Translations under genes and position numbers: made by a program | Shown: piece by piece, positions 1-24,431 of the stretch | How the letters are laid out: every line of letters begins with the position of its first letter | Numbering within the stretch: the stretch's first letter is position 1 | IMG/VR virus record: IMGVR_UViG_3300046691_000240 | Source: an uncultured virus (IMG/VR IMGVR_UViG_3300046691_000240) | Lineage: Duplodnaviria > Heunggongvirae > Uroviricota > Caudoviricetes | Length of the DNA stretch: 24,431 nucleotides | Reading direction: 5' to 3' (one strand) | The notes under the pieces: generated by a model | Seen by the model: the letters and a program-made list of their open reading frames with translations, nothing else | Told to the model about the DNA's origin: nothing | The model's database searches: none

Positions 1-1478
1 TCGCCGAACGCCTTGGCATACGCGGTTTGCAGGCGTTTCAGGTCGTTCATTTCACCCTTGACGAAGCCCAGCGCCTTTTTGGCTTCGTCGAGGTTGGTGA
101 ACCCCTCGGTGCTGAGACCCACGCCGCCGCCACGCTGCAGGGCTTTACGCCCGGCACGGTCAGACCGGCCACGCAGTATCCGCGCCTGCGCCACTTCGGC
201 TTCGGTACGGGCGAGGGCTTCCGCCTTGGCGGCGTCCTTCTTGCTCAGCTTTTCACGGGCGCCTAGGGATTCTTGGCGCGCTCTCAGGCGGTCGACGGCC
301 TGACTGGCGCCGTCCAGTTCGCGAAGCGTTTGCTTCGCGGTCTTCGAGTCCGCGCCGAAAATGTCCTCGGTCAGCTTGTGGATCTTTAAGCGGGTGTCGT
401 ATTCCTTGCGGGCAAACTCCAGCCCCAACTTGGCGTTACGGGTGTTGGCAATCCCGTCGACGTTGCCGCGCTGCGCCATCTCGAAGTATTTCTTGCCCTC
501 GGGATTTTTCAGGGCGGCACCCCGGGCATCCGTGGCCAAGTTCTGCAGCTTGGTGGCTTGTGTTTGCCGACGCTTGGCCGCCTGCACCTGCTGCCGCTCG
601 GCCTTTGCGGCGGCTTGCTTGGCTTCCTGCGCGTCCTTTTTGTCCCGCGCCTCGATCACGGCCAGTTCTCTGGCGCGGGTATCCAGATCGGCGAAGGTGC
701 GCGCCGCCAAGGCCTGCTTGCGCTCGGCGCGGAAAACCGCCGGCGAGTCCGGGCCGGAGCGGTCGCGCTCCAGCTGCACCGCCTTCTCGCTGGCGGTCAG
801 CGCCGACGCAGCGTAGCCGCGGCCCTGCTTGGCTGCGGCCGAGGTGGTGATGTCGCCTGCGTTGCCCCGGGCAGCGGTCAGGAAGGCCTTACGGCCTTCC
901 GGGCTCTGCGTGGCCTTGATCCGGCTGGCACGCTTGAGGGTTTCGGAGGTTCTCGCTTGCGTGGCCTGGTCGCGGACCAGTTTGTTTTCATCCCGCAGCT
1001 TCTTGGCCGCCGCTGCTGCGTTGGCTTTGTAGCTGGTGGTGACGCGGTCGATCATCGGCGAGACGTTGCGGGTGATGGCTTCAAGTTGCTTGAAGACCGA
1101 CTCCATGCCCCGCAGTTCGTTGATAAACGGCTGGCCCGCACCTTTGCCCGCAGTGCGCAGTTGCTTGGTCACGTCCACCAGGCCATCCCGGTAGACCTTG
1201 ACGTCCTCGAACGCCTTGCGCAGTTGGTGCCGTTGCCCGGCCGTCAGCGTTTCGGGGTCGAACCCTTTGGTGGCCGCGCGTTGCAGCAGGTCGCGTTGCT
1301 TCTTGAGGCGGTCGGCGACTACGCCCAAAGCCTCAGCCTGCTTGCGCAGGCCCGCGAAGTCATCGCCGGTGTTGACCTCCAGCGAGGCGAGCTTGCGCTT
1401 GACCTCTGCGTAGTCCTCCGCATTCAGCCGCAGGCCCGCATTGATCAGCGTCGTTAGGACAATGTCTGCTTCGGCCAT
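1..1478 (-). CDS. Tail tape measure protein, N-terminal part (runs off the left edge)
   Basis: Not in the ORF track because it has no stop in the window. Hand translation from ATG 1478 (MAEADIVLTTLINAGLRLNAEDYAEVKRKLASLEV...) stays open to the edge; Ala/Lys/Arg/Glu-rich helical composition; lies after major tail and chaperone genes. Confidence 0.75.
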   Translation of the reverse strand, partial: MAEADIVLTTLINAGLRLNAEDYAEVKRKLASLEVNTGDDFAGLRKQAEALGVVADRLKKQRDLLQRAATKGFDPETLTAGQRHQLRKAFEDVKVYRDGLVDVTKQLRTAGKGAGQPFINELRGMESVFKQLEAITRNVSPMIDRVTTSYKANAAAAAKKLRDENKLVRDQATQARTSETLKRASRIKATQSPEGRKAFLTAARGNAGDITTSAAAKQGRGYAASALTASEKAVQLERDRSGPDSPAVFRAERKQALAARTFADLDTRARELAVIEARDKKDAQEAKQAAAKAERQQVQAAKRRQTQATKLQNLATDARGAALKNPEGKKYFEMAQRGNVDGIANTRNAKLGLEFARKEYDTRLKIHKLTEDIFGADSKTAKQTLRELDGASQAVDRLRARQESLGAREKLSKKDAAKAEALARTEAEVAQARILRGRSDRAGRKALQRGGGVGLSTEGFTNLDEAKKALGFVKGEMNDLKRLQTAYAKAFG

Positions 1479-1481
1479 GGC

Positions 1482-2012
1482 TTAGAACCCCAACTTTTTC
1501 ATCTGCTCGATCATGGAATCCACCGACTGCTTGTCGGTCATGTCGATGGTGTGGACGTTGTCTGCCTGACCTTTCAGTTCGCCGCCGTTGCCGAGTAGAC
1601 AGGCCTCAAAGCGGCACCGCAGGTCCTGCCAGACGTGGGCAGTCTTGAGTTCGATCATGGCCTTGACCACGTCCATCTCGGTTTCGCAGTACAGGGTGTT
1701 CGCGCGCTGCACGTCGTAATCGGCCAACCACAGGCAGAGCTGGTCAGTCGTCAGGGCATTCAGCCATGCGGTGTACTTGGCGCCGTAGCCGTTGCTTTTT
1801 TGCCCGGCGGATTTGGTTTGTTCGGGGGCGGGGGGTGGTTCCATCAGGCGCTGTGCCATGGCCTCGATGTCGGGGCACGGCAGCTTGGCCTGCTCGGCAG
1901 CCAGTTCGATGGCCAAGCCAATCATCAGGTCCGGTTGTTGCGCGACAATCTCCCCCAGCACTTCCTTGAACAGCAGGGTGACCTTCGGCTTTTTCAGGCG
2001 GAACAGTGACAT
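1482..2012 (-). CDS. Putative tail assembly chaperone
   Basis: 176-aa ORF between major tail and tape measure genes; function from position only. Confidence 0.5.
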   Translation of the reverse strand: MSLFRLKKPKVTLLFKEVLGEIVAQQPDLMIGLAIELAAEQAKLPCPDIEAMAQRLMEPPPAPEQTKSAGQKSNGYGAKYTAWLNALTTDQLCLWLADYDVQRANTLYCETEMDVVKAMIELKTAHVWQDLRCRFEACLLGNGGELKGQADNVHTIDMTDKQSVDSMIEQMKKLGF

Positions 2013-2032
2013 GGCGGTCCCTCAGCACATGG

Positions 2033-2057
2033 GAAAAGGCCGGGCAGCGCCCGGCCT
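2033..2057 (-). terminator. Probable intrinsic terminator after the major tail gene
   Basis: 9-bp stem AGGCCGGGC/GCCCGGCCT (2037-2057) followed by a short U run on the minus strand. Confidence 0.55.
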
Positions 2058-2074
2058 CTACATCTCCTGCCCGA

Positions 2075-2878
2075 TTAGCTACCGCCGAGAGCGAGGAAGC
2101 CGGTCGGGTGTGCCGGGATGATGTTCGACAGGTGTGCCAAGTTAGCCCCGACACCGAACTCAGCAGCCGCAGGCTGCAGGCATTTCAGGGTCAGCGTGGT
2201 GCTGGCGAAGTCATCCGCGTTGGTGGCGTATTCCAGGTTGCCCGAGATACTGGCTTTCCAGAAGTTCCAGACCAAAGGTCTGCCCGAGCTGTTTTCCTTC
2301 TGCACGACGGAGGCCGCCATGTAGTTGGTTTGGCTCACAGCACCGATGGCCACCTGCTTGGCCACAAACACCGGGTCGCCGATCGACAGGTCGAACAGCA
2401 GCGGGGTGGAGGTGTCCAGGGTCAGGGTGTTGGTCGAGATCGACTGCACGCGCAGGATCTGCACGTTCTCAGGGGCGTTCGGCTTGTAGGCCACGATCAG
2501 ATCGCTGGCCGACACGCCGGTGCCGCTGGCCACGATCAACGAAGTCGCGGCGGTGGATGCGGCGGTGCCGACGGTGGTCGCTACGTCAGTAGCGGCGGTA
2601 GCGACACCGTCACCGAGAGCGACCTTCAGGTTGCGGCGCGAATACTCGCGCAGCACGGCCGACACTTCAGCGGTCTGACGGACGATGGCGCTGTCCATCA
2701 GCTGCTTCGGAAAGCCGCCTTCGAGGTCGACCGATTCCTGGCCGATGGTGACGGACACGGAGTCCACGAGGCCCACGGAGTGCGCCTGCAGGAGCTTCAT
2801 AGCCGAGGTCAGCGGGCCGATTCTTAATTCCGCTGTGCCGATTTGAAATTTGTTGCTTACCGGGGAGCCGAGGGACAT
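2075..2878 (-). CDS. Major tail (tube) protein
   Basis: 267 aa, Ser/Thr/Ala/Val-rich; tail-tube-like segments (FQIGTAELRIG, VGLVDSVSVTIGQE, WNFWKASISGNLEY...TLTLKCL); position. Confidence 0.75.
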   Translation of the reverse strand: MSLGSPVSNKFQIGTAELRIGPLTSAMKLLQAHSVGLVDSVSVTIGQESVDLEGGFPKQLMDSAIVRQTAEVSAVLREYSRRNLKVALGDGVATAATDVATTVGTAASTAATSLIVASGTGVSASDLIVAYKPNAPENVQILRVQSISTNTLTLDTSTPLLFDLSIGDPVFVAKQVAIGAVSQTNYMAASVVQKENSSGRPLVWNFWKASISGNLEYATNADDFASTTLTLKCLQPAAAEFGVGANLAHLSNIIPAHPTGFLALGGS

Positions 2879-2881
2879 GGC

Positions 2882-3610
2882 CTATCTCCTGTTTAATGTT
2901 TTTAGAATCTGTTGCTGCATTGCTTTACCCAGACGCATTGCCAGAGGTCGCATCGTTGGCCGCCAGATTTCTGGCTGATAGGCACGCCATACCCCGCGTT
3001 GGGGACGACCTCCCATAGCAGTCAGCTGTACCGTTGGAACGACGCCGTTTCCTGCAGAGGCCCCCGCAATCAGCGCTCTACGCAGCACGATGTCGAGGAA
3101 GCTGGGGGTGAGACGGTTAAACGAAATTCGGTATTCAATGCGGCGTTGGTAGGTGCCCGACGCGGTCAATTTCGGACGGCTCACGCGCACCCCTGCGCGC
3201 CCCGGCATCCACCCCGCGAACGCGGTGCGCAACTTGCCTTCGTCCAGCCAGAACAGGTTCGCGCCGTGGCTGCGGTGCCTGCCCTTGTAGCCAGCTGCGC
3301 CGCGCTCGCGCTTGTCTTCCAGCCAGCCAGCGGACAGCGCACGCCAGTCGACTTGCACGGTGGTGATGCGGCCGTTGGGCAACTTCACCTTGATCTGGTG
3401 ATGCGGGGCGCTGCCGTTCTTCACACCGGTCTGCAGCAGCGCGTTAACGCCTTCCAGCGCCGCCTGGTAGTAAGCGGTGGCGACCTGCTCCAGCTCGTTG
3501 ACGCGCTCGTCGGCGTACTCTTGGATGCGCTTTTTGTAGTTCGGGCTGCGCACCACAGCGGCGAGCAACTGGTCTTTGTTGATGGTCAGCGTGGCCGTGG
3601 TGTTAGCCAT
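2882..3610 (-). CDS. Virion neck/tail completion protein (putative)
   Basis: 242-aa basic ORF overlapping the upstream gene inside the head-tail joining block. Confidence 0.5.
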   Translation of the reverse strand: MANTTATLTINKDQLLAAVVRSPNYKKRIQEYADERVNELEQVATAYYQAALEGVNALLQTGVKNGSAPHHQIKVKLPNGRITTVQVDWRALSAGWLEDKRERGAAGYKGRHRSHGANLFWLDEGKLRTAFAGWMPGRAGVRVSRPKLTASGTYQRRIEYRISFNRLTPSFLDIVLRRALIAGASAGNGVVPTVQLTAMGGRPQRGVWRAYQPEIWRPTMRPLAMRLGKAMQQQILKTLNRR

Positions 3611-4076
3611 ACTTCACCGCCTTGCCGCGCACGACGGCGTAGCGGATGCCCGACTGACGATCAAACTGCTGCGGGCTGATCTCGTTGGCGACCACGCGCA
3701 GGAAACCTTTGCTGACGGTGTCGGTGGCGTCGGTGGTCTCGCGGGCGAAGTCGAACAGCTGGAACGACGCCCCGGCTTGAAACACGTCGCGGATCTGCGC
3801 GACCAGGTCGATCAACTGGTAGTTACCAGGATCGGCGGTGGTCTTCGCCCCGACGGTGAACTCGATGCCATACAACGGCGCGTGCGGCGACTCGAACACC
3901 GAACCGAGCTGCCAGAGAATCGCGGGTTCATCCCCCTTGAAAATGGCGTCGGTCTGCAGCATGTCGTCGACCTCGGCCCATTGCAGGGTCGGGTACTTGA
4001 CGAGCAGGCTGGCCACCTTGGTGGAGACCAACTTGTCGATGGTGCTTTTCAGAATCAAAGGGAAGTCATCAGCCAC
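3603..4076 (-). CDS. Putative tail terminator/completion protein
   Basis: 157 aa, mixed alpha/beta; size and position fit. Confidence 0.5.
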   Translation of the reverse strand: MADDFPLILKSTIDKLVSTKVASLLVKYPTLQWAEVDDMLQTDAIFKGDEPAILWQLGSVFESPHAPLYGIEFTVGAKTTADPGNYQLIDLVAQIRDVFQAGASFQLFDFARETTDATDTVSKGFLRVVANEISPQQFDRQSGIRYAVVRGKAVKYG

Positions 4077-4674
4077 GGCGTTGGCACCTCGCGGCAGGGA
4101 TTTCCAGCGACTGGTACACCTCGGTGATGTCCATCACGTCGCCGTTGTCCAGGCGCTTGACGTACATATCGGTGTCGGGCACGACGTTGCGCGGGAAGTA
4201 CACGGAATAAATCGTGTAGTCGGTCAGCGAGAATTCCCGCGAGTCCACAGACGAATAGCGCGAGATGTTCACCCACGTATCGAACAGCACTGCCTCAATA
4301 CCGGTCTTGCGCTTCACCCCGGATTGCAGGGTGGAGGTGACTTCCTTGCACACCTGCACATGGAACGGCGCTTGGTGCAGGGCGAAGGTCGTGCCGTAAA
4401 CCGTCGGCCCCTCGATGTCCTGGTTGCTGCTTTCCACCAGGTAGGCGGTCGGGCTCGACCCCAAGCGGATCACGGCATAACCCAGCGGCAGCGCTTGGTC
4501 ACCCGACAGGGTGAGGATGCGCTTGCGTTGGCCGAAATCCCGCTCGGTGATGAAACGGTCGTAGACCTGCAACCGCCCGCGCAGGCCGGTTTCTTCCCAG
4601 CTGTTGGTCACGCCGTTCCACCCCATCACTGGGGTTTGGGCGAAGCGGCCGAGGGCGCGGGAAAGGTCGGCCAT
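4069..4674 (-). CDS. Putative head closure / head-tail joining protein
   Basis: Likely start ATG 4674 (MADLSRALGRF...) overlapping the TAA of the upstream gene; beta-rich 201 aa. Confidence 0.55.
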   Translation of the reverse strand: MADLSRALGRFAQTPVMGWNGVTNSWEETGLRGRLQVYDRFITERDFGQRKRILTLSGDQALPLGYAVIRLGSSPTAYLVESSNQDIEGPTVYGTTFALHQAPFHVQVCKEVTSTLQSGVKRKTGIEAVLFDTWVNISRYSSVDSREFSLTDYTIYSVYFPRNVVPDTDMYVKRLDNGDVMDITEVYQSLEIPAARCQRRG

Positions 4675-5153
4675 TACTGGATAACCTCCGTGACCGGGTC
4701 GGCCCCGGGCACCGCCACGCCGACGAAGTTGGCGTAGGCAGCGGTGGCCGGTTTGCCTTCGACTGCAGACTGCAACTCGCCCTTGTACTTGGCGACCTTG
4801 GCGGCGGCGAGCTGCGTCAGGCGGGACAGGTCCACCTTGAACCGGTCGATCTGCGCCTTGCCGTCGGTGGTGATCTGCGGAATGGTCAGCGGCCGGTTGG
4901 TGAACTCCAGCGCGATGAACCACTGCGCGTACAACTCGATCCGTTGGGCCACCGCCTTTTGCAAGGCGTTAGGCGTGCCCACGGTGCCGACGCTGTACAG
5001 CGCGGCGTGGGCAGTCAGCCACGTATCGAGGTCGAGCTGCAGTTCCAGCTCGACCTTGGAGTCGATCATGTAGCGATCCGGGCAATCGTCCACGTCGATG
5101 CCGAGGCAGCCGCGAACAGCTTCCGTCGTGGTGTAATCGCCGAGGTTCGCCAT
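4674..5153 (-). CDS. Putative head-tail adaptor
   Basis: 159 aa, helical, with the adaptor-like N-terminus YTTTEAVRGCLG; follows the capsid block. Confidence 0.6.
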   Translation of the reverse strand: MANLGDYTTTEAVRGCLGIDVDDCPDRYMIDSKVELELQLDLDTWLTAHAALYSVGTVGTPNALQKAVAQRIELYAQWFIALEFTNRPLTIPQITTDGKAQIDRFKVDLSRLTQLAAAKVAKYKGELQSAVEGKPATAAYANFVGVAVPGADPVTEVIQ

Positions 5154-5162
5154 GAGGCCCCC

Positions 5163-5384
5163 TTACGCTTCGCTGATCAGGTTGGCGGCCATCTGGCCGT
5201 GCAGCCAGCTGCCTTCGGCAGGGGCGGCGTCAATCTTGACCGGGGTAACCGGGCCAAAATGGATGTTCGAGTCCGGGTCGGAGTAGCCATATGGGGTGGT
5301 CGATTTGAGGTATTTCGGCCAGCCTTCTGCCTTGGCAGGGGCGGGGGCCTTTGCTGCGTCTTGCGGTTTTTCAGTACGGGACAT
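5163..5384 (-). CDS. Small virion-associated hypothetical protein
   Basis: 73 aa with AGGAG RBS, directly after the major capsid gene. Confidence 0.6.
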   Translation of the reverse strand: MSRTEKPQDAAKAPAPAKAEGWPKYLKSTTPYGYSDPDSNIHFGPVTPVKIDAAPAEGSWLHGQMAANLISEA

Positions 5385-5408
5385 GGCTCGGCTCCTGCGG
5401 GTGGGGTT

Positions 5409-5426
5409 GGGGGCCTTGCGGCCCCC
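5409..5426 (-). other. GCAA-tetraloop hairpin after the capsid stop (mRNA stabiliser or weak terminator)
   Basis: GGGGGCC-GCAA-GGCCCCC on the minus strand; no U tract. Confidence 0.45.
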
Positions 5427-5434
5427 TTATTCCA

Positions 5435-6637
5435 TTACAATGTAAGCGTCATTACCTTAAAAGCATCTGGGTATAAGGTATGGGTCATTTCCCCGAAATC
5501 TACGCGGAACGCAGTTGCGCGGCGCAGGACGAACTGCTCGACCGCCGAGTAGGCTGCGGAGATGTTGATGACGCGGCGCAAGGCGAATCTGGTGTCGATG
5601 CCAACGAACGTGTTCGCGGCAATTACGCCGTCGTCCACGATCAGCAGACGAGGATCTGGACCAGTCAGATTCTCGATGGTGACGCCCTGGTTGAAGCCCT
5701 CAGCCCCTGGCACGAAAATCGTGTCGCGGGTCGGTTTGCCCGAGCGCGCTTCGATGGCCAGCGCGGTGTCGAGGTCGCAGATCGCGCCCAAGGTCATCAT
5801 GCTGCGGCGTTGCTTGTGCATGTACTTCACCCAGCCTTTATGGGTGATCGCACCGGCAGCAATGATCGCCGAGTCCAGGGTGTTGGCCTTGAACGAGGTC
5901 TTCGCGGTCTCGCCCCGGTCAACGTCACCGGAGACGATGGCAGCGATGTCCGCCTGCACCATCCGCACACGCTCTGCGCGGGCTTGGGCAGTCATGGCCA
6001 AGTTCACCAGGTCCAGAGTCGATGCTTGCGCGGCCTGGTCGGAGATCAGCAGACCAATCGACTTGGTTGGGATGCTGTTCGAGCGGGCAGCGGTGGTGAT
6101 CGACAGCATCACATCCGGCTCAGCCAGCTGGGCGATCGGCATCGACGAGTAGCCTTCAGGACGGGTCACGTCGATCACGGGCTGGTCGAATTTTGGGCCC
6201 GTCACAGTCTGGGTCTGCGCGATAAAACTCGACCAAGTGCCCAGCAAATCGCTGTAGTCGTCGCGCAGTTTCGACTCGATGGCGCGCATCAGAATCTCTG
6301 GGTAGAGCATGCGGCCAGCCACGGTTGCACGGTCGGAACCGTCGCCGCGGGTGATCGAACCCATCTGAATGCCGGTGTCGAACATCTGCTTCATGCTCGG
6401 CGGGTGCATGCCCATGCGGCTGTCGGTCGAGGTGTACATGCCGGAGTGCAGCATGGCCTGTTGCAACACGTCGCCGTGTTTGACCAGGTCGGTGGCACCT
6501 GCGTACAGCTGGTTGAGGTGCTGCGACAGGGTCAGGCCTTTTTCCGAAGCCTGTGCGTACATGCGCACGTCGAACGGCACCTCAACGAGGTTGCCTTCGT
6601 GGTTACGCAGCTTCAGCGTAGTGGAGAGATCGCTCAT
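5435..6637 (-). CDS. Major capsid protein (HK97 fold inferred)
   Basis: 400 aa after protease and decoration genes; capsid-like C-terminus (FVGIDTRFALRRV...LYPDAFKVMTL). Confidence 0.85.
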   Translation of the reverse strand: MSDLSTTLKLRNHEGNLVEVPFDVRMYAQASEKGLTLSQHLNQLYAGATDLVKHGDVLQQAMLHSGMYTSTDSRMGMHPPSMKQMFDTGIQMGSITRGDGSDRATVAGRMLYPEILMRAIESKLRDDYSDLLGTWSSFIAQTQTVTGPKFDQPVIDVTRPEGYSSMPIAQLAEPDVMLSITTAARSNSIPTKSIGLLISDQAAQASTLDLVNLAMTAQARAERVRMVQADIAAIVSGDVDRGETAKTSFKANTLDSAIIAAGAITHKGWVKYMHKQRRSMMTLGAICDLDTALAIEARSGKPTRDTIFVPGAEGFNQGVTIENLTGPDPRLLIVDDGVIAANTFVGIDTRFALRRVINISAAYSAVEQFVLRRATAFRVDFGEMTHTLYPDAFKVMTLTL

Positions 6638-6669
6638 TTCATTACCCCCAAAAGTGTTTGGAATGAGCG

Positions 6670-7149
6670 TTAAACGCGCTCAATCAGAACCTGGTCGAGT
6701 GCGACACCGGTGCCGGTGACGATGCGGATCACGCGCCAGGCGAACAAACCGGCCTGGTTCAACGCGCCGTCGTCAGCTGCGGCGGTGGCGGTCGCTTTCT
6801 TCACCTGCGCCAAACCGGCGGTGCCGATCGCGGCTTGGGTGAAGGCGACGACGTAGTCACCGACGCCCAACGTCGCTTGCGCGGCGCCGTTTTGCACAAC
6901 CTTGCGACCACGGCGCTGGATCGAGCCGAAGACGAAACCGTTGTTCACGGTGAAAGGCTCGATCGCGGTCAGGAAACCCTCGATCGCGTCACCGTCAGTG
7001 GCCGGGACATAGTTCTGCGCGGTGCCAGCCTTGTAGGCTTTGTTCAGGTCGTTGTTCCCGATACCGCTGGACGCAGCTGCGCCAAGGGCTGCGGAAATCG
7101 TGTCCTTCATCGCGTCGGTCACGCTTTCGTTGTATACAAAAGTGGTCAT
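6670..7149 (-). CDS. Head decoration / capsid cement protein
   Basis: 159 aa Ala/Gly/Thr-rich, between protease and capsid as lambda gpD is. Confidence 0.65.
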   Translation of the reverse strand: MTTFVYNESVTDAMKDTISAALGAAASSGIGNNDLNKAYKAGTAQNYVPATDGDAIEGFLTAIEPFTVNNGFVFGSIQRRGRKVVQNGAAQATLGVGDYVVAFTQAAIGTAGLAQVKKATATAAADDGALNQAGLFAWRVIRIVTGTGVALDQVLIERV

Positions 7150-7173
7150 TGATCATTCCCCCAAGAAGTTTGT

Positions 7174-8664
7174 TTAGAGCTTCACGCAGTCGGCGCTAGG
7201 CTCGTAGGCCTGAGCTTTGGTGGTGCCGAGATCACTTTCCGCAGGCACTTCGGCCTGAGCCCCGATCTTCATCTTCGAGTTGAAGTCGCTGAGGGTGCGG
7301 TGGTAGGTGTTGATCAGCGTCTCGGCGCTCATACCGGTGAAGGTCGTCGCGCTGCGGCCCAGTGGCAGTTCCATGCGGTTCACGGCATCCCCACAAATCT
7401 TCATGAGGGTGCCCATGTGCGCAGAACGCTCCGACTCGCTCGCCTGCAGGCGCTTGACTTCACCTTTGGCTTCGGCCAGATCCCCGGAGAGGGAAATGAT
7501 CTTGTCCAGGGTGCTGTCGGTCAGCTGCTCGACGGTGCCGGTGATGACTGGTGCCGGGTCTTCCACCACGACTGGCTTCGCCGCGAGTTCCGCTGCTGCG
7601 GCTTCTTCGGCTGCCAGTTCTTCTGCGGTTTTCACTTTCACTTCTTCGGACAGGGACGGATCGGCCAAGGCCAACTTCTCGTCCATGCCCGATGCGACGG
7701 CCGCGAGGCCCGCGTCAGTCAGTGTTCGCTTCATAGCGTCCATACCTATTTGGTTATTTTGATGGGGTACAGAGATCGTCGGCTTTCGAGCGCCCGCGGC
7801 GTTCATCACGGCGGCAATCGCCTTGTCGAACGTCGTGACTTCGTCTACAAGCCCCGTCTTGATTGCATCTAGGCCCATGAAAACTCGGCCCTCTGCTGCG
7901 GTTTCGATCAACGCTGGAATGGCGATGCCCCGCTCGGTGGAAACGTGGTTCAGGAAAAGGTCGTAGAATTTCCCCATCCGCGTTTCGATGTCAGCTTTGG
8001 CTTTGTCATCCAACTTTTCATACGGTGAGCCAAGGGCCTTGAACTCACCGGCACGAAACATGGTTACGTCGATGCCCTGCATTTCGAGCTGCCGGGCGTA
8101 ACTGAAATGCGCGCTCACGACGCCGATGCTGCCGTTCATGGCCATCGCGGAGCTGAAAACTTTGCGGCCGATCGCGCCGACCCAGTACCCGGCGGACAGC
8201 ATCTTCGTCCCGGTGTACGTGTAGATCGGCATGACGTTTTTATCGAACTCGGACAGGAAGTCCGACAGCTCGCCGATGCCTTCGGCGGTGCCGCCGTTGG
8301 TGTCGATGTCCATCAGCAGCGCACGGCAACCGGCCTCCGAAGCGACGATCGCGGCGTTGCGGATTTCCTGATAAGAGATCAGGCCGAAGTAGCGGTTGAA
8401 AAAGGATTCCTTGCTCACCATGCTGCCGCTGATGGACAGCACGGCCACGTCCTGGTGGCGTGTGAGCATGTAACCGTAGTCAGGGAAGTCGGGCTGGTCT
8501 TCGCCGTCATCCCCCACATAAAATTTTGGGTCTGCGTTGGCCGTGCGCAGTTGGTCCAGCGCGGCGCGAGCGTGCAACATGCTCTGGTCGTCGCCGAACC
8601 AGATGTCACCCAGCTGCAGATTCTGGCCGCGAGGCGTCTGGCTGCGCTTGTGTTTGGCGCTCAT
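7174..8664 (-). CDS. S49-family prohead maturation protease with C-terminal scaffold region (lambda gpC-like)
   Basis: S49 motifs LLMDIDTNGG, MLSAGYWV, GSIGVV, RAGEFKALGSPY, GRVFMGLDAIKTGLVDEV; acidic coiled-coil C-terminal part. Confidence 0.9.
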   Translation of the reverse strand: MSAKHKRSQTPRGQNLQLGDIWFGDDQSMLHARAALDQLRTANADPKFYVGDDGEDQPDFPDYGYMLTRHQDVAVLSISGSMVSKESFFNRYFGLISYQEIRNAAIVASEAGCRALLMDIDTNGGTAEGIGELSDFLSEFDKNVMPIYTYTGTKMLSAGYWVGAIGRKVFSSAMAMNGSIGVVSAHFSYARQLEMQGIDVTMFRAGEFKALGSPYEKLDDKAKADIETRMGKFYDLFLNHVSTERGIAIPALIETAAEGRVFMGLDAIKTGLVDEVTTFDKAIAAVMNAAGARKPTISVPHQNNQIGMDAMKRTLTDAGLAAVASGMDEKLALADPSLSEEVKVKTAEELAAEEAAAAELAAKPVVVEDPAPVITGTVEQLTDSTLDKIISLSGDLAEAKGEVKRLQASESERSAHMGTLMKICGDAVNRMELPLGRSATTFTGMSAETLINTYHRTLSDFNSKMKIGAQAEVPAESDLGTTKAQAYEPSADCVKL

Positions 8665-10112
8665 TGGCTAGCCCCTCCGGCTTTTTTCGGGTTGTCGGAT
8701 TGCAGGGCGCGGCCCTGCGGGTCGTCGTTCGGGCTGGCGTTGTTGGCATTGATGCCCGCGCTGCCACGACGGAACCCGGTGCCCGACAGCGGCGGGGCGC
8801 CCGGCGCACGCGGGCCGGTACCCAGATCCCACGCGGCTTCGTCGTCAGTGAGGAAACCTTCGGAGAGCAGTTCGAGGGTTCGCGCCTGGCGCATGGTTTT
8901 GAAGGCTTCCAGCTCAAGGTCTGGGCGCAGGTTGATCGGGTCGAACTTGAATTTGACGTACACGTCGGCGCCGTAGAGTCGGGCGGCGAGGGTCAGGATG
9001 CGGGACAGGTTGGTTTCGACAGGGCGGCGGGCGGCGTTGGCAATTTTCAGGAACACCAGGGATTCGGTGTTGCTCAGGGATTGCGAACCCTGCAGGCGCA
9101 AACCCAACATCGACGGGTTGGACTTGAGCGAAGTGGCCAACATCCCCGACAGGGTTTCGATCAAGGGCACGTAGTCGCTTTTCTCGCCTGCGCCCTTGAG
9201 CATGTCGGCCTCAACGGTGTCGTAAACGACCAAGGCATCCTCGGGGTTGATGTCCTTCAACGCTTCTTCGATGTTGCTTTTCACCGCATCGAGCGCGCTC
9301 TGCAGCTTTTCTTTGTCGGCTTTGATGTCGTCAGGCAGCGCGGCCATCACCTGCTCGATGGAGATTTTCAGCACCAGGCGGCCGTGCCCCTGGTGGCGCA
9401 CCGCGCGGCGCATCTCTTGAATGAACTCGGCGTAGCTGTAGGTGTTGTTCACCCCCGCCGACAGCATCGAATCCGAATAGGCGCGGTTGGCTTGGCGGTG
9501 CAGTTCGCTGATGAAAATGGTGGGGTAGTCCAGCGGAACCGGGTCGCCCTGCGACTTGTTCTGCTGCGGGATCTTCTTGGACTTCGGCCCGCTGCCGATG
9601 TTTTTCCAGTCCAAGGTCTCAAACGGAATATTGTTGATCTTGCTCGGGAAGCGCGACTTGTCGAGCACCAGCTCCTGCGCCAAGGCGCTGGTCAGCACCA
9701 CTTCGAGCAGCGACTGTTCCAGCAGGCAATCGAACGAAGTCTTGTCGCCGTAGCCTTGGCTGTAGTCGGACAGGGTGTCGATGTTGGCAATGATCTGGCG
9801 GGCCATCAGGCTGCCCGCCAAGTCGAACTGCCCGGTCTGGGTGTTGTACGCCTTGGCGGTGTACCCGGAGAGGGCGACCTCGACGAAACTGAAGGCAGCC
9901 GAGGAAAAAGTGCCTTCCCGCGAATACAGGTCGCGGATCGAGCCAATCATGCTGTTGCGGGCGCGACTCGCGGTGATCGACTCGTTGACTTGGGTGCGGC
10001 TGTCCCGGGGCACGATTTGGTCTACGCCCGCGCGCTCGAACACCGACTCAGTGATGGCTTTCGTCACCAACGAGCGCGGCAAAACAATAGGCTGCGGATT
10101 AACTCCCGGCAC
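8661..10112 (-). CDS. Portal protein
   Basis: ~480 aa between TerL and protease; portal-like C-terminus (VKFKFDPINLRP...GFLTDDEA). Start placed at GTG 10112 after a G-rich RBS; the ORF extends to 10217, so the start is uncertain. Confidence 0.85.
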   Translation of the reverse strand: MPGVNPQPIVLPRSLVTKAITESVFERAGVDQIVPRDSRTQVNESITASRARNSMIGSIRDLYSREGTFSSAAFSFVEVALSGYTAKAYNTQTGQFDLAGSLMARQIIANIDTLSDYSQGYGDKTSFDCLLEQSLLEVVLTSALAQELVLDKSRFPSKINNIPFETLDWKNIGSGPKSKKIPQQNKSQGDPVPLDYPTIFISELHRQANRAYSDSMLSAGVNNTYSYAEFIQEMRRAVRHQGHGRLVLKISIEQVMAALPDDIKADKEKLQSALDAVKSNIEEALKDINPEDALVVYDTVEADMLKGAGEKSDYVPLIETLSGMLATSLKSNPSMLGLRLQGSQSLSNTESLVFLKIANAARRPVETNLSRILTLAARLYGADVYVKFKFDPINLRPDLELEAFKTMRQARTLELLSEGFLTDDEAAWDLGTGPRAPGAPPLSGTGFRRGSAGINANNASPNDDPQGRALQSDNPKKAGGASQ

Positions 10113-10228
10113 TGCTTCGGCCCCCCGGCCATGGCGCTTTAGATGTAACGCGCTCTTAAAACTAAAGCGTAGACGTGGTTTTGGAATAAGGGGTTGCGAA
10201 AGCAAAAATACCCGCAATACTCAGGGGT

Positions 10229-12034
10229 TCACCTCGAAAAACCGGGGGGTAACCAGAGCACGGGTTTCTCGTCTGGGTCGCTGCCGTCCTTCATTGAGAC
10301 CTTGCCCAGCGTCGGGATGTAGGGCACGACGATCTCTTTGGGTGGCACCGCGATGATGCGTCTGGCCACGTCGCAGTAGCCGAGGGAATGGGTGTAGTGG
10401 TCGTCGCCGGTGGCGACCCACTGGATGATGGTCTCGCCGCTTTCGGTGTCGCGCGTCTCGATGCGCTTGAACGACCGCAGGTGCGAGCGGGCCAATTCGT
10501 ATTCCGCGCAGTTGCTGGTCAGTCGGGTGCTGCCCTTGTTCACGCGGCGCACCAGGTTGTCGTAAAGCGCGGTGCGGTTGACGGTGACCAACCCCTGTTC
10601 TTCGTCTCGGCTGATCAGTACGTCGAGGGTTTTCAGGGTCTTGGTCGCGCCGGTGTAGTAGCGGCAGGCGTAGATCCGGCCCTTGCCTTCTTTCACCAGG
10701 TGCTGGGCCAGCGTGATGTCGGGGCCCGAGTCGACGACCCCGCACACGCAGCCGAACAGCTGGAACAACAGCATGGTGCGCTTGCCCACATAGTTGTCGC
10801 CGTCTTGGCGCAACCGCTCCTGGTACAAAATATCCTCGCCGCCTCGATCGTTCGGCACGGTGATCGTCAACCAGCAGGTTTTGCCGACGTCGAGGCCCAG
10901 ATAGGTCCCCGAGGTCAGGCGCATGCCGTTGAATTCGCTGTCTTCCGGGCGGGGCATGTGCAGCGTGGTCGCGTGGTTGACCATTTCTTCGTCTAGGAAC
11001 GAAGACTGCGCATCCTCGAACGGCAAGCCCAACTTGAAGTTGACCCAGTCTTTTTTGGCGTCGTAGTCGTTGATCTGCACCAGCGTGCGCGACAGCGGGT
11101 TGATCGCGGGCACGTCGATGGGGATGACCTGGTAAGAGTGCTTGGCGCGGTCGGGGTACTGATGAATCCACTTGCGCCGGTGCGGCTGCATGAAATCCGA
11201 GTGCTTCAGGCTGTGGCGACACAGCGGGCAGAGAAAGTACGCATCGAGCACTTTCACCGCGGGGTTGATCAGGTCGGACTTCTCGAAGTCGCGCAGGGTG
11301 CCATCGAACCCGGGAATCACGACGTCACGGAAGTAGTCGAGCACCATGTAGTCGTGACAGTGCGGGCACTTGGTTGCGTAGTGTGCTTGGCTGCCTTCCT
11401 CGAACATCTGGTTGATGCCGTACTTGAACACCGTCGGCGTCGAGAAGCTGCGCTTGAGCCCGTCGCCTTCTTTACTGTGGCCAAGGCGCGAGTCGAAGGT
11501 GGTCAAGACGCGCTGGTTACAGAAATCGACTTCGTCCCTGAACAACGCCTGCGCCGGTACCGAGATCGCCGAGACCTTGCCGAAGGTGCCGGAGATGTAC
11601 AACAGCGAGCGGCCGAGGCGCTTTTGCTCGTTGTTGTTGAGGTCCTTGTCGATCATCGCCTTCAGCGTTTTCGAGTCATCGAGCACCGGGTTGATCCGGC
11701 CTTGGGCGAACCGCTTGGACAGGGCGGTGGTGGGCAGAATGTAAATGATGGTGATCTTCTTGCTGATCGCCATCATGGCCAACATCATGCGCACCCAGAT
11801 TTCACTGGCCCCCACCTGCGAACATTTCTGCATGGCGATGTCGGGCGTGGTGTCGGCCAGGATCTCCGGCTGGTACTCGTGTTCGTGAAACGTCCACGGC
11901 CGCGACGGGTCCATCGGGTCGGTGGTGTGGTTACTCAGCCACTTCGGAATGCCGCTGAAGTCCCGCGCGTCGTAGGCCTGCATGCGCAAGCGCTCTAGAT
12001 AAACCTCCAGCTCAGGACGCAGGCCCGCACTCAT
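10229..12034 (-). CDS. terL: Terminase large subunit, GpA-like
   Basis: Walker A-like MQKCSQVGASE, Walker B LFRDEVD, coupling motif STPT, CPHC/CPLC Zn motifs, RNase H-like YLGLDVG and DDHYTHS. Confidence 0.92.
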   Translation of the reverse strand: MSAGLRPELEVYLERLRMQAYDARDFSGIPKWLSNHTTDPMDPSRPWTFHEHEYQPEILADTTPDIAMQKCSQVGASEIWVRMMLAMMAISKKITIIYILPTTALSKRFAQGRINPVLDDSKTLKAMIDKDLNNNEQKRLGRSLLYISGTFGKVSAISVPAQALFRDEVDFCNQRVLTTFDSRLGHSKEGDGLKRSFSTPTVFKYGINQMFEEGSQAHYATKCPHCHDYMVLDYFRDVVIPGFDGTLRDFEKSDLINPAVKVLDAYFLCPLCRHSLKHSDFMQPHRRKWIHQYPDRAKHSYQVIPIDVPAINPLSRTLVQINDYDAKKDWVNFKLGLPFEDAQSSFLDEEMVNHATTLHMPRPEDSEFNGMRLTSGTYLGLDVGKTCWLTITVPNDRGGEDILYQERLRQDGDNYVGKRTMLLFQLFGCVCGVVDSGPDITLAQHLVKEGKGRIYACRYYTGATKTLKTLDVLISRDEEQGLVTVNRTALYDNLVRRVNKGSTRLTSNCAEYELARSHLRSFKRIETRDTESGETIIQWVATGDDHYTHSLGYCDVARRIIAVPPKEIVVPYIPTLGKVSMKDGSDPDEKPVLWLPPGFSR

Positions 12035-12606
12035 GACAGGCCCTCAAGACGGGCACGCAGCCGTTCGAGGAACCGCTCTTTCAGGTCGTCGCCGAGGTCC
12101 ATCAGAATGTCCACGGTCGCGGCTTCCACGGCGCGCATGCGTTCCATGCTCATGATCCGTTCGTGGTTGTCCATCAACGTCTTGCACATCACGTTGCAGG
12201 TCGTGAGCACTTCCTTGGCTTCGCGGATGTTGCAGCCTTCGCGCAGGTGGCCGTTCGGGAAAACGTGCTGCCGCAGGTTCTGCACCGCCACGATCTGCAG
12301 GCCGATCTCGTCGGCCAGCGAGAAGTCCGCGCCGTAACCTTGCCCGGTGGTTTCCTGACTGCCCGCTGGCAACGACGACACCAACCGGTGCAGCTGCTCT
12401 TTCGACAGCTTGGGCAGGAAGTCGTGGATGAATACATTGAGGCCGTTGGCGGCGCGGCCCATGTCGGTCTCGGCGAAGACCATCGTGCGTGGGCTCTCGC
12501 CGACGACGGGTTTCTCGGCGGGGGGCAGGGGCTGCAAGCCCTCGGTCTTCAGTTGCGGCCGGGGCTGGGGCGTGGCGGGGGCGTCGAAGCCGGAGTAGTC
12601 GTTCAT
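12031..12606 (-). CDS. Putative terminase small subunit
   Basis: Helical ~190 aa; stop overlaps the terL start (ATGA); position. Confidence 0.6.
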   Translation of the reverse strand: MNDYSGFDAPATPQPRPQLKTEGLQPLPPAEKPVVGESPRTMVFAETDMGRAANGLNVFIHDFLPKLSKEQLHRLVSSLPAGSQETTGQGYGADFSLADEIGLQIVAVQNLRQHVFPNGHLREGCNIREAKEVLTTCNVMCKTLMDNHERIMSMERMRAVEAATVDILMDLGDDLKERFLERLRARLEGLS

Positions 12607-13034
12607 CAATGGCGACCCCGTTTTTGTACCGTCTTCGCGTTGTAGATCAGCAGCTCATCCGGCTCCATGGCGTTCGAGAGCATCAACACCACCGGCATTG
12701 GCTCGACGGTGTAAGCGATGGCCGAGCGGACCATGATGGTCTCGCGCTGCAGCTCGAAGCGCACCCACCCACACTTCTTGGCCGTCTGGATGAACTCGGT
12801 CGCGCCGCGCCCGTCCGCCGCCCGGCCTTCGGTCACCAGGGTCAGCCCCGAAAGAATTTCCAACCAGTGCCCGAATGACCGCCAACCGCACAGTAAAATG
12901 GGGTCGAATTTGAGTTTGATTAGCGCGGCGGCGAGCTGTTGAAAGGCGGCTTCTTCAGGCGATAATCCAGACCCTTGGCCTGTGCGCGAAATGACACTTG
13001 ATTGAGACAACGGAAAGCCCCCGAGGCTGCGCAA
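12606..13034 (-). CDS. Hypothetical protein (first gene of the packaging operon; start uncertain)
   Basis: TGATG overlap with the downstream gene; no motif recognised. Confidence 0.55.
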   Translation of the reverse strand: MRSLGGFPLSQSSVISRTGQGSGLSPEEAAFQQLAAALIKLKFDPILLCGWRSFGHWLEILSGLTLVTEGRAADGRGATEFIQTAKKCGWVRFELQRETIMVRSAIAYTVEPMPVVLMLSNAMEPDELLIYNAKTVQKRGRH

Positions 13035-13127
13035 AATGGCGCTGAAAAAGGCGGGTAAGGCAGTGTCCTTGGAGGACGGCGGGGCTGTGTATCAGCCCTC
13101 GACCTGCGCATAATTACCCGGCTTGAC

Positions 13128-13147
13128 TTGCCTCAAAAACGAGGCAA
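13128..13147. promoter_or_regulatory. Palindromic operator-like site TTGCCTC-AAAAAC-GAGGCAA (copy 1)
   Basis: 7-bp inverted repeat in a divergent intergenic region; 19/20 identical to the reverse complement of 15649-15668. Confidence 0.65.
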
Positions 13148-13200
13148 CGTATTGGAAGTATAGGTGCGGTTCGATTTTCCCTATTTGTGGAAGGAATCCA

Positions 13201-13491
13201 ATGTCTGAGAAACGGAAGCCAGAAACCGTTTTATGGGTGCGCCACGCCAGTGGCCGTTCAAAGAAAGTTGAGCTTTTCAACGGTAAAAACTTCCCGACTC
13301 AGGCCTTCGATAACGCCATAGGGGAGCCCATCCCGATCAACAATTTGATGCACTACTACCGTATGCGCGTCGACGGATTGTGGTGGCCGTACAACCACCG
13401 CCGAATGTTCAGCCAGAATCAATGTCTGGAACTCATAAAAAAGGCGGTGTTCAATGAAACTAGCGGAACTGGTACAGACGCGCATGCTTGA
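13201..13491 (+). CDS. Hypothetical protein
   Basis: ATG 13201 preceded by GGAAGGAA; 96 aa; more AT-rich than the flanks. Confidence 0.65.
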   Translation: MSEKRKPETVLWVRHASGRSKKVELFNGKNFPTQAFDNAIGEPIPINNLMHYYRMRVDGLWWPYNHRRMFSQNQCLELIKKAVFNETSGTGTDAHA

Positions 13492-13822
13492 TACGCGCAG
13501 CGGATGCGCTGCGGTGTTGTGGATGCTGTGGTGCTTGTTGGTGAAGCCAGGGCATTTTCGGGTGGCGGGGGTTGAGGAAGTGGTCGAGCTGGGGTTCCCC
13601 CGGGGCATGCTGCGCCAAGTGCTGTGGGGTTTCCTGATGATGCTGGGCGGCGCGGGTTCGATGATTATCGGGGTGCTTGGTGCGGGGTTCATCTTGGCGC
13701 TGCTGGCCACCTCGGTGGTGTGGTTGCCGCTGCTGTTCGTGATCGCCTACTACCGGTTCTGGCGCAACCGCCGCCGCCACGCCCAGCTGCTGGCCAAGGC
13801 GCGGGCGAGCATGGGTGCTTAA
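13454..13822 (+). CDS. Membrane protein (2-3 TM segments, basic C-terminal tail); holin or exclusion candidate
   Basis: Long hydrophobic stretch followed by RFWRNRRRH; alternative start at 13484. Confidence 0.6.
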   Translation: MKLAELVQTRMLDTRSGCAAVLWMLWCLLVKPGHFRVAGVEEVVELGFPRGMLRQVLWGFLMMLGGAGSMIIGVLGAGFILALLATSVVWLPLLFVIAYYRFWRNRRRHAQLLAKARASMGA

Positions 13823-14157
13823 CCGCGTTCGGAGTATTCGCGGGTCTTGTCGCCGTCAGGGCGATGCCGCCCGCGCATGGGGTCTTTGAACCAGCCATCC
13901 GGTTCATCCTCCTGCTCGGGATTGAACGTGGCCATGGCGACAATCGCCAAGGCCACGCTGCTGTAGCAGTAACACGCCGTGAACCCGCAGCGGTCGAGAT
14001 CGACAAACAGTCGGCCCTTGCCGTAGGTCATCGGCGCCACGCCCAACCACCTGCCGTCGTCGAGCTGCCGCACAAACGGGTAGCCCATGGCTTGCACCTG
14101 TTCCTCGGTCCAATTCAATAGGGGGCGGTCGCGCTGTTCTGGTGGGGTGGTTTTCAT
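13819..14157 (-). CDS. Phage hypothetical protein
   Basis: 112 aa from ATG 14157; CYCY...EPDGW...GRHRPDGD..REY pattern resembling phage hypothetical proteins. Confidence 0.7.
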   Translation of the reverse strand: MKTTPPEQRDRPLLNWTEEQVQAMGYPFVRQLDDGRWLGVAPMTYGKGRLFVDLDRCGFTACYCYSSVALAIVAMATFNPEQEDEPDGWFKDPMRGRHRPDGDKTREYSERG

Positions 14158-14185
14158 CGTGGCAATCAACTGGTCAGAAATGGAG

Positions 14186-14223
14186 AGGCCCCACGCGGCG
14201 CTTGTGTGTGTCGCGTGGGGCCT
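14186..14223. other. Intergenic 12-bp perfect inverted repeat
   Basis: AGGCCCCACGCG-N14-CGCGTGGGGCCT; no U tract on either side. Confidence 0.5.
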
Positions 14224-14294
14224 GCTAGTTTACCTCTTGACTGAGGCGCTTGGGCGATTTCAGGGGTGGAAGACCCCGAGCCCCGGTCAACCCC

Positions 14295-14666
14295 TCAAAT
14301 CGTCACACCCCCCGCAGCCGCCAATTTCCCCGCCGCGTGTTCCACGGCGTAGCTTTGACACTCCCTCATTCGCGCCTCCAACCAATCTTCTGGGCCGCTC
14401 CCATCGTCGGCCGATTCATCGACCTTGCGCAAAAACACCGTCAGCACCGTGTGGCACGCGGCATACACCGCCTGCTCGGTCTCCTTGACCTGGACGGGTC
14501 CGGCGTTCTGCGGGATCACCCCGAAACGGTAGGCGGCAAAGATGTCAGCCACCGATTCCGCGCTTTCCTGCAGGTCCAACATCCGCCGGTACCGCGCAGC
14601 GGACTCGGGGTCGCCGATCAAAATTTCTTCAAGTTGCAGCAGCACTTGGTCGGGTGTCATTGTCAT
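14295..14666 (-). CDS. Hypothetical protein
   Basis: 123-aa helical ORF directly downstream of the endolysin. Confidence 0.65.
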   Translation of the reverse strand: MTMTPDQVLLQLEEILIGDPESAARYRRMLDLQESAESVADIFAAYRFGVIPQNAGPVQVKETEQAVYAACHTVLTVFLRKVDESADDGSGPEDWLEARMRECQSYAVEHAAGKLAAAGGVTI

Positions 14667-14681
14667 GTGGTTACGCCTTGG

Positions 14682-15266
14682 TTATGCGATCTGGACGCGG
14701 TTCTGGACCCACCCGAACACAAACTTCTTGTTCTTCACGCGGGCTTCCGTGCGCTCCAGATAGTACACGGCCTGCTGCGAGTTGATCAGTGCGAGCAGGC
14801 AGCGTTCACCGGCCGCTTTGCGCAGCTTGAGGAAGGCGTCCAGGGAGGCAAAGCTGACCGGGCCGAGGTTGCCATCGGTTTCGAGTTGCGGGTAGTTGAT
14901 GAGGCCGTCGCCATCCGGGTCGTTGAGCGCATTCAGCGAGCGTTGGAGGAAGGTGGCCGCCCGGCCCGGGGGCAGGTTGACCTCGATCTCGAACAACTCG
15001 GCCGCCAACGGGCGGCTGCGCAGCAGCACCTGGTCGAACTTGGGGCGGACGAAATACTCACGCAGGTAGATGACCTCGGCGGTGTCCCGGGGCAGGTCCC
15101 GCATCGCCCCGTTGTACCCGTGGGAGCGGGCGACTTCCTCGGTGATGCCAAAGCGAGTTGCACCCCCGGCGTCATTTTTATCAATGCGCCCGGAGCCGTC
15201 CCCCTCAATGCCAATCAACTCATTAATGATTTTTTCGATCTCGGGGCTGTTGACCATCATGTTCAT
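14682..15266 (-). CDS. Endolysin, glycoside hydrolase family 108 with C-terminal peptidoglycan-binding domain
   Basis: EG...D.GG.T.FGIT motif, MRDLPRDTAEVIY...YF, LQRSLN, DGNLGPVS, KFVFGWVQNRV. Confidence 0.9.
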   Translation of the reverse strand: MNMMVNSPEIEKIINELIGIEGDGSGRIDKNDAGGATRFGITEEVARSHGYNGAMRDLPRDTAEVIYLREYFVRPKFDQVLLRSRPLAAELFEIEVNLPPGRAATFLQRSLNALNDPDGDGLINYPQLETDGNLGPVSFASLDAFLKLRKAAGERCLLALINSQQAVYYLERTEARVKNKKFVFGWVQNRVQIA

Positions 15267-15556
15267 GCGGCCTCCAGCTGGCAGGCGACCACGGCGCTCA
15301 GTTGGCCCACACGTTCGGACAGTTGATCGAGGCGATGTTGCAGCACATGGGAGAGGGTGAAGCGGCCTTCCTCGCGCAAGGTGGCGAGGGCGCTATCCAT
15401 GCTCATTGATACCGTGATCGGGCAGCGTTCGGCGGCGATGTCCGCCAAGTGCGCTTCTGCTTCTTTCCGCTGGGTGTAAACCCCAACCACTTCCAAATCC
15501 CGGTGCAGCGCGTCAAGGCGATACACCACAGTCACTTCTGGGCTGTGCTCGGTCAT
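15263..15556 (-). CDS. Hypothetical protein
   Basis: 97 aa, ATGA-coupled to the endolysin; VVGVYTQRKEAE motif; no TM segment. Confidence 0.65.
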   Translation of the reverse strand: MTEHSPEVTVVYRLDALHRDLEVVGVYTQRKEAEAHLADIAAERCPITVSMSMDSALATLREEGRFTLSHVLQHRLDQLSERVGQLSAVVACQLEAA

Positions 15557-15648
15557 GAGAAAACCTTTGAGAGTTGCCTCGGCCGTCTTGGTTTTGGAAT
15601 GTGCGGCCTTATGACTAAGCGTAGCGAAAGATGAAAAAAAAGTTATGT

Positions 15649-15668
15649 TTGCCTCGTTTTTCAGGCAA
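15649..15668. promoter_or_regulatory. Palindromic operator-like site (copy 2, inverted relative to copy 1)
   Basis: GTTTGCCT-CGTTTTTC-AGGCAAAC upstream of the endolysin unit. Confidence 0.65.
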
Positions 15669-15829
15669 ACCCGCGATAGCCATGAACTTTTTTATGCCTA
15701 TTTTGTCGGGTTTTTCACCCGATTGTTACAGGCGCAATCTTCAATGATTGCAGGGTGTTTGTAATATTATGTGTGCCCTAAACTGGGCCAGTAATGGCAC
15801 CGTGCCAAAAGTCAATGGCCCCCCTAGGC

Positions 15830-15859
15830 TTGTACAGAGCACCATTTGCTTCGTATCCT
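15830..15859 (+). promoter_or_regulatory. Candidate sigma70 promoter
   Basis: TTGTAC-N18-TATCCT. Confidence 0.4.
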
Positions 15860-15873
15860 GTTGGCGTATAACG

Positions 15874-15907
15874 AAAAAGCCCCCGCTTATTCAGCGGGGG
15901 CTTTTTT
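15874..15907. terminator. Bidirectional intrinsic terminator-like hairpin
   Basis: AAAAAGCCCCCGCT-TATTC-AGCGGGGGCTTTTTT: 14-bp perfect inverted repeat giving U tracts on both strands. Confidence 0.75.
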
Positions 15908-16589
15908 GAGGCCGGCGGGTGTATTCAGCACCTCCGGCCAAAGTCTCGGGGAGTTCTCTGCTGTGGCGGCGGGAAAACGAGACTTGGGTTAGCGATAATA
16001 CGCGGAACTTAGCCGTGCGATCAACTAAACCAACCTCAACCCCGATTCCAATGTCATTACTTCGGCGCGCAAGCGTGGCCGAGGGGGGTTGGGCTCGCGT
16101 GTTTGTTACCCCCTCGCTGCCGTGATGATGGACCGAAACGGGGAGTCTCTGCATATCGGTCACCGCACGACGCGCGTCATGCCTTCTAGGGTTCGCAAGC
16201 CTAGGGCTCTGGCAAGTGGGTAAGGGGAATTACACCGACACCACTCTAAAAACGTCGAGGGAGCGCCCAGCAGGGTAGGCTCAGCCAGTGCAGCAGGTCT
16301 AGGACGTGTTCACCCAGCGGGCAGAGGGCGACAGGTAGAGGCATTTACCAGCCAATAGTGGGTGACAAGGCGGACATCCTAGGATTTTTCTAGGAGGTCG
16401 AGCCTTTTGTGACGCGCAGCAGGAACAAAAGGCTCGGTAGCCTGCGGAGGCTTCAGCCGACAGCATTTTGCCCCCGGGCTGTGCTGGAACGAAGTGGAGG
16501 CCAGGCCGATAGGCTGTGGAGGCCAAGGGCCGACATCCTTACACCGGGCTTGTGGGTTTACAGCGTGTTCATCAACAAGGAGTAGGGCA
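15908..16589 (+). ncRNA. Candidate long structured RNA / leader (family not recognised)
   Basis: No convincing ORF; consecutive and nested stems, GNRA-type loops, and G-U pairs that work on the plus strand. Confidence 0.5.
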
Positions 16590-16817
16590 GTGGAACGTGA
16601 GTACGAAGAAACCGTCATTGTGTGCCGAGCTGACGATGTGATCAGCATTGGTGACAACATCCGCATTGTGGTGATGGGTGTGAATGGCAGAATTGCCCGC
16701 CTTGGCGTGGATGCCCCCCGCAGCGTTTCCGTGCACCGGGACGAGGTCTACAACCGCATCATTCAGGGGATTCCCCATTGCAAGAATTCGCCAAACTCTA
16801 CTGGGCCGAGGACTTAG
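16590..16817 (+). CDS. csrA: CsrA/RsmA-family RNA-binding protein (divergent N-terminus)
   Basis: ISIGDNIRIVVMGVNGRIARLGVDAPRSVSVHRDEVYNRI aligns without gaps to the CsrA core; AAGGAG RBS before GTG 16590. Confidence 0.9.
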   Translation: MEREYEETVIVCRADDVISIGDNIRIVVMGVNGRIARLGVDAPRSVSVHRDEVYNRIIQGIPHCKNSPNSTGPRT

Positions 16818-17053
16818 GCCAAGTGCTGATCACGCTCGATGGTCACTGCGTGAACCTGCGCTTCGCCTTGCCCGGCGCGGTGTCCAGCGCGTTGCGTTAC
16901 GACTTCGATGAAACCCTGGACGGTGAAATTCGGGCTCAGGATCTATTCTCAAACTTCAACCAGGAACGCACGTTGGCCGACGTTCGCGAATTTGTGATCA
17001 CGACGGGACTGCGCGCTTTGTTATCGAAAAAGAGGGAACCCACGGATGCGTAA
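16778..17053 (+). CDS. Hypothetical protein
   Basis: TTG start with GGGGA RBS; 91 aa; overlaps both neighbours. Confidence 0.6.
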   Translation: MQEFAKLYWAEDLGQVLITLDGHCVNLRFALPGAVSSALRYDFDETLDGEIRAQDLFSNFNQERTLADVREFVITTGLRALLSKKREPTDA

Positions 17054-17504
17054 TCCCCTGAAAGTTCTGCGCGCCATTTTGACGTCGCACATGCTGTTGG
17101 CCTTGATCGCGGTCCAGGTGTTCGTCCAGGTGTGGATGCACGCCACCAACATGCCGTTCATTGGTTTGATCCTCAGCATTTGGCTGTCGTGGAAACTCGG
17201 CGGTTTGGCGGCGTGGGCCGACATCCAGCAACGGTGCATCGACCATGCGCAGTTGGTGGCCAAGGAACTGAGCACGCTGCAAGAGGAATACGACGGCTTC
17301 CCCCCGGACATGCGTCTCGCGTTGGCCGGACCCTACGCCCGTGCGGTAGACCAACTGACGCGGCTGCACCAGCAGATGGTCAAGCAAATCCAGACCCCCC
17401 GCGTCAAACTGAAGTTCCGCGACATGCTGCCGTCGCCGTCGCGCTGGCTGGCCCGTCGCCGCCAACGCAAGATCATGGCCAGCGCCAAGGTCGTGCACGC
17501 ATGA
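17046..17504 (+). CDS. Membrane protein with two N-terminal TM helices and a coiled coil
   Basis: Hydrophobic N-terminal 55 aa; GAGGGA RBS. Confidence 0.65.
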   Translation: MRNPLKVLRAILTSHMLLALIAVQVFVQVWMHATNMPFIGLILSIWLSWKLGGLAAWADIQQRCIDHAQLVAKELSTLQEEYDGFPPDMRLALAGPYARAVDQLTRLHQQMVKQIQTPRVKLKFRDMLPSPSRWLARRRQRKIMASAKVVHA

Positions 17505-17713
17505 TCGCGATCATCAACACCGCTGAACGCGATGCGGAAGGCCGCACGCTCTACCGACTGCAAATCAACGACCGGCTGATCAACGAGTTCTGGCACAAGC
17601 GCTTGGATGGGCTGGGCGCGTGCCTGCGCTTGGCCGCGATCGCGGCGGACGACGCCCATCACCAGCAGCTGGACCACCTGATGCAAGAAATTCAACAAAT
17701 GGGGCCGCGATGA
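17501..17713 (+). CDS. Hypothetical protein
   Basis: ATGA overlaps at both ends; MIAIINTAERDAEGRTLYRLQIN... Confidence 0.65.
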   Translation: MIAIINTAERDAEGRTLYRLQINDRLINEFWHKRLDGLGACLRLAAIAADDAHHQQLDHLMQEIQQMGPR

Positions 17714-17898
17714 GTGAACTGCTGCCATGCCCCTGCTGCGGCGGGGTTGCCTACGAATTCGAGTCGATGGGCCTAGTCAACATCGAGTGTTCGACGTGTT
17801 TCCTGGCGTCGATCTGCGTACCCCTCGGGCAAGAAGCGCACATCGAGCGCTGGAACCGCCGCGTCACTCCAACCCCTGAACCGATAGGTCAATCCTGA
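17710..17898 (+). CDS. Lar-like (restriction alleviation family) zinc-ribbon protein
   Basis: MSELLPCPCCGG...CSTC...WNRR matches the Lar family pattern. Confidence 0.75.
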   Translation: MSELLPCPCCGGVAYEFESMGLVNIECSTCFLASICVPLGQEAHIERWNRRVTPTPEPIGQS

Positions 17899-18299
17899 TG
17901 GCTTTCTGTGTACCCGAGATTTACCGCGTCACCACCGGCCCGATGGCCAGCGATGCCAGTTTTGGCAACAGCGGCGCGTTCATCATTCCGATGCTGCAGG
18001 GCGAAAAGCTCTTTGGCGTGCAGATCATCGCCGCCGCTGGCGCTGGTTGGGAGCATGTCAGCGTGCGCACGCAGGAAGCGCCGCCGGACTGGGCCCTGAT
18101 GTGCGCGATCAAGGCCATCTTCTGGGGCCCGGAGGACTGCGTGGTGCAGTACCACCCGAAGGCCTCGGAATACGTGAACAACCATCTAAACGTGCTTCAT
18201 CTCTGGCGCGAAATCGACCGGGAATTCCCGCAGCCGCCGAGCTGGCTGGTCGGGGCCCTGAGCCCGCAATCCCACGCTGTCCCCGCCGAGGTAAACTGA
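17898..18299 (+). CDS. Conserved phage protein of unknown function
   Basis: GWEHVSV...W..MC.IK.IFWG.EDCVVQYHP..SEYVN.H..VLHLWR...P.PP, a His-rich pattern typical of a widespread phage family. Confidence 0.75.
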   Translation: MAFCVPEIYRVTTGPMASDASFGNSGAFIIPMLQGEKLFGVQIIAAAGAGWEHVSVRTQEAPPDWALMCAIKAIFWGPEDCVVQYHPKASEYVNNHLNVLHLWREIDREFPQPPSWLVGALSPQSHAVPAEVN

Positions 18300-18300
18300 A

Positions 18301-18750
18301 ATGGGCAAGTGCACCACGTACTACGACGAACTGCGTTTTGACACCCGCGACCCCGAACAAACCCACGTCTATTGCTTCATCAGGGGCGAGGGGGATTGCC
18401 CGTTCATGGTCTACGGCTGGCATCACAAGGCGTTCCCCAAGACGCTCACCACCCACGAGATTTTCAACAACATCTGGAGCGGCCAGACCGACCCGCTGAC
18501 GTGGGAACGCGAAGCGCCGCGGGCCGTGAACACCCCGGCGATCTACAACCCACAGGATCGCGTGCCGGTGCCGGTCGAGCAGCTGAATGCTTGGAGGGTC
18601 CTTTTCGCCCTGAACCCAAGCGATTTGTCGCAGGAAATGGCCGAGCAGATCACCTCGCACCTGACCTCCGTGACCCAGTGGGAAAAGATTTGCCCGCAGT
18701 GCCGGGCGCAGGAAATGTTCAACAAAGCGCAGCGGGATCAGCAGGAATGA
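18301..18750 (+). CDS. Hypothetical protein
   Basis: 149 aa, GAGGT RBS, coupled to the next gene. Confidence 0.65.
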   Translation: MGKCTTYYDELRFDTRDPEQTHVYCFIRGEGDCPFMVYGWHHKAFPKTLTTHEIFNNIWSGQTDPLTWEREAPRAVNTPAIYNPQDRVPVPVEQLNAWRVLFALNPSDLSQEMAEQITSHLTSVTQWEKICPQCRAQEMFNKAQRDQQE

Positions 18751-19025
18751 GCCAACCCCCGGACACCTGGGCCCGTGAAATGCGGGCCCTGCAGGACCAG
18801 ATCGAGCAGCTGACCCTAGGACTGGCCACCGCCAATTCCAGCCTTTTCCTGGTGCGCGGCCAGCGTCACGGCTACGCCTCCCTGCTCATGAATGCGCGGG
18901 AGGTTATCGAGCAGCACTGGCGACCTCACAACGAGGCTTCCCGGGTCGCCTGCGAACACATTCTGGTGCGCTTGGGCGACCGCAACGCCGCCGCTTTGGA
19001 GGTGGTGGCTGGGGCCGCGCCGTGA
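18747..19025 (+). CDS. Hypothetical coiled-coil protein
   Basis: ATG 18747 overlaps the previous stop; its own stop overlaps the next GTG. Confidence 0.6.
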   Translation: MSQPPDTWAREMRALQDQIEQLTLGLATANSSLFLVRGQRHGYASLLMNAREVIEQHWRPHNEASRVACEHILVRLGDRNAAALEVVAGAAP

Positions 19026-19249
19026 GCCCGAACTACGCGATCGAGCAGCGCCTGCGCCTGATTGATTTCCTGCTGGAGCACTATGGCCACGTCGGGCGCC
19101 CCGAGCTGTGCGACTTTTTCGGGGTCAGCGTGCCGTGCGCGTCGAACGACATCGCGATGTACCGGGAGGCCAACCCCGACAACGCCGAGTACGATTTTAA
19201 GAGCAAGCGGTGGGTGCGCAAGGTGACGTTTAAGCCGCAATATTCCTGA
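19022..19249 (+). CDS. Stand-alone winged-HTH protein resembling the N-terminal DNA-binding domain of CapW/BrxR-type WYL regulators
   Basis: EQRLRLIDFLLEHYGHVGRPELCDFFGVSVPCASNDIAMYREANPDNAEYDFKSKRW...FKP. Confidence 0.75.
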   Translation: MSPNYAIEQRLRLIDFLLEHYGHVGRPELCDFFGVSVPCASNDIAMYREANPDNAEYDFKSKRWVRKVTFKPQYS

Positions 19250-19281
19250 CCAATAAGACAACTATATAGAAGGAACTGCCC

Positions 19282-19557
19282 GTGGAAGAAACTGAAGACG
19301 TCAAAGTGGGGTTGACCCCGTGCGGTAGGGTGCGGCTGACCTACGCGATGGAACAGCGCATGCGTTTCATAGATTTTCAGCTGTTCCACTACGGCAAGAT
19401 CACGCGCAGGCACTTGATCGACTTTTTCGGCGTGACCTCGGCCACCGCCACCCGCGATTTCGCCCTGTTTGACGAGCTGTACCCGGGGCAGGCCCGCTTG
19501 TGCAACGTCACCAAGCACTGGGGCCCGACCTCGCAATACAGCCGCATTTTTCCGTAA
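19282..19557 (+). CDS. Second stand-alone CapW/BrxR-like winged-HTH protein (paralogue)
   Basis: EQRMRFIDFQLFHYGKITRRHLIDFFGVTSATATRDFALFDELYPG; AAGGA RBS. Confidence 0.75.
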   Translation: MEETEDVKVGLTPCGRVRLTYAMEQRMRFIDFQLFHYGKITRRHLIDFFGVTSATATRDFALFDELYPGQARLCNVTKHWGPTSQYSRIFP

Positions 19558-19585
19558 GCCCCACCATCGAGCAAAGGAATGACGC

Positions 19586-20152
19586 ATGAAGACTGAAATT
19601 CTCGCGGTACTCGACATCAGCGGTTCTATGCACACCATCGCGGCCGACGCCATCGGTGGGTTCAACACCTTCCTCAAGGATCAACAGAGCATCGACGGCG
19701 AAGCGCGCATGTCGGTGATCTTGTTCGATGACAAATACCAGGTGCTGTACAAAGCCAAACCGCTGGCCGAGGCCGAGCCGCTGACGGCGCAGACCTTCGT
19801 CCCGCGTGGCGGTACCGCGCTGCTCGATGCCATCGGCCGCACCCTCAACCAGCAGGGCGCGCGGATCGAGGCTGAGGGCTGGGCGGAAAAGGTGATCGTC
19901 TGCATCCTCACCGACGGCGGCGAGAACCAGAGCCGCGAATTCACCACCCCGGTCATTCAGGACATGGTCAAGGCAGCCGAGGCGAAGGGCTGGTCGTTCG
20001 TGTTCCTCGCAGCCAACCAGGATGCGTTCGCCACCGGCGCCCTGTACGGCTTCAACGCCGCGCACACGCAGAGCTTCGCAGCGAGCGGGGCAGGGGTGGA
20101 GGCGGCCTATGGCAGCATGAGCAACACCACCCGCACCTTGCGCGGTGCGTGA
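19586..20152 (+). CDS. vWA domain protein
   Basis: MIDAS motif DISGS, GGTALLDAIG, ILTDGGEN. Confidence 0.9.
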   Translation: MKTEILAVLDISGSMHTIAADAIGGFNTFLKDQQSIDGEARMSVILFDDKYQVLYKAKPLAEAEPLTAQTFVPRGGTALLDAIGRTLNQQGARIEAEGWAEKVIVCILTDGGENQSREFTTPVIQDMVKAAEAKGWSFVFLAANQDAFATGALYGFNAAHTQSFAASGAGVEAAYGSMSNTTRTLRGA

Positions 20153-20409
20153 TGGCGACCCCGGTTCGCAATGGGTCGGAACTGCGCGACCTAGTGCTAT
20201 GGGCCCAAGAGCAGGGCTTTACCTGTGACGTGACCAACGCGGCGCACCTGGTCTTTCGCCGCCCCGGGACCCCGTCGGTGTACGCCTCGTACACCCCGAG
20301 CTGCAAGTTTGCCCGGCGTCATACCCGGCGTGACCTGCTGCGCGCCCTGAAGGTTGCCGCGCAACGGCTGGCCGAGGGAGCCAACCCAGAGGACCCCACC
20401 GTCTGGTGA
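20149..20409 (+). CDS. HicA-like small basic protein
   Basis: QGF...T..AHLVFRRPG...V....TPS...DLLRA pattern; no HicB partner adjacent. Confidence 0.5.
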   Translation: MMATPVRNGSELRDLVLWAQEQGFTCDVTNAAHLVFRRPGTPSVYASYTPSCKFARRHTRRDLLRALKVAAQRLAEGANPEDPTVW

Positions 20410-20418
20410 ATGAACGGC

Positions 20419-20768
20419 AGCCGGAATCTCTCCCTGATGGATAGCCGATAGATAGCCGGAATCTCTCCCCGTAAATTAGAAAACACCCCCCTGTTTCTGA
20501 CTGGAATCGTAGAAACCGGGGGGTGGTTTCTAACCGTTTGTTAGAATTTCTAACCGAGTGCGTTGAAAAACAGGGTCTATTTCAACGGTTTAGCGCGGTT
20601 GGCCATACCTGAAACTGGGCCTGATGGATAGCCGGGATTTCTCCCCCATGGCCCTGTGGATAACGGCCGGAATCTCTCCCTCATAGCGCCGGAATCCCTC
20701 CCCCCGTAAGCCGGATTCTCTCCCCCATAAAGCCGGATTACCTCCCTCATGGAGCCGGAATCCCTCCC
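20419..20768 (+). repeat. Replication-origin iterons, 8 copies of nGCCGGAwT(c/t/a)(t/c)CTCCC-like 16-mers
   Basis: Copies start at 20419, 20454, 20630, 20665, 20687, 20709, 20731 and 20753; the last five are spaced exactly 22 bp apart. Confidence 0.9.
20655..20663 (-). promoter_or_regulatory. DnaA box
   Basis: TGTGGATAA (= TTATCCACA) immediately before the five phased iterons. Confidence 0.85.
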
Positions 20769-20813
20769 TGAACTCGTCAAAAAGGTCTTTAACATCAGTA
20801 CGTTACAAGGCCG

Positions 20814-20856
20814 AAAACAAGATGTAAAAACAAGCTAAAAAACAAGTAAAAACAAG
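20814..20856 (+). repeat. AT-rich AAAACAAG repeats (probable DNA-unwinding element)
   Basis: Four copies at 20814, 20827, 20839 and 20849 next to the iterons. Confidence 0.7.
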
Positions 20857-20874
20857 CTGTATAAAGGTAGGGGC

Positions 20875-21597
20875 TCAAACGGGCAGCTCCATTTGTTGTT
20901 CCACGCTGGCTTTTTTGGTGACCGTGAAGTTGAACCCGACCACCTTCCGCCCTTTGCGTCTCGGCTCCATGCTCGCGGTGAGGTCGGTCAGCTTGTTCAC
21001 TTCTTCCAGCCCGGGATCGAGCACCCATCGGCGCAAGTCTTTGACGCTGCCGTACTTCTCGCCCAGATCAAGGCTGTCGCGCAGCTGTTCCAGCGTGACC
21101 CACCATGCCCCGGTGGTCAGGAACTGCGCCATCAGCTCGTACAGGCGAATCGCGTAGAAGCTGTTCAACCGGCCCACCTGGCGAAGCTGCACCGTAGTGA
21201 ATTCCTTGTGCAACCGGGTCAGGTGCGGCAGCACCTTGGGGGAGAAGCCGAGTTCGACGCAGCCCTGGCCTTCCTTGTAGATGGCGTGGAACACCCAGCG
21301 CATTTCCTCGATCACCTTGCCGTTCTTGTAGCGGTACATCATGCGGCGCATCAGGCGTTTTGAAGCCTCGTCCAGGACCGCATAAGCGTGCCGGGGCTCC
21401 ATGCCAAAGACCTCGGCAAAACTGTCGGCGCGCACGGTGATGTAGCAGTGGGCCGGGGCGGGTTTTCGCGGATCGAGCTGCGAAGCGGCCAGCAGGATCA
21501 GGCGCTTTTCGTTGAGCGTCAGCGCTTGGGATGCCTGAATCAGCTTGTTGGACTGCGAAACCTTGTGGTTCGTCGTCGGTACTTTCTTCTCAGCCAT
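20875..21597 (-). CDS. repA: Plasmid replication initiator, Rep_3 family
   Basis: VSQSNKLIQAS..LTLNEKRLILLA, ELGFSPKVLPHL..L...FT, SFYAIRLYELMAQF, LRRWVLDP.LEEVN, RKGRKVVGFNF; likely start ATG 21597. Confidence 0.93.
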   Translation of the reverse strand: MAEKKVPTTNHKVSQSNKLIQASQALTLNEKRLILLAASQLDPRKPAPAHCYITVRADSFAEVFGMEPRHAYAVLDEASKRLMRRMMYRYKNGKVIEEMRWVFHAIYKEGQGCVELGFSPKVLPHLTRLHKEFTTVQLRQVGRLNSFYAIRLYELMAQFLTTGAWWVTLEQLRDSLDLGEKYGSVKDLRRWVLDPGLEEVNKLTDLTASMEPRRKGRKVVGFNFTVTKKASVEQQMELPV

Positions 21598-21642
21598 TAC
21601 CCACCCCACACTGGACTCTATGGCTACTAGGCTAGTCGGGGA

Positions 21643-21670
21643 GAGGGAGAAGCACAACACCTTCTCCCTC
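21643..21670. promoter_or_regulatory. Inverted-repeat operator upstream of rep (probable autorepression site)
   Basis: GAGGGAGAAG-N8-CTTCTCCCTC; arms share the TCTCCC iteron core. Confidence 0.7.
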
Positions 21671-21678
21671 AGCGGAGG

Positions 21679-22029
21679 CTACGCCAGAAACGGCCCGGTG
21701 TACTTGGCCAGCGGGTTGCCCAGCTCACCGTGCAGGCCGGGCCAGCGCCGCTCCAGCATGTCGATCAGCGCCTGCCCCACGGTCTTCAACGACTCCGGCG
21801 CCACGCCCGCCCTCACCATGTGCGACAGGGTGATCGAAGCCGCGCCCAAGTGGTAGGCGGTCATCGAGCGGTCGGCTGTGGTCATCTTCACCACGATGCG
21901 TTGGAATTCATCGGCCATCCGCTGCTGCGCGAGCTGGCCCATCTTTTCCAGGGTCTCGCGGCTCTTGGACGACACGCGGACTTGGTCGGGGTTGTCCGGG
22001 TCGATCTGAAAATTCACTTCGTCGTGCAT
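21679..22029 (-). CDS. Hypothetical helical protein (array member 5)
   Basis: ATG 22029 overlaps the upstream TAA; AYHLGAASITLSHMVRAG...RWPGL. Confidence 0.65.
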   Translation of the reverse strand: MHDEVNFQIDPDNPDQVRVSSKSRETLEKMGQLAQQRMADEFQRIVVKMTTADRSMTAYHLGAASITLSHMVRAGVAPESLKTVGQALIDMLERRWPGLHGELGNPLAKYTGPFLA

Positions 22030-22289
22030 TACTTCAACGCCTCCGGCAGCAGCTGCCCGCCCAGCGCTTCCCAGCGCCCCGGGTGCGCGGCCTCGACGGC
22101 GGCGTACAGGGTGCGGACTTCCATCACCGCTTCCTCGGCGGTCAGGTAATCGTGGTGCTTCATCATGCCCAGCGCGGCCATGTGCAGGCCGAGCGTCAGT
22201 GCGGCGGCTGTCTCGCTGCTGTCGGGGAGGAAATTCAGGCCGCGGCGCAGGTTGGCCAGGGTTTGTTCTTTGAGTTCTTGCTTGGTCAT
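22029..22289 (-). CDS. Hypothetical helical protein (array member 4)
   Basis: 86 aa, coupled on both sides. Confidence 0.7.
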   Translation of the reverse strand: MTKQELKEQTLANLRRGLNFLPDSSETAAALTLGLHMAALGMMKHHDYLTAEEAVMEVRTLYAAVEAAHPGRWEALGGQLLPEALK

Positions 22290-22600
22290 TTTGGGGTGGT
22301 CTCATCGTTCAGGGGGTCCCACATCCACAGCTGATCAAACAGCTCCAGATCGTCGGGACGGGGTTGGGTTTCGGCGTAAGCGTTGCGCAGCTGCGCCAGA
22401 TACTCGGCGACTTCCGCCGGTTCCAGCAAGCCGTATTCCTGCAGTTCGTGGATCGCGCCCGCCACCAACCCGGCGCCGTTGAAGGCTTCGTAGAGGGTGC
22501 TGTGGCCCAGCGAATACTTGTAGTCAAACAGCTGCAGGTCCAGCCGGCGCTTTTGCTCGACGCGCGCGGCGGTGTGCCACGGTTCGTCATCGGCGCTCAT
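22286..22600 (-). CDS. Hypothetical helical protein (array member 3)
   Basis: ATG 22600 with GGAG RBS and ATGA overlap. Confidence 0.7.
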   Translation of the reverse strand: MSADDEPWHTAARVEQKRRLDLQLFDYKYSLGHSTLYEAFNGAGLVAGAIHELQEYGLLEPAEVAEYLAQLRNAYAETQPRPDDLELFDQLWMWDPLNDETTPK

Positions 22601-23262
22601 GCGGTGACTCCGTTCCAGTGTTGCGGGCCCCACAGGCGTTCACGCAAGCCGGGCCAGTGTTTGTCGAAGACCTCGTTGGCCTCGCCTTCGAGGTGGGCGA
22701 GGGATTCCTCGCTGAAGCCGGTGTCGCGCAGGTTCATCAGCACGCCATAGGTCACGCCGAGGTAGAAGCACACGCCCGATTCATCGGCGCCGGGGACCTT
22801 GCTCAGGACGTCTTCGTACTGCTGCAGCAGCTCGGTCTGGCGCGGGATGACGTTGACCCCGGCCCAGAGGGTGCCCTCTTTGAGCAACTTCAACTCCACC
22901 AGGTCGAAGGTGTCCTTCATGTTGTTGGACAGCTCGGCGGTTTCGGCCTCGCTGACCACCCGCAAATCGCGCAACGCGCTCAACCGGCCCCGGGCCTCGC
23001 CGAGCACGAAGCTCGCGCCGCGCGGGGTGATCACCAGATCCAGCAGGGCCACGGACTGCGCCACCAGCCGCAGCTGCACGGCCTTCTGCGGGTGCTCGCC
23101 GGGCGGCCCGGTGAACGGCCGCTCGCGGTCGTAGCTGTCTTGCATCACGTTGACGCAGGCACTGTCGTCGCAGGTGGCGCAGGCGGTCTCGCCGAACCAG
23201 CGGGTCGCCGGTTTGCCGCAGCCCGCATCGCAGGTGCCGCTCACCTTCATGTCGTCGTGCAT
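22597..23262 (-). CDS. Hypothetical protein: Cys-rich N-terminus plus two helical repeats (array member 2)
   Basis: CDAGC...CATCDDSAC followed by two LG...G.L..LRD segments. Confidence 0.7.
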   Translation of the reverse strand: MHDDMKVSGTCDAGCGKPATRWFGETACATCDDSACVNVMQDSYDRERPFTGPPGEHPQKAVQLRLVAQSVALLDLVITPRGASFVLGEARGRLSALRDLRVVSEAETAELSNNMKDTFDLVELKLLKEGTLWAGVNVIPRQTELLQQYEDVLSKVPGADESGVCFYLGVTYGVLMNLRDTGFSEESLAHLEGEANEVFDKHWPGLRERLWGPQHWNGVTA

Positions 23263-23537
23263 TACAGGCCCCTCGGGTCGGGTGACAGGGTGTCTTGCAG
23301 GTGGCTGGCGAACAGCTGGTCGACCTGCAGGCTGGTGGTGGCGCGCAGCTGGGCTTGCAACACGTCGGCGGTTTCCGGGGTCATCGCGCCTGCTTCGGTC
23401 AGGGCGAGCAGGTAACCGACGGCGACGAACCGGCGATTGCTCGCGGCTTCCATGGTCGGGGCGAGGGTGACGTAGCGGATCTGCTGCAACGCCTTGGCGT
23501 GCAGCGCATCGCGCTCGAACTGGGTGTATTGAGGCAT
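23262..23537 (-). CDS. Hypothetical helical protein (array member 1)
   Basis: AAGGAG RBS; AVGYLLALTEAGAMTPE. Confidence 0.7.
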   Translation of the reverse strand: MPQYTQFERDALHAKALQQIRYVTLAPTMEAASNRRFVAVGYLLALTEAGAMTPETADVLQAQLRATTSLQVDQLFASHLQDTLSPDPRGL

Positions 23538-23577
23538 CGCAGCTCCTTGCGGATAGGGGTGGTCAAATCGCGGGCAT

Positions 23578-23611
23578 AAAAAAGGCCGAGGGCATTGGGG
23601 ACCTCGGCCTT
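23578..23611 (-). terminator. Intrinsic terminator
   Basis: AAGGCCGAGG-N10-CCTCGGCCTT running into a U6 tract on the minus strand. Confidence 0.7.
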
Positions 23612-23704
23612 AGTGTGGGACACACGCACAACGGGGATGCGCACTGCGGTTGGCCCACGAGTACAGCAAGCCGGGTGCACGTTAGCACACGGCCACTAGG
23701 GTGC

Positions 23705-23992
23705 CTAGCTCTGGATCGGTTTGTCCACCAGCGGCACTTTCAGCCCTTTGGTCTCGTTCACCAGGAGCAGGAACATCCCCGCCAGGTGGGCGATGTGGAA
23801 GTGCGTCTGCACCCAGTCATCGCTGACCGCGACCTCGATCTGCATCGGCACCGTGCCATCGGGGTTGGCCGGGCAAATCACCAGGTGCACCGGGAAGCCG
23901 TCGAGCAGCCCGCCGCCCACGCCGCGACTCAACCTAAAGGCGTCCTCGACCGAGGCCACCGTGCACAGCTGCAACCGCAATTTTTCCGTCAT
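23705..23992 (-). CDS. Hypothetical protein
   Basis: AAGGAAG RBS before ATG 23992; 95 aa. Confidence 0.6.
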   Translation of the reverse strand: MTEKLRLQLCTVASVEDAFRLSRGVGGGLLDGFPVHLVICPANPDGTVPMQIEVAVSDDWVQTHFHIAHLAGMFLLLVNETKGLKVPLVDKPIQS

Positions 23993-24012
23993 CAGCAACT
24001 TCCTTCTTTAGG

Positions 24013-24033
24013 GGCTGGCCAGTGTAGCCGAGC
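24013..24033 (-). repeat. 21-bp direct repeat, copy A (contains TACACT on the minus strand)
   Basis: GGCTGGCCAGTGTAGCCGAGC, identical to 24361-24381. Confidence 0.85.
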
Positions 24034-24059
24034 CCGGGGTGGGGTGGCCAAGGGCCCCG

Positions 24060-24344
24060 TCAGCTTCGGCGGCGGCTGGGCGTGTGGCCCATCAACTTGT
24101 CGTGCTCGATGCGGGCCTTGTCGCGTTGGGCGTCGATGTAGGCCGCGAGGTCCACCAGGTGCACGCCCCTTGCCGACTTCTGGCTGCTCTCCATCTGCAC
24201 CAGGGGCAAGTCGATCTCCCCGCGCGCGACCTTGAGCTTCATTTTGTCCGGGGTGAGGTGGGTGAAGTAGTCCGCGCACACCCGCTCTAGGGGAATGATC
24301 ACTTGGCAGTCGTACTGCGCCATAAGGAGAAAGGTGGTGTTCAT
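24060..24344 (-). CDS. Pyocin activator PrtN-family DNA-binding protein
   Basis: MNTTFLLMAQY...IIPLERVCADYF.HLTPDK...GEIDLPLV.ME.SQKSARGVHL.DLAAYID family signature. Confidence 0.9.
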   Translation of the reverse strand: MNTTFLLMAQYDCQVIIPLERVCADYFTHLTPDKMKLKVARGEIDLPLVQMESSQKSARGVHLVDLAAYIDAQRDKARIEHDKLMGHTPSRRRS

Positions 24345-24360
24345 GGGGTGCCTTCGGGGT

Positions 24361-24381
24361 GGCTGGCCAGTGTAGCCGAGC
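24361..24381 (-). repeat. 21-bp direct repeat, copy B
   Basis: Identical to 24013-24033; 16 bp upstream of the PrtN-like start. Confidence 0.85.
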
Positions 24382-24431
24382 TGGCCAGCGCCGGGGTCCC
24401 CGGGGGAGGCGGTGGCGCCCCCCGGGGCCCC

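Follow-up and report, generated by a model that had tools for sequence, protein, structure and literature searches.

A Probable ColE1-Type RNA-Primed Replication Origin Upstream of csrA in a Tailed Phage

Introduction

Replication of plasmid ColE1 is primed by RNA. The pre-primer, RNA II, folds while it is being made and forms a hybrid with its template; the hybridized RNA is cut by RNase H and then extended by DNA polymerase I. A second, antisense transcript, RNA I, binds to loops at the 5' end of RNA II and blocks priming, thereby setting copy number and incompatibility.

The accessible parts of a survey of ColE1 origins (Ares-Arroyo 2021, PMC8683028) describe them in five orders, which they seldom cross, with one such origin in Pseudomonas and with phages named as vehicles only. 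The MRB plasmids (e.g., pB1067) have a Rep-less RNA I/RNA II origin, and pES213 has only the RNA I core in common with them and a different RNA II body, according to the portions available of Le Roux 2011 (PMC3035462), so that these plasmids provide a precedent for modularity. As there described, the MRB plasmids are confined to Vibrionaceae and their RNA I is 68 nt with two stems, compared by description with ~120 nt and three stems in the locus studied here. In Pseudomonas, the PAGEV RNA (RF03037) was reported to lie within a predicted origin, with its mechanism given as unknown in the sections available (Weinberg 2017, PMC5737381). The excerpts available of Romaniuk 2019 report the cloning of fragment 7384-1610 of pA22BJ2 and indicate that such modules are functional in Pseudomonas, with replication credited to a 135-aa "RepB". 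As far as those excerpts define it, this fragment holds "RepB" as well as PAGEV and the control head considered below (130-780), so the effects of the two were not separated.

Among phages, RNA-based prophage origins have been reported in mycobacteriophages (Wetzel 2020, PMC7157519). In the parts available of that paper, the cluster A phages resemble the phages studied here in being parA-bearing and integrase-free with a ~600-bp non-coding origin, and RepA and non-RepA versions alternate in one phage group. They differ in having an actinobacterial host, an origin beside parABS (here it is far from parA), and a likeness to ColE1 that is drawn as an analogy only. Phage-plasmids have been recognized chiefly through their Rep and partition proteins, and "ColE1" is not mentioned in the available text of Pfeifer 2021. 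As detection rests mainly on these proteins, according to that text, protein-free origins make phage-plasmids hard to see and to type. In our literature searches, which covered few subscription papers, we came across no report of a tailed phage with an origin of the ColE1 family or with a PAGEV origin.

Here, we studied a stretch of 24,431 nt from an uncultured tailed virus (IMG/VR IMGVR_UViG_3300046691_000240), referred to as the window. What sets the locus apart is the tailed-phage setting and the apparently exchangeable primer bodies; the ColE1 family and RNA-based prophage origins were already known.

Results and Discussion

A Structured, Gene-Free Region Precedes csrA

The first-pass annotation of the window had proposed a large structured RNA at 15908-16589 in a gene-free gap of ~680 nt. 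The gap is real and longer than that, at 1,033 nt (15557-16589), bounded by the start of a minus-strand ORF (15263-15556) and by a csrA homologue at 16590, whose assignment was confirmed with a Pfam score of 55.3 bits against a cut-off of 27. The proposed extent of the element required correction at both ends, as it starts near 15830, upstream of 15908, and homology ends near 16476, short of 16589. All eight stems previously listed between 15910 and 16436 were found where they had been placed. One of these, 16035-16043/16085-16093, is present in the window, although homologues keep 16077-16086/16109-16121 instead.

Folding energy, suggested earlier as a check, gave a modest result for the whole stretch (z -1.89 on the plus strand and -0.79 on the minus strand; 20 shuffles per strand). 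Analysis of 150-nt segments identified local peaks at 15825-15974 (z -4.1) and 16275-16424 (z -3.5), with values near 0 at 15975-16349 and beyond 16425. Covariation among homologues, considered below, is stronger evidence for structure than folding energy. The arrangement is not an assembly artifact, since one contig from another run covers 15000-17500 unbroken, and contigs from another study, belonging to a relative with ~90% identity, bridge the junctions from head to body and from body to csrA.

The Element Belongs by Sequence to the ColE1 Family

A profile of nine plasmid origins, with ColE1 (NC_001371) included and the window excluded, matched 15843-16476 over model positions 18-680 (135 bits, E 7.6e-42). 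The sole blastn match among 72,556 plasmid records was pOCEGK02 from Oceanimonas, a 4.2 kb plasmid with no annotated Rep. Its RNA I scores above the Rfam cut-off (57.2 bits), as does that of ColE1 (73.8 bits), and 2,883 plasmid records, pAsa2 among them, match the origin of pOCEGK02. The window had no blastn match in the phage collection, and its origin, used as a query against 301 Pseudomonas genomes, returned 30-50-nt matches only, nearly all to the terminator hairpin. A pattern search of viral sequences yielded 10 true homologues among 47 matches, and a scan of genome contigs yielded one true locus (L125) in the first 80 profiled of at least 120 listed. A promoter-end pattern returned 20 phage loci, 13 of them distinct over the first 700 nt; because the head is what this pattern detects, any member of the family that has no such head would escape it.

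The features of the locus are given in Table 1. Their spacing was compared with that of ColE1 using the roles of the ColE1 landmarks and the ColE1 origin position as we take them to be, with the G-rich loop presumably ~265 nt and the G-run ~20 nt before the origin in ColE1-type elements. The distance from the RNA II -10 to the RNA I -10 is 141 nt in the window and 130 nt in ColE1; from the RNA II -10 to the G-rich loop, 286 and 300; from that loop to the origin-proximal G-run, 253 and 247; and from the -10 to the origin-equivalent, 555 and 565 nt in total. Both G tracts therefore stand at matching spacing but are shorter than in ColE1, as in Aeromonadaceae origins: the loop has six G in ColE1, GGGGAG in the window and GGGGAA in Aeromonadaceae plasmids. 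In the alignment, the origin-proximal region falls on the G-run and A-run of the ColE1 origin.

Table 1. Positions in the window of the predicted origin features and of two neighboring loci.
Feature	Position	Strand	Details
RNA II promoter (predicted)	15830..15859	+	-35 TTGTAC 15830-35, 18-nt spacer, -10 TATCCT 15854-59
RNA II pre-primer (predicted), ~545 nt	15866..16410	+	both ends inferred from ColE1 spacing
RNA I (predicted), ~120 nt, three stem-loops	15870..15989	-	ends in hairpin 15874-15906
RNA I promoter (predicted)	15995..16024	-	TTGATC-N18-TATTAT
C-rich junction of shared head and exchangeable body	16035..16045	+	identity shift
RNA II core, conserved	16052..16161	+	helices 16052-59/16122-30 and 16077-86/16109-21; stem 16131-36/16156-61 carries the G-rich loop, GGGG 16140-43
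RNA II 3' domain	16185..16395	+	helices 16185-205, 16206-13/16284-91, 16307-16/16359-67 and 16378-95 (covarying helices 9, 10, 16 and 19)
Origin-proximal region	16393..16438	+	G-run GGAGG 16393-97; origin-equivalent ~16409-12; hairpin 16397-16438
csrA homologue	16590..16817	+	PF02599; neighbor, part in the origin not established
Second, protein-based replicon	20419..21660	-	Rep3 gene 20875-21660; 22-bp iteron-like repeats 20419-20775

The predicted RNA II promoter was not detected by a sigma-70 consensus scan, and it aligns with the columns of the ColE1 RNA II promoter. In 13/13 distinct phage loci, a spacer of 18 nt separates the -10 from a preceding hexamer that starts with TTG, with the proviso that the -10 was itself part of the pattern by which these loci were found.

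By prediction from sequence, the window shares with the ColE1 family (ColE1, pAsa2, and pOCEGK02) the facing promoters, a three-stem RNA I, an RNA II of ~550 nt, a G-rich loop (shorter than in ColE1), the origin spacing and homology detectable over the full length. It differs in that it sits in a family of 82-84 kb tailed phages with a probable Pseudomonas host, its body is only 55-67% identical, its head is closer to those of Pseudomonas PAGEV plasmids and phages than to that of ColE1, and no Rop or relaxase was identified among the window ORFs scanned. Based on the facing promoters, the three-hairpin antisense RNA and the promoter-to-origin homology, the element belongs by sequence to the ColE1 family, even though its RNA I misses the Rfam cut-off. 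We consider it likely that the stretch is a ColE1-type RNA-primed origin that lets a tailed phage persist as a plasmid prophage. The earlier expectation of a large structured non-coding RNA on the plus strand is supported by the profile match, covariation and ORF-breaking indels. Its reading as an undescribed non-coding RNA, or a leader working with CsrA, is not supported, given the end-to-end homology to ColE1-type origins, and had overlooked both the antisense RNA and the pair of facing promoters.

A Predicted Antisense RNA I and the Shared Control Head

The predicted RNA I fold had a z-score of -6.22, with 0/200 shuffles as low, and its three hairpins resemble those of ColE1 and pOCEGK02 RNA I. 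A search of Rfam, recommended in the first-pass annotation, identified no family at cut-off in the window; the RNAI model (RF00106) nevertheless matched over its full length at 15991-15871 (-), with 24.7 bits against a cut-off of 47. Immediately upstream of this match is the sole sigma-70 consensus site detected in 15400-17200 (0.8 expected by chance, so weak alone), which aligns with the ColE1 RNA I promoter. The pattern TTGA..-N18-TA...T was kept in 12/12 loci with an RNA head. Changes on both sides were present in 9/27 head pairs among 11 sequences.

At the junction of head and body, identity to phage relatives drops from 0.60-0.75 to 0.42-0.57, and identity to L062, the nearest relative of the window body, climbs to 0.68-0.85. 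The head itself is 0.56-0.67 identical to phage heads versus 0.47-0.53 to plasmid heads, and the placement of the window in a head tree has support of 22-27 only. The three-hairpin head is common to PAGEV plasmids (pPMA4326D and those of P. fragi).

Structure Is Maintained in the Primer Body

The first-pass annotation had also called for covariation to be examined among homologues. In an alignment of ten sequences, with ColE1 itself outside it, 57/108 predicted body pairs had changes on both sides, a number reached by 0/500 shuffles and compared with 7-17 pairs in slid controls; because the pairs were counted on the alignment that had yielded the structure, and the sequences are related, this proportion is not a probability. 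The hairpin in the origin-proximal region had 7/14 such pairs. The window retains 93/108 body pairs, and against each homologue it had 15-34 compensatory pairs versus 11-24 broken. Based on these two counts, its primer body does not resemble a decaying relic.

In minimum-energy folds of free RNA II the conserved helix 16077-86/16109-21 forms, and blocking the first 125 nt favors 16035-43/16085-93. These models give a weak hint of a fold switch between the two.

By analogy with ColE1, RNA II would start near 15866, fold during its synthesis and stay hybridized to the template near 16390-16410. RNase H would then cut RNA II, and DNA polymerase I would extend it, with the leading strand starting near 16410. 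RNA I, started near 15989, would bind the 5' loops of RNA II, alter its fold and block priming, and this block would set copy number and incompatibility.

The Neighboring csrA and Coding Potential

The element lies just upstream of csrA, in the same direction, in 12/13 distinct loci; the contig ends first in the 13th. No plus-strand terminator was found between RNA II and csrA, so unprimed RNA II may read on into this gene. Together with a relative (L232) in which the same promoter precedes two ORFs, these observations would suit a captured origin that now serves mainly as promoter and leader of a csrA operon, with RNA I attenuating read-through. Such a role seems to us improbable, as the whole primer is conserved with compensatory changes, including the origin end, a leader would have no need of a swap for another full plasmid-origin body (PAGEV), and read-through is compatible with priming.

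A free-standing RNA that binds or sequesters CsrA would likewise adjoin csrA, and a few GGA triplets are predicted to be unpaired. ANGGA motifs were not enriched in the stretch, however (three, where ~3.7 were expected), no Rfam match to CsrB, RsmY or RsmZ was identified there, and no csrA was annotated near the plasmid homologues among those with annotation examined. The sponge role is thus unsupported, and we regard it as very improbable.

The region also contains minus-strand ORFs of 90 and 95 codons (15891-16163 and 16379-16666), the first of which had been named earlier as a coding signal that would speak against an RNA. Neither had a Pfam match, one-base deletions at 15923, 15963 and 16038 in near relatives break the overlapping minus-strand ORFs, and variation tracks base pairs. 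That the region is protein-coding is scarcely credible on these data, and the RNA-primed origin remains our preferred interpretation.

Phage Lifestyle and a Second Replicon

The three relatives rated complete (G002, G003, and G008; 82-84 kb) each carry one copy of the origin element, and all three have virion genes and partition and replication functions, with no integrase detected. ParA and a small serine resolvase were identified in 3/3, and a tyrosine integrase and Rep3 in 0/3; large serine integrases were judged by ORF length alone (201-268 aa). A Pfam scan of 111 of the 116 G002 ORFs (all but five virion genes) and of 40 of the 46 additional ORFs of G003 and G008 (all but a long ORF and five duplicates) detected no Rep family. 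These ORFs came from our own simple ORF calling, and many have no assigned function. No clear lysogeny repressor was found among the ORFs scanned.

The window itself, a fragment, carries virion genes together with a Rep3 gene; among the records tested, the Rep3 gene occurs only in the window and in G007. The best plasmid matches of this Rep3 are Pseudomonas Rep proteins (60-64%), and the Rep3/repeat replicon appears to derive from small Pseudomonas plasmids. As the window has this replicon of its own, the RNA-primed origin could be a backup. We infer a probable Pseudomonas host from Rep3, the MvaT domains encoded by a relative and the PAGEV plasmids. The MvaT domains are DNA-binding domains encoded by two tandem genes in G002 (L036:11695-12522). 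The window has, at 19022-19557, two tandem paralogous small ORFs that are ~44% alike, occur family-wide and have no Pfam match.

Searches with the phage capsid found no match in 72,556 plasmid records (PLSDB) or 401 Pseudomonadaceae genomes, so no extrachromosomal prophage copy was seen in a host. The incomplete G005 (64% capsid identity) and PMBT3 (37%), a cultured distant relative with no annotated ParA, did not match the origin profiles.

The same RNA-primed origin might instead start lytic replication or act as a secondary origin, with Rep3 or an unrecognized protein maintaining the prophage. The relatives do have a PolA of their own as well as helicases and further genes for replication, Rep3 is present in the window and G007, and the many ORFs of unassigned function leave room for such a protein. 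We think this unlikely based on three observations: a strong antisense promoter in 12/12 loci suits copy control better than runaway lytic replication, the three complete relatives are without Rep3, and PMBT3, which has no annotated ParA, matches neither profile. A plasmid-prophage origin accounts for the locus better in our judgment.

An Apparent Replicon Slot in Related Phages

The bodies behind the head differ among the 13 distinct loci: nine have a PAGEV-type body, one (the window) a ColE1-type body, two a third body and one an HTH gene. Of eight PAGEV loci scanned, six scored above the Rfam cut-off and two (L223 and L224) below it. Changes on both sides were present in 24/89 pairs of the PAGEV-type body, which was also found in small Pseudomonas plasmids. 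PAGEV thus occupies in relatives the same slot behind the same head, but the body of the window is not PAGEV, with no match to RF03037 at E<=5.

The third body, which follows the shared RNA I head, is a structured region of ~380 nt (L233:3470-3880 (+) and L238:1560-1980 (-)). Its matches in plasmids were 31-nt chance matches only, it had no Rfam match, and no exact 27-mer of it was found in viral contigs; the two copies differ too little from each other to be informative on covariation. We propose it as a candidate for a new class of primer RNA. L233 and L224 are 0.86-0.98 identical across the head and 0.92-0.98 identical downstream of the body, whereas identity within the body is 0.50-0.58 (0.48 for shuffled sequence), a pattern that has the appearance of a clean cassette exchange.

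In L232 (254-1605), the same promoter and first hairpin are followed by a 201-aa winged-HTH ORF and then a 171-aa ORF. The 201-aa ORF gave weak RP-C/RepL-like leads. The pair stands where the RNA origin would be and is possibly a protein replicon in the same slot, as a lead only. The phage loci, pPMA4326D and pOCEGK02 contain nothing that matches the 135-aa "RepB" of PAGEV plasmids, which is therefore not a required partner.

With nhmmer and with a 164-position covariance model, no homology to RNA II was detected for either PAGEV or the third body. The loop motif TTGGACTCAAGA occurs in both PAGEV and ColE1 RNA II, where it precedes a stem whose loop is G-rich (L253:190-560 (-) and L004:838-990); the visible likeness of either body to RNA II was confined to short motifs of this type.

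From the relatives, the site would be a replicon slot in which the promoter and RNA I head are kept and the primer body is exchanged. We are evenly divided on the further proposal that one antisense-control head drives at least three sequence-unrelated primer RNAs (ColE1-type, PAGEV and the third body). If this is correct, PAGEV would function as an RNA II and the third body would represent a new class of replication-primer RNA, with primers being traded between tailed phage-plasmids and small plasmids while the phage-plasmids keep their incompatibility head. The locus offers a testable mechanism for PAGEV, whose function is unpublished in the literature searched, and natural head/body chimeras would be a model for how RNA I control is coupled to unrelated primer folds. 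It would also extend ColE1-type replication to a probable Pseudomonas phage, where the accessible parts of the survey by Ares-Arroyo 2021 had a single Pseudomonas ColE1 plasmid, and it may supply new Pseudomonas vector origins.

Two further elements were observed among the records. Several P. fragi plasmids (e.g., L033) have two PAGEV-type origins with different heads, suggesting that they are cointegrates of compatible replicons. The closest relative of the primer body of the window is held by a circular element of 13.6 kb with terminal repeats (L251, G010), which encodes a P2-type capsid, a tail tape protein and a D5-type primase together with MobV and a resolvase, and which by its gene content appears to be a satellite/plasmid hybrid.

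Follow-up and report, generated by a model that had tools for sequence, protein, structure and literature searches.

Five secure copies and one probable copy of a previously undescribed helical domain in a coupled early operon of a temperate soil phage

Five short genes, packed end to end and running directly toward a replication gene, occupy part of the genome of an uncultured tailed phage (IMG/VR record IMGVR_UViG_3300046691_000240; the whole 24,431-nucleotide stretch analyzed is referred to here as the window). They raise two questions: whether they encode variants of one domain, and what a phage could gain from carrying so many of them. A preliminary description, made from the sequence without database searches, had proposed that the five genes (g1–g5) are coupled and carry six diverged copies of one helical domain of ~60 residues, forming an old paralogue array of the kind expected for a panel of inhibitors with an anti-defence role or a hetero-oligomeric complex. 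Profile-profile comparison, comparison of predicted folds and copy numbers in related phages were named there as checks. The genes lie where they had been placed, at 21679..23537 and all on the minus strand, and the six peptide stretches quoted as the domain copies could all be located in the translations of g1–g5. The array and its immediate surroundings comprise the following features, in the order of transcription.

23578..23611, minus strand: terminator-like hairpin 40 nt upstream of g1, with a GC-rich stem of 10 bp and a T run after it
23262..23537, minus strand: g1, 91 aa, a probable, very diverged three-helix domain copy with a long helix 3
22597..23262, minus strand: g2, 221 aa, a Cys-rich module fused to two helical-domain copies
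23122..23238, minus strand: Cys-rich module of g2, residues ~9–47
22855..23097, minus strand: g2a, g2 residues 56–136, a diverged copy with an insertion ahead of a W-x-G cap
22600..22854, minus strand: g2b, g2 residues 137–221, a canonical copy with an HWPGL cap
22286..22600, minus strand: g3, 104 aa, a single copy, very acidic (pI 4.4)
22029..22289, minus strand: g4, 86 aa, a minimal complete copy
21679..22029, minus strand: g5, 116 aa, one copy at residues ~24–116 with an RRWPGL cap
20875..21660, minus strand: Rep_3-type replication initiator (Pfam Rep3_N, 3.3e-35; Rep3_C, 3.1e-16)

Every junction between neighboring genes is an overlap of 1 or 4 nt, as had been stated: TAATG (1 nt) between g1 and g2, ATGA (4 nt) between g2 and g3 and again between g3 and g4, and TAATG (1 nt) between g4 and g5. 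The starts are preceded by Shine-Dalgarno-like motifs. Every frame is open, and GC content varies with codon position as expected (GC3 of 0.77–0.85 in the called frames). A 70.5-kb contig obtained in a run of a different study also carries the entire array intact, at ~98.6% identity (46 differences in 3207 nt). No RNA run is listed among the sequencing runs that contain the region. Together, the five genes make up a translationally coupled operon. The phage is a temperate one from soil, and its early region, where the operon lies, extends from a PrtN-like excisionase to the Rep_3 initiator and its iterons. The latter consist of five tandem 22-bp repeats at 20666–20775 together with dispersed copies, which, along with the winged-helix domains Rep3_N and Rep3_C, places the initiator in the iteron-type Rep_3 class. 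A consensus scan of 20400–24431 found no sigma-70-like promoter. The hairpin upstream of g1 was seen in the sequence and by folding, having been overlooked by the same scan. Another open reading frame beside the array, ORF97 (23998..23705), was considered as a further domain copy and rejected, as it gives no profile signal and has no relative in the related loci.

The relationship among the copies is barely visible in pairwise comparisons. A BLASTP search among the five proteins gave a single match, between g2b and g5 (25% identity, E 6e-8), with E≥0.044 for all other pairs, and the identity of the window copies to g5 is only 11–25%. Membership in the family was judged by profile, as a significant match across about 75–90 positions. 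Against a seed profile built from g2b, g4, g5 and five outside homologues, g3, which was excluded from the profile, scored 23.6 bits (none of 1000 shuffles scored as high), g2a 6.0 bits (3/1000) and g1 3.2 bits (48/1000). With the family profile, g2b, g3, g4 and g5 score 54–93 bits and are thus members; across the different family profiles, the range is 74–79 bits for g2b and 54–107 bits for g5. The g2a copy belongs to the family because an intermediate links the two: a stand-alone orthologue (L002:3771–4097), which shares BLAST cluster 4 with g2a (E<1e-8), matches the seed profile at E 3.8e-5. Once its subfamily enters the profile, g2a itself reaches 46–49 bits.

The most distant copy is g1. 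It scores 11.9 bits against a 61-segment family profile that contains no g1 relative, a borderline result reached by 1 of 3000 shuffles. A stronger signal was obtained when the 16-sequence g1 family was compared with the domain family by hhalign (P 4.5e-5, probability 69%, 72 aligned columns). The score of 29.0 was not reached by any of 300 column shuffles, the highest of which scored 17.9. Thus, g1 is probably a distant member of the family, and the operon contains six copies of a domain not described before, five of them secure and g1 probable. The proposal of diverged copies is borne out by profile for g2b, g3, g4 and g5, through its orthologue for g2a and, at the level of probability, by hhalign for g1. 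The array can also be regarded as old, given the 11–25% identity to g5 and the separate subfamilies with orthologues in other phages.

AlphaFold models were obtained for two of the copies. In g4 (pLDDT 94.3), helices span residues 3–20, 26–45 and 51–68 and are followed by a tail; in g1 (pLDDT 90.9), they span residues 6–24, 29–48 and 54–83. Both models share the same three-helix layout and agree with the helix pattern of the family (~18, 20 and at least 18 residues, with loops of 4–5 residues). The domain is predicted to be a three-helix bundle, in which helix 3 closes in an (H/W/R)-P-(G) cap with a short tail after it. The unit is nearer 85 residues than the ~60 proposed initially and comprises three helices and a tail past a nearly invariant proline. 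This proline follows helix 3 in at least 90% of 31 aligned sequences, usually within an (H/W/R)-P-(G/A/E) cap. In the window, the cap reads HWPGL in g2b, QPRPDD in g3, AHPGR in g4 and RRWPGL in g5. The g2a copy has LWAGV at this position and lacks the proline, while in g1 LSPDP aligns to the proline column and the typical H/W-P-G cap is absent. The g1 gene stands out in another respect. Its conservation among relatives far exceeds that of the other copies (16 homologues, 44–89% identity), its AASNRRF motif is invariant in 16/16 sequences, and it can be described as the conserved anchor gene of the array. The copies are mostly acidic, with a median pI of 5.3 (48/59 below pI 6). A prediction of a complex between g3 and g4, run without controls, gave a score of 0.00, which speaks neither for nor against such a complex. 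The three-helix bundle is too common a fold to point to any function.

The second gene contains more than the two domain copies that had been described, and an additional Cys-rich module at its N-terminus (~9–47) had been missed. Local HMMs place this module at residues 2–48 (E 9e-28) and the domains at residues 56–130 and 139–219. Cysteines 11, 15, 28, 31 and 36 of the module are invariant among eight homologues, and it is presumed to bind zinc. The gene is thus a fusion of the Cys-rich module with a g2a-type and a g2b-type domain, and stand-alone g2a/g2b types are found at L002:3771–4097 and L004:1469–1759. One homologue (P0056) has the reversed order, with the domain ahead of the Cys-rich module. 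The module also exists as a small protein of its own. A search of a representative library of 1.84 billion proteins gave 58 matches at E≤1e-3, about 40 of which are such stand-alone proteins and only about 14 of which fall on the helical part; most matches concern the Cys-rich module because the search profile included its columns. No Pfam or PHROGs family corresponds to the module, and a stand-alone representative (P0026) has no match in annotated collections. For g2 residues 1–55, all that the ESM Atlas offered were zf-HIT-like shapes and small viral or archaeal proteins without names, every one of them below the tool's bar. A scan of species genomes with the module alignment gave one weak 18-residue locus (L001) that contains no domain copy.

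To place the helical domain among known families, sequence and structure collections were searched. The five proteins have nothing above the curated cut-offs in Pfam, PHROGs, NCBIfam or PADLOC. Their sub-threshold matches are isolated and at chance level, as for example PEP_hydrolase (E 0.0053, 16.4 bits compared to a cut-off of 33.8), and 31 family members have no Pfam family in common even at E≤10. Profile searches of PDB sequences gave a best E of 0.09 with the family alignment and no chains at E≤10 with the g4 subfamily. Fold searches returned only generic three-helix bundles, with best Foldseek E-values of 0.33–0.76 and best VIA Z-scores of 8.0–8.9, inside the noise range stated by that tool for helical bundles; the ESM Atlas gave no usable match for g4. 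Nothing in PHROGs, BFVD or the PDB points specifically to characterized inhibitors. By nucleotide and tblastn searches, the region is without match in annotated phages or plasmids, and g2 is without match in phages. In IMG/VR, no relative was confirmed in scans with g2, Rep or g5, and the nearest virus record (G001) lacks g2. Full-text word searches found no paper describing such an array, which is weak evidence as an unnamed family escapes words. In a set of 5.8 billion proteins, 34 matched at E≤1e-3, all metagenomic and all unnamed or "hypothetical", one of them with an automatic source label. The domain family is small, and the members found so far all come from metagenomic phage contigs. 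The helical domain and the partnered Cys-rich module define two undescribed phage protein families, both without a relative in Pfam, PHROGs, NCBIfam or the PDB, for which alignments, subfamilies and confident models were obtained here.

Several apparent likenesses do not extend beyond the fold. The g4 model forms the same up-down-up bundle as bS20 (Foldseek E 0.5) and superimposes on the YlaN-type chain 2odm_B (VIA Z 8.0, rmsd 2.4 over 71 residues); for g1, the corresponding values are Z 7.8 to 2odm_B and 8.1 to 10px_1t, and 14 entries are common to the top-50 fold lists of g4 and g1. The scores for bS20 and YlaN are in the noise range, with 4–15% identity and without a sequence-profile match. 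Cas11e/Cse2 was considered as an identity for g4, as both are helical and g4 gives sub-cut-off matches to PADLOC PDLC01624 (E 0.001) and TIGR02548 (E 0.013, 15.6 bits compared to a curated cut-off of 28.5). However, only 2 of the 31 members match PDLC01624 and one matches a second Cas11e model, and the profile-profile test failed: hhalign of the g4 family against 21 Cse2 sequences gave P 0.077 and a score of 14.6, within the range of shuffles (mean 10.8, maximum 19.6). These 21 sequences were drawn from 23 genome loci, two with wrong-looking translations being left out. Among the matches listed by Foldseek and VIA for g4 there is no Cse2 or Cas11 chain, an absence that does not exclude the family. 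Colicin- and pyocin-type immunity proteins were likewise rejected, with no Pfam immunity family at E≤1 for g1–g5 or at E≤10 for the 31 members.

The related loci reveal how variable the array is. All ten metagenome loci retrieved with g1 contain 2–7 domain genes in changing combinations, and these genes form at least eight subfamilies by BLAST clustering. Since g1 served as the bait for every one of these loci, the impression that the domain always occurs in arrays is biased. Subfamilies follow a fairly fixed order: a pre-g1 type, g1, variable copies and the g4 type. The pre-g1 subfamily is present in 10/10 loci and absent from the window; g1 and the g4 type occur in nearly every locus. In most relatives the array ends with a g4-type gene (12 orthologues, 47–86% identity), namely in L002, L003, L006, L007, L008, L010 and L011. 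Orthologues of g3 are P0046, P0052, P0058 and L003:1044–1391, and g5 is a singleton subfamily in the clustering. Fusions join domains with one another, with the Cys-rich module (on either side of it) and with further modules.

Substitution rates were compared between the array and its neighbors. In four loci, with the near-identical L008/L011 comparison set aside, dN is 0.14–0.34 and dN/dS 0.56–0.84 in array genes, compared to dN of 0.03–0.14 and dN/dS of 0.18–0.67 for the neighboring HTH, VWA-like and DUF7352 genes. Between L008 and L011, dN is 0.00–0.02 in most genes compared and 0.07 for DUF7352, whereas it is 0.29 for the g4-type genes; the HTH gene is unchanged in these phages, in which at least one cassette differs strongly. 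In nearly all pairs dN/dS is below 1 (median 0.55–0.67), and the "fast" evolution may only mean weak constraint, because NG86 is unreliable at this codon bias. Array proteins thus appear to evolve faster than their neighbors, and cassettes appear to be exchanged.

With 2–7 copies in changing combinations, the array resembles a fast-evolving set of protein binders. The reading that we favor, with a probability of roughly 0.4, is that the genes encode early-expressed, acidic proteins that act as a panel of protein binders in host takeover or counter-defence. The copies, small and mostly acidic, would be non-enzymatic protein-binding modules and not DNA binders, with a hydrophobic core and the cap as their conserved parts. 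They would be produced early, together with the replication initiator. Each subfamily would bind a different partner, most likely a host protein, for takeover or disarming of the cell, while the Cys-rich module may contribute a second binding surface. The repertoire would be tuned to the host strain as copies are duplicated, fused and exchanged as cassettes. The acidity, apparently faster evolution and putative exchange of cassettes are consistent with the inhibitor or anti-defence panel considered at the outset. The strong conservation of g1 is unlike that of typical arms-race genes and counts against a binder panel.

The array can be compared with fast-evolving phage clusters of accessory or anti-defence genes, such as anti-CRISPR loci and the "accessory regions" of Silas et al. 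(bioRxiv 10.1101/2023.04.06.535777). As in clusters of this kind, its proteins are small, mostly acidic and without known families, and they are encoded in an early operon between conserved genes; the content varies among close relatives, and evolution appears to outpace that of the neighbors. The array differs in that its genes all derive from one domain as paralogues, which also form fusions with each other and with a Cys-rich module, and in that it has no marker regulator gene inside. If the copies do bind different host proteins, one scaffold would provide several natural inhibitors at once, and the family would be a clear case of a binding domain diversified in phages through duplication, fusion and the exchange of cassettes.

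Large DNA viruses have multigene families, tandem paralogue arrays that serve host interaction. In these, as in the array, a small domain is tandemly duplicated and diverged and the copy number varies among strains; they differ in belonging to eukaryotic viruses and in having unrelated folds. To our knowledge, carrying as many as 7–8 copies of the same domain in one early-region array is unusual for a ~86-kb phage. A more specific version of the binder panel, which we regard as possible and rather doubtful, is that temperate rhizosphere phages of ~82–86 kb with an iteron origin maintain a multigene family of three-helix cassettes, with up to 7–8 copies, combinatorial fusions to a new Zn-type module and swaps between near-identical genomes, in which each subfamily would neutralize a different host factor or defence. 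Such a family would be a phage counterpart of the host-range multigene families in large eukaryotic DNA viruses, and its single scaffold could be mined for several new inhibitors.

Alternatively, the paralogues could be subunits of one hetero-oligomer, such as a scaffold at the Rep_3/iteron origin (helicase recruitment, replisome organization) or a partition-like complex, and would in that case form a new accessory machine in phages whose replication is of the iteron type. Tight translational coupling favors stoichiometric production, and g1 and the g4 type recur in nearly every locus. The conserved order of subfamilies is equally compatible with distinct roles in one machine and with a binder panel. 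As had been noted at the outset, the array reads toward rep: the Rep_3 gene begins 18 nt downstream of g5 on the same strand, with the iteron origin beyond. However, this adjacency is not conserved among related loci. A Rep_3 gene follows the array in only one of five downstream flanks scanned with Pfam (L007; L002 was partly scanned), while the other four (L003, L006, L008 and L011) have a 137–141-aa ORF there and, next to it on the opposite strand, an unrelated 208-aa gene. Copy numbers of 2–7, varying subfamilies and the lack of the pre-g1 type in the window are also hard to square with a fixed complex, and we consider this explanation unlikely.

Next in probability, and also unlikely, is a role as internal switch regulators of the phage, acting in lysis-lysogeny, excision or the early-to-late transition as anti-repressor- or anti-sigma-like adaptors on phage regulators or RNA polymerase. 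The array lies between the PrtN-like excisionase, replaced by a serine recombinase in relatives, and a replication/immunity region with HTH genes. The hairpin ahead of the operon, together with the lack of a promoter-like site, suggests controlled and possibly antiterminated expression, and the strong conservation of g1 would suit a regulator. However, regulation rarely needs 5 to 8 paralogues, and the cassette differs strongly between near-identical phages that share an unchanged HTH gene. In addition, the proteins are acidic, and Pfam detects no HTH or other DNA-binding signature in g1–g5.

Arrays of orphan immunity genes occur in polymorphic-toxin loci, and the small acidic helical proteins in variable paralogous arrays may be likened to them. 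An immunity or exclusion set that shields the lysogen or the phage from protein toxins of competitors or from other phages is nonetheless improbable: no toxin gene is nearby, the 31 members have no Pfam immunity family even at E≤10, and the genes are part of an early operon of lytic type, coupled to rep, and do not have the moron-like position that goes with independent expression. Functionless decaying duplicates or mis-called ORFs, to which the lack of a known family and the relatively high median dN/dS could point, are highly improbable, as the frames are open with the expected GC pattern, the AlphaFold models are confident, orthologues of each subfamily are retained in diverged phages, mostly at dN/dS below 1, and the array is kept nearly unchanged on the contig from another study.

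The array on the minus strand (23537..21679) is an operon of coupled genes that encode paralogous copies of one new three-helix domain. Reverse complementation and translation give five coupled genes, g1 to g5, of 91, 221, 104, 86 and 116 residues, and their overlapping junctions read TAATG, ATGA, ATGA and TAATG in order from g1 to g5, which bears out the five coupled genes and the overlaps of 1 or 4 nt stated in the preliminary description. Shine-Dalgarno-like motifs are found upstream of the gene starts. A longer call for g5, an ORF of 208 residues, was rejected as an over-extension, its first 92 residues overlapping g4 out of frame.

The same description had read the array as six copies of one domain; two of them (g2a and g2b) lie within g2. 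The paralogue-array reading is borne out by profile searches and hhalign, which join the copies; the number six stands with a graded membership, in which g2b, g3, g4 and g5 are firm, g2a is well supported and g1 is probable, as judged from the BLASTP, profile and hhalign scores together. BLASTP among the array proteins connects only g2b and g5 (E = 6e-8), all remaining pairs having E≥0.044. A search with g2 recovered homologues sharing its Cys-rich N-terminus, several of which carry the helical domain C-terminally. Against a seed profile built from g2b, g4, g5 and five C-termini of such outside homologues, g3 scored 23.6 bits, a value reached by none of 1000 shuffles (maximum 7.8), while g2a scored 6.0 bits (reached by 3 of 1000) and g1 3.2 bits (48 of 1000). 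The membership of g2a is transitive through L002:3771-4097, from one of the related metagenome loci (L002–L011), which matches the seed profile (E = 3.8e-5, 20.1 bits), keeps the canonical RFPGL cap after helix 3, and clusters by BLAST at E<1e-8 with g2a and the homologous proteins P0006a and P0025. Once its own subfamily is added to the profile, g2a scores 46–49 bits. For g1, an iterated profile of 61 segments (the seed plus related loci, excluding g1 relatives) gave 11.9 bits; 1 of 3000 shuffles scored as high. Aligned to the domain family with hhalign, a 7-sequence g1 family gave P = 4.1e-4, and a 16-sequence family P = 4.5e-5 with a probability of 69%, over 72 columns spanning all three helices; the score of 29.0 was reached by none of 300 column-shuffled controls (mean 10.3, maximum 17.9), and a reversed alignment scored 10.4.

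The predicted folds agree with this profile–profile result. The AlphaFold2 model of g4, from a 31-sequence family alignment, has a pLDDT of 94.3 and a pTM of 0.82, with helices at residues 3–20, 26–45 and 51–68 followed by an ordered tail. The g1 model (16 homologues, pLDDT 90.9) has the same helix layout (6–24, 29–48 and 54–83), with a longer third helix. Neither model identified a specific structural relative by Foldseek on PDB, BFVD or VIA. The best PDB E-values were 0.5 (g4) and 0.33 (g1), with matches to bS20 and ribosome recycling factor, and the best E-value in BFVD was 0.76. Among the 48,161 chains of VIA, the best Z-scores were 8.0 (g4) and 8.9 (g1), values that are common for helical bundles according to the tool. 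The best 50 VIA entries of each model have 14 in common, including YlaN (2odm_B) and bS20 chains, an overlap that fits one common bundle type, though it is unspecific.

No array protein scored above the curated cut-offs of Pfam, PHROGs, NCBIfam or PADLOC, where only isolated chance-level matches were seen, and the 31 family members have no Pfam family in common even at E≤10. Against PDB sequence profiles, the family alignment reached a best E-value of 0.09, and the g4 subfamily matched none. A weak Cas11e/Cse2 signal in g4 (PADLOC E = 0.001; TIGR02548 15.6 bits, below the cut-off of 28.5) was followed up and rejected: 2 of the 31 members match the same PADLOC model and 1 of 31 a second Cas11e model, and hhalign against 21 real Cse2 sequences from 23 loci (two left out as mistranslated) gave P = 0.077 and a score of 14.6, within the range of shuffles (mean 10.8, maximum 19.6). 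Full-text literature searching returned no description of such an array, although a search by words has little power for a family that has no name.

The domain family is small, phage-restricted and combinatorially rearranged. A domain-only alignment matched 34 proteins at E≤1e-3 in a set of 5.8 billion, all metagenomic and unnamed or "hypothetical" (one bears an automatic label from its source), several of them on contigs of 82–86 kb. With the g1 family as bait, a scan of metagenomes yielded 10 loci, including the near-duplicate pairs L009/L010 and L008/L011. The g1 homologue is flanked by domain genes in all 10, a linkage biased by the use of g1 as bait; domain genes number 7 in L002, 5 in L009 and L010, 4 in L004, L008 and L011, 3 in L003, L006 and L007, and 2 in L005, several of these contigs being incomplete. 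BLAST clustering of 59 distinct domain segments defines at least eight subfamilies (the pre-g1, g3, g4, g2a and g2b types plus three others), with g5 a singleton. The pre-g1 type precedes g1 in 10 of 10 loci and is missing in the window, and the final domain gene is of g4 type in L002, L003, L006, L007, L008, L010 and L011. Since the g2a and g2b types are separate genes in other loci, g2 of the window is a fusion. In the largest array, two unannotated ORFs (L002:1600-1875 and L002:1872-2270) have weak in-register domain-profile matches (11.4 and 9.9 bits, comparable to g1) and may be further, very diverged copies.

A divergently oriented module (window 17898-20409, plus strand), made up of an HTH, a VWA-like and a DUF7352 gene, is kept beside the array region in L006, L007, L008 and L011; in the window, the ORF at 19586-20152 matches phrog_7371 and is a candidate for the VWA-like gene. 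Evolutionary rates were compared among these four loci by NG86, which is crude under strong codon bias, so that the values serve as comparisons and not as absolute rates. With the near-identical pair L008/L011 set aside, genes of g4, g1 and pre-g1 type have pairwise dN of 0.14–0.34 and dN/dS of 0.56–0.84, compared to 0.03–0.14 and 0.18–0.67 for the HTH, VWA-like and DUF7352 neighbours. Between L008 and L011, most compared genes have dN of 0.00–0.02 (DUF7352, 0.07), whereas the g4-type gene (L008:5590-5859 and L011:5590-5868) has dN of 0.29 and dS of 0.49. Such divergence in otherwise near-identical loci suggests that recombination has probably replaced one cassette.

On the minus strand of the window, which belongs to a tailed temperate phage, PHROGs matches mark genes for the large terminase, portal, head protease, major head protein and endolysin. 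Contigs as long as 86,431 bp also encode proteins identical to those of the window, and the nearest annotated terminases, of Pseudomonas phages Lana and PMBT3, are only ~33% identical. The features around the array, near the right end of the window, are as follows.

24344..24060, minus strand: PrtN/excisionase-like gene (Pfam PF11112, 6.3e-30; phrog_1300)
23998..23705, minus strand: orphan 97-residue ORF (ORF97), flanked by the excisionase-like gene and the hairpin
23611-23578, minus strand: terminator-like hairpin, a 10-bp GC-rich stem then a T run, 40 nt upstream of g1
21660..20875, minus strand: Rep_3 initiator gene (Pfam Rep3_N, 3.3e-35; Rep3_C, 3.1e-16)
20805-20858, downstream of rep: AT-rich stretch
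20666-20775, downstream of rep: five tandem 22-bp iterons
20421-20482 and 20608-20658, downstream of rep: dispersed iteron-related copies
20476-20533, downstream of rep: 23-nt inverted repeat

ORF97 has a GC3 of 0.89 and a good codon-position GC pattern; it matched no family in Pfam, PHROGs, PADLOC or NCBIfam, had no relative in the 10 related loci, and gave no domain-profile signal. The repeats and AT-rich stretch at 20421-20858 form an iteron-type origin, which hints at theta replication as in plasmids and perhaps at life as a phage-plasmid. A scan of 20400-24431 revealed no sigma-70-like promoter, so the array may be expressed by read-through from the side of the excisionase-like gene; judged from this layout, both the array and rep may be delayed-early and transcribed by way of read-through or antitermination. 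In another study, a contig of 70.5 kb matches 20800-24006 with 46 differences and zero gaps, indicating a stable array in that variant. In two other runs (X3 and X4), contigs have 7 nt in place of a 350-nt PrtN-like stretch, joining 24006 to 24357; the PrtN/excisionase-like gene thus varies in presence among near-identical phages.

We infer, with a probability of about 0.4, that the copies are protein-binding modules made early in infection, that each subfamily has its own partners, most likely among host proteins, and that they act in takeover or counter-defence. A hetero-oligomeric replication or scaffold complex is unlikely; among the five relatives whose downstream flank was scanned, Rep_3 follows the array in L007 only, and L003, L006, L008 and L011 have a conserved ORF of 137–141 residues (phrog_6158-like, as tested in L007 and L008), then an unrelated divergent gene of 208 residues. 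That the copies are phage-internal switch regulators seems quite unlikely. The domain copies, those of the related loci included, are mainly acidic (median pI 5.3; below 6 in 48 of 59; g3 4.4, g2 4.8), which counts against DNA binding. Immunity or exclusion proteins are very unlikely, and non-functional duplicates highly improbable; the called frames of the array have GC3 of 0.77–0.85 and low GC2, as expected of real genes at such G+C.

Clusters of small early accessory genes that vary in content are known, whereas this array consists of one undescribed domain in up to 7 or 8 copies, which is new, as are its fusions, in either order, to a Cys-rich module that is likewise undescribed. In g2, this Cys module lies at

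23122-23238, minus strand: residues ~9–47, with five invariant Cys

and matched no Pfam or PHROGs family. When 1.84 billion representatives were searched exhaustively by HMM, with a profile that also contained Cys-module columns, 58 proteins were found at E≤1e-3, ~14 of them with the helical domain (assigned from the profile positions matched) and ~40 with the Cys module alone. The module is itself widespread as stand-alone proteins of 55–90 residues (P0020–P0070), including low-GC ones, and Cys-module ORFs also occur within the arrays of L002, L007, L009 and L010. P0056 has the domain first and the Cys module second. In P0008–P0012 and P0020–P0023, the Cys module and the domain are separated by another conserved module (ENHEWH ... 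GSALEQTN); the one annotated protein that it matches, from Pseudomonas phage pf16, is labelled hypothetical (54% identity over 37 residues, E = 7e-4).
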